This document shows positions 1-64,000 of a stretch of 64,000 nucleotides of DNA, in pieces. This DNA is from Mobula hypostoma (taxonomy: Eukaryota): the NCBI RefSeq assembly GCF_963921235.1, contig NC_086097.1:32056001-32120000 (forward strand). The letters are read 5' to 3'. Within the stretch, counting starts at the first letter, position 1. Each line of letters opens with the position of its first letter. Both the position numbers and the translations under genes were made by a program. Below the pieces are notes generated by a model, which saw only the letters and a list, made by a program, of their open reading frames with translations, had not been told where the DNA came from and searched no databases.

Positions 1-184
1 AGACCCACACGAACAGGCTGCAAGACAAGCTTTCCACTGTCCCTCACTACAAGTAGCAATAAAAAACCAATTCAAATTCCACAGACGTAAACGGTTTAAT
101 TCTCCATGGTTACCTCCCCAGCTCTGCTTTCCCTCCCCCTTCCATGAGGAGGGCTAGAGAAGAGATTTTAAGAGCCTGGCTGAG

Positions 185-667
185 CTATTTCATGAAAATG
201 ATTCCAGAATTGAATGGCTTGTCATGTGAAAGGTATTTGATGGCTCTGGGCCTGTATTCACTAGAATTCAGAAGAATGAGAGGTGACCTTTTTGAAACCT
301 ATCGAATGGTGAAACGCCTTGATATAGTGGATGTGGAAGGGATGCTTCCTGCAGTGGGAGAGTAAAAGACCAGAGGACACAGCCTCAGAACAGAGGGGCG
401 TCGTTTTAGAACAGAGATGAGGAGGAATTTCTTTAGCCAGTGGTGAATCTATGTAATTCATTGCCACAGGCAGCTGCTGAGGCCAAGTCTTTATGTATAT
501 TTAAGGCAGAGGCTGATAGATTCTCGAATGGTTAGGGCATGAAGGGATACAGGGAGAAGGCAGGAGATTGGGGCTGAGAGGAAAATTGAATTAGCCATGA
601 TGAAATGGCAGAAAAGACTCGATGGGCTAATTGGCCTAATTCTGCTCCTATATCTTATAGTCTTATA
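185..667 (+). mobile_element. CR1 LINE 3' fragment
   Basis: LGLYSLEFRRMRGDL motif, CR1 3' UTR and short repeat tail. Confidence 0.85.
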
Positions 668-1660
668 TTTGCCACCAGTGAGGTGCAGGTAGAATGGAGG
701 ATAGCGAATGTTGTGCTTTTATTTAAGAACGATGACAAAGAAAAACTGGGAATTATAGACCAATAAGTCTAAATCTGTGGTAGATCAGTTACTGGAGAGG
801 ATTCTGTGGAATAAAATATACATACATCAGGAAAAACGAGGTTTGATTAGGGGTAGTCAGCATGGCTTTGTGCACGGGAGATCGTATCTGACTAAGATTT
901 TTTTTTAAAGTAATCGAGAAGGTTGATGAAGGCAGAGCGGTAGATGTGGCCTTTACAGATCTTGGTAATGCCTTTGATAAGATTCCACATGGTTGTTATG
1001 GAAAGTTGGTTTGTATGGGATCCAAGGGGAATTGACTATTTGGATAGAGAATTGCCTCAAAGGTAGAAAGCAGAGGGTGGTGATGGAAGATTCTTTCTCA
1101 GACTGGATTAGTGGTGTTCCCCACGGGTCGCTCTGGGTCCATGGTTGTCTATCATCTATATCAACGACCTGGACGAGAATGTACAAGGCAAGGTTAGTAA
1201 GTTTGCAGATGACACAGTGGTGGACAGTGCAGAAAGTGTTCAAATATTACAGGGGAATTGTGATCAGCAGGGTAAGTAGGCTGAGGAATCATAAATAGAG
1301 TTTCATTCAGCTAAGTATGAGGTGTTGCATCTTAGAAAGTCAAACCCCGGTTGGTTTTTCACGGGGAAAACCAGGGTCTAGGGAAATGTGGAACAAAGGG
1401 ACCTGGGTGTACAAGTACACAGTTCCCTAAAGTGGAGTCATAGATAGATAGGTCAGTGAAGAAGGCTTTTGGTACACAGGCCCTCATCAGTCATGGCATT
1501 GAGTATAAAAGCTGAGAGGGCATAGTGTTTGGGAGGCTGGGAGGAAACTGATAGAAGTTTATAGAATTATTGGAGGTACAGATATGGTAGATATTCACAG
1601 ACTTCTCTCCTGGGTAGAAATGCGGGAACCTCTGTATCTGGTTTAGAAAGACATCTGGTT
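668..1660 (+). mobile_element. Degenerate CR1 reverse transcriptase fragment
   Basis: Frameshifted SQHGF, AFDKIPH and SGVPHGS motifs. Confidence 0.8.
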
Positions 1661-1732
1661 TTCTGGCACCCCTAGGGAGAATGGTCATAGAGTATCAAAG
1701 TAACACAGCATGGAAACAGGCCCTTCAACCCA

Positions 1733-4196
1733 TCAGCAAAAATAACAGGGTTGTTATCATGGGTGACTTTCACTTCCCTAATATTGATTGGCACCTGATT
1801 AGTTCCAAGGGTTTAGACGGGGCAGAGTTTGTTAAGTGTGTCCAGGATGGATTCCTGTCACAGTATGTGCACAGGCCGACAAGGAGGAATGCCATACTAG
1901 ATCTAGTATTAGGTAATGAACCGGGTCAGGTCACAGATCTCTCAGTGGGTGAGCATCTGGGGGACAGTGACCACCACTCCCTGGCCTTTAGCATTATCAT
2001 GGAAAAGGATAGAATCAGAGAGGACAGGAAAATTTTTAATTGGGGAAGGGCAAATTATGAGGCTATAAGGCTGGAACTTGCGGGTGTGAATTGGGATGAT
2101 GTTTTTGCAGGGAAATATACTATGGACATGTGGTCGATGTTTAGAGACCTCTTGCAGGATGTAAGGGATAAATTTGTCCCAGTGAGGAAGATAAAGAATG
2201 GTAGGGTGAAGGAACCATGGGTGACAAGTGAGGTGGAAAATCTAGTCAGGTGGAAGAAGGCAGCATACATGAGGTTTAGGAAGCAAGGATCAGATGGGTC
2301 TATTGAGGAATATAGGGAAGCAAGAAAGGAGCTTAAAAAGGGGCTGAGAAGAGCAAGAAGGGAGCATGAGAAGGCCTTGGTGAGTAGGGTAAAGAAAAAC
2401 CCCAAGGCATTCTTCAATTATGTGAAGAAAAAAAGGATGACAGGAGTGAAGGTAGGACCAATTAGAGATAAAGGTGGGAAGATGTGCCTGGAGGCTGTGG
2501 AAGTGAGCGAGGTCCTCAATGAATACTTCTCTTCGGTATTCACCAATGAGAGGGAACTTGATGATGGTGAGGACAATATGAGTGAGGTTGATGTTCTGGA
2601 GCATGTTGATATTAAGGGAGAGGAGGTGTTGGAGTTATTAAAATACATTAGGACGGATAAGTCCCTGTGGCCTAATGGAATATTCCCCAGGCTGCTCCAT
2701 GAGGCGAGGGAAGAGATTGCTGAGCCTCTGGCTAGGATCTTTATGTCCTTGTTGTCCAGGGGAATGGTACCGGAGGATTGGAGGGAGGCGAATGTTGTCC
2801 CCTTGTCCAGAAAAGGTAGTAGGGATAGTCCGGGTAATTATAGACCAGTGAGCCTTACATATGTGGTGGGAAAGCTGTTGGAAAAGATTCTTAGGGATAG
2901 GATCTATGGGCATTTAGAGAATCATGGTCTGATCAGGGACAGTCAGCATGGCTTTGTGAAGGGCAGATCGTGTCTAACAAGCCTGATAGAGTTCTTTGAG
3001 GAGGTGACCAGGCATATAGATGAGGGTAGTGCAGTGGATGTGATCTATATGGATTTTAGTAAGGCATTTGACAAGGTTCCACACGGTAGGCTTATTCAGA
3101 AAGTCAGAAGGCATGGAATCCAGGGAAGTTTGGCCAGGTGGATTCAGAATTGGCTTGCCTGCAGAAGGCAGAGGGTCGTGGTGGAGGGAGTACATTCAGA
3201 TTGGAGGATTGTGACTAGTGGTGTCCCACAAGGATCTGTTCTGGGACCTCTAATTTTCATGACTTTTATTAACGACCTGGATGTGGGGGTAGAAGGGTGG
3301 GTTGGCAAGTTTGCAGATGACACAAAGGTTGGTGGTGTTGTAGATAGTGTAGAGGATTGTCAAAGATTGCAGAGAGACATTGATAGGATGCAGAAGTGGG
3401 CTGAGAAGTGGCAGATGGAGTTCAACCCGGAGAAGTGTGAGATGGTACACTTTGGAAGGACAAACTCCAAGGCAGAGTAGAAAGTAAATGGCAGGATACT
3501 TGGTAGTGTGGAGGAGCAGAGGGATCCGGGGGTACATGTCCACAGATCCCTGAAAGTTGCCTCACAGGTGGATAAGGTAGTTAATAAAGCTTATGGGGTG
3601 TTAGCTTTCATAAGTCGAGGGATAGAGTTTAAGAGTCGCGATGTAATGATGCAGCTCTATAAAACTCTGGTTAGGCCACACTTGGAGTACTGTGTCCAGT
3701 TCTGGTCGCCTCACTATCGGAAGGATGTGGAAACATTGGAAAGGGTACAGAGGAGATTTACCAGGATGCTGCCTGGTTTAAAGAGTATGCATTATGATCA
3801 GAGATTAAGGGAGCTAGGGCTTTACTCTTTGGAGAGAAGGAGGATGAGAGGAGACATGATAGAGATGTACAAGATATTAAGAGGAATAGATAGAGTGGAT
3901 AGCCAGTGCCTCTTCCCCAGGGCACCACTGCTCAATACAAGAGGACATGGCTTTAAGGTAAGGGGTGGGAAGTTCAAGGGGGATATTAGAGGAAGGTTTT
4001 TTACTCAGAGAGTGGAATGGAATGCACTGCCTGAGTCAGTGGTGGAGGCAGATACACTAGTGAAATTTAAGAGACTACTAGACAGGTATATGGAGGAATT
4101 TAAGGTGGGGGCTTATATGGGAGGCAGGGTTTGAGGGTTGGCATAACATTGTGGGCTGAAGGGCCTGTACTGTGCTGTACTATTCTATGTTCTATG
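1733..4196 (+). mobile_element. 5'-truncated CR1 LINE, ORF2 (partial APE endonuclease plus RT) with one nonsense codon at 3478-3480
   Basis: ORFs 1681-3480 and 3508-4134 share a frame; MGDF, DSDH, GVPQGS, KFADD motifs; (TTCTATG)n tail. Confidence 0.95.
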
Positions 4197-4357
4197 CCAG
4201 CAGCATCCTCCCTGATATTCTGGTGCCTGCATTCGGCCCAGAACCCTCCAAGTCTCTCCCCTCTTCACCTATCCAAATGCCTCTTAAATGTTACAACTGC
4301 ACCTGTCTCAACCACATCCTCTGGCACTTCATTCCAAGTACTCACTGCCCTCTGTGT

Positions 4358-6186
4358 ATAGAAACATAGAAACATAGAAAATAGGTGCAGGAGTAGGCCA
4401 TTCGGCCCTTCGAGCCTGCACTGCCATTTATTATGATCATGGCTGATCATCCAACTCAGAACCCAGCCCTCCCTCCATACCCCCTGACCCCTGTAGCCAC
4501 AAGGGCCATATCTAACTTCCTTTTAAACATAGCTAATGAACTGGCCTCAACAGTTTGCTGTGGCAGAGAATTCCACAGATTCACCACTCTCTGTGTGAAG
4601 AAGTTTTTCCTAATCTCGGTCCTAAAAGGCTTCCCCTCTATCCTCAAACTGTGACCCCTCGTTCTGGACCTCCCCAACATCGGGAACAATCTTCCCACAT
4701 CTAGCCTGTCCAATCCCTTTAGGATCTTATACGTTTCAATCAGATCCCCCCTCAATCTTCTAAATTCCAACGAGTACAAGCCCAGTTCATCCAGTCTTTC
4801 TTCATATGAAAGACCTGCCATCCCAGGAATCAATCTGGTGAACCTTCTTTGTACTCCCTCTATGGCAAAGATGTCTTTCCTCAGATTAGGGGACCAAAAC
4901 TGCACACAATACTCCAGGTGTGGTCTCACCAAGGCCTTGTACAACTGCAGTAGTACCTCCCTGCTCCTGTACTCGAATCCTCTCGCTATAAATGCCAGCA
5001 TACCGTTCGCCTTTTTCACCGCCTGCTGTACCTGCATGCCCACTTTCAATGACTGGTGTATAATGACACCCAGGTCTCGTTGCACCTCCCCTTTTCCTAA
5101 TCGGCCACCATTCAGATAATAATCTGTTTTCCTATTTTTGCCACCAAAGTGGATAACTTCACATTTATCCACATTAAATTGCATCTGCCATGAGTTTGCC
5201 CACTCACCCAACCTATCCAAGTCACCCTGCATCCTCTTAGCATCCTCCTCACTGCTAACACTGCCACCCAGCTTCGTGTCATCCGCAAACTTGGAGATGC
5301 TGCATTTAATTCCCTCATCCAAGTCATTAATATATATTGTAAACAACTGGGGTCCCAGCACTGAGCCTTGCGGTACCCCACTAGTCACCGCCTGCCATTC
5401 TGAAAAGGTCCCGTTTATTCCCACTCTTTGCTTCCTGTCTGCTAACCAATTCTCCACCCACACCAATACCTTACCCCCAATACCGTGTGCTTTAAGTTTG
5501 CACACTAATCTCCTGTGTGGGACCTTGTCAAAAGCCTTTTGAAAATCCAAATATACCACATCCACTGGTTCTCCCCTATCCACTCTACTAGTTACATCCT
5601 CAAAAAATTCTATGAGATTCGTCAGACATGATTTTCCTTTCACAAATCCATGCTGACTTTGTCCGATCATTTCACCGCTTTCCAAATGTGCTGTTATCAC
5701 ATCCTTGATAACTGACTCCAGCAGTTTCCCCACCACCGACGTTAGGCTAACGGGCCTATAATTCCCCGGTTTCTCTCTCCCTCCTTTTTTAAAAAGTGGG
5801 GTTACATTAGCCACCCTCCAATCCTCAGGAACTAGTCCAGAATCTAACGAGTTTTGAAAAATTATCACTAATGCATCCACTATTTCTTGGGCTACTTCCT
5901 TAAGCACTCTGAGATGCAGACCATCTGGCCCTGGGGATTTATCTGCCTTCAATCCCTTCAATTTACCTAACACCACTTCCCTACTAACATGTATTTCACT
6001 CAGTTCCTCCATCTCACTGGACCCTCTGTCCCTTACTATTTCTGGAAGATTATTTATGTCCTCCTTAGTGAAGACAGAACCAAAATAATTATTCAATTGG
6101 TCTGCCATGTCCTTGCTCCCCATAATCAATTCACCTGTTTCTGTCTGCAGGGGACCTACATTTGTCTTTATCAGTCTTTTCCTTTC
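4358..6186 (-). mobile_element. Young 5'-truncated CR1 LINE with uninterrupted RT ORF (4456-6129)
   Basis: 557-aa open RT frame, KFADD; (TTTCTATG)n tail seen on + as (catagaaa)n. Confidence 0.95.
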
Positions 6187-6482
6187 AAGTTACCTCTCAA
6201 ATCTCTCTTAAATCTCTCCCCTCCTATCTTGTATCTGTGCCCTCCTCAATCCCGGGGGAAAGATGATGACTGTCCAGCTTATCCAAACCCCTCATGATTT
6301 ATAAACTGCTATGAGCTCACCCCTCATTCTCCTTCACCCCAGCGAATGAACGTCCAGCATGGACAACCTCTCCCTATAAGTCAAACCCTCTCAGCTGGGC
6401 AGCATCCTCATAAACCTCTCCTGCATCCGCTCCAGCTTGGCAACGGAATCCCTGTAATAGGGAGACTAAAACTACACGCAAG
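6187..6482 (-). mobile_element. Older CR1 fragment, continuing 4200-4357 and 1700-1732
   Basis: Reverse-complement CR1 ORF2 C-terminal sequence resumes after the insertion. Confidence 0.7.
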
Positions 6483-6587
6483 TAGGAGTGGAGACTTGGG
6501 TCGTGGAGATGTGAGATGTGGTGGGGAGGGTGTGGGACCGGGAGACGTTGGACTGGCAGGGCCGGGTGTACAGGACATGGGACTTAC

Positions 6588-6796
6588 CCCAAGGCTCCGC
6601 ATCTTCTCCTGGATGGTGGTGAGGGTGCTGGGGGTCTCCGGGGTCCGAGCCGCCTCCAGGGCGGGTGCAACGTGGCTGAGCCAGGTGGAGACGTGATCCA
6701 GGTCGGAGTTGAACTGTTGCCACTGCTGTAGGTTCTGCTTGACCAGGAGCTCCTTGCTGAGAGCTTGGGCGTGGAGCAGGTTCCAGCGCACGACGC
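6588..6796 (-). CDS. SYNE2: SYNE2-like exon R (209 nt): VVRWNLLHAQALSKELLVKQNLQQWQQFNSDL...QEKMRSLG
   Basis: TGCAG acceptor, GTAAGT donor; KQNLQ.WQQFNSDL motif. Confidence 0.92.
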
Positions 6797-9700
6797 CTGC
6801 ACACGGCCGGGACAGGTCAGAGATTCAAGATCAGTTTTATTTGTCACACGTGCATCGGAACATACAGAAGAACTGAAGAATTTCAGAGTTGTATACTTTG
6901 ATAATAAACGAACCTTTGAACAACATCGTTTGCGTCAAGAACCAACACAATTCAAGGATGTGCTGGGGGCAGCTCGCAAGTGTCGCCGTGCTTCTGACGC
7001 CAACGTAGCATGCCTGCAGCTGACTAAGCAGAGCCCGTACGCCTTTGCAATGCGGGAAGACAACTGAGCACCCAGAGGAAGCCGAGGAGGCCACAGGGAA
7101 AGTATACGTACAGTACTCTTAACAGACAGCAGTGGGACACGAACCTGGTTTGCTGATGCTGTAAAGCGTTGTGCTAACCGCTACACTACCATGCTCCACC
7201 TGAGCCCAGAACAGCACGTACCTTCCTCTTCCACCTCAGGCCCCAGGGACACCCAGAGCACCAAGCCCCACCCCCACCTCAGCCGGGGAACTCAGAGCAA
7301 GAGGGGGCCCAGAGTTGAGACGGCTGCTCTGGACTGGGACAAAGAGGGCAAATACACTCCTACTGCTCTGTGTCAGAGAGGTGGGGTGGGGAGGGATGGT
7401 GAGATCTCCCTTAAAAGGCTGCAGTTCTTCTGATGATGGTGCTCCCACACAGTACACAGCACTCCTCTCCTCCATCTTCCTTCTCTTTTGCACTATTCAC
7501 CTACTATATTGTCAATTATAACTATATTCATGCCTTTACACTGTACTGCTGCCACAAAACAACAAATTTCAGGATAGTAAACCTGATTCTGATAGATCCA
7601 GTGATAGAGACGAAATGGTGAGATTCTTCCAACTGGGAGTGGTGTGGGTCCGGGAGGGTGGGGGGGGGGGTTTGAAGTGTGGGATCTGGGAGGGGCTGTT
7701 AGAGTTGCCCAGGTGAGTAATTGTGGAAAGGGTACTGACCAGCCAACCCAACTGGCACTCCCCTGACCCATAACCCTAAGCCTTTGCCCATCTCTGACCA
7801 CTCTTGACCACCTGACATTTTGTCCATCTTGGACCCCTAGCCCCTCATCCTTCACCCTTTTTTCACCCAAATCCTCACCTATCCCTGACCCCCGACCCTC
7901 ACCTGCCATGGGCTGATCCGAAACATTCGTCTCCACGGATCCCGCGTCCTGGGGAAAGTTATTCTTCAGGTCATCCGGCACTCGCTGGACATCCTCTGTG
8001 CTTCCGGAACCTTCTGAAAGGAGTTTAGCCTAGAGGAGTTTCACACAGTGAGACTCAATATCAGGAGTTAATGTACAGGTCAATGCATCATACACTCCCA
8101 ACATTGGAATGAAGCTCCCTCTGCATCATCCCATCACACACTTCCAGGGGTAGACAGAGTGAAGCCCCCTCTGCACCGTCCCATCACACACTTCCAGGGG
8201 TAGACAGAGTGAAGCCCCCTCTGCATCATCCCATCACACACTTCCAGGGGTAGACAGAGTGAAGCCCCCTCTGCACCGTCCCATCACACACTTCCAGGGG
8301 TAGACAGAGTGAAGCCCCCTCTGCACTGTCCCATCACACACTTTCGGAGGTAGACAGAGTGAAGTTTCCTTCACGCTGTCCCATCATACACTCCCAGGGT
8401 TAGACACACAGTGAAGCTCCCTCTGCATTATCCCACCACACATTCTCTGGGGTCAGACACAGAGTGAAGTTTCCTCTACACTGTTCCCTTATACATTTCC
8501 AAAGTCAGAGTGAAGCTCCCTCCACAATGTCCTATCACACACTCCCTAGGGTCAGACAAATAGTGATTCGTGAGCGATGTTAATTGCACTAATATTGGCA
8601 TGGTGAAAAGCGCTTTGACAGGGTGGAGTTGTAAAATGTGTCCTGAAGGTTTCCTTGTAGAGGGTCCTGCTAGAGAGGGTGCAACGCTAGACTTCTTCTG
8701 AGGGAATGAGAGGGAAGTGGCAACTTGGGTCTAGTGACATGGACTGGCCCTATCTTAACAGGAGAGACCTGGTTAAGGGTGAGATGTGGTTAAGAGTTAT
8801 GGGGAGAGGTTGGCCAAGCCACTTCTTTATAAGACCATAAGACTCAGGAGCTGAATTACACCATTCTGTCCATTGAATTTGCTCCACCATTCCTCATGGC
8901 TGATTTATTCTCCCTCTGAACCTCAACCTCCCCATAACCTTTGACACCCTTACTAATCAGAAACCTATCAACCTTTCAGACGCGGGCAGCGTCGGTGCGG
9001 GAGCAAGGAGTGCTCGAGGTCGACGGACGACTGGAGATCAGAGGGTCGGAGGATCAGCCATTGTAGGTAGGCCGAGGAAGATCGGGACTACCTAGGCATT
9101 ACCTGAGGAGAGTAAAACTGCGCAGGCGCGGGTGACGTCAGCGGCGAGCGCGGAGTTTAAAAAGAGGCCCACTTTCAGGCGCGGGCAGTGGAGTGCGCGG
9201 GAGCAGAGTGCTGGGCTTTGGCTCAGTGGGCTTCGGCGTAAGGGGGTCTTCGGTGAGAGGTAATCAGTGAGCCTGAGTACGTGCTTGCTGAGGAAAAAAG
9301 GTAAGGTTGGTAGGTACCTTTTCATTTATTCTGATTAATCTGGGATCAGGTAATGGGGGAGATAGTTAGAGCAGTGGTGTGCTCCATATGCAGTATGTGG
9401 GAGGTCAGGGTCAATGCAGTTGTCCCTGATGACCACACCTGCAGAACGTGCATCCAGCTGCAGCTCCTATCAGAGCAAGTTGGGGAATTGGAGCTGGAGC
9501 TGGAGCTGGATGAACTACGGATCATTCGGGAGGCAGAGACAGAGATAGATAAGAGTTATCAGGAGGTAGGCAACTGGGTGACTGTCAGGAGATCGAGGGG
9601 GAGCAGGCAGTGAGAGCAGAGCACCCCTGTGGCCATTCCCATCAACAATAAGTATACCGTTTTGGATACTGCTGGTGGGGATGACCTACCAGGAACAAGT

Positions 9701-12700
9701 TGCAGTGGTCCTGTCTCTGGCACTGAGGTTGGACCCTCGACACAGAAGGGGAGGAGGGAAGAGAGGACGGTGGTAGTGATAGGGGATTCTATAGTCAGGG
9801 GGGCAGATAGGAGATTTTGTGGGGGAGATCGGGAGTCTCGGATGGTATGTTGCCTCCCTGGTGCCGGGGTCTGGGACATCTCAGATCGGGTGCAGGTTAT
9901 TCTCGAGAGGGAGGGCAAGAATCCAGATGTTGTGGTCCATGTAGGGACCAACGACGTGGGTAGGAAGAGTGAGGGGGTCCTGCGTAGTGAGTTCAGGGAG
10001 TTAGGTGCGAAGCTGAAGGGCAGGACCTCCAGGGTAACAATCTCAGGATTGCTACCTGTGCTACATGCCAGTGAGGCGAGGAACAGAAGGATTATACAGA
10101 TCAATACGTGGCTGAGAGGATGGTGCAGGAGGGAGGGCTTCAGGTTTTTAGATAATTGGGCTTTATTCCAGGGAAGGTGGGATCTGTTCCGACGGGACGG
10201 TTTGCACCTGAACTGGAGGGGTACTAACATTCTTGCAGGAAAGTTTGCTAGTGCTGCTTGGGGGAGTTTAAACTAAATTTGCAGGGGGCAGGGATCCAGA
10301 ATGTGAGAGAGGATAGCGAGATGAAGTATAAAGGACAGGTGGGGATTACACGGTTCCGGAATATTAAGTGTGAAGTAGAGAAAGGTGAGGCGGAACGAGT
10401 GATAAGGAGGATACATGTGCAGAGGGATGGTCTGACGGAGCATGGAGTTAAATGTGTAGAAAGAGTAAGTAAATTTAAGAAGGACAACAAAATTCAAGGG
10501 GCGTATAGCCCAGTGAGAGTTCGGGGAGCTGGGTTACGCATAATAGGCAGCGATTTAAATAGAGAGAGGAGAAATGGGTTAAAAATTCTATAACTGAATG
10601 CACGAAGTGTCAGAAATAAGGCAGATGAGCTTGAACCTCAGGTGTGAATGGGTAACTATGATGTTGTTGGGATGATGGAGACATGGCTGCAGGGGGATCA
10701 GACCTGGGAATTGAATGTACAAGGGTATATGTGCTACCGAAGGGACAGAAAGGTGGGCAGAGGGGGTGGGGTGGCCCTGTTGGTGAGGAATGAGATTCAG
10801 TCCCTTGCAAGGAGGGACATAGAATCAGGAGAAGTAGAGTCAGTTTGGATAGAACTGAGGAACAGTAAGGGTAAAAAGACCCTAATAGGTGTTATCTACA
10901 GGCCCCCAAACAGTAGCATGGATATTGGGTGCAAGTTGAATAGGGAGTTAACAATGGCATGTGGCAAAGGAAATGTAGCAGTAGTTATGGGGGGATTTCA
11001 ACTTGCAGGTGAACTGGGAAAATCAGGTTGGTACTGGACCCCACGATAGGGAGTTTGTAGAGTGCCTACGGGATGCATTTTTGGAACAGCTTGTACGATA
11101 GTCGACCAGGGATAAGGCTATTCTGGATTTAGTGTTGTGCAATGATAAGTGATTTGATAAGTGATCTTGAAGTAAAGGAGCCACTAGGAGGTAGTGACCA
11201 TAATATGATAAGTTTTTATCTGCAAGTTGAGAGGGATAAGGGCAGATCAGAAGTGTCAGTATTGCAGTTGAACAAAGGAGACTATGGAGCCATGAGGGAG
11301 GAGCTGGCCAAAGTTGACTGGTCGGATATCCTAGCAGAAACGACAGTGGAACAGCAATGGCAGGTATTCTTGGGAATAATGCACAAGGTGCAAAATCAGT
11401 TCATCCCCCGGAGAAGGAAGGATTCAAAGGGGGGAAAGTGGCCACAGTGGTTGACAAAGGAAGTCAGACATAGCATAGCATTAAAAAAGTATAACAGAGC
11501 TAGGGTGAGTGGGAAGATGGGATGATCGAGAAATTTTTAAGGAGCAACAGAACTTAACTAAAAAGGCAATACGGGGAGAAAAAATGAGGTATGAACGCAA
11601 GCTAGCTAGGAATATAAAGGAGGATAGCAAAAGTTTTTTTTTAGGTATCTGAAGAGAAGGAAGATAGTTAAGAACAATGTTGGGCCCTTGAAGAATGAAT
11701 TGGGAGAAATTGTTATGGGAAACAGAGAAATGGCAGACAAATTTAATAAGTACTTTGGATCTGTCTTCACTAGGGAAGACACAAGCAATCTCCCAGATGT
11801 ATGGATGGGCCAAGGACATAGGGTAATAGAGGAACTGAAACAGATTGACATTAGGAAGGGAACGGTGATGAGTAGACTGATGGGACTGAAGGCTAACAAA
11901 TCCCCAGGTCCAGATGGTCTGCATCCTAGGGTACTAAAGGAGGTGGCTCTGGAAATTGCGGATGCATTGGTGATCATTTTCCAATGTTCCTTAGATTCAG
12001 GATCAGTTCCTGAGGATTGGCGAATGGCTAATGTTATCCCACTTTTTAAGAAAGGAAGGAGGGAGAAAACAGAGAACTATCGCCCTGTTAGCCTAACATC
12101 AGTAGTGGGGAAGATGCTAGAGTCCATTATTAAAGACGAAACAGCGGCATATCTTGATAGCAGTGATAAGATTGGGCCGAGCCAGCATGGATTTACCATG
12201 GGCAAATCATGCTTGACTAATCTATTGGAGTTTTTCGAGGATGTAACCAGGAGATCCAGTGGATGTGGTGTACCTTGACTTTCAGAAGGCATTTGATAAG
12301 GTACCATATAGGAGATTGGTGGGTAAAATCAGAGCTCATGGCATTGGGGGGAGGATATTGACATGGATAGAAAACTGGTTGGCAGATAGAAAGCAAAGGG
12401 TAGCAGTGAATGGGTGTTTCTCGGAATGGCAGGTGGTGACTAGTGGGGTGCCACAGGGCTCGGTATTGGGACCACAGCTGTTTACGATTTATGTCAATGA
12501 TTTAGAGGAAGGCATTGTGAATAACATCAGCAAGTTTGCTGATGATACTAAGCTGGGTGGCAGTGTGACATGTGATGAGGATGTTAGGAAAATTCAAGGT
12601 GACTTGGATAGGCTGGGTGAGTGGGCAGAAACTTGGCAGATGGCATTTAATGTGAATAAGTGTGAGGTTATTCACTTTGGGAGCTAGAACAGGAAGGCAG

Positions 12701-15700
12701 ATTATTATCTGAACGGTGTGGAGTTAGGTAAGGGAGAAATACAAAGAGACCTAGGAGTACTTGTTCATCAGTCTCTGAAGGTGAATGAGCAAGTGCAGCA
12801 GGCAGTGAAGAAGGCTAATGGAATGTTGGCCTTTATTACAAAGGGAATGGAGTACAAGAGCAAGGAAATCCTTTTGCATTTGTACAGGGCCCTGGTGAGA
12901 CCACACCTGGAGTATTGTGTGCAGTTTTGGTCTCCAGGGTTAAGGAAGGACATCCTGGCTGTGGAGGAGGTGAAGCGTAGGTTCACTAGGTTAATTCCTG
13001 GGATGTCCAGACTGTCTTACACAGAGAGGTTAGAGAGACTGGGCTTGCACACGCTGGAATTAAGGAGATTGAGGGGGGGATCTGATTGAGACATATAAGA
13101 TTATTAAGGGATTGGACAAGATAGAGGCAGGAAATATGTTCCAGATGCTGGGAGAGTCCAGTACCAGAGGGCATGGTTTAAGAATAAGGGGTAGGTCATT
13201 TAGGACAGAGTTGAGGAGGAACTTCTTCTCCCAGAGAGTTGTGGAGGTGTGGAATGCACTGCCTCAGAAAGCAGTGGAGGCCAATTCTCTGGATGCTTTC
13301 AAGAAGGAGCTAGATAGGTATCTTATGGATAGGGGAATCAAGGGGAACAAGGCAGGAACCGGGTATTGATAGTAGATGATCAGCCATGATCTCAGAATGG
13401 CGGTGCAGGCTCGAAGGGCCAAATGGTCTCTTCACTTTAAATACACGGAGTGACTGGCCTCCACAGCCGTCTGTGGCAATAAATTCCATACATTCACCAC
13501 CCTCTGGCTAAAGAAATTCCTTCTCATCTCTCTCCTAAAGGGACATCCTTGTATTCTGAAGCTGTGCCCTCTGGTCCTAGACTCTCCCAAAATAGGAAAC
13601 ATCCTTTCCACGTCCACTCTAACTGGGCTTTTCAATATTGGATAAGATTTCAATGAGATCCCCCCTCATTCTTCCAAACCTCTGCAAGTACAGGTTCCTC
13701 AGACGCTGACCTCGGAATGTTCATCTCCACCTTACCCTTGTCCCTCATAACTTTTTACAATTATGGCACACACAGATAAGGTGGACAGTAACAGTCTTTT
13801 CCACAGGGTAGAGGAGTCCAAAACCAGGGAGCATAAGTTTAGGGTCAGAGGGGAAATATTTAAAAGGGAACTGAGGAGCAAGTTTTTCCACAGAGGGTGA
13901 TGAGTACAGTAAGTGATTAAAGATTACCTTCACTTGTCACGTGTACGTCCAACTATACAGTGTAATGTGTCGAGCAACACAGTCCGACAAGCTCACAGAT
14001 GTCACCAAGCTTCTGGCACCAACATAAGCTGCCCACAACTCACTAAGGCTAACCCGTACGTCTTTGGAATGTGGTCACAGGAGGAGAATGTACAAACTCC
14101 TTATAGACAGTGGCAGGAATTGAACCACAATCAGTGCTGATGTAAAGCTGGTGGAGTTTGTTAAAATTAGAATACTTAAAAGACAACTACATGGATAGGA
14201 GAGGTTTAGAGGGATATGGGGCAAACAGAGACAAGTGAGTCTGGTTTAGATGGTAATCTGGGTCGGCATGGACTAGATGGGCTGAATGGCCTGTTTCGAT
14301 GCTTTGTGACTCTATAGGCACTCCCCTCATTCAGCCTGCTGTCTGCACCGTCCCAAGTTCCCCACCCTTCCCCTCCTCCACAGGGCACAACCTCCTGCCT
14401 TCGACCGGCCGGTTTCTGTGCCACCTGCGCCCAGTCTTACGTAGTCCTGGCGATGTGCTGAGTCACAGGGAGGTCCGGTCTCTGCCCGCTGCCCGCTCGT
14501 CCTGACCCTGTCCCCGGAGGTGCCTGGGTGCCAGACGGTCGACGCCTGGGCTAGATCTCCTGCAACAATGGGAGTGAGGTGAGATGGGGGGGTGGCGGGA
14601 AACAGAGTGTTTAAAGCAATTGCTCGGGCCACAAGCCTCAGTTTCCAGCTGAGCCCGGTCACCTTCCCCGCCCCACAGACGGGAGACGGGAGAGGGGAGC
14701 TGGTGCCAGAATTCCTGAACTCCCATCCACATCACCGTCTCCACACACACGCACACACACCATGTCCTGTAGGCATGGGATTAACTAATCTGAGTTAGAG
14801 AGAGGGGGTTGTGGGGTGTAGGAGGAGTGGGTAGGGGGAGTGGTGTTAGTGGTGTGGGCTGGGGACAGGGAATGTAACTGGGGGTTGTCTTCGGGGTGGG
14901 TGAGGGGGTGAAAAGATGGTGAGGGTATGAACAGGAGATGGGTGGGGTGAGTGTGACCGTGGGGGTGTGTCTGTGGGGCATATGGGGAGGGAGGGAGGGG
15001 GGAGGGGGATGGGGATGGGCTAGATTGGAGGAGGGAGTGGGTCTTGCCAACACCTGCGTCTCCGTCAGCAAATGGCAACAGAACAGAGAGGCGATGAGGA
15101 GATGCCAAGAGCCGGGACAGGAAGCATCACATCAGCCAGGGGTGTTAACTGGCACCCCTGGGTGCTGGCTTGGGATCAGGCACCCCTGGGTGCTGCAGAA
15201 GCAGCTGAAGGGGCTGCTCCAGGGATGAGGGACTGATGGAGCAGTCTGATGTTCAAGAGCACTGTGAGAACCTCGATCTCAATGACAGGGATGGTGTACT
15301 AACTACATTTCTGCTCCTGCACAGTCCTCCGGGACACTGCCAACACACACACACCACATTACATTGCTCTACACACCCGATATATCCACCACACTATTAC
15401 ACACACCCACAATACTCACCACTGGCCAGGGGGCTCAAGAACTCATCCTCGTCCTGTGAGGAACTGCCCCCCACGTCCACTGTGTGGTCCCACTCCAGCG
15501 GGATGGAGTCCACGCTGACTGGTGTCTCCCGGCCCGATCGGTGCTGCGGGGCGCTGTCCGGTGGGGCTGGCACTGAGAGCGACACCTCCCCAGGCTCCAG
15601 CCTGTCCCCGGGACCCTCGACCCCCTCAGCCTCCCGTAAACACGGATCCACATCCTCACACACCTGGAGTGGGGAACACAAGGTGTCAAAGCCTGTGGAG

Positions 15701-18700
15701 AACCCCCCCCCCACAGAGTCTCCAACATCCACTCAGACTCCCCACCCACAGACCCCCCAACCCCCACCCACTGACTCCCCACTCCCCACCCACTGATTCC
15801 TCACCCCCCACCCCGACTCCCCACCGTCCACCCACTGACTCCCCACCCCCACCCACAGACCCCCCACCATCCACTCAGACTCCCCACCATCCACCCACCG
15901 ACCCCCACCCCCCACTGACCACCCCCCACCCCCCACTGACCACCCCCACCGTCCACTCACAGACTCCCCACACCCACCCACTGACCCCCACCATGCACCC
16001 ACAGACTCCCCACCCACTGACCCCCCACAGTCCACTCAGACTCCCCAGACCCCCCACGATCCACCCACAGACCCCCACCCCCCACCCACTGATTCCTCAC
16101 CCCACCCCGACTCCCCACCGTCCACCCACTGGCTCCCCACCCCCACCCACCGACACCCCATGGTCCACCCACAGACCCTCCACCATCCACTCAGACTCCC
16201 CACCATCCACTCAGACTCCCCACCCCCACCCACAGACCACCCCACCCACTGACCCCACACAGTCCACTCAGACTCCCCACCCCCCACCCACTGACCCCAC
16301 ACAGTCCACTCAGACTCCCCACCCCCCACCCACTTACCCCACACAGTCCACTTAGACTCCCCACCCCCCACTCACTGACCACCCACAGACTCCCACTCCC
16401 ACAGATGATGGACACTCTCCCCACCCACCATATCCCCTCACACAGCCCACGGACACCCCCCCCATCACCAACTCTCCCCTCCCACAACCCAATTGACACA
16501 CTCCCCCCACCCACTGAATCCCCCTCACAGCCAGTCTCCCTCCCCCTGCCCCCCATTACCAACCCTTCCTCCACTCACTCAATCCCTACCCATAGCCCAC
16601 CAACACGCGCCATCTTCACTGATTCTCCCCACCCACTCAATTCCCTTCCACAGCCCAACTCACAAACCAGCACCCCATCTGACCCGAGGGTCCCGCTGAA
16701 GGTACTGTACCTCTATATCCTCCTCACCTATCATCATATAGTCACTCCCCTGCTCCACTGCCCGGTCTGTTACATGGAAACTTTATTTTAAATTGGTATC
16801 ATTATTTAAGTATATTTAATTGTTGTTAATTTCAGTGACGTGAAAATATGTTGTAGTTATCCTTTCTATTCCTTAAGGTTGTTATAGCTGGGGGTTGGGT
16901 GGGTGGGGGTGACGAGACAATAAGCTCCCACTACCTATTAAATGCTCCCAATAGCGGGCTTCTGGAATAGCCTCTGAGAACCAGGACCAGCTCCTGACCT
17001 TCACACGTGGCTTAGCTTCTGAGCCCGGTGGAACCATTCCTACTGGCAGAATAGACAATAGGTGCAGGTGTAGGCCATTTAGCCCTTCAAGCCAGCACCA
17101 CCATTCACTGTGATCATGGCTGATCATCCACAATCAGTAGCCTTCTCCCCATATCCCTTCACTCCGCTATCTTTATTTTTAAGAAGGGGCAAAGGATGGT
17201 TACTTTAAAACCAGTCGCTTCGGGCAGATGGGGCTCATCAGCCATGATGGCAGCTCAGCTTGGAGAAGGAAAACTCTGATCTCAAACTTCCACTGCCTTG
17301 CGACTATACCCACTCAGGGGGATGCCTCCAGGAGTAAACCACGAGGAAAAATTCAGATCTGGAGTCCCTAAGGCAGTCCTACGTTGAGTTCAATGCTGAC
17401 TGGCATCTCCTGCAATGCCACTGGTGCCAAACTGTATCAGTCTCTGCCGTTCCTTTGAATTCATTAGCTGTGTAGAGGGGGAACCTGCTCCACAGGCAAC
17501 AGCTTGTTCTCCGTATGGTACTGCCCTGGCCTGCGTATTGATTGATGGCAACTACTTCCAACAGCTAGGATGGAACAACCATGGTCGACCTCAACCAACC
17601 CTATCTGTACATCGCATAATTTTGTAAATCTCTATAAAATCTCCCCCCATTCCACTACACCCCAGGGAATAAAGTTCTAATGTATTCAGCCTTTCCCTTT
17701 CACTAAGCCACAAGCTCCGGCAACATCCTTGTAAATTTTCTCTGGAGTTTTTCCAATCATATCGATATCGTCCTTACCGGCTGTACGGCCACAAGACGCT
17801 GATGGAAGCGTGCCACACGCCCGAATACGTCCTGGCAATAGGCATGCAGATCCTCCAGCTCCTCCTCGATGTCCACGGCGTCCAGCGGCTCGATCTTCTG
17901 AATCAGCTGCTCCCCAGACACGATCAGCTGGTCGATCTTGTTGGTGTTGAGGGTGATCTCGTGCTGAAAGGCCTGAGGAGATGACCCGGGCAGTTAAAGA
18001 TTAGATAAAGATTAAAAATTAGCTTTATTTATCACATGTACATCAAAATATTGGGTGGACGGGTGGAGATATGTTCCTATCAAAGGAAGTGTAAGGCACT
18101 CCTTCCATCCACTAGCCTGTAGGTCACCCTTGGGCAAGTTATAGCACCTGCTTAGCACCCCGATCAGGGTCTCGTGAAGCCATGGTGCAGGTGGTGGATG
18201 GTTGTATGAGCACTGGTGCATATCACAAGTCCTGGTTAAGCGTCCACTGACGCCAGGCAGACAATCTCTGAAGAGTATTGATAATGGCTGGGGTCACCCA
18301 TCTTGTAAAGACACTGCCCAGAAGAAGGCAATGGTAAGAAACAACCATGGTCATGGAACGACCATGATCACCCACGTCATACGACATGGCACATAACGAA
18401 CGAACATTGAAATATACAGTGAAATGCATTGTCTGCGTCAATGACCAACACAGTCTGAGGGGGGCAGCCTGCAGGTGCTGCCATGCTTCTGGCACCAACA
18501 TAGCGAATTCCCAAGTTACAAAGTGGTGCCACAGTTTGGTAGGGTGGTAAAGAAGGCATTTGGCACACTTGCTTTCTCTGGTCATGGTGCTGAGTACAAG
18601 AGTCAAGAAATCACGCTACAGCTGCATAAAACTTCAGTCAGGTTCGCAGTTGGAGTGTTGCATGTGGTTTCATTCGCCCCTTTAGAAAAAGAAGAATTGG

Positions 18701-21700
18701 TTTTTGGAGAAGGTGCTATAAGGAGAGGTTGGACAGACTGAGGTGGTTTCCTCTGGAACAGTGGAGGCTGATGGAATAGGAGGCATAGATAGAGTAGACA
18801 GTCAGAATCTTTTCCCCAAGGTAGAAGTGTCAAACTCCACAAGATGTGGTTTTGAGGTTAGAGGGGAAGTTCAGAGGCAACACGAGGGGCAGGTACCTGG
18901 AATGAGTTACCAGGGCTACAGTGGAAGCAGCTGGTTTGATGTACTTTAAAAGGGTTTTCGACAGACACATGAATACGAAAGGAATGGAGGACATTTAGAA
19001 TAAATTGGCATCAGGATCAGCACCACATGGTGGGCCGAATGGTATGTCCAAGTGCAGTACTGTTCTATGTAATATATCTCATCTGCACGCCGGGTGATGA
19101 AGGTGTGCCACACCAGCCAAGGCACTGTGTACACCCATTGGGAAGTGGAGTTACAGTAGTACAAATCATTGGTGAGGTTGAGTATCTGTTGCAAAGGGGC
19201 ATAGGGAGTGGACCCAAGTGCAGGACACAGACACGGAGGTAACATTAACAGAAGTGTGTTTATTAATAGTTGCCAGGAAAGCCAGGGAGCGAGGATTAAA
19301 TGCTTACGCGGATGTGGAGGCGGGACAACAAACAGGAGGAGCTCGGACACGGAGCCTGTACTTGGATTTGGACTTGGACGCGGAACCTGGACTTGGACTT
19401 GACTTGGTTGCGGAGCCTGGACTTGGACTTGACTTGGTTGCGGAGCCTGGACTCGGACTAGACTTGTACTCGGAGCCTGGACTTGGACTCGGCACCTGGA
19501 CTTGGACGTGAAGAGACAGAATACCCAACTCGGAACAGCAACAAACGGCCAGACCAACTCAGCTGGAAGCGAGACGACTAAACCAAACAACAACAGACAG
19601 TTCAAATCTTGACTCGAAGCAGCGGCAACCGGCCAGAAACACTCAGCCGGACATGAAAATGACAGAATTCGCATCTTGACTCGGAGTAGCAGCAAAACGG
19701 CCGGACACGAAAACGACTGAATTCACTAAGCAGCCACAGGCACCGAAGCAAGTAAGAGTCCACGATTCGTGGTGGCCCTCAGGACGAGCACAGGCACTCT
19801 GGCTAGGGTGATGAACCAGCAGTGAGTAGATGTAAGCTGGATTTTTTATGTTGCCGGTTCGAATGAGGATCAGGTGCCCTAATCAAGGAGCCCAGTGGAA
19901 CCCGGGGAAAAGGAAATTAAATGAAATGAGGAGTCAACCGACCGGACCGTGACAGTATAGAGTACTGTTCTGGTCACCCAACTGTGGGAAGGACACAATG
20001 GAACTAGAGAGGTTGCAGAAAGAATTCACAAGATGTTACCGGGACTGGAGGGCTTGAGCTACAAGGAGAGGCAGACAGACAGGGACTGTTTTCCCTGGAG
20101 CGAAGAAGGCTGAGGGGTGACTTTATAGAGGCTTATAAAAAAAACATGAGAGGTGTAGAGAAGGTGAATGGTCACAGTCTTTTCCCTAAGGGGAGGGGAG
20201 TCCAAAACCAGAGCGCAAAGGTTTAATGTGAGAGGGGAAAGATTTTAAGGGAATCTGAGAGGCAGTTTTTTCCACACTGGTGGTGAGTGTGTGGAACAAG
20301 CTGCCAGAGGAAGCAATTGAGGCAGAAACAATTATAATGTTTACAAGACATTTGGACGGGCATGTGGATATCAAATGTTTGGAACAGGGGCCAAATGGCA
20401 ACTTGATCAGCACAGATGAGATGGGCCAAAGGGCCTGCTTCTGTGTTTTCTGTCACTAATTAAGAGAGGGCTTTATTCGTTAGATGGCCTCATTGCTTAC
20501 TCAAGAGCTAGGGTTTTTCACTTTGGAGCAAAGGATGACGAGAAGTGACTTCATAGAGGTATACAAGATAATGAGAGGCATAGATAGAGTAGACAATTAG
20601 AGGCTTTTTCCCAGGAAAGAAATGGCTAATACAAGGGGCATAATTAAGGTGATTGGAGGGATGTATAGGGGAATGTCAGAGATAAGCTCTTTACACAGAG
20701 AGTGGTGAGTTTGTGGTACACCCTGCCAGGGATGTTGGTAGAGACAGACGCATTAGGGGCATTTAAGACACTCTTAGATAAGTGGAAAATTATGTAGGAT
20801 GGAAGAGTTAGATTGATCTTGAGTGGATTAAAAGGTCAACACAACATTGTGGGCTATGGTGTGGTAATGTTCGATGTTCTATGTTCTCTGAGTTGTTGAA
20901 CTAAGTTTCCAGAAAGTTGCATGCAGGAAAACTGGTGGTGATTGGGGAGCAGCTTCACCTGAACCATAGGAGGTAAACAGTCGATTTAAAGTGTAATGTA
21001 TGGACCTATTTCTTTTAGAGCAATGACCCCCCTCATTTAGTACTATGTATTGATCTGTTGTCTACACATGTGCATTGTTTTTGCTCTCGCTCTCGCTGCA
21101 ACGGAATACACCAGTTAAAGCCATCTCCCACGTACGTGCTTTTATTTAATTGATAATTAGTTGTGCAGAGACACAACAAATTGGCGACAAGTATGAACCT
21201 GTGTGTCAGAAAATATCTCATGAACTGCACCGACAGTTATGGTACGAAACAGTACAAGAAAGCCGAAGGACCCATGACAGTGAAAGGCACATTGAATTTA
21301 AAGTGAAAATAACATGACAATGGCTTTGGTTGGGAAAGATGAGAAATTTGATAGTGCTAATGAAGGATGGGAGTCATACATCAAGAGGGTTGAACTGTAT
21401 TGTAACGTGAACAACGCGAAGAAAGCCCTGCACGTCTTAGCTTATGGGCCCAGGAACGTAGAGTCTCTTACATAGAAATATAGAAACATAGAAAATAGGT
21501 GCAGGAGTAGGCCATTCGGCCCTTCGAGCCTGCACCGCCATTCAGTATGATCATGGCTGATCATCCAACTCAGAACCCTGTACCAGCCTTCTCTCCATAC
21601 CCTCTGATCCCTTTAGCCACAAGGGCAATATCTAACTCCCTCTTAAATATAGCCAATGAACTGGCCTCATCTGTTTCCCGTGGCAGAGAATTCCACAGAT

Positions 21701-24700
21701 TCACCACTCTCTGTGTGAAGAAGTTTTTCCTAATCTCGGTCCTAAAAGGCTTCCCCTTTATCCTCAAACTGTGACCCCTCGTTCCGGACTTCCCCAACAT
21801 CGGGAACAATCTTCCTGCATCTAGCCTGTCCAATCCCTTTAGGATTTTATACATTTCAATCAGATCCCCCCCTCAATCTTCTAAATTCCAACAAGTATAA
21901 GCCTAGTTCATCCAGTCTTTCTTCATATGAAAGTCCTGCCATCCCAGGAATCAATCTGGTGAACCTTCTTTGTATTCCCTCTATGGCAAGGATGTCTTTC
22001 CTCAGATTAGGGACCAAAACTGCACACAATACTCCAGGTGTGGTGTCACCAAGGCCTTGTACAACTGCAGTAGTACCTCCCTGCTCCTGTACTCAAATCC
22101 TCTTGCTATAAATGCCAGCATACCATTCGCCTTTTTCACCGCCTGCTGTACCTGCATGCCCACTTTCAATGACTGGTGTATAATGACACCCAGGTCTCGT
22201 TGCATCTCCCCTTTTCCTAATCGGCCACCATTCAGATAATAATCTGTTTTCCTCTTTTTGCCACCAAGGTGGATAACCTCACATTTATCCACATTAAATT
22301 GCATCTGCCATGAATTTGCCCATTCACCTAACCTATCCAAGTCACCCTGCATCCTCTTAGCATCCTCCTCACAGTTAACACTGCCGCCCAGCTTCGTGTC
22401 ATCCGCAAACTTGAAGATGCTGCATTTAATTCCCTCATCCAAGTCATTAATATATATTGTAAACAACTGGGGTCCCAGCACTGAGCCTTGTGGTACCCCA
22501 CTAGTCACTGCCTGCCATTCTGAAACCTTAACGCAACCTAGTAACCCTGGAAACCCAGTAGGCAAGACATTTGATGAAATTGTTATAATTTTACAAAAAT
22601 CACTTGAGCCCTAATTGCTGGTAATAGCTGAGATTTAAATTTTACAAAAGGAACTAGTCAAAAGATGAAAGCGTTTCTGAATACATTGCAGAACTGTGCA
22701 AACATTCCCAGTACTGTGACTTTAGAAATGGACTTTCTGATGCACTAAGGCAGGGGTCCCCAACCTTTTTTGCACTGCAGACCGGTTTAATGTTGACAAT
22801 ATTCTTGCAGACCGGCCAACCGGGGGGTGGGGGGGGGTAGGGTTGCCAACGGACAAGAGTAGCAGTCAAATACGTTGTGTTTACCCCGAGAAAGACTACA
22901 ATTACCATGAAGCCTTGCGCGGGCACCAATGCGCATGCCTGTACGTGCTGATTTTTTTTCTACAAATTGTTTTTGGCGATTCTGTTCGGTGGGGAGTGTT
23001 AATCATGAGCGGAATAGAGGTGATAAGTGGCTAATACACTCAATTTCGTTTCTAAAAGGGTTTATCTAACAAATTTAATATTAAACACACAGCACATTTC
23101 CTCGCATGAATATAGTGATAAGTCAATTATCAGGGGAGGACGGGGAGCTTGAAGCAAGTGTTGAACGAACTTCCATTAGAAGTGGTAGAGGCAGGTTTGA
23201 TATTATCATTTAAAGAAAAATTGGATAGGTATATGGACAGGAAAGGAATGGAGGGTTGTGGGCTGAGTGCAGGTCGGTGGGACTAGGTCAGAGTAGTGTT
23301 CGGCACGGACTAGAAGGGCCGAGATGGCCTGTTTCTGTGCTGTAATTGTTACATGGTTATGTAAGTCACTTATAAGTCAATAGCATCATAACATTTTAAG
23401 TAACATTTGGATATTAAACACACTGCACCTATTTTCCCCGTATGAACATATAAAATCATTGCAACACACCAATATCGCTGAATCAGTGGGAGCCCTGGGC
23501 TTGTTTCCCTGCAACAAGATGGTGCCATCGAAGGGTGATGGGAGACAGCGATACTCGAAGGGGGATCCTTATGTCCAGTCTATTCCGCAATTTAGTTTTT
23601 GTAGCATTCATTGCAGAGATATATTGGAAATGGAAGCAAGGATATTTAGCCTTGACTTTGATCCAGAATGCCGGCAGAGATGTTATGTCAAACATACCTT
23701 TCAGCCCACCGTCATTTGCAAGCATAAGGAGTTGATCTCCTTCCTGTGCTGACATGGATGACGCGCGGGTAATGACCTCACGTGCGTTCAAGCTCAACAG
23801 TGTGTGACAGGGAATGAGGAAAGGTGCAGCTGACTCATATCACAAAATCATATCGTTTCCTCGCGGCCTGGCAGCACATGCTTTGCGACCCGGTACCGGT
23901 CCGCAGCCCAGTGATTGGGGACCGCTGCACTAAGGGACGGGCTTGTATGTGGCATGCATAGTCCATAAGAGATCTAACTTTAGAGTGGGCATTAACCATA
24001 GCAATAGTTAAGAGACTACAGTAAAAGATGCAGCAGAACTACTGAAAAGGAGGTTAGAATGTGAAATATCCCTGAATGGTGCAAAGAGCCAAAGATGTTA
24101 TTGATGTGGCAAATCCTCCCATGATGCAAATGACTGTTGGTTCGAAGAAAAGTCTCTAGAAAATGTAACAGACAAGGTCACATAGAGTAAGTGTGCAAGG
24201 CAGACAAATAGCATAACTGAGTGAAAAGCCTCAAACACAAAACTAAGCAAATGCATAAAGTTACCGAATGTAGAACAGAACCAGACAACAGAGTCTGACA
24301 AAGGTGAACTGTTAAGCCTAGAGCTGCATAGTATTACTGAAGTCAGATCTCAATATAATATGGGTCACAACAGGCTGGATACAGTGTCAGCTTTGTCCAT
24401 AATTCCAGAGACTGACTACAACAGACTGTTTTCTAAGATACCAACAGAGAAGACCTCAGTGATGTTAAAGACTTACACAGGTGAAAAAGAGTCCCCCAAA
24501 GGCAAAGTAAAAGTGAAGGTGATGTATGGAGGTCAAACACAGCAGTCAGAGCTTTATGTATTCAAAAGGAGAGGACCAGCATTTTTCTAATGTGAATGGT
24601 TGAGAAAAATCCAACTAGACTGGCACACAATCAAAGCTCTCAGTGTGGCATCAACCGGCAACTGCAACCCAAATGGTTACCCTAATCAGAGACTGTCACA

Positions 24701-27700
24701 GCTGCTTAATGCTAATGAGAAGGAGTTTTGGTAAACTCAAAGGCATGAAGGCCAGAATTGAAGTGGATGAAACAGCAACACAAAGATTCCATAAAGCGCA
24801 TCCTAAACTGGAGGCATCTGGAATTCTCTCCAAGGTTGAGTGGACGATTGGGCCACGCCCACTGTCCCAGTGATCAAGAAAGGGAAGGCTGGAGCCGTTC
24901 GCTTATGTGGGGATTTTAAGGTGAGTATCCCTTGCCACAAATAGAAGAGATTTTTGCATCCTTAGCAGGCAGGGAGAGGTTTTCAAAGATTGACTTGTCA
25001 CAAGCCTATCTGCAAACAGAGATTGAGGAGACAAGCAGGAAGTTCCTCACAATCAAAACTCAGAAGGGACTGTTCCACTGTCATCATCTCGTCTTTGGTA
25101 TCACATCAGCTCCAGCAATTTGGCAAAAAGCAATGGACTAAGTGCTCCAAGATATCCCAGGAACACAATGTTACCTTGATGACATCATTGTGACTTGCAA
25201 AAAAATGATGAAGAGCATCTCCAGTACCTTGGTAAACTGCTTAAAAGGCTGAGTGAGTATGGTCTGTGCACAAAGAGAGAGAACTGAGTTTTTCAAGAAT
25301 GAAATCTCATATTGTGAGCGTGTCATTGACAAGCATACCTTACGTAAATCACAAGAAAAAAAATGAAGCAGTGCTACAGGCACCCAAACCAGAAAATCAG
25401 TCACAACTCAGTTCGTTCTTGGGCCTTGTAAACTGCTACCACCAGTTTCTTCTAAACGTTGCTACAGTGTTGCATCCATTGAATGCACTGTTACAGACAG
25501 GAGCAAAGTGGGAATAGTTAGAAAGATGTAGGAATTCAAGGAAACACTAATAACATCTTGAGAAACTCAGTTAAAGAGAAAGGTTGAATAGGTTAGGACT
25601 TTATTCCCTGGAGCGTAGAAGAATGAGGGGAGATTTGATAGAGGTATATAAAATTATGATGGGTATAGATAGAGTGAATGCAAGCCGGCTTTTTCCACTG
25701 AGGCAAGGGGAGAAAAAAACCAGAGGACATGGGTTAAGGGTGAGGGGGGAAAAGTTTAAAGGGAACATTAGGGGGGGCTTCTTCACACAGAGAGTAGTGG
25801 GAGTATGGAATGAGCTGCCAGATGAGGTGGTAAATGCGGGTTCTTTTTTAACATTTAAGAATGAATTGGACAGATACATGGATGGGAGGTGTATGGAGGG
25901 ATATGGTCCGTTTGCAAGTCAGTGGGACTAGGCAGAAGATGGTTCGGCACAGCCAAGAAGGGCCAAAAGGCCTGTTTCTGTGCTGTAGTTTCTATGGTAA
26001 CTATGGTAACTGCTCACCCATTATGACCCATCCCTGCCCATCAGACTGGCGTGCGATGCATCCCCTTATGGCATTGGAGCCATTTTGTCACACACTATGA
26101 AATATGGATCTGAATGCCCGATTGCGCTTGCTTCAAGATCACCGACGAGTGCCGAACGCAACTGGACTCAGGTCGACCGAGAAGCCCTTAATCTAGTATG
26201 GGGAATAAAGAAGTTCCACCACTACCTCTACGGACAAACGTTTACACTAGTGACAGATCACCAGCCCCTTGTCTCCATTTTCAATCCCAGGAAGGGAATG
26301 CCAGTGAATATTGCTACCTGATTACAATGTTGGGCACTGTTCCTAGGAGCCCACTCTTATGACATAGAATTCAAGAGTATCAAGCAACACAGCAATGCTG
26401 ACGGCTTGTCACATCTTCCACTACTGGCAACTGAAGAAGTGGATCAGTTGCCGGTAACAAAATCCAAAATATAAAGGGAAACAAGGAATGTCCCGACATT
26501 GTCAAAAGTCTATGACATCACCATGCAAGGATGGCCAGCTCATGATAACCCTATGTTTCCAGAGATCTCAGCGAGAGGAGACCCACTCTCAGTATGTCAA
26601 AGAACGCTGATGTGTGGATCTCATGTTGTGGTTCCCTCTAAGCTGCACACCAGAGTGATTGAAAATCTGCACGAAGGACACCTGGGTACAGTCAAGATGA
26701 AGAGGCTTGCCCAGAGCTATGTGTGGTGGCCAGGAATAGATAAACATATTGAAGACTTGGCCAAAAGCTGTTTGGGATGTCAAACAGTTCAAAATGCTAA
26801 GGCACCATTACACCCATGGAAGTGGCCATTGTCACCACAGCAAAGAGTAAATATTGACTTTGCTGGGCCATTCATGTTTCTGATTGCTGTGGCTGCTCAT
26901 TCGAAGTGGCTGGAGGTTATACCAATAAAGTCAACCACCTCAGCAAAGACGGTCTCCGCTCTAAGGACTATCTTCACCAGAGGCGGCTTACCAGAACAAA
27001 TTGTGAGTGACAACAGACCACAATACACATCAGAAGAATTCCGAATGTTCATGAAGGAAAATGGTATCAGACATTTCAAGTCAGCTCCTCATCACCCAGC
27101 AATGAATGGGTGAGCTGAAAGGTTTATCTAATCTTTCATGAAGGCCATTAAAGTGATGGGCAAGGAGGACATTTCTCTACAGCACAAGGTGGACATCTTC
27201 CTTTTAGTGCATCAGAATTCAGCTCATGCGATGATAAATCAAACACAGCAATGCTGTTCATGAGCAGGAATCTGAGATCTCACATAGACCTCCTGAAGCC
27301 AGTCCTCCAGGGAAGTGCAGAATAAACAGTTCAGCCAGTTGCCAAGTGAATCAGCAAAGAGCTTCAAGATTGGACAGGAAGTCCGAATGCACGATTACCG
27401 AGAAGACAAGTGGACACCCGGTAGGACAGCTACAAGAACTGGACCACTGATGTACACAGTGGATGTTGGAGATCATACATGGAGACGTCATGTGGACCAG
27501 ATACTGGATGTTCAACCAAAGAACACACTTGAGTCAATTGCATCCAACAATACAGACATATTTCTGTCACCGGACTTGCCTCTCAGTGATGATGTCACTG
27601 ACAGCAACGTGACACCAGAAACTTAGAATGTTGTCTGAGACAAGACACCTACCAAACCTGGTGCCACTCCAGAGCTATAGAGGCGGAACGAGAACGTTAT

Positions 27701-30700
27701 CGTTGACAAGACATCTGCCAAATTACGATGCTACTCCACAGTCCAGAGGTGCTATCCTGAAAGAAGCAGAGTGCCACCCAAATGACTGAACCTTCATAAC
27801 TAACTGTGAAGTTAGTTATGGACTGTTATTGAGAAAGCATGTTTATTTGGAATATGGGTTTATGAAGGGAAAATTAATGTGTTGTACATATACAGTTTTA
27901 TGGTGCATTAATCCCTAAAGGGGGAGAAGTGTAATGTATGGATCTACTTCTTTTAGAGCAATGACCCCCCCCCAGCATTACATATTGATTGTTATCTGCA
28001 CATGTGCTGTTGTCAATGCATGCACATTGTTCTCTCTCACTGCCAAGTGAATACACCAGTTATAGCCATCTCCCGTGTGCATGCTTTTATTTAATCGATA
28101 TATAGTTGTGCACAGACTCAACACAAGGAATGGATAAAGCATGGAAGGAGGCTATTGGGTCCATCAATGATATACTAGTTCTGTCCATTCCCCCAACAAC
28201 GCCCCTCATCCCATGCTTACGTTGAGCTGCCGCACTTTGTCGACAATGTCGCTTTGGGAAAAATGTTCCACATTGGTCAGCTGTAGGTCCATCTCCGTTA
28301 GCCACACCTCGATGGCCTTCCGCGAGCACTCAAACTCCTCCCTCTGACTGATGAAGTGCTGGAACACAGAGGGAGGGCAAGGTGGGAGTTACTGACCGAG
28401 TCCCAGTCCAACATCCTCTTCTAAAGGGAGATGGGTAGATGGGTGGGGGTGGGGATAAAGGAGAGGTGGGGGTGGGGAAGATGGGGAGTGGAGTGGGGGA
28501 GAGGAGTGGATGGAGGAGATAGGGGAGATGGGGAGAGGGGGAGGAGTGGAGTGGGGTGGGGTCTTGGTGCAATGGCCCATCCTGGATTGAGACAGGGGTG
28601 AGGATGGTGGGGGTGGATTTTGCAGGGACGTTCAAGATGGGAAAGTGAGGATAAGACACAGAGGCGGTGGGCTACCTTGAGACCACAGAGGGGAAGGTGG
28701 TAGTGGGAGAGACAGGTTGGGGAGGGGACAGGGTGTGAGGCTGGGGCCACTGAGATGGTGGAGGAGATGCAATGGTGTGGCAGTGGTCAGTTACCTTGAG
28801 GCGACGGAGGATGGCGGTGATGCGCCGTTGTAGGGCGTCCCAACGCCGGTTACCCTGGGCAACGATGTGCCGGAGGTAGCGTGAGGTGTCGGCACGGTTC
28901 TCCCGGCAGAGTCGGCGGAACTGCTTGTTAATGAGCTCCAGCTGGGTCAACCGCTCGTGAGCCTGTCTCTGGAACGTCTGCGGGACGTAAACCCGTCAGG
29001 GTCAGGCTGGACCGAGACAGACCTCCACCCCGCCACCCTCCGTCCCACCCACATTCCTACCACACACCCTGGAACGACTGTGGGACATGCACCAGACAGG
29101 GTCAGGGTGGACCGAGACAGACCTCCACCCTGCCACCCTCCGTCCCACCCACATTCCTACCACACACCCTGGAACGACTGTGGGACATGCACCCGTCAGG
29201 GTCAGGCTGGACCCAGACAGACCTCCACCCCGCCACCCTCCGTCCCACCCACATTCTTACCACACACTCTGGAACGACTGTGGGACATGCACCAGACAAG
29301 GTCAGACTGGACCGAGACAGACCTCCACCCCGCCACTCCTCCATCCCACCCACATTCTTACCAGACACCCTGGAACGTTTGTGGAATAGCATAGCCTATC
29401 ACGGACACTCACCCTCACACTCACACCCTTGAATGCTTGTGGGTCCGAATCCATGTCTGGGTCAGCCACCCTTGCATGGACTCTCCTGCCCAATCTACAC
29501 AACCCAGCCCCTCATGGGAGTGTTTGGGAGAGGAGGTCCCTCATCCACAGCTTCCCCCCCCACCACTCCTCGCTTCTCCTGCATCCAAGGGATCTAACCC
29601 CGCCACCCCCCAACCCCCTGGACCTCCTCACCCCTTCTCCATCCTCCTTCTCACCTCATACTTCTTCAGCTCGTCCTTGGCGAGGCTGTAGGGGATGAGG
29701 GAGGTGTTGGGGTGAGCGGCTGTCTCCTCTGCCCCCCGCAGCCACTCCTCGAAGTGTGAGTAATCGTCCAGAATCTTCTGCCACATTCGCCACGTCTCCT
29801 CGATTCTGCGGGTGAGGCAGAAGCATGACCCCACGAACGCAATGACAAACCACTACCCTGGCCCCGTTCCGGAACATCACAACCCACCGACACCCTCACC
29901 CCAGACAACACCGACCCCACTTACCCATGACCCCACCCCCAGCCCTGTGACCTCGTTCCAGACACCATGACCCCAGTCCAAAACGTTATGGCCCCAATTC
30001 CCCCTGCTGCGTTTACAGTGATGCTCCTTGGCTTGTAACAAGGTCCCACTGGTGGAAACATCCCAGCCCCTCCTTGTTGCTCCCTCACCCCCGCCTCAGA
30101 ATATTCCCGGTGAGAGTCAGTCCACCCTTCATTCTCCTAAACGCTGAGGAACACAAACTCAAACAACCAGCACCACTGGAGAGACAACACTCTCAGAGAG
30201 AGAGACCAGCATGACCCAGAAACAAGCCCTTCAGCCCAACCTGAATCTGCTGACCCATCCACACTGACCCCCACCCTCACTGTCACAAGCCCCCACCTAT
30301 CACCCCACACTCACTGACACAAACCAGCACCCACCTATCACCCCTCACCGATTCTCCCCATTCATAAATACCCTACTCACCTACTCCTACCATCACAACC
30401 CCCTCCCCATTCATCAACTACCCCCCGACTGCAACCTCCTCCTAAAACCCCTGCCTACCGCATTCGCCGCTGCAGCGACAGGGCGCAGATGTTGCGCCAG
30501 CGCCGGTCCAGGCTACTGCTGCTCTGTCTCAGGGAGTCACATTCGGTCTCGGCATCGGCATCGGCCTCGGCTTCGGCACAAAGCAGGATCCCGTTGCTCC
30601 GTTGCAGCACTGACTCCACCCCCGCGGCGTGGTGGTCGATGTCCCTCTGCAGCTCCTGTACCGAGGGCGGCAGGGGGCAGGGGTCAATAGGAGTCCGAAC

Positions 30701-33700
30701 AGGGGGAAGGAACAGCACACAGCAAGCGCTCCACACTGGGGGTGGGTGGGGGCGGAGACAGTGCACAGCAAGAGTCCATACGGTGGGGGCAGGGGGCAAA
30801 GAGACAGTGCACAGCAAGAGTTTGCATGGGGGGGGTGAAGAAGGACACAGCGAGATTTTGTACTGGAGTGGGGAGGCGACAACACACATCAGAAGTTCGC
30901 AGCTGGGCACAGCAAGCCAACGTCATGACGAGGTAAGTGCACAGCAAGAGTCTGCAATGTGGGTTACGGTTCTGTGCACATCAGGGGCCCACCCCCAACA
31001 TACATCCCTGTCACTCAGCCTTCACCAGCTTTGCACCAACACTCCACACACCCTCTTCGCATTCCCTACTCCAATATGTCCTTTTCCAACCCCTCCTGAC
31101 AGGTCTACCAAGCACACTTCCCTCAACAGTCCAGCTTCCATCTCTAACCCCCATGGCTCCCTTTGCTTGACTTCCGACACAAACTTCCTTGGAACACATG
31201 CTCCCCTATATCCATCCCCCAACATATATCCCTCTCCAACATCCCTCTCTCCAGAATGAAACCCACCCCATCCCAGCCTTTTCCTCCAGCTTGACTCTCC
31301 CTCATCCTTGCTTCCTTCCTCCCCTCCCTTGGTCCCACCACTTCCTTCCTTCCCTCCCTCCCTACCATCTACCCTGTTATTGGTCCCAAACTTCACCCAG
31401 AGCCCACAGAACACCAGCAGGGATGACTTGAGCCTTTACAAATGGCTCTGGTATCAGAGTCTCCCCCTGCCCCCCTTCCTGAGGCCATGAAGGGCTAAGA
31501 GTGACATGTTCAAGGTGAGCTAAATGGTCTGCTGTTTTCAAGCCCACACACCTGTTGCTCGGCCAGCTTGCGCTCGATCTCCTGGTCATTGCAGACGGTG
31601 TAGACGAGGGGCTTGGAGAGTTCAGCCTCAATGTGGGCCAGCCAGGAACGTAGGCAGCTCATCTCCCCATCCAGATTCTGCACCGACATCCGCCTCTCCA
31701 TCAGTGTGCTCACCCTGGGGGAAGGAGCAGGTCACAGCACAGCCAGTGAGTGGGCTTCCCATGATCAGGAATTCCTGATCTCTCGTTGTCTCAATAGAGA
31801 AAGCAGGTGGAGGCTTTAGAGGGTGCAGAGGATGCTGCCTGGGTTAGAGAGCATGTCTCAGGAGAAAAGGCTGAGCAAGCTAGGGCTTTTCTCTTTGGAA
31901 AGGAGAATGACAGGCAACTTGATAGAGGTGTATAAGATAATAAGAGGCATAGGTAGAATGGACACCCAGAGAAGGAAGTATAGAGGGAATATCAGAGGTA
32001 CACTTTTACACAGAGTGTGGTGATAGAGGCAGATACATTAGGGACATTTAAGAGACTCTCAGATGGGCACATGGATGATAGAAAAATGGAGGGCCATGTA
32101 GGAGGGGAGGGTTAGATTGATCAGCACATCGTGGGTTGAAAGACCTGTACTGCGCTGTTCCGTTCTATGTTCTATGAAACTCACACATCTAGGGGAGGAG
32201 CCCACCGTCAACCAATCAGCTGCTTGTGAGAGCTCTCCACAACTGCTCTCTTCTCCATCCCGGGTACCTGCCCAATTGCACCAGGTGGTAGGGGTGATGC
32301 AACAAGAGTGGGACCAGGGAGGATTCACCCTTGAGAGGTTTTGGATGGGCCGGGACTGTTTTCCCTGGAGCGAAGGAGGCTCACAAGTGAATCTTTTGAT
32401 TTTTTTTTAAAACAATACAACACGGATACAGGCCTTTTGGCCCAATCAGTCTATGCTATCTATGGTTCCCACCCAGCTAGTCCCAATTTGCTCCCATCCC
32501 TGCCCTTGCATGTACCTATCAAAGTTTTTAAATGATATTATTGCACCAGCCTAAACCACTTCCCCAGGCAGCTCATACCATGCACACACCACCCTGTGTT
32601 TGGAAAAGCTGCCTTCTCAGGTCCTTCTTTCTCCTCTCACCCTAAACCTATGCCCCGTAGTTTTGGACTGGGGAAAAGACTTGTACCATCCACCTCATGA
32701 TATTAGAAACCTCAATAAAAGTCGCCCTTCATTCTCCTACACTCCAAGGAATGAAGATCTAGGCCTGCCAGCCTCTCCCGATAATTCAGGCTCTCAAGTC
32801 CTTTCATCATCATAAATATTTTTTGCACTCTTTCCCTGTCTTTCCTGAAACAGGGTGATCAAAACTGTGCACCGTATTCCAAGTATAGCCTCACCAGTGA
32901 CTTACACAACTGCAACACAACTGCAACAAGGTGCCAGGCCCTGATGGTCTACCTCGTAGGGCTCTGAAAACCCGTGCCAACCAACTGGCTGGAGTGTACA
33001 AGGATATCTTCAGTCTCTCACTGCTGCAGTCGGAGGTTCCCACCTGCTTCAAATGGGTGACAAAAATACCAGTACCCAATGACTATCACCCAGTGGCACT
33101 CAGATCTAATCATAAAGTGTTTTGTGAGGTTGGTGATGGTCAGAATCAACTCCTGACTAAGCAAAGAACTGGCCCAGATGCAACATGCCTATTACCACAA
33201 TAAGTCTACAGTAGATGCAATCTCACTGGCTCTCCAGTTAACCTTGGATCACCTGCATGGTAGCAATATCTATGTCAGGTTGCTATTTATTGATTACAGC
33301 TCAGCGTTCAACACCATCATACCCTCAGTTCTAATCAACAACCTCCAAAAACCTGGGCCTCTGTACCTCCCTCTGCGACTGGATCCTTGACTTCCTCATC
33401 GGGAGACCAGTTAGTGCAGACTGGAAATAACATCTCCTCCTCGCTGGCAATTAACTCTGGTGCACCTCAAAGATGCCTGCTTAGCCCACTGCTCTACTCT
33501 CTCTGCACCACCACCATCTATAGATCTAACAATGACACAACTATGGTTGCAGAATTTCAGATTGTCATGAGGAGGTGAACAGGAGCGAGATAGATCAGCT
33601 AGTAGAGTAGTGTTGAAACAACAACCCTTTACAAAATGTCGTAAGACCAAGGAACTGATCATGGACTTCAGGAAAGGGAAGTTGAGGGAACACACATCAG

Positions 33701-36700
33701 TCTACATCGAGGGATCGGCAATGGAAAGGGTGAGCAGTTTCGAGTTCATGGTGTCAACATCTCTGAGAATCTATCCTCGTCCCAACATATTGGTACAATT
33801 ACAAAGAAGACGGGACAGTGGCTATATTTCATTAGGAGTTTGAGGATACTTGGTAGGTCACTAAAGACGCTAGCAAGTTTCTACAGTTGTTCTGTGGAAA
33901 GAATTGTAACTGGATGCATCACCGTCTGGTATGGAGGGGCCATTGCACAGGATTAGAAAAAGCTTCAGAAAGTTGCACACTCAGCCAGCTCTATCATGGG
34001 CCTCGCCTGCATCCAGGACACCTTCAGAAGGTGATGCCCCAAAACCACCACCAGAAGGGAGGTGGCTCCCTGTCACATCACCGCGGCATCTCCCCTGCAT
34101 GTACACTTCCGCCAGCTCTCCATCCTGCCCCTCCCCAGTGGCAAACTGGGCCAAAACACCGCCAGCAAATCTGTCCTCTCTTGAGAGAACACAGAAGATA
34201 GAACAGTATGGTACAGTCCAGGCCCTTCAGCCCTCAATGTTGTGCCAACCTTTTAACCTGCTCTAAGATCAATTTAACCCTTCCATCTCACACAGCCCTC
34301 CCTCCATTTTCCTATCATCCAAGTGCCTATTTAAGAGTCTCTTAAGTGTCCCAAATGCATCTTCCTCTACCACCACACATTCACCACTGTGTGAAGAATT
34401 TACTTCTGACATCCACCTATACTTTTCCCCAATCACCTTAAAATTACCCCCCCCCGTATTAACCATTTCCACCCTGGGAAAAAGTCTCTGGCTATCCCAC
34501 TCAATCGATGCCTCTTATCATCTGGTACACCTTTATCAAGTCACCTCTCATCCTCCTTCACTCCAAAGAGAAAAGCTCCAGCTCACTCAACCTATCCTCA
34601 AAGGACATGCTCTCGAACCCAGGCAGGATCCTGGTAAATCTTCTCTGCACCCTCTCTGAAGTTTCTTATAATGAAGCGACAGTGCGGAATCTGGGCTGTG
34701 AGCGAGATCAGCCGCCCTCGCTCCATTGACCAGTCCCCTCCCACGGACTCTGCCCTGAGCTCACTGTCCCGCAGTGACAACTGCTCAGCCTGGAAGGTAC
34801 AGCCTTGGAGGAATGCCCTTCCCAGCCCACAATCTCACCAGGTACAACCTACCCCGCTCCCGCTCCTTCCCCGAGGCAGAGTGATAGTGGGGTGGGCATG
34901 TGTGTGTGAGCACTCAGGAGTATGGCTCCTTCTCCTTTTTCTCTTTCTCTCTCTCTCACACACACACATATATACATTCACAAACAAACAAGAGATTCTG
35001 CAGATGCTGGAAATCTTGAACAACAGACAGCATGGAAGGGTTGATATTTCAGGCTGAGACTCTTCACCTGGAATGGAAAGGAATGGAATGGAATGGAAAA
35101 GAAAGGAATGAAAGGAAAGGGAAAGGAGCAGAAACCAGAATAAGGTGGTAGGGGGAGCGGGGGAGGAGTATAACCTGGTGGGTGATAGGTGAGACCAGGT
35201 AAGGGGGAAGGTGGGTGGGTGGGGGAGGGGTTGATGAAGTGAGAAGCTGGGAAGTGATAGGTGGAAAAGGTAAAGGTCTGAAGAAGAAGGAATCTGATAG
35301 GACAGAAGAGAGGACCATGGGAGAAAGGGAATGAGGAGGGGCACCAGTGGGAGGTGATAGGCAGGTGAGGAGAAGAGAAGGGATGAGATCTATGCACACA
35401 GATGTATACATACAGATTACTCACAGATATAAACTGTATACACACAAACATATACTCATAGTAATTTTATACCTTTGTACTGTACTGCTGTCACAAAACA
35501 AGCTTCACATCATATTAGCCAGTGATAATAAATCTGATTCTTATTATAGACACACACACATGTGTACATACTAATCAGTACACACAAGTGCATGGGCCCA
35601 GGTAGACACACACAGACACAGATTACACACAGACAAATAATACACACACCCAGACCACACACAGATATTATTACCTTGTATATATATATACACACACACA
35701 CACAAGGTAAGGGCAATACTAACTGGTAATACAGACACACACACCCAGATCACACCTGGACGTTGCGCCGTAGGTAAACACACCCACACTCTAGATAAGA
35801 ACAATGCAAACATAATGCAGACACACAGCCGTACACGTACACACACACAGACACAGAGTAGGAAGCAGAATAACCCAGATCACACATGGTCGTTACCCTA
35901 TACACACACACACACACACACAGAGCACAATGAAAGCTACCAAACGGTGCACCCGGCATTGCTCGCGGAGGCCGTGCCCGTGCACCGGAGGCCGTGCTTA
36001 CCGTCTGGCCCCCGGATCAAGCTGCAGCATCCAGGTGGTACCTGGTCGGGAGCAACGGAACGAGAGAGGGAAGGGGCCTCACTGGCAGGCAGCGATCATC
36101 TGTGTACTCACACAGGGAACACTACACCCAACCCCCAACACACCCTCCCCCTGCCCTCTCAGGTTACATCAGAGAGCAGACCAGCCGGATGACAAAGGGC
36201 AGCGGGTCCTGATCACCGTGGCAGCAGAGAGGCGGTCGGTCAGACACCCACAATGTGCAGTCGGCAACGCCGGGACAGAGCCCAGCGCTGGAGAAGGCAG
36301 CGGCTTACAGTAGAGCCACAGCAGATAGCTGAGCCCAGCAACTGTCAGCGGCTTGTGTACCATGGGGCAGGACCAGCCCTGTCAACATGCACAGCGCACA
36401 CACACAGGGACATATACATACTCGCACACTCCCAGAGAAAGAGACAATCAAACCCACACTCAGAGACATGGACACACACACACAGACGCAGACACACTCA
36501 CACATTCAGAGACACAATCACACATAAACCCACACTCAGAGACACGGGCACACTCACACAGACACACTCAGAAAGACACAGACACACAAAGGTCAAAGTC
36601 AATTTATTATCAAAGTACGTTTGTTACTACATACTGCCTAGAGATTCATTTTCTTACAGGTATTTACATAGAAATATAGAAAATAGGTGCAGGAGTAGGC

Positions 36701-39700
36701 CATTCGGCCCTTTGAGCCTGCACCGCCATTCAGTATGATCATGGCTGATCATCCAACTCAGAACCCTGTACCTGCCTTCCCTCCATAGCCCGGATCCCTT
36801 TAGCCACAAGGGCCATATCTAACTCCCTCTTAAATATAGCCAATGAACTGGCCTCAACTGTTTCCTGTGGCAGAGAATTCCACAGATTCACCACTCTCTG
36901 TGTGAAGAAGTTTTTCCTAATCTCGGTCCTAAAAGGCTTCCCCTTTATCCTCAAACTGTGACTCCTCGTTCTGGACTTCCCCAACATCGGGAACAATCTT
37001 CCCGCATCTAGCCTGTCCAATCCCTTTAGCATTTTATACGTTTCAATCAGATCCCCCCTCAATCTTCTAAATTCCAACGAGTACAAGCCCAGTTCATCCA
37101 GTCTTTCTTCATATGAAAGTCCTGCCATCCCAGGAATCAATCTGGTGAACCTTCTTTGTACTCCCTCTATGGCAAGGATGTCTTTCCTCAGATTAGGGGA
37201 CCAAAACTGCACACAATACTCCAGGTGTGGTCTCACCAAGGCCTTGTACAACTGCAGTAGTACCTCCCTGCTCCTGTACTCGAATCCTCTTGCTATAAAT
37301 GCCAGCATACCATTCGCCTTTTTCACCGCCTGCTGTACCTGCATGCCCACTTTCAATGACTGGTGTATAATGACACCCAGGTCTCGTTGCATCTCCCCTT
37401 TTCCTAATCGGCCACCATTCAGATAATAATCTATTTTCCTCTTTTTGCCACCAAGGTGGATAACCTCACATTTATCCACATTAAATTGCATCTGCCATGA
37501 ATTTGCCCACTCACCTAACCTATCCAAGTCACCCTGCATCCTCCTCACAGCTAACACTGCCACCCAGCTTCGTGTCATCTGCAAACTTGGAGATGCTGCA
37601 TTTAATTCCCTAGTCTAAGTCATTAATATATATTGTAAACAACTGGGGTCCCAGCACTGAGCCTTGCGGTACCCCACTAGTCACTGCCTGTTCAGTGAAT
37701 TTCCCAGTAATTATGGTACAGTTGCTTCTATCAATCTTCCTGCATCTAGCCTGTAATTTACAGGAATCTGGTTCGAGCCGCTGCCTCACTTCTCTGATGC
37801 TGACCCAGGTACTGTCTGTGTGGAGTTTGCACGTCCCTCCTCGTGACCCTGCTGGTTTCCTCTGGTGTTCTGGCCTCACAGAGCAGTTACAGCACAGGAG
37901 GCCACCCTTTGGCCCACATTGTACATGCTGATCACGTTGCCTAGCAACACTAATCACATTTGCCTGCCTTAGATCCATACCTTCCTAAACTGTGCCTACT
38001 TAGCTTCTGTCTAATTTGGAATTTAAACTAATTGGGAGGGGGATGGGGTCTGGAGTGATAGGGATGAGAATGGGGCAGTTGGTATACAAGAAGATGCAGT
38101 TGTGGTGAGACCGTGAGGAAGGACAGGGAGATGAAAGGGCAAATGTCAGTGGGATGAGTTGAAGCGCAATATGGGGGCAAAATCAAAAAGGGTGATGAAT
38201 ACAGGCCTGAAGGTGTAATGTTTGAATGCACACAGTATACAGAATAAGGTAGATGATCTTGTAGCGCATTTAGAGATTGGCTGGTATGACACTGTGGGTA
38301 TCACTGAGTCATGGCCGAAAGAAGATCATCATTGGGAGCTTAACATCCAAGGATACAAATTATATCGAAAGGTCAGGCAGGTAGGCAGAGAGGGTGGTGT
38401 GGCCTGTTGATAAAAATTGAAATCAAATCCTTAAAAAGAGCTGATATAGGATTGGTAGATGTAGAAACCTTGTGGGTAGAGTTAGTAAACTGCAAAGGTA
38501 AAAAGTCCCTGATGGGAGTTATTTACAGACCTCTGAACAATAGACAGGATGTGAGATATAAATTACAATGGAGGATAGAAAAGGCATGTTAAAAGGGCAA
38601 TGTTACAATAGATATAGGGGATTTCAATAATTAGGTAGATTGGGAAAATTAGGTTGGTGCAGAATCCCAAAATAAGGTATTTGTGGAATACATAGGAGAT
38701 GACTTTTTTAGAGTAGTTTGCTGTTGAGACAACAAGGAGAAAAGACAATTCTGGATTGGTTGTTTGTGTAATGAACCTGATTTGATTAGAGAACTTAATG
38801 TTTAAAAATACCTTGAGGAGGGAGTGATCATAATACAATAGAATTCACTCTACAGTTTGGGAGGGAGAAGCTAAAGTCAGATGTATCAATATTAAAGTGG
38901 AGTAAAGGGAATTATAGAGGCATGAGAGAGGAACTGGCCAAAGTTGATTGGAAGGGGATACTAGCAGGGATGATGGCAGAGCAGCAATGGCTGGAGCTTC
39001 TGGAGGCATTTGGAAGGTGCAGGAAAAGTACATCTAAAAGATGAAGAAATATTCTAAAGGGAGGATGAGGCAACTGTGGGTGACAAGGGAAATCAAAGAC
39101 AGCATTAGAGGAAAAGAGAGGACATATAGTATAACAAAAATTACTGGGAAGTTAGAAGATTGGGAAGATTTTAAAAAATGAACAGAAGGCAACTAAAAAA
39201 ACCATAAGGAGAGAAAAGGTGAAATATGAAGGTAAGCTAGCCAATAATATAAAAGACAACAGCGAAAGTTTTTTCAGATATACAAAGAATAAAAGAGAGG
39301 CAAGAGTGGATATCGGACCGCTGAAAATTGACGCTGGTGAGTTAGTAATGGGAGCAAGGAAATGGCAGACAAACTGACTAAGTATTTTGCATCAGACTTC
39401 ACTGAGGAAGACTCTAGCAGTATGCCAGAAATTTCAGTGTCAGGCTACAGAAGTGAATGTAGTTACTATTACTAAGGACAAAGTGCTTGGGAAGCCAAAA
39501 TGTCTGAAGGTAGATGAGTCACCTGGACCAAATGGACTACACCCTAGGGTCTGAAAGAGGTAGCTGAAGAGATTGTGGAGGCAACAGAAATGATCTTTCA
39601 AAAATCACTAGGTTCTGGAATGGTTCTGAAGGACTGGAAAATTGCAAATGTCACTCCACTCTTTAAGAAAGGAGGGAGATAAAAGAAAGGAAACGATAGG

Positions 39701-42700
39701 CCAGTTAGCCTGAAATCATTGTTTCATAAGATATTGGAGTCTATTATTAACAATGAGATTTCAGGGTACTTGGAGGCACATGATAAAATAGACCAAAGTC
39801 AGCATGGTTTCCTTAAGGGAAAATCTTGCCTGACAAATCTGTTGGAATTCTTTGAGGTAATAACAAGCAGGATAGACAAAGGAGAATTGGTGGATGTTGA
39901 GTACTTGGATTTTCAGAAGGCCTTTGACAAGGTGCTGCACATGAGGCTGCATAACAAGATTAGAGCCCATGGTATGACAGGAAAGACACTAGCATGGATA
40001 GAAGATTTGCTGACTGGCAGCAGGCAAACAGTGGGAATAGAGGGGACCTTTTCTGGTTGGTTGCCGGTGACTAGTAGTGTTCCACAGGGGTCTATGTTGG
40101 GACTGCTATTTTTGCGTTATATGCCAGTGATTTGAATGACAGAATTGATGGCATTGTGGCCAGGCTTACATACAATACGAAGATAGGTGGAGGGGTAGGT
40201 AGTGTTGAGGAGGCAGTGAGGCTGGAAAAAGACTTACAGATTTGGAGAATGGGCAAAAATGTGGCAGATGGAATATAGTGTAGGGAAGTGTATGGTCATG
40301 TACTTTGATGGGAGGTATAAACACCTAGATTATTTTCTAAACGCGGAGAAAATTCAAAAATCAGAGGTGCTAAGGGACTTTGAAGTCATGTGCAGGATTC
40401 CCTACAGGTTAACTTGCAGGTTGAGACAGTGGTAGGGAAGACAAATATAATGTTAGCATTCATTTCGAGAGGACTAGAAAAACAAACAAGGATGTTATGC
40501 TGAGGCTTTATAAGACATTGGTCAGACCACACTTGGAGTATTGAGAGCAGTTTTGGACCCCTTATCTAAGAAAGGGTGTGCTAGCATTGAAGAGGGTCTA
40601 GAGGAGGTTCACGAGAATAATTCAGGAATAAAAGGGTGGAAGTATGAGGTGTGCTGGTTGTCTTTGGGCCTGTAACTTGCTGGAGTTAAGAGGAATGAGG
40701 GGGAACTAGTGCAGGTAGGAATGGAGAGATCACACATATGAAGGACTAGCTGCAGAGATGGTGTAGGGGACAGGGCTTCAAGTTCTTGGATCATTGGAAC
40801 CTTTTCTGGGGAAGGGGTGACCATACAAGAGGGATGGGTTGCACTTGAACTCGAGGGGAACCAATATCCTAGCCACAAGGTCTGCAGATGCTACTCGGGA
40901 GAGTTTAAACTAGTTTTGCAGGGGGCTGGGAACCTGAGACCTCAGGTCATTAAGGGAAGGATTGGACTGGAAGGAAAGTATTGAAAGGCAAAATTGAAAT
41001 AACAGGTATGGTGAGTCGGATAGTTTGAAGTGTGTCTATTTTAATGCTAGGAGTATTATGGGTAAGGGTGATGAACTTAGAGCATGGATCAGTACATGGA
41101 ACTACAAAGCTGTAGCCATTACTGAAACTTGGTTGAGAGAGGGGCAGGAAAGTGTGATTAATTGTATCCGGTTTTCAAAGTTTTAGAAAAGATAGAGGAA
41201 GAGGTAAGGGGGGGGGTGGGGGGGTGGATAGAGTTGAACTACTAATCAAGGACAATATCACAGCCATACTTGGGGAGACAGAATGGAGGGGTCAGATACT
41301 GAGTCTGCTTGGGTAGAACCCACGGATAGGAAGGGTGCAATCACACTGATGGGATTGTACTACAGACCCCCTAATAGCCACCAGAACATTGTAGGAACAG
41401 ATATGTAATCAGATTAAGGAAACATGTTAAATAATAGGGATGTTGTCGTGGGGAATTTCAACTTCCTTAATATAAACTGGGACCTTCCTAGCGCAAGGAG
41501 TTCAGATGGGGCAGGATTTTTTAAGTGTGTCCAGGAAGGTTTGTTAAATCAATATGTGGATGGTCCATTGAGAGGAGGGGCCGCATTGGACCTGGTGCTG
41601 GGTAGTGAGCCTGGTCAAGTGACTGAACTTTCAGTGGATGAACGGTTAGGGGGCAGTGACTACAACTCTTTAACTTTCAGGCCAGCTATAGACAAGGATA
41701 GGTATGGTTCTTGTGGGAGAACTTTAAATTGCACTAGAGCAAATTATGAGGGCATTAGGCAGAAACTAAGGTGAGTTAATTGGGAACACCTTTTTTCTGG
41801 CAAGTCCACATCAGACATGTGGAGGGTGTTTAAAGATCAATTGCACAGAATACAGGAAAGGTATGGTCCTGTTAGAAGGAAGGACAGGGATGGAAAGATA
41901 AGGGAGCCTTGGACATCCAGAGAGGTAACACTCACAAAACGCTGGAGGAACTCAGCAGGTCAGGCAGCATCTATGGAAAAGAGTACAGTCGACATTTTGG
42001 GCTGAGTTGTCGACTGCACTCTTTTCCATAGATGCTGCCTGGCCTGCTGAGTTTCTCCAGTATTTTGTGTGTGTTGCTCGGATTTCTAGCAACTGCAGAT
42101 TCGTTCATGTTTATGTCCAGACAGGTGGTGAATTTAATCAAGAAGAAAAAGGAAAAGTATGTAAAGCTTCGGAACTCAGGATCAAACGGAGCACGAGGAG
42201 TATAAAGAAGCCAGAAAAGAACTCAAGGTGGAATTAGGAAAGCCAGGAGGGGCCATGTAAAGTCCTTGGCAAGTAGTGTTAAAGACAATCCCAAGGGATT
42301 CTGTACATACATCAAGAATAAAAGAATAACTTGAGAGAGAGTGGGACCATTCAAGGATAAAGGGGGGAACATTTGTTTGGATGCAGAGAATGTGAGTGAG
42401 GTACTTAATGAGTACTTTGCTTCAGTATTTACCAAAGTAAAGGACATGGGAGACCAGGAGATCAGAGCTTAGTGTATAAATACGTTAGGGCATTTGGAGG
42501 TCAATGAGGAGGAAGTGTTGGGTCTCCTAATGAGTATTAAGGTAGATAGGTCCCCAGGGCCTAATGGGATTTACCCCAGGTTATTCAAGGAGGCAAAAGA
42601 CGAGATTGCTGAGCCCATGACCAGAGCAGCGTCTTTGTGTCTTCTCTAGGCACAGGCGAGGTCCTGGAGGACTGACGAGTGGATAATGTTGTTTCTCTAT

Positions 42701-45700
42701 TTAAGAAGGGAACAAGGGAAAATCCTGGGAATTGTAAACCTGTGTGTCTTGCGTCATTTGTAGGGAAATTGCAGGAGAAAAAGCTTTAGGGACAGGATAT
42801 ATCAGCATTTGGAAAACCATAACCTAATTAGGAAAAGCCAGCATGGCTTTGTGCATGGCAGGTCATGTCTTAACAACTTGTTTGAGTTTTTTTGACAAGG
42901 TGAAGAGAAAGGGTAGGCAATGGATATTGTGTACAATGATTTTAGTAAGATGTCTGACAAAGTCCCTCATGGAAGGCTAATCTAGAAGTTTAAGATGCAT
43001 GGGATCTCCAGTGAATTGGCTGTTTGGATTCAGAACTGACTTGCGCATAGGAGACAGCATAGTGGTTGAAGGGACTTGTTCGAGCTGGAAGTCTATAGTT
43101 AGTGGGGTTCCGCAGGGATCTGTGCTAGGACCTCAGCTATTTGTGATGTATATAAATGACCTGGATGAAAATGTAGATTAGTAAGTTTGCAGATGTTGCC
43201 AAGATTGGTGGAGTCGTGGACAGAGTAGAAGAATGGCAAAGAATACAGAGCAATATAGATCAGTTGCAAATATGATCAGAGAAATAGCAGTTGAAGTTTA
43301 ACCCAGATAAACTTGAGGTGCTGCACCTCGGCAGGGAAAGCGCAAGGATAGAGTACGCTGCTCAGGGCAAGGTCCTTAACAGCGCTGCTGAGCAGAGATT
43401 CTGGCTGGATAGGCTTGGGTTGTTTTCTCTGGAGCGTCAGAGGCTGAGGGGAGATCTGATAGAGGTTTACAAGATTAGGAGAGGCAAAGATAGAGTGGAC
43501 AGAGAGTATCTGTTTCCCAGGGTTGAAATGTCTAATACCGGAGGGCATGCATTGAAAGTGAGAGGGTATAGGTTCAAGAGGGATGTGAGGAGTAAGTTTT
43601 TTTTACTCAGAGAGTTGTGGGTGCCTGGAATGTGTTGGCTGGTATGGTGGTAGAGGTAGATTAAGATTAGAGATATTTAAGAGATGTTTGAATAGGTACA
43701 TGGATGTAAGGAAGATGGAGAGATATGGACATGGTGTAGATAGGAGGGATTAGTGTTTGGGTGTTTTTGATTTGCTTTTTTGCTGGCTCAGCACAACATT
43801 GTGGGCTGAATGGCCTGTACCTGTGCTGTACTCTTCTATATTTTCTATGAAACCTATTGGATATTGAAAGGCCTTGACAGAGTGGATGTGGAGAAGATGT
43901 TTCCTATAGTGGGTGAATCTAGGACCAGAAGGCACAACCTCAGAATAGAGGGACGTCCATTTAGAACAGTGATGAGGAGGAATTTGCTTAGTCAGAGGGT
44001 GGTGAATCTGTGGAATTCATTGCCACAGAATGCTGTGGGGGGCAAGTCACTGAGTATATTTACAGTGGAGGTTCAAAGGTTCTTGATTAGTCAGGGCATC
44101 AAAGGTTACGGAGAGAAGGCAGGAGAATGGGGTTGAGGGGGATAGTAAATCAGACATGATGGGATGATGAAGCAGACTCGATGGGCCAAATGGTCTAATT
44201 CTGCTATGTCTTATGGTCTAAATGCCTCTTAAACATAGTGACTGTATTTGATTCCACCAGTTTCTTTTGCACATTAGTTGTTTGTGTCAGTCTCTTAACC
44301 TATGATGTCTAGTTCTAGTCTCATTCAACATCAATGGAAAAAGCCTGCTTGCATTCATCCTATCTATACTCCTCATCATTTTGGATACCTCTATTAAATC
44401 TCCCCTCATTCTCCTACGTCCAGGGAATAAAGTCCTAACCTGGTTCAACCTTTTCCTAAAACTCAGGACCTCAGGTCCTGACAAGATCCTTGCAAATTTT
44501 CTCTGTAAACTTACTTCTAAACATCTAATCCTTGTAAACCCATCCTTCAATCCCTTTAAACCTCATTCCTCACAGCTTATATTCCTCTTGTCTTTGACAT
44601 TCTTCCCATGGGGAAAAAGTATCTGACTGTCTACCCTATCTCTGCCTCTGATAATGTTATACACCTGTCAGGTGTCCCCTCACTCCAGGAGAAACAAGCC
44701 CAGCTGGGAGGACCTCAGCGGACTGTGCAGAGAAACCGTCGACATTCCGAGTGGGCACTCCAGGTCACGACTGGGAAAGGGGTGGGAAGATCGAGGAGGA
44801 AGTCGGGATCAGATCAGGTCAGATTCATTTATTTATCACATGTACATCAGAAACATACAGTGAATGCGTCGTATGCGTTAACAACCAAGGCACCCAAGGA
44901 TGTGCTGGGGGCAGCCCACATGTCATCCCACACGCCCACAATGTTTATCAGAATGACACAAACAACAATAACACAACAACAGCAACAAATCTATAAATTT
45001 GCCAACAACACAACTATTGTTGGCAGAGTTTCAGGTGGTGATGGGAGGGCGTACAGGAGCGAAATCAATCAGCTGGTTGAGTGGTGTCGCTGCAACAACC
45101 TTGCACTCAGTGTCAGTAAGACCAAAGAATTGAATGTGGGCTTCAGAAAGGTTAAGACGAGGAAACACACACCAGTCCTCGCGGAAGGATCAGAAATGGA
45201 GAGAGTGAACAATTTCAAGCTTCTGGGTGTCAACATCACTGAGGATCTATCTGGGGCCCAACATATCAATGCAGTTACAAAAAAGAACATAATAACATAA
45301 GAAATAGGAGCAGGAATAGGCCATCTGACCCATTGGGCCTGCTCCGTCATTCAATAAGATCATGGCTGATCTGGCCATGGACTCATCTCCACCTATCTGC
45401 CTTTTCCCCATAACCCTACTATGCAAAAATCTATCCAACCTTGTGTTAAATATATTTACTGAGGTAGCCTCCACTGCTCCATTGGGCTGAGAATTCCCCA
45501 GGTTCACCACTCTCTGGGAAACGCAGTTCCTCCTCATCTCCATCCAAATCTACTCTCCCGAATCTTGAGGCTATGTCCCCTATTCCTAGTCTCACCAATC
45601 AGTGGAAATAACTTTCCTGCCTCTATCTTATCTATCCTTTACATAATTTTATATGTTTCTATAAGATCTCCTCTCATTCTTCTGAATTCCAGCAAGTATA

Positions 45701-48700
45701 GACCCAGGCGACTCAATCTCTCCTCATAGTCCAACCCCCTCATCTCTGGAATCAACCTAGTGAACCTCCCCTGCACCACCTCCAAAACCAGTATATCCTT
45801 CCTCATGTAAGGAGACCAGAACTGCAGTACTCCAGGTGTAGCCTCACCAGTACCCTCTCCAGTTGCAGCATAACCTCTCTGCTCTTAAATTCAATCCTTC
45901 TAGCAATGAAGGCCAATATTCTCTTTGCGTTCTTGATAACCTGCTGCACCTGCAAACCAACCTTTTGTGATTCATGCACAAACACTCCCAAGTCCCTCTG
46001 CACAGCAGCACGCTGCAATCTTTCACCATTTAAATAATACGTAATCTGATCTTCCATTTTCCCTTCCAAAGTGGATGACCTCGCATTTACCAACATTGTA
46101 CTCCATCTGCCATACCCTTGCCCACTCACTTAACCTATCTATATCTCTCTGCAGACTCTCCGTATCTTCTGCACAATTTGCTTTTCCACTTAATTTAGTA
46201 TCATCAGCAAACTTAGATACACTACACTCGGTCCACTCTTCCAGATCGTTAATGTAAATCATGAACATTTGTGGGCCCAGCACTGACCCCTGTGGCACAC
46301 CACTCACCACTGACTGCCAACCAGAGAAACACCCATCTACCCCAACTCTCTGCTTTCTATTAGTTAACCGATTCTCTATCCATGCTAATATATCACCCCC
46401 ATCTCTATGCATCCTTATCTTACAGATAAGTCTTTTATGTGGCACCTTATCGAATGCCTTCTGGAATTCCAGGTAAATAATATCCATCTATTCCCCTCTA
46501 TCCACTGCGCTCGTTATATCCCGACATCGGCTATATTTCATTGGGAGTTTGAAGAGATTTAATATGTCACGAATGACACTTGCAAATTTCTACAGATGTA
46601 CCATGGAGAGCATTCTAACTTGCCGCATCACCGTCTGGTATGGGGGGCGGGGGGTCACGGCACACGGTCGAAATAAGCTGTTTGAAAGTTGTAAACTCAG
46701 TCAGCTCCATCGTGGGCACCAGCCTCCCCAGCATCCAGGACATCTTCAAGGAGCGATGCCTCAAAAAGGTGCCGTCCATCATTAAGGACCCCTGTCAGGA
46801 CATAACCTCTTCTCATTGCTACCATTAGGGAGGTGGTACAGGAGCCTCAACAATTCAGGAATAGCTTCTTCCACTCCGCCATCCAACTTAAGAATGGACA
46901 TTCAACCCATAAACTTTTTTCCCTCTTTTGGCACTACTTATTTAACTTTATACTATATACATTTACTATAGTTTACAGTTGTTAGTGTGTATTGCACTGC
47001 ACTGTTGCTGCATAACAACAAGTTTCACAAGATATGTCAGTGATATTAAACCTGATTCTGATTCTGAAATCAAAACAACAGCCAAACAAACCCCTTTCCT
47101 CCCTTGCACCCACCCTCCCAGCCACTCACGAGGACAGACTTCTAACCCCAGGACAGGCTGCCTATGTGTGTGTAACAGGAATTCACGTGTGTGTAACACA
47201 GACTGTGCATATAATGTGGATTGCGCATACAACGGGGACTGCGTGTGTGTAAAAGGATCGGTGTCCCAGCACCAACTGTGGGTAGATTTGCTTCTGCCAG
47301 ATGTTGAGATACCACTCCCTCAGCTGTTGCCTCAGGGCACAGGGTGGGATTCACCCCTGAGGAACACTCCCACCTCCCAGCAATGCATCAGTGAGGCCGC
47401 TGGCAAGTGCAACAGATGTCAGCTGTGTAAAGCTGCCTCGACAGGCTTATCCCACAATAGAGGATTACAGGCTGCTGAGCAAGCATGCCCCAAAGTCCAC
47501 CAGGCTTTGTGTGCGTCTTTCCTCTCAGACAGCCCTGGTCTATTCACCAGACCAGACCGAGTATCAGCTGGGAGAGGACAGATGGCAGCTTTCAGCCCCG
47601 TCCGATCCCTCAGTTAGATCTGCAGTGATGCATGCAGCTCATACACAAAGCTAACCCCGTGATGCAGGAGCAAGAAGTTATATGTCACTCACTGTGCAAG
47701 TCAGTACCATTGAGAGTGTGAACCTCCCTCAGTTCCCCCCCTCCCAGTGTCACCCTTCCACAGTACCACCTCTCCCACCGTACCATCCCTCCCTCAGTAT
47801 CACCTCTCCCACTGTGCCATCCCTCCCTCAGTATCACCTCTCCCACAGTACCGTCCCTCCCACAATGTGACCCTCCCTCAGTACCACCCTTCCCACAGTG
47901 TGACCCTCCCTCAGTACCACCCCTCCCACAGCGTGACCACTCCTCAGTAGTGTCCCTTTTCTTTACAAAGCTATAAAAGTTTATTTATATCACAAATACA
48001 CAAGGTACAAACATTCAGTATTTACAACACAGTGAGTACACTCAAATTAAAATACGGTTACCACTGTCTATTAGCCAATCAATACCCCGGGGGGGGGCAC
48101 TGCTCCCGGAAGCCCCCCATTGTGCCCATTGTGACCACATGCTCCCTCTCCAAGGGCAGCCGGGCGTGAACGAATCCTCGGAAACGGGGCAGGCAGTCGG
48201 CCCGGGCAGCACCTTCCGTCCACTTTCTGCTGCTTCAACCTGTGAATGGCCATCTTGGCCAGGCCCAGGAGCAAGCCCACCAGGAGACCCTCCTCACGAC
48301 TCGCCCCCTTCTGAACTGGGTGCCCGTAGATGAGGAGCGCGGGACTAAAGTGCAGCCCCTTGAGAAACTCAAAGAGCGGCTAGAAACTCTCACATTCTGT
48401 GTAAGCGTGGTACACTGACTCCTCACGCCCACAGATGGGGTGTCAGGGAACCTGCTCAAAAACCTGTTGTATGGTACTGCCCAATACAACACCTTCCACC
48501 CCAGCTCCCCAGTGTACAGGGGAAGGACTCCTACGTAAAGAGACTTTCACTGGGGACCTCCTCTGCTGCTCTCCCACAGTATGGCCCTCCCTCAGCACCA
48601 CCGCCGCTCCCAGAGTCCACCTAACAACCTCCTCGTTGTTCCCCCCACCGTCATTCTTCACCCCCCCCACCCCCTCACCTGGAGTCGATGAGCTGGTTGA

Positions 48701-51700
48701 GGTGCTCCCACCGAGCCGCGATGCCCTGCAATCTGCTGTCGACCTCGCTGGCCCGGGCTGGATCACTCGCCTCCTTCAGCCCCTCTCCCAGCCTCTGCAC
48801 CGTCTGTCTGCTCGTCTGCCATCGTGCAATCTCCTCCACACAGTCCTGTCACACACACATGCACATCGACATTGCGTCAGCAGGGAGCACACACCCTGAC
48901 ACCCCGGGGGAACGGTGGGGGAGGAGGGGGGTAGGACTGAAATTCCGTGGTTAAACTCCCTGATTCCCCACTCACAAAGGCCCTCTTCACCGGACCCAGA
49001 CCCAACCTCCATTCTGGTCACTCCACCAGGCCCTCCTCTCCTCCTCCCTCTCCGGCCACTGGCCCCTCTACTTGCAGCCTCCCCCCACACCCCCCCGTCC
49101 CTCAACCCACCTGCCCAGCGGCTGGGTCTCACCCCAATTCAGGAATCTACAGACCCTGGTCTCTCCAGACTCCCACAGCTCACTGTGTGATGGGACGTTT
49201 ACCTGATAGCCTGCTTAAACCTCCTTATCTCCGTCTCCACCCCGAGGGAGGTAATCCCTCACATTGCCAAGCGCATTAGCGAGGTAATACGGGATCCTCA
49301 CCACGTCACAAGGAGTGCTGTGCTCTGAATAAACCCTACAGTTTCTAGACCCTCCCCCCCCCCCCACCGTTTTCCTCTCTGCCATCAGATTTCGGAACAG
49401 TCCGTGAACACTGCCTCATATCTGCACAACTTGTTTATTATTTTGTATATTTCTTATTGTAACTTCTCGCAATTTTTTTATGCCTTGCACTGAACTGTTG
49501 TCACAAAACAACTTATTGTACAGACAGTCGATGTTTTGGGCTCGAGACCCTTCATCAGCATTTCACAACACACGTCAGTGAGAATAAACCTGACTCTGAC
49601 TCTGATTCCGAGTCCATTCTCTGTCCGCCACCTCCTCTGGAGGCAATTCCCCACCGTAGAAGGTGGCGTGCTTCGATGTGGGCTTGGTGAGTCCAGCTCG
49701 TGGCCTCTGCAGACTCCACTTTGGGTGGGATGTGCTGGTAGGGTGTTTCAGGCCGGTATGCGTTAGAATACAGCACTACAGCACAGTACAGACAGTCTGG
49801 CCCAGGATGTTGTGCCCACATTTTAACCTACTCCAAGATCAATCTAACCTTTCCCTCTCACATAGCTCTCCATTTTCCTTTCATCCATGTGACTATCTAA
49901 ATCTCCATGGTTCTTGAACTCAATTCCTCGACTAATAAAGGCCACGTCTTCTTAACCACCTTAGCAACTTGCATGGCATCTTTGAAGGATGTACAGTTGT
50001 GGACCCCAAGATCCCCCTGTTTCTCCATGCTTCTAAGAACTTGCTTTCAAATTTGACCTTCCAAAGTGAATCACTTTACACTTTTCCCGGGTTGAACTCC
50101 ATCTACCAATTCTCAATCCAGCTCTGCATCCTGTCAATGTCCCGTTGTAACCTATGACAAACCCCACAACTACCCACAACTCCAACATCACCTCCGCTGC
50201 CTGTCCGCCACATATAGGGAGTTGCTCCGGCTTCCGCTGCTGCTCAGTTTCCATTCTCAAGAGTCAGAGAGCCACTCAGCATGGGAACAGGCCCCTTGGC
50301 CCAACTTGACCACATTAGAGCAGTGTTTAGCGTCACACTGTCACACTAGCAACAACCCAGGTTCAACCCCACTGCTATCTGCAAAGAGTTTGTGCGTGGG
50401 AGTGGGTGTGGGGAGGGAGGCTTGTTGTGCTGTTATTGTTTTGTTGCTCGTTGTGTTCTGTGCTGCTCTGCCAAGCATTGTGGGAATTTTACGTTTCTCT
50501 AAATAAAACAGAAATTAAAAACCTTCCTACAGACAGTGGAGGGAACTGAACCCCAATCATTGATACTGTAAAGTGTTACACTAACCATTGACAGGAAACC
50601 GGACTGGTCTAGCCACATAAACACTGTGGCTACCAAAGCAGGTCTAAGGCTATGAATCCTGTGGTATGTAACTCATCTCCTAACTCCCCAAAGTCTGTCC
50701 ACCTTGTACAAGGCTCAGGTCAGGAGTGTAATGGAATACTCGCCACTTGCCTGGATGAATGCAGCTTCATCAACACTCAAGAAGCTCGACACCATCCAGT
50801 ACAAGGCAGCCCACTTGATTAGTACCCCTTCCACAAGCATCCACATCCCTCCACCATCGACAAACAGTTGCAGCAGTGTGTACTATCTACAGGATGTACT
50901 GCAACAACACACCAAAGCTCCTAAGGCAGCACCTTCCAGATCCACGTCCACTACCATCTAGAAGGACGAGAACAGATACCTGGGAACTCCACCACGAGGA
51001 AATCCCCCTCCAAGTCACTCACCACCCTGACTTGGAAACATATCGCCGTTCCTTCAATGTTGCTGGGTCAAAATCATGGAATTCCCTCCCTAATAGGACT
51101 GTGGGTGTACCTACACCTCGGGGACTGCAGTGGTTCAAGAAGGCAGTTCATCACCATCTTCTCAAGGGCAACTAGGGATGGGCAATAAATGCTGGCTTAG
51201 CTGGCGATGCCCACATCCCATAAATACATAAATAAACAGACCATTACGTTATTGTGCCATACATTTAGAAGGCTAGGTGCCAAACATAGAAAGATGGGAC
51301 TAGCTCACTGGGCAACACAGTTGGCATGGGCTGGTTGTTTCCACACTGTTTGACTGCAGCTGTGGAAAGAGATGGTTCACCCTGACCTTCTCTTAGGGAT
51401 GGGCAATAAATGCCAGTCTCTCCAGATGTGGCAGCACCCTGAGGTCAGAACCAACGAGCGATCACAAGTTCCTTACCTTTTGCAGCTTCTCGATTGTCTC
51501 CTCGATCCCTGTTCCGGTGCTCTGGGTGACCTGACCCACCATTGTCTTCAGCCAAGCTCCCAGCTCCTCACTTCTGGTTTTGAACAGATTCCATTGCTCC
51601 AGCCCCCGATTAATATCCTGTCCACGCGCGAAGCCCTGAGGGATTGAGGACAGAGCCCGTTAGTGGCATTACCTCAAGGTGGCGGAAGGAGCATCAGCCC

Positions 51701-54700
51701 CGGTCGCTGCTGTCCACTGCTGGGACACAGTGCACTGGACACTGGCAAGCAGTTCACTCTGACACACGTGGAGGGAAGGTTTGCAGATGGCAGACACTGG
51801 AATCTGAAGGTACACAAACCCCTGAGGGACTCAGCAGGTTGAGCAGCGTCTGCCTGTGACCACACCCCCAAATTCGCCTCAGAATCCCTCCCTCTCTCAT
51901 GACCATCTCTCCTCTCCACTCTCAGTCCTGACACAAATGTCACCAATAACTCCCCCCTCCCCACCCACTGAGTTCCTCCTGTCACAGTCACAGAGCATTA
52001 CAGCACAGAAATAGGCCCTTCAGCCCATCTAATCCATGCCAAACTGTTATTCTGCCTAGTCCCATTGACCTGCATCCAGACCATAGCCCTCCATAACCCT
52101 TCCATCCATGTACTTACCCAAATTTCTCTTAAATGTTAAAATGAAACCTGCATCCACCACTTCCACTGGCAAATCGTTCCACACTTTCACCACCCTCCAA
52201 GTGAAGAAATTCCCCCTTAGGTCCCCTTAAACAGTTCACCTTTCATCCTTAGCCCATGACCTCTAATTCTAGTCTGGCCCAACTGGAGTGGAAAAATCCT
52301 ACTTGCATTTACCCAATCGGTAACCCTCATAATTTTGTATACCTCTATCGAATCCTTTTCTATTCTCCTACACTCCAGGGAACACAGTCCTAACCTAGTC
52401 AACCTTTCCCTATAACTCAGGTCCTCAAGTCCTGGCAACATCCTTGTAATTTTTTTCTCTGCACTTTTTCAATCTTATTGACATCTCTCCTGTCGGCAGG
52501 TGACCAGAACTGCACTCAATGCTCCAAATTACGGTCCACCAACACCTTATACAACTTCAACCTAACATCCCAGCAGGCACGTGGCCAAGTGGTTAAGGCA
52601 CTGGACTAGCGACCTGAAAGGATGTGAGTTTGAGCCCCAGCCGAGGCAATGTGTTGTGTCCTTGAGCAAGGCACTTAATCACACTGGTGCCAAGCTGTAT
52701 GGGTTCTAATGCCCTTCCCTTGGACAACATTGGTGTTGTGGAGAGGGGAGACTTGCAGCATGGGCAACTGCTGGTCTTCCATACAACCTTGCCCAGGCTT
52801 GCAAGACTAACGGATAACATCCCAGCTCCTGTACTCAATACTTTACGTTACGGAGGCCAACGTGCCAAAATCTCTCTTTACAACTCTGTCCACCTACCCC
52901 CGGGCTCCAAGACTCTCATCCAAGCCACCTCCTCCCATCCCTCCGCTAACCCCATGGAACTCACCGCCAGGCGCAGCTGTTCCCACTGGTTCTCCAGCTG
53001 TGTCACCTGTTCCTGAAAGCCGATTGCTGAGCTCTGGACAAGCTGCGCACCAAGGAGGGTCTTCTGGCTGCTCAGCTCAGCCAGGCGGCTGCTCCAGGCC
53101 CCCTGGGTCTGCTCCAGCTCCTGCCAATCGCAACATATGCAGAGTCAGGGAAGGCGAGTGAAAAACTTGCAGGGGCATCACAGGCTCGCGGGTGCAGACA
53201 ACACACAGAAATGTTCATGATACATAAATCATGCAGGCCGGTAGTAAAACACAATCAGAAATGAGTCCCTGGCAGTGCTCCATTGCTGAGGTAGGGTTAA
53301 AGTTGAAGAACCATTCCCCATTCTGGCTCTCCTCTTACACTTCTGTTCTCAGCACCTGCCCATCACCTCCCTCTGGTTCCCCTCCATCTTTACTTTCTCC
53401 TATGGTATGCTCTTCTCTCCTATCAGATTCCTTCTTCTTCAGCCCATTACCTCTTCCACCTATCCCCTTCGCAGCTTCTTACTGCATCGCCTACCCTCCC
53501 TGACCCACCCGCCTACCCCCTCACCTGGTCTCACTATCACCTGCCAGCTTGTACTCCTCCCCCCCCCCCCACCACCACCACCACATTCATATTCTGGCTC
53601 CTGCCCCCTTCCTTTCCAGACCCGATGCGGAGTCTCAGCCCAGAAATGTTGACTGGTTATTCTCCTCCACAGATGCTACCTGACCTGCTGAGTTCTTCCA
53701 GTATATTGTGTGTGTCGCTCAGGATTTATATGTTTTTGAAACGTAATAATTTGTCTTGCACTGTACGTGTGCTGCAAAACCACAAATTTCACGACATATT
53801 TCAGAGATAACAAACCTGATTTTGATTGAACTTCTATCGATGCACTCTTGAAGGTATCCTGACTGATGCACCCATGACCTGGACTGGCAATTTCACCTCG
53901 TGGGAACGTAAGAGGCTGCAGAGAGCAATGGACGCAGCCCAGTCCAACATGGACACAGCCCAGTCCATCATGGGCACAGCCCAGTCCAACCCGGGCACAG
54001 CCCAGTCCAACACTGGCACAGCCCTCCCCGGCATCTACAGGCAGTGTTGCCTCAAGGAGGAGGCCTCCCACATTAATACTGTCACCGACAGTAACATTTC
54101 TTCTTTTGTGGCAGTGGTACAGTGCAAGACACAAAACGACTATAAGCTACAAATATACATAAACAGAGCTGACGAGGAATAGTGAGAGGGTTCATGGACC
54201 CTTCCCAAATCTGACAGTGGAGGGGAAGAAGCTGTTCCTAAAACAGTGCGTGCCTTCAGGCTCCTGTACCTCCTCCCTGAAGGAAGAAATGAGGAAAGGC
54301 CCCGTTTGAGACGGTGAGGGTCCTCAATGATGAATGCCGGTAACCTGCTAATTTTCCTTAAACTTCTAAGAAATTAGAAGCACTGGCCAAGGGGAAGTTC
54401 TATGTCTGGTGCGCCAACGCTCATTCATGCATGCTGTGAGCCCACGCAGTTGTTGGTGAAGTTTTATGGTGCCTTTCCCACCATACACGGCAGAATATTG
54501 TACTTCTATAGTAATGGGGATGTGTAAATGTGTATGTATTGTAGTTAAGATAGATACTTCTGTTTATTGTGTAATATGATTGTAACTACATTGTGGGCTG
54601 CATCATATTCTAATTCATGTTGGTAATTAAAGATGGTATGTCCTAGTGCCAAATAAGCAAAACTCATTGCCGTTAGTGTGGGAGAGAGACAGCAGCTGTC

Positions 54701-57700
54701 AGCAGTTCGCACTGGACACAAATAAGTATGGAGCAATTATAGTGTTTTCTGGAAGGTATCTTTTTGTAAATATTGGCAGTTTTCACTATTTTCACTAATT
54801 TTTGCAAGTTTGATTTTTGAGGAACCTAATGAACACCCTTGTACTAACGTACTAAGTGACTCCAGCCATCTTCCCTTTGGTGGTAACCTGCGTATCTAAT
54901 AAACACCCACCACGGGCACCCAACCATCACCCACCACTCTTACCTGCAGCCTACTCTGCTCCCTCTGAAGGTCCTCAATGGATCGAGGCAAGGCCCTCTT
55001 CAGATCTCTCCTTATCTCTTGGAACGCAGGCCCCAGGACAGCTATCTCGCGGTCACATCTGGTACACATCTGCCCACATCAGCACAGATGGATGGATGGG
55101 TTAGAACACCATTACTCAGATACTGAGGCCCACTCAGGAGGGTAAGCAAGATCCCGGGGGAAGGGTGGGGGAGAGTGTTGGAGATCTGGGTTGGGACTTA
55201 CTCCCTCGCCTGATGTGCTCAGGTTTATGAGTAATAGTACACCATAGCATAGAAACAGGCCATTCAGCCCATCTAGTCTGTGCCATTTGGCAGGGTTTGG
55301 TGGAGTTCTGGGAGGTACGTCAGTGGGTGTGAGAGGGCTCACAGATCGACACACTCGCCAAGATACCCATCGCCATTCAGTGGTACCAGAGGCTATGGCA
55401 AGCATCCGGCAAAGGAAGGCAAAGGGGTGAAGGCAGTATTGAGCACACGAGCCTTCATCAGTCAGGGTGCTGAGTATCGGAGTTGGGACGTCATGTTACA
55501 TCTGATCAAGAGGTACAGTATTGGTGACACCAAACTCAGAGTACTACATGCAGTTCCAGTCACCCAGCTATGGGAAGGGTGTCATCAATAAGACCATAGG
55601 AACAGAATTAGGCCATTCAGCCCATCGGGTCTGCTCTGCCATTCAATCAAGGCTGATTTATTATCTCTCTCAATCCCATTCACCTGCCTTCCCTCCATGA
55701 CCTCTGACACCCTTACTAATAAAGAATCTATCAGCTTTCACTTTAAATACACCCAATGACTTGGCCTCCACAACCGTCTGTGGTAATGAATTCCACAGAT
55801 TCAGCACCCTCTGGCTAAAGAATTTCCTCATCTCTGTTCTAAAGGATATTCCTCTATTCTGAGGCTGATGACCAGAATTTCCTAGCCTCACCATCTACTG
55901 GAAACATTCTCTCCACACCCTCTCTACCAAAACCCTACAATATTTAAAATGTTTCAATGAGATCCCCCCCTCATTCTTCTAAACTCAGCGAGTATAGGCC
56001 CAGAACCACCAAACTCTCCTCGCATATTAACCCTTTCATTCTCAGAATCACTCTCACGAACCTGCAGGGACCTCTCCGGCACCAGCACATCTTTTCTTAG
56101 ATTAGGGGCCCAAAACTGCTTACATTACTCCAAGTGTGGTCTGACCAATGCCTTATAGAGCCTTAGCTCTATACATCCTTTCTCTTATATCTTTTCTCTT
56201 ATATTGTAGTCTACTTGAAATGAATGCTAACATTGCATTTGCCTTCCTTACCACCGATTCAACCTACAAGCTAACCTTCAGGGAATTCTGCATGAGGACT
56301 TCCAAGTCCCTTTGCACCTCTAATTTCTGAATTTTCTCTCCATTTAGGAAACAGTTTACACCTTTATTCCTTCTACCAAAGTGCATGACTATACATTTCC
56401 CTACACTACATTTCATCTTTCTCTTCTTTGCCAATTCTCCTAATCTTAGACCTTCTTCAGACCCCCTCCTTCCTCAACACTAACTGCCCCTCCACCTACC
56501 TTCATATCATCTGCAAACTTGGCCACAAATCCATCAAATTTGTCATCCAAATCATCCATACATAACATAAAAAGAAGTGGTCCCAGCACTGATCCCTGCA
56601 GGACATCACGAGTCTCCGGCAGCCAACCAGAAAAGGCCCCTTTTATTCCCACTTTCTGCCTCCTGTCTGTCAGCCAATTTTCTATCCATGCTAGAATCTT
56701 TCCTGGAATACCATGAATTCTCATCTTGCTTAGCAAGCTCATGTGCATCACCTTATCCAAGGCCTTCTGAAGATCCAAATAAACAACAGGCACTGACTCT
56801 CTTTGTCTATCCTGCTTGTTATTTCCTCAAAGAATTCCAGCAAATCTGTTAGGCAAGATTTCCCCTTAAGGAAACATGCTGATTTTGGCCTATTTTGTCA
56901 TGTGCCTCCAAGTATCCCAACTCCAATATCATCCTTACTACTGGACTCCAACATCTTCCTAACCACTGAAGTCAGACTAACTGGCCAATAATTTCCTTTT
57001 TTTGCCTCCTTCCCATCTTACAAAGAGTGGAGTGATATTTGCAATTTCCCAGTTCTCCCGAACCATTCCAGAATCTCGTGATTTCTGAGGGCCTGAGGGC
57101 GAGGCGGACAGGTGGAAGGTGGTGGAATGTGAGTACGATTGGGGGACACTAGCCTCTCACCTACCTCCTGGACGTTGGCCAGCTGTGCAGCATTGTCCTT
57201 CACCTGCGCACTGGCCCACTTCCAGCCCTCCTGCAGCTGATCCAGCTGCTCCCGGAGCACCGACTGCGTTTGGGTGTTGGCCTCTGACAGTAGCCATCTG
57301 CCCAGCTCCACCGTCTGCAGGTAGCAGCCTTTGTGGCGATTTAGAATACGCTCCTCGTGCTGGGGGGGGGGAGATGAGAGGAGGGGGATAAACAGAATGG
57401 TCAACAGTCGAACACTGAAGGCAGGGGAATGTCAACAGTCAATGTTCAATGGGGTGAAGACTATCAATGGTCACCACCCAACAGGGAGAAGGCTGCCAAT
57501 GGTCACCATCCAATGGGGAGAAGGCTATCAATGGTCACCACCCAATGGGGACAGTGGGTACCAGCCAAAATGGAGAGTGGCAGTAGTGGGTACCACCAAT
57601 AAAGATAGAGGCTGTCATACGTGACTGTTCAGTGAGGATAGATGGTCAATGTCCAATGGGGAAAGGGGATACCAATGGTCTCCGGACAATATGGAAAGAA

Positions 57701-60410
57701 GTCAACAATATCATCATCCAATAGGGAGAAGGCTATCAATAGTCACTAGCCAATAGAAAGAGAGACATCAAGAATCACCATCTAATAGAGAGAGGCTGTT
57801 AAGAGTTATACTCCAATAGAGAGAAGGATGTTAATTGGTACTGTCCAATGATGAGAGAGGTGCCAATGGATACTATCCAATAGGGATTGAGAATGTCAGA
57901 GATGACCATCCAATGGGAGAGAAGCTGCCAATGGAGAGAATCACAGGGCAGTAAAGAGGCCATTCTTCCTATCAGGCCTGTCTCAGCCCTTTTAAAAGTG
58001 ATTCTCTCAGCTCAAACCAGTCCCTTTGTGGATCCCATTCCCCCACCCAACCATCATCCCAGGTACCCTGTTTCCTTTTGAGGGCAACTACTAAATCAGT
58101 TTCTTCCTCCTGACACAGAGGACTGCTGGGGAAGGGTTGCTCCCCTCCCCATCTCCCTATGCCCTTCCCATTCTTCCCCTCCTCATCTTTCCACATCCCA
58201 CCCTTTCCCTCCCCTATCCCTCACACCTCTCCCCTCCTGCCCTTCCCTGTTCTGATTCAGGACTCTAGCCAGGGGTGGGGGGGGGTGGGCATGGGCTTGT
58301 GGGTGGGGCGTGGATGAGCGGCCAACAGAAACGTGACCTCGATCTTTACCTGTAGTTCATCCTGAAGCGCCCAGGTCTCTGCCAGCGTGTAGTGGCCCAA
58401 CCTGTCCATCGCACGGAGGCAGGGCCCGACCCCTGCCAAAAGCCGCTGCAGCCCAGCCCTGGATGCACGGTACCGGCACCACCAGTCGGTCCGTACACGG
58501 ATCTCGGACCATTGGCACTTGGAGGGACCACTGCAAGGCAAGGGAGAGGGTCAGCCTTAACTGGCCACACTGGCGAGGAGGGGAGGGGGACAAAGAAAGA
58601 AAGAGCAGGCAGGGTACACAGGGTGCTGGGAGAGACAGTGGGAGATGTGGGGAGTGGTGGGGGGAGACATGGGGTCTGCGAGCAAGGGCATGGAGTAGGC
58701 AGCACAGAGATAGGTGGGGGTTAGGGAGATGTGGGAGAAACAGGATAGGGAATGCAGGGGAGGGGGGGGTACCAGGCAGACAAGGGAGGAGAGAGGGAGA
58801 CAAGAAAGGGGGGGGAGGAGTTGAGAGGCAACGTGGGACAGAGGGGGTTAGGGAGACAAGGGGTGGGATAGGCAGGGTTTTAGGGAGATGCAGGGAGTGG
58901 GAGATGAGCTGAAGGAGGTTAGGGAGATGGTGAGGTGTGGGAGACAGTATTAGAAAGATGAAGAAGTGGGGAGATATCTGTTAGGGAGACATGATGTTAG
59001 GGATTTGCAGAGTGGGGCAATTTGGCTTGCATGCTCCTGAGGGCTGTAGAGGGGTGGTTGCCACGTTGACCGGCCCATCACCTGTGCGGACCCTCTGCAG
59101 GCGAGGGTTGTGACTTCTCGCTGTCTGTCCCTTCCGCCATCTGTCGGACCAGCCCCACCTCCGTCTGCAGACCCTGTGTCAGGGGCAGAGTAAGAGGGTG
59201 AGCAGTTGTTTCCACTCAACCGCGCCCCCCCATCCATTCCCTCCCTCCTCAATGCCCCCTCCCCAAACCCTGAACCACCTTGCCCGACTCCCCCCCACCT
59301 CCAATGACCACCACAGCTACCAACCCCACATTGCTGTAGCACCTCTCACCTTCCCTCCCTCACGCTAGGTACCAAGCTGTGCAGCTGTCACAGGGGCAGG
59401 GAGAGGGGCACCTCACCTACCCTAGGTCTCCGGCACCAAGGGGTTCTTCCCCACTGGAGGGGTGGGCAGTCACAGCCCTGCTGCCCCACCAGAACAGGGA
59501 GTGTAGAGAACGTCTCCCGCTGGACCTTGAGGGATTGAAAGTGAGTAGTGGGGTAGTCCACCCTTCTTTACTGCACAGGCGTTCCTACAGCTTATGGCTC
59601 GGGAAGAGGGAAATCGGGGGCAATTTTAATACATTTAGTCACACAGGCATAGAGTAAAACAATATGGAAACAGGTCCTTTGGCCCAGCGTAGATTACCCA
59701 TACCCAGGACTATGGGTCCCTACACCATCTCCTGCTCGCAGGCCTAAGCACAGGGAGTGGCAGTGGCCTCCCACCCCAGGACGGGGCTCACTGACAGCCA
59801 CTGGCCTTGGGCTTAGTTCTTACTGTTAGAGTGATTTTTGGGTTGAGGACACATACATTTAGCAACTGACTTTGGCTACCAGTCTTCACGTCTGAATATG
59901 TATTGTGGATTCAATTTGGAGTGCAGCTCTGAGTAATGGATTCCTAAAAGCAGTGAATCCCAGACCAGACAATACTGATTAAACTTCATTTAGATGTCTG
60001 TGGTGTGGGTGCGAATCAGGAGGTGTGAAAGCATTGTCTATACATTGTAAATATGGAATTGTCCTTTGATGTTTGGGACGGAAAATATCCAGCCCCATCG
60101 AAACCGTCTCCAGATGATGCCTGCTGCACCTTGTTTAACAAATAAAGAAGCTGCCTTGTATCTACCAGTAATTTTCTCTGGTGACTTCATTCACGCAACA
60201 ACACTTACCTCGTGGGATTCCAGATGCTCGAGGTTGCCAGGCAATCCGGCCTCCCCCTCTCCCCCAGCTGCTGCATCGTGCTCGGGTCTCAGCTGGTGGG
60301 CTTCCAGCCACTCAAGTTTGCCGGGAAGGCCGACCACCAGCTTCTCCTCCAGCTCCCGCCAAAGATGTCTCCAGTACTCGTGGTCGGGCTCCCCCGCTCC
60401 CTGCGACCAG
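6588..60410 (-). CDS. SYNE2: Nesprin-2 (SYNE2-like), partial multi-exon CDS: 18 exons, about 1001 aa of C-terminal spectrin repeats plus LEWD region
   Basis: All 18 exons have AG/GT boundaries and matching phases with no internal stop. Peptides EITLNTNKIDQLIV, WLTEMDLQLTNVEHFS and ETPVSVDSIPLEWDHTVDVGGSSS match remembered nesprin-2 better than nesprin-1. Confidence 0.9.
6820..7195 (-). mobile_element. tRNA-derived SINE
   Basis: Minus-strand head with A box (TAGTGTAGCGG), B-box-like GGTTCGTGTCC and AATAAA tail; relatives near 13920-14140, 37760-37870, 44815-44985, 50310-50590. Confidence 0.65.
7903..8029 (-). CDS. SYNE2: SYNE2-like exon Q (127 nt): AKLLSEGSGSTEDVQRV...SDQPMA(G)
   Basis: CTCTAG acceptor, CAG|GTGAGG donor, phase 0 to 1; xKLL start as in nesprins. 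Confidence 0.85.
8105..8560. repeat. 50-bp minisatellite (GAAGCCCCCTCTGCACCGTCCCATCACACACTTCCAGGGGTAGACAGAGT), about 9 copies
   Basis: Units start at 8111, 8161, 8211, 8261, 8311, 8361 and then degenerate. Confidence 0.95.
8979..13430 (+). mobile_element. Full-length CR1 LINE: CpG-rich 5' UTR, ORF1 (Zn finger, leucine zipper, SGNH esterase; 9353-10276), disrupted ORF2 (about 10572-13369)
   Basis: CSIC...HTCRTC, VIGDSIVRG, VHVGTND, DGLHLN; APE motifs (ETWL, YRPP, GSDH) and RT motifs; several stops and frameshifts. Splits an older minus-strand CR1 (8830-8978 and 13431-13690). Confidence 0.95.
14441..14559 (-). CDS. SYNE2: SYNE2-like exon P (119 nt): GDLAQASTVWHPGTS...SAHRQDY
   Basis: TTGCAG acceptor, GTAAGA donor, phase 1 to 0 as required. 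Confidence 0.82.
15420..15663 (-). CDS. SYNE2: SYNE2-like exon O (244 nt) with LEWD kinesin-1 light-chain binding motif
   Basis: CTCCAG acceptor, GTGAGT donor; SGRETPVSVDSIPLEWDHTVDVGGSSSQDEDE. Confidence 0.95.
15700..16420. repeat. C-rich low-complexity tandem array (CCACCCACTGACTCCCC / CACTCAGACTCCCCAC variants)
   Basis: Directly visible; G-runs on the transcribed strand. Confidence 0.9.
16885..17592 (+). mobile_element. Probable RTE-related non-autonomous element, interrupted by a CR1 3' tail (about 17048-17175, minus)
   Basis: GGAGAAGGAAAACTCTGATCTCAAAC resembles RTE 5' regions as I recall them; no ORF. Confidence 0.45.
17778..17972 (-). CDS. SYNE2: SYNE2-like exon N (195 nt): AFQHEITLNTNKIDQLIVSGEQLIQK...VFGRVARFHQRLVAVQP
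   Basis: CTCAG acceptor, GTAAGG donor; very close to remembered nesprin-2 peptide. Confidence 0.94.
18054..18405 (+). mobile_element. SINE-like insertion with AGAAGAAGGCAATGG motif and (AACG)n tail, nested in another SINE
   Basis: Host SINE sequence (atcacatgtacatc...atatacagtgaaatgcatt) is split; short ATTG duplication. Confidence 0.55.
19187..19954 (-). mobile_element. Solo LTR (Gypsy-type) containing 30-bp tandem repeats, inserted in a CR1 fragment
   Basis: TGT...ACA termini, flanks GTATC/GTATA, minus-strand CATAAAA near 19845 and AATAAA near 19260; CR1 sequence resumes on both sides. Confidence 0.75.
21471..22525 (-). mobile_element. Young CR1 copy inserted in Gypsy gag
   Basis: Near-identical to 4358-5405; same tail repeat. 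Confidence 0.95.
22751..23927 (-). mobile_element. Non-autonomous hAT (Charlie/Buster-type) DNA transposon inserted in Gypsy gag
   Basis: TIRs CAGGGGTCCCCAA / TTGGGGACCGCTG, perfect 8-bp TSD CACTAAGG, transposase C-terminal remnant (FWIKV...KTKLRNRLD...QAQGSH); carries a CR1 3' fragment at about 23170-23365. Confidence 0.95.
25562..26010 (+). mobile_element. CR1 3' fragment inserted in Gypsy pol
   Basis: LGLYSLERRRMRGDL...FFTQRVV; tail CTATGGTAA repeated. Confidence 0.9.
28221..28358 (-). CDS. SYNE2: SYNE2-like exon M (138 nt): HFISQREEFECSRKAIEVWLTEMDLQLTNVEHFSQSDIVDKVRQLN
   Basis: TTCCAG acceptor, GTAAGC donor; not in the ORF track. Confidence 0.94.
28795..28977 (-). CDS. SYNE2: SYNE2-like exon L (183 nt): TFQRQAHERLTQLELINKQFRRLCRENR...ILRRLK
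   Basis: CAG acceptor, AAG|GTAACT donor; LTQLELINKQ motif. Confidence 0.94.
28969..29385. repeat. 100-bp minisatellite, about 4 copies, overlapping the exon L acceptor
   Basis: GGAACG(A/T)CTG recurs at 28971, 29071, 29171, 29271 and degenerately near 29372. Confidence 0.95.
29655..29805 (-). CDS. SYNE2: SYNE2-like exon K (151 nt): IEETWRMWQKILDDYSHFEEWL...AKDELKKYE
   Basis: CAG acceptor, GAG|GTGAGA donor; conserved nesprin peptide. Confidence 0.94.
30459..30655 (-). CDS. SYNE2: SYNE2-like exon J (197 nt): ELQRDIDHHAAGVESVL...LDRRWRNICALSLQRRM
   Basis: CAG acceptor, GTAGGC donor; LDRRWRNIC motif. Confidence 0.93.
31552..31714 (-). CDS. SYNE2: SYNE2-like exon I (163 nt): VSTLMERR...LRSWLAHIEAELSKPLVYTVCNDQEIERKLAEQQ
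   Basis: CAG acceptor, CAG|GTGTGT donor; strong nesprin motif WLAHIE.ELSKP.VY. Confidence 0.93.
31805..32176 (+). mobile_element. CR1 3' fragment
   Basis: LGLFSLERR motif, TTCTATG tail. Confidence 0.8.
32930..34050 (+). mobile_element. Rex1/Babar-type LINE RT fragment
   Basis: GPDG...ANQLAGVYKDIFSLSL...VPTCFK and YVRLLFIDYSSAFNTI motifs; related pieces at 44988-45290 plus 46523-47065, 53825-54085, 61705-62125. Confidence 0.8.
34980..35388 (-). mobile_element. Penelope-type non-autonomous element
   Basis: Reverse complement resembles 53310-53725; degenerate hammerhead-like motif near 35040-35070. Confidence 0.6.
35390..36590. repeat. CA-rich microsatellite fields flanking a GC/CpG-rich unique segment (35945-36380)
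   Basis: Directly visible (CA)n and CACAGA runs. Confidence 0.8.
36667..37690 (-). mobile_element. Young CR1 copy, same family as 4358 and 21471
   Basis: Near-identical sequence; RT C-terminal ORF 36739-37584. Confidence 0.95.
38020..40705 (+). mobile_element. Older CR1 with near-complete but degenerate ORF2
   Basis: NAHSIQNK, ITESW, YRP, SQHGF, DFQKAFDKV, VPQGS motifs with many stops. Confidence 0.9.
40735..43842 (+). mobile_element. Older CR1 (end of ORF1 esterase plus degenerate ORF2)
   Basis: DGLHLN-coding segment, APE and RT motifs, 3' UTR; interrupted at 41927-42112. Confidence 0.88.
41927..42112. mobile_element. Palindromic Penelope-type insertion with about 65-bp inverted arms
   Basis: Arms CACAAAACGCTGGAGGAACTCAGCAGG...CAGTCGACA and TGTCGACTG...CCTGCTGAGTTTCTCCAGTATTTTGTG; flanks TCCAGAGAGGT / TCCAGACAGGT. 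Confidence 0.75.
45288..46522 (-). mobile_element. CR1 RT fragment inserted into a Rex1/Babar fragment
   Basis: FQKAFDKVPH, GVPQGS, KFADD; Rex sequence resumes at 46523. Confidence 0.88.
47722..47948. repeat. About 32-bp degenerate minisatellite (CCCTCCCTCAGTACCACCCTTCCCACAGTGTGA)
   Basis: Directly visible. Confidence 0.85.
47956..48625 (-). mobile_element. Tx1/L1-clade LINE 3' end
   Basis: LLLGLAKMAIH and NRFLSRF peptides typical of Tx1 ORF2 C-termini; AATAAA and A-rich tail. Confidence 0.7.
48679..48845 (-). CDS. SYNE2: SYNE2-like exon H (167 nt): DCVEEIARWQ...ARWEHLNQLIDS(R)
   Basis: CAG acceptor, CAG|GTGAGG donor, phase 0 to 2. Confidence 0.88.
50590..51236 (+). mobile_element. CR1-group (Crack/L2-like) LINE 3' end
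   Basis: YKAQVRSVMEYSPLAWM and SWNSLP peptides; AATAAA-containing tail. Confidence 0.7.
51477..51635 (-). CDS. SYNE2: SYNE2-like exon G (159 nt): GFARGQDINRGLEQWNLFKTRSEELGAWL...IEETIEKLQK
   Basis: CAG acceptor, AAG|GTAAGG donor; resembles the nesprin IEEMIEKL motif. Confidence 0.88.
51995..52900 (-). mobile_element. CR1 3' fragment hosting a SINE
   Basis: LPGLEDLSYRERLTRLGL peptide. Confidence 0.8.
52575..52814 (+). mobile_element. tRNA-derived SINE with perfect 12-bp TSD TAACATCCCAGC
   Basis: A box TGGCCAAGTGG, B-box-like GAGTTTGAGCC; TSD at 52563-52574 and 52815-52826. Confidence 0.85.
52965..53120 (-). CDS. SYNE2: SYNE2-like exon F (156 nt): ELEQTQGAWSSRLAELSS...QLENQWEQLRLA
   Basis: CAG acceptor, GTGAGT donor, 52 codons. 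Confidence 0.85.
53310..53725 (+). mobile_element. Penelope-type non-autonomous element
   Basis: Pyrimidine-rich body then degenerate hammerhead-like motif and CCTGACCTGCTGAGTT end. Confidence 0.6.
54944..55069 (-). CDS. SYNE2: SYNE2-like exon E (126 nt): MCTRCDREIAVLGPAFQEIRRDLKRALPRSIEDLQREQSRLQ
   Basis: CAG acceptor, CAG|GTAAGA donor, 42 codons; not in the ORF track. Confidence 0.85.
55588..57092 (-). mobile_element. Degenerate CR1 RT fragment
   Basis: YLDLQKALDKV, LQGSVLGP, KFADD. Confidence 0.88.
57165..57359 (-). CDS. SYNE2: SYNE2-like exon D (195 nt): HEERILNRHKGCYLQTVELGRWLL...LANVQE
   Basis: Poly-C CAG acceptor, GAG|GTAGGT donor, 65 codons with spectrin-repeat pattern. Confidence 0.85.
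57395..57937. repeat. Degenerate minisatellite (CAATGGTCACCATCCAATGGGGAGAAGGCT-like)
   Basis: Repeated CAATGG/CAATAG and GGGAGAAGGCT motifs. Confidence 0.8.
58350..58530 (-). CDS. SYNE2: SYNE2-like exon C (181 nt): GPSKCQWSEIRVRTDWWCRY...LQDELQ
   Basis: TTGCAG acceptor, CAG|GTAAAG donor, phase 2 to 0. Confidence 0.75.
59082..59173 (-). CDS. SYNE2: SYNE2-like exon B (92 nt): GLQTEVGLVRQMAEGTDSEKSQPSPAEGPH
   Basis: CAG acceptor, CAG|GTGATG donor; phase 0 to 2 exactly bridges exons A and C. Confidence 0.7.
59824..60203 (+). mobile_element. Solo LTR (380 bp) with 5-bp TSD CTTAC
   Basis: TGTT...AACA termini, AATAAA near 60141, CTTAC at 59819-59823 and 60204-60208. Confidence 0.75.
60209..60410 (-). 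CDS. SYNE2: SYNE2-like exon A (202 nt): WSQGAGEPDHEYWRHLWRELEEKLVV...NLEHLESHE
   Basis: TTTTCCAG acceptor, AG|GTAAGT donor, open frame ending in phase 0; peptide is divergent. Confidence 0.7.
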
Positions 60411-62866
60411 CTGGAAAACAGAAAGGATCAGTGTGGAGCAGCTGGTGGGGCATTCCCTGTAACCGGCATTTGAGAATGCCAGGCCGCCTGTACAGCACAC
60501 CTCCTTCACCATCTTCTCCGCCTTCAGTGAACTCTGCACCTCATCCCAAGAACCCTGCTACTGAGATTGAGGGGGTCTGCAGTCGATTTGACAATCTTGT
60601 GCCCACAAGATGAGCAGGCTCGATGGGCTAAACGGCTCAAATTCTGCTCATATGTCATATAGATTCAGCACCTCAGGAGGCAACCTACACAAAATGCTGG
60701 AGAAACTCAGCAGGTCAGGCAGCACCTATGGAGATGAATAAATATGCTCCTGAACTGGTACAGATAACTTTACTCACCAGAACACTGAACTGAATCTATA
60801 TGACCTACAGTCTCTTTCAAGGGCTCTTTACAACTCTTGTTTTTGGTATTATTTTTATTTATACTTTGTCTTCTTTTGCTCATTGGTTGTTTGATGGTCT
60901 TTGTTTAAATACAAAGACGATAGTCCGTTACAGCACAGTACAGACCCTTTGGCTAACAATGTTGTGCCATCCTTTTAAACTACTCCAACATCAATCTAAC
61001 CCCTCCCTCCCATGTAGACATCCATTTCCTTTCATTCATGTTCCTATCCAAGGGTCTCTTAAATGTCCCTAATGCCTCTACCACCACTCCTGGCACCACA
61101 TTCTAAGCATCCATTACTCTGTAAAAAAACCTACCTCTGTCATCCACCCCATACTTTCTTACAATCACCTTCAAATTATGCTCCCTCGTGTTAGCTCTTT
61201 CTGTCCTGGGAAAAACTCTCGACCTTCCCACTCTACCTATGCCTACTTTGATCTTGAACACCTCTATCAAGTCATCTCTTATTCTAATTCACTCCAAAGA
61301 GAAAAGCCCTAGCTCACTCATAAGACATGCTCTCTAGTCCAGGCAGCATCCTGGTAAATCTGCTCTGCACCCTCTCTGAAGTTTCTATATCATTCCTACA
61401 ATGAGGCCACCAGAAATGAACAAGATACTATGGTCTAATCAAGGATTTTATAGAGCTGCAACATTACCTCACAGCTTTTGAATTTAAACCCTGACTTATG
61501 AAGGCCAGCACATCTTACACCTTTTTAACAACCTGATCAACTTGGATGGCAACTTTGAGAGATCTATGGACGTGGATCCCAAGATCCCCCTATTTTCCCA
61601 CACTGCCAAGAGTCCTGCTGTTTACCCTGAATTCTGCCTTCAAATTCAACCTTCTAAAGTGATGGTCTGGTAAATTATGGCACAGATTTTGAGCTGAAAA
61701 CCCACAAAAGATCGTGAATTCAGCCGAGTACATCACAGATAAAACCCTCCCAACCACTGAGCACATCTACATGAAGGTTGTCGTAGAAAAGCAGCATCCA
61801 TCTTCAAAGATTCTCACCACCTAGGCCATGCTCTTTTCTCACTGCTGCCATCAGCTAGAAGGTACTAATGCTGTAGGGCTCACACCACCAGGTATGAGAA
61901 CAGTTACTGCCCCTCAACCATCAGGCTCTTGAGCAAAAGGAGATAACTATACTTATTTAAGGACTGTTATCTTGTTGTTTCATGCTGGCTATGTATTTAC
62001 ACAGTTTGTTGTCCATTGTTTACAGTTACTGTTCTATAGAGTGGCTAAGTATGCCTGCAGAAAAAGATTCTCAGGGTTGTATGTGGTGATATGCATGTAC
62101 TCTAATAATAAATTTTGCTTTGAACCACTTCACACTTCTCTGGGCTGAACTTCATCTGCCACTTCTCAGCCCAACCCTGCATCCTGTCAACGATTATTTG
62201 CAACCAACAACAACCCTCCACACTTCACAACTCCACCAATCTTCCTGTCTTCGGCAAGCTTACTAACCCACCCTTCCACTTCCTCATCTATTCTTATTTA
62301 CATAGTTTGTCTTCTTTCGCACAATGGTTGTTTGTTAGTCTTCGTATATGTAAAGTTTTTTTGCAACATTCGATTCTATTTCTTTTTTTTCCTGTAAATG
62401 CCTGCAAGAAAATGGATCTCAAGGTGACAGTAAGTAGGAAGTTACTGTTGAAAGTAAGTAGGAAACCCTGTCGGAGATGAGGACAGGAGCAGACTGCAAG
62501 TTCCTGATTTCATGATACTCTCGGCCCAAAACATCTAGTCCTCTCTACGGATGCAGCCTGACCTGCTGAGTTCCTTCAGCATTTTGTGTGTATTGGCATA
62601 AGACCATAAATCACAGGAGCAGAATTAGGCCATTTGGCTCACCATTCCAACATGGCTGATATATTATCCTTCTTATCCCCATTCTCCTGTCTTTTCCCTA
62701 TAACCTTTGACACGCTTACTAAACAAGAACCTATCAACCTCCACTTTAAATATACTCAATGGCTTGGCCTTCATAGCCATCCTTAGCAATGAATTCCACA
62801 GATTCGCCACCATCTGGCTAAAGAATTTCCTTCTCAACTCTATTCTAAATGGATGTCCTTCTATTC

Positions 62867-63716
62867 CAGTAGTTCCCAAAATGGGTGATGTCGTGCCCTG
62901 GGGGGCAGTGGAATTTTCTAAGGGGACGATAAAAATAACGGAGGCGGAGGGGGATGGGCTTGGTAGGGAAGGGGTAGGCTTATCTTAAGAAATTAATTAC
63001 TTATTCTAAGCATTTGATCCTCAATGCCTCATAATTGATTACAATGATCACGTAATCACCTCATCTCTTGCTAATCTCCCGTTCTCTTAGACTTTGCTCA
63101 AAGCGCATTATAGTTGTTGGAAAGCAGTGTGACGCTTCTGTATTTGGCATGTCTTGAGAAATCTGGACTGAAGAAGCCCAAGCATTTTTACTGTTTACTA
63201 CAGTAGTAGTGTTAGCTACTACGATTCCCATTCTAATCTCATAGTGATGCAATTCCAGTGAATTAGGGTATGGTATTCAATGGTGTAAAGTTCAGAATCT
63301 GACCTTTCAAATGGTTCGTACCACACTTCTCTCACCCACAGCCCAATTGAGATATCACTGCCCCACTTTATGCACCTTCAGGCAGAGAGTCTGGTCTTGC
63401 CTGAGCTATGATGATGTCATAACTTTCCCCTTTATTGATCGCAGGGCTTGAGGCTGGACTTAAACAGTAGGTGATTGACCACGGTCAATAATCCATAATG
63501 AAAATGGCAGAAGCAGACCAAATGAAAAAGAAGTGTAGACAGTATAGTGTGGGGTATCTGAAATATGGATTTATACCTGCACCAAGCAAACAACAGCAAT
63601 CAATGTGTCTGTTGTGTAAAGAAGGATTTTTTTTAAAATGAGGCAATGAAACTGTCCAGACCCCTTGAACATGTGAAGAGAATACACTCTGATAAAGCAA
63701 AAAAGAACTTTACTTA
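62867..63716 (+). mobile_element. hAT (Buster/Charlie-type) element left end with transposase N-terminus from 63504
   Basis: TIR-like CAGTAGTTCCCAAA; MAEADQMKKKCRQYSVGYLKYGF...MCLLC...NEAMK...EH...IH BED-finger remnant, frameshifted. Confidence 0.8.
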
Positions 63717-63894
63717 TGTAATGTCCTGGTTAAGGTTGTTACAGCTATGCTATAGGTATTTCATTTTAGCAGTTTTGTCAAAGCAGTGAGTTCTGCTTTT
63801 AGAATGTTTTGGTTTCAGCTAAAAGATACAGGGCTATGATGTTCAGTTCAGGAATGCTGTGTTAGCCAATCAGGATGGTGGAATTGGGAGAGGG
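63717..63894 (+). mobile_element. Probable LTR start interrupting the transposase
   Basis: Transposase similarity stops abruptly at TGTAATG; CCAAT box near 63866. Confidence 0.45.
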
Positions 63895-64000
63895 TTGCGG
63901 TCCCCAACCACCGGGCCATGGACCGGTACCGGGCTGCAAAGCATGTGCTACCGGGCCGCAAGGAAACAATATGATTTGGCGATAGGAGTCAGCTGCACCT
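63895..64000 (+). mobile_element. Second copy of the 22751-23927 hAT family, running off the window
   Basis: GCGGTCCCCAACCACCGGGCCATGGACCGGTACCGGG...GAGTCAGCTGCACCT matches the reverse complement of 23822-23925. Confidence 0.9.

Follow-up and report, generated by a model that had tools for sequence, protein, structure and literature searches.

A probably near-neutral solo LTR of a retrovirus-like family in the splice donor register of a nesprin-2-like exon of Mobula hypostoma

The donor of one exon of a nesprin-2-like gene (exon A) directly adjoins an inserted segment whose 5-bp flanking repeats coincide with the core of the donor itself. The locus was analysed within a 64-kb window, by which the whole stretch of DNA under study (64,000 nt) is meant. 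Features are listed in Table 1.

Table 1. Features at the exon A to exon B interval of the nesprin-2-like gene (positions of the window).
Feature	Position	Strand	Basis
Solo LTR, 380 bp, old high-copy retrovirus-like family	59824..60203	+	Family match; orientation via paralogue PBS
Exon-side duplication copy, GTAAG, donor +1 to +5, junction GAG/GTAAGTGT	60204..60208	-	Orthologous protein models match junction
Distal duplication copy, weak donor-like site ACA/GTAAGAAC	59819..59823	-	Sequence
AATAAA poly(A) signal of the LTR	60141..60146	+	Strand opposite host transcript
Exon A, nesprin-2-like gene, 192 nt, 64 codons, phase 0 at both ends	60209..60400	-	61/64 residues identical to XP_072895555.1
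Exon B, next exon	59082..59173	-	25/30 residues identical to XP_072895555.1, directly following exon A

Identity and family of the inserted segment

A preliminary description had read the segment as a solo LTR running from TGTT to AACA between perfect CTTAC repeats, and this was confirmed by a family of about 3,000 candidate copies with common ends (2,988 first-look candidates in the genome). The bare pattern of such termini with a perfect 5-bp flanking repeat occurred at two further places in the window, so it was not diagnostic by itself; the LTR was accepted as real because its family shares both the ends and the 5-bp flanking repeats. The majority of 40 scored candidates were full-length, with ends identical to those of the window copy. 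Among 52 other copies, the TGTT start was present in 33, the AACA end in 30, a 5-bp flanking repeat, perfect or with a single mismatch, in 24 (random 5-mers, 1.7%) and a sense AATAAA in 40; the search for further copies with the same termini, which the preliminary description had proposed, thus found the segment to be multi-copy. The 18-nt 3' end of the LTR had 360 exact matches.

Of 30 loci chosen for a TGG after the 3' end, 17 had a PBS-like 18-mer there, and we take its type to be tRNA-Leu. A polypurine tract preceded three paralogues (L057, L066 and L083), and L066 and L067, separated by 8.7 kb, formed a pair whose duplication copies nearly matched. Paralogues also carried Gag and RT fragments. 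Their Gag was nearest to retroviral Gag clusters (0.90-0.92), and two RT fragments matched MLV RT best (E 6e-4 and 3e-3) and foamy RT next, with no Ty3 RT among the 13 and 30 sequences listed for them. Pfam models found zinc knuckles only, below cut-off, and exon A, Gag and a piece of RT had no match at E 0.001 in word-indexed protein searches, a weak form of evidence. The Gag and RT evidence points, weakly, to a family that may belong to the retroviruses (Retroviridae); its Leu-type PBS and 5-bp duplication presumably resemble those of class III elements.

The PBS of paralogues lay 3' of the AACA end, which placed LTR sense on the plus strand and antisense to the host gene. Neither AATAAA nor ATTAAA occurred on the gene strand of the window copy. 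The locus held no internal element sequence and was bordered by host DNA on both sides (exon A and intron). By its ends, its duplication, its flanking host DNA, and the PBS, polypurine tract and gag-pol remnants of its paralogues, the segment is the solo LTR of an LTR retroelement.

The window copy was shorter than the typical 420-427 bp, with 22 nt missing around 60027 and some 24 nt around 60098. Clean-up after insertion was considered as a source of these deletions and rejected, because none of the donor, acceptor or poly(A) motifs found in paralogues was lost with them (one motif in 90 segments).

Divergence of the window LTR was about 7% per lineage (0.074 substitutions per site), which corresponds to 74-148 Myr if rates of 1e-9 to 5e-10 are assumed, or to 336 Myr with the 2.2e-10 given in PMC4422223, absolute dating being unreliable in either case. 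Contigs of organism F bridged both LTR ends at the locus, and the insertion was thus common to at least one relative. None of the 15 joints listed from the DNA of organisms C, E and F skipped the element as an empty site would.

The host gene and its donor

The reference protein, XP_072895555.1, is a nesprin-2-like protein of Hemitrygon akajei. The exon A boundary proposed in the preliminary description was real and matched by nesprin-2-like orthologue models, and its reading of the duplication as donor positions +1 to +5 was upheld by the minus strand and by orthologue junctions. All four Hemitrygon RefSeq isoforms (predicted protein models) read ...LESHE/GLQ..., with exons A and B joined at exactly this donor position and no insert at the junction, and two of three Pristis isoforms (also predicted models) had a co-linear junction. 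Intron A-B measured 1,035 nt, compared with 650 nt minus the insertion, and the distal end of the insertion lay 645 nt from the exon B acceptor. A putative RNA read set (X9) held repeats and two short intron pieces only, with no depth on any of four exons, and was uninformative on splicing. Literature on SYNE2 with ERV or intron returned nothing relevant among the matches listed.

History of the insertion and competing accounts

The locus was best explained, with good confidence, by antisense integration on a donor that was kept, later reduction to a solo LTR, and a near-neutral allele. A retrovirus-like element would have integrated antisense in intron A-B, with a 5-bp staggered cut over donor positions +1 to +5. 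Integration duplicates target bases and removes none, so the GTAAG next to the exon was never broken; the exon-side copy would be the original donor, left in place and intact. The provirus would later have recombined to a solo LTR. Since an LTR starts with TG on either strand, position +6 became T, as with any TG...CA element in this register, and the donor is predicted to have become slightly stronger. Predicted U1 pairing was -12.6 kcal/mol for the present donor and -9.6 kcal/mol for the putative pre-insertion donor (+6 A). The preliminary description had held that the duplication rescued splicing and slightly improved the site; the predicted improvement stood, but the rescue was overstated, as no host bases had been removed. 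The distal GTAAG follows the CA end of the LTR and lacks the exon-side AG, and would be outcompeted by the proximal site. The antisense orientation keeps the LTR poly(A) signal off the host transcript. With the donor intact, the distal copy weak and that signal out of the way, the allele would have been spliced normally and persisted in the lineage as near neutral, its sharing with a relative being observed.

The insertion is probably, then, a tolerated antisense solo LTR. In human and mouse the LTRs tolerated near donors are the antisense ones, and mammals show a deficit of full-length LTR elements close to exons (PMC3088655, in part). As a counterpoint, a full-length provirus six bases from the exon would have needed tolerance until recombination. 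Furthermore, the exon A donor ranked first in strength among 18 scored donors of the gene, a position compatible with some selection on it.

Such selection is central to an unlikely account, by which the T at +6 and extra U1 pairing at +7 and +8 would have offset a splicing cost and the allele would have depended on that gain for its survival. It fits the top rank of the present donor and the depletion of LTRs so near exons (PMC3088655, in part), but the old donor, as reconstructed, was already of median strength for the gene (median of the 17 other donors, -9.4), and the gain was dictated by the terminal bases of the LTR and hence is no sign of selection.

Use of the distal donor was judged improbable. 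By this account the site would either extend exon A over the LTR or close a cassette exon within the antisense LTR, and the resulting nesprin transcript, decayed or truncated, may be under regulation. The distal copy, 385 nt downstream on the minus strand, retained a perfect GTAAG, yet a perfect 5-mer would be expected there 71% of the time without selection. Of 17 candidate AG acceptors in the antisense LTR, three reached a pyrimidine share of 0.65, but no more than two of the 17 gave an open, frame-keeping exon, and both had poor pyrimidine tracts (0.45 and 0.35). Transposable elements near exons occur more often in chimeric transcripts (PMC3088655, in part). Against this, predicted U1 pairing of the distal site was -4.5 kcal/mol, on a par with the weakest of the gene's scored donors, direct extension by 385 nt shifted the frame and met a stop after five codons, and none of the four stingray models carried an insert. 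The exonisation of the LTR through this second donor that the preliminary description had envisaged was not sustained on these grounds. Overall, that description was partly supported: right in observation and overstated in interpretation.

Targeting of splice donors by the family was very improbable. Of 360 intact 3' ends, 45 had a duplication beginning with GT (2.3-2.5 times background), and a second copy (L013) also had a GTAAG duplication; but the window orientation, with AC at positions 4-5, accounted for 25 of the 360, a non-significant 1.3-1.4 times background, donor-like 5-mers among the 360 3' ends were not enriched (2 observed, window included, against 1.14 expected), and L013 lay amid repeats, with all three upstream frames interrupted by stops. 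An exact donor-register match would be expected 0.13-0.22 times from the window LTR family alone.

Paralogue anatomy, namely the PBS, polypurine tract, Gag, RT and L067/L066 pair, refuted the idea that the segment is a DNA element flanked by short inverted repeats or, as the two further window sites might suggest, a product of chance; the inverted match also covered only four terminal bases. Both readings can be set aside with near certainty.

Relation to known systems and meaning

The insertion resembles the fixed antisense intronic LTRs near donors of human and mouse, a short, antisense, donor-side class that survives selection near exons; it differs in lying at the minimum possible distance, with the duplication over the donor core, a register absent from the parts of PMC3088655 considered. 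Titles and abstract openings yielded no report of an LTR in exactly the +1 to +5 register, subscription journals and supplements being outside that scope. In AGGT transposon insertions and introners, including solo-LTR introners, the duplication also copies a splice signal, which in both cases lets the insertion be tolerated (PMC3443670 and PMC12130899, in part). Insertions of these kinds form a new intron within an exon and use both ends, whereas the window LTR sits in an existing intron, makes none and leaves a spare donor. Identity with an introner was rejected, as the LTR is not itself spliced as a new intron but makes up 385 of the 1,035 nt of intron A-B. The CmiERV lineages of cartilaginous fish, of which I is snakehead-retrovirus-like and II/III are epsilon-like, resemble the family in being old retrovirus-like LTR elements of a chondrichthyan genome (PMC4422223, in part).

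It is a long shot that 5-bp-duplicating TG...CA elements neutralise their own effect when they land on donor positions +1 to +5, with a sharp spike of insertions in an otherwise depleted zone. The tilt of the family to GT-starting targets would raise such hits above chance, and the spare donor here could give rise to a nesprin-2 transcript that is regulated, decayed or devoid of KASH. If true, each insertion would keep the donor, set +6 to T and leave a weak spare donor, and genome-wide an excess of LTRs would be predicted at the +1 to +5 register over neighbouring registers.

The insertion is a neat example of known rules and an expected outcome of its mode of integration, with no protein change and no new mechanism. 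It is usable as a presence/absence marker in ray phylogeny, and it shows how the geometry of integration allows an LTR to persist as near to an exon as is possible.

Host gene and insertion geometry

With a nearby exon as query, a profile search retrieved a protein of 4,779 residues, by name the nesprin-2-like protein of Hemitrygon akajei, which matched 19 successive minus-strand stretches of the window from 60547 to 6588. The stretches between 6588 and 60400 corresponded to its residues 3469-4493; residues beyond 4493 had no match in the window. Identity to the stingray protein was approximately 65-80% near the LTR, climbing to 87-95% further 3'.

Features at the exon A donor
Feature	Coordinates	Strand	Observation
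Exon A	60400-60209	minus	61/64 residues identical to Hemitrygon akajei protein
Exon B	starts 59173	minus	25/30 residues identical to Hemitrygon akajei protein
Duplication copies CTTAC	59819-59823 and 60204-60208		flank the element
LTR segment, 380 bp	59824-60203		TGTT start 59824, AACA end 60203

The exon A residues LESHE were joined directly to GLQ in all four Hemitrygon akajei isoforms (predicted models, other species), and the junction was co-linear in 2/3 Pristis isoforms (also predicted models); the junction search motif had no match in the third Pristis isoform or in two shark proteins. Since the isoform models join exon A to exon B residues, the donor at 60209 is a conserved exon end as judged from predicted models, not from RNA of the species itself. 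The minus-strand junctions read GAG/GTAAGTGT upstream and, 385 nt away, ACA/GTAAGAAC downstream. On re-reading of the window sequence all coordinates of the preliminary description were correct, and its placement of the duplication on donor positions +1 to +5 agreed with the CTTAC copies and with the orthologous protein models.

Within exon A the peptides PGKLEWLEAH and PGNLEHLESH resembled each other and may stem from an old internal duplication. Exon D (57165-57359) was fast-evolving, with at least 7 changed and at least 5 silent codons among the differences listed against sequencing run X16, and at least 5 and at least 3, respectively, against run X20. The next introns held a tandem array of degenerate repeats sharing the core CCATTGG (~57440-57920) and a long purine-skewed low-complexity tract (~58560-58980), both also covered by contigs of relatives.

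The LTR family and the age of the insertion

The bare TGTT..AACA pattern with perfect 5-bp flanking repeats occurred twice more in the window (41441-42714 and 55950-56567), so that family evidence was required; BLAST found no relation of either stretch to the LTR, and both are probably chance. With the window LTR as query, the genome of the species itself (200 contigs, 3.48 Gb) yielded 2,988 candidates. Forty of these were scored, and the majority aligned over the full query length, with gaps, at 74-84% identity; a typical family copy as query yielded 3,271 candidates (86-89%). Among 52 distinct other copies (window copy and two duplicate loci left out), 33 started with TGTT and 30 ended with AACA, and the 5-bp flanking repeat was perfect in 8 and had at most one mismatch in 24, against 1.7% by chance. 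Duplications were apparently 4 bp instead of 5 bp in a few copies (L004, L021; 4-bp perfect in 3/52).

The LTR 3' end followed by TGG matched 64 times, and a PBS-like 18-mer (at most 4 mismatches), presumably matching tRNA-Leu, followed it in 17 of 30 fetched loci. A polypurine tract preceded three loci (L057, L066, L083), PBS-bearing copies had broken Gag-like frames with zinc knuckles downstream, and L064 had downstream RT motifs. Gag was closest to retroviral Gag clusters, and two RT pieces matched MLV RT best (E 6e-4, 3e-3), foamy virus RT being next; Pfam gave zinc-knuckle matches only, all sub-threshold. Given the shared ends, duplications, PBS, polypurine tract, and Gag and RT in paralogues, the segment is a solo LTR, as first described, and the proposed search for copies with the same termini found many. 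It probably derives from an endogenous retrovirus. LTR sense was the plus strand (AATAAA at 60141), and the gene strand of the window copy had no canonical poly(A) signal.

Elsewhere in the family, L067 and L066 lay 8.7 kb apart on the same strand (flanks GGCTG and GGATG; LTRs 17% different), L026 and L041 were opposite-orientation copies ~7 kb apart, gag led straight into RT in L064, LINE-like sequence came soon after the PBS in L067, L074 and L080, and many of the Gag copies at the retrovirus-like loci L056-L085 were broken.

The window copy differed from other copies by 13.2% (K2P 0.148), equal to the difference among the others; being no more divergent than these, it belongs by sequence to an old burst of copies, among which it does not stand out. 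Contigs of three relatives (organisms C, E and F) differed from the window by 5.6-7.9%. One organism F contig (59999-60413) spanned LTR, duplication and exon A with only 2 gap letters, so F has both deletions of the window copy; a second entered the other LTR end by 34 bases. Contigs of C and E entered by 26 and 28 bases (bridging threshold 31). On these alignments the insertion is common to the window species and F, and is probably present in C and E; no empty site appeared among the rows listed for the three. From the duplication, the pre-insertion donor would have been GAG/GTAAGAAC.

Donor strength, exonisation and target choice

Predicted pairing of the present donor with the U1 5' end was -12.6 kcal/mol, compared with -9.6 for the donor inferred before insertion and -4.5 at the distal site; for 17 further donors of this gene, each taken as the best GT close to an alignment end, values ran from -4.6 to -11.6 (median -9.4). 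A rough weight matrix put the present, inferred old and distal sites in the same order (11.8, 10.3 and 5.7). The improvement proposed in the preliminary description thus held in prediction, with the gain being automatic. The proposed rescue of splicing was overstated, since integration deletes no target bases and the old donor, close to the median, needed no improvement.

Exonisation of the LTR through the distal donor, also proposed earlier, is improbable: the site is weak, its use would lengthen the exon by 385 nt in a shifted frame that runs into a stop after VSVVA, and only 2/17 candidate acceptors in the antisense LTR gave a cassette that was open and kept the frame, each having a poor pyrimidine tract.

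Exact donor matches expected from this family alone were 0.13-0.22 (3,000 copies; 150,000-250,000 donors assumed), and other LTR families in the genome raise this number. GT followed 45/360 intact 3' ends (2.3-2.5x background) and NNNAC 25/360 (1.3-1.4x; not significant), the lower denominator, 326, being 360 minus a rough 34 PBS-flanked ends (36 by TGG pattern search). Duplications starting with GT were thus more enriched than the mirror-image AC, and the family has a mild preference for GT-starting targets. There was no sign of donor targeting, with 2 donor-like 5-mers (window counted) after intact 3' ends against 1.14 expected. Locus L013 also had a GTAAG duplication, but it was surrounded by repeats and the sequence upstream held no open frame.

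Integration across a donor

In retroviral integration the target bases spanned by the 5-bp staggered cut are duplicated and none is lost, and LTRs begin with TG on either strand. A cut across +1 to +5 would leave GTAAG on the exon, with change only from +6 onward; +6 would always be T, because LTRs start with TG on both strands, and the distal copy would always be preceded by CA.

The neighbourhood of exons is poor in LTRs in human and mouse, and the copies that persist there are mostly short, antisense and donor-side (PMC3088655); the window LTR fits on each of these points. That an insertion can duplicate a splice signal was proposed long ago to explain intron gain at AGGT (PMC3443670), and introns can arise from solo LTRs (PMC12130899), whereas the window LTR creates no new intron. 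Old ERVs are described in cartilaginous fish (PMC4422223). No paper with LTR insertion in the +1 to +5 donor register was found in the open-licence text searched. The element is very likely a tolerated antisense solo LTR that would be harmless through the geometry of its integration.
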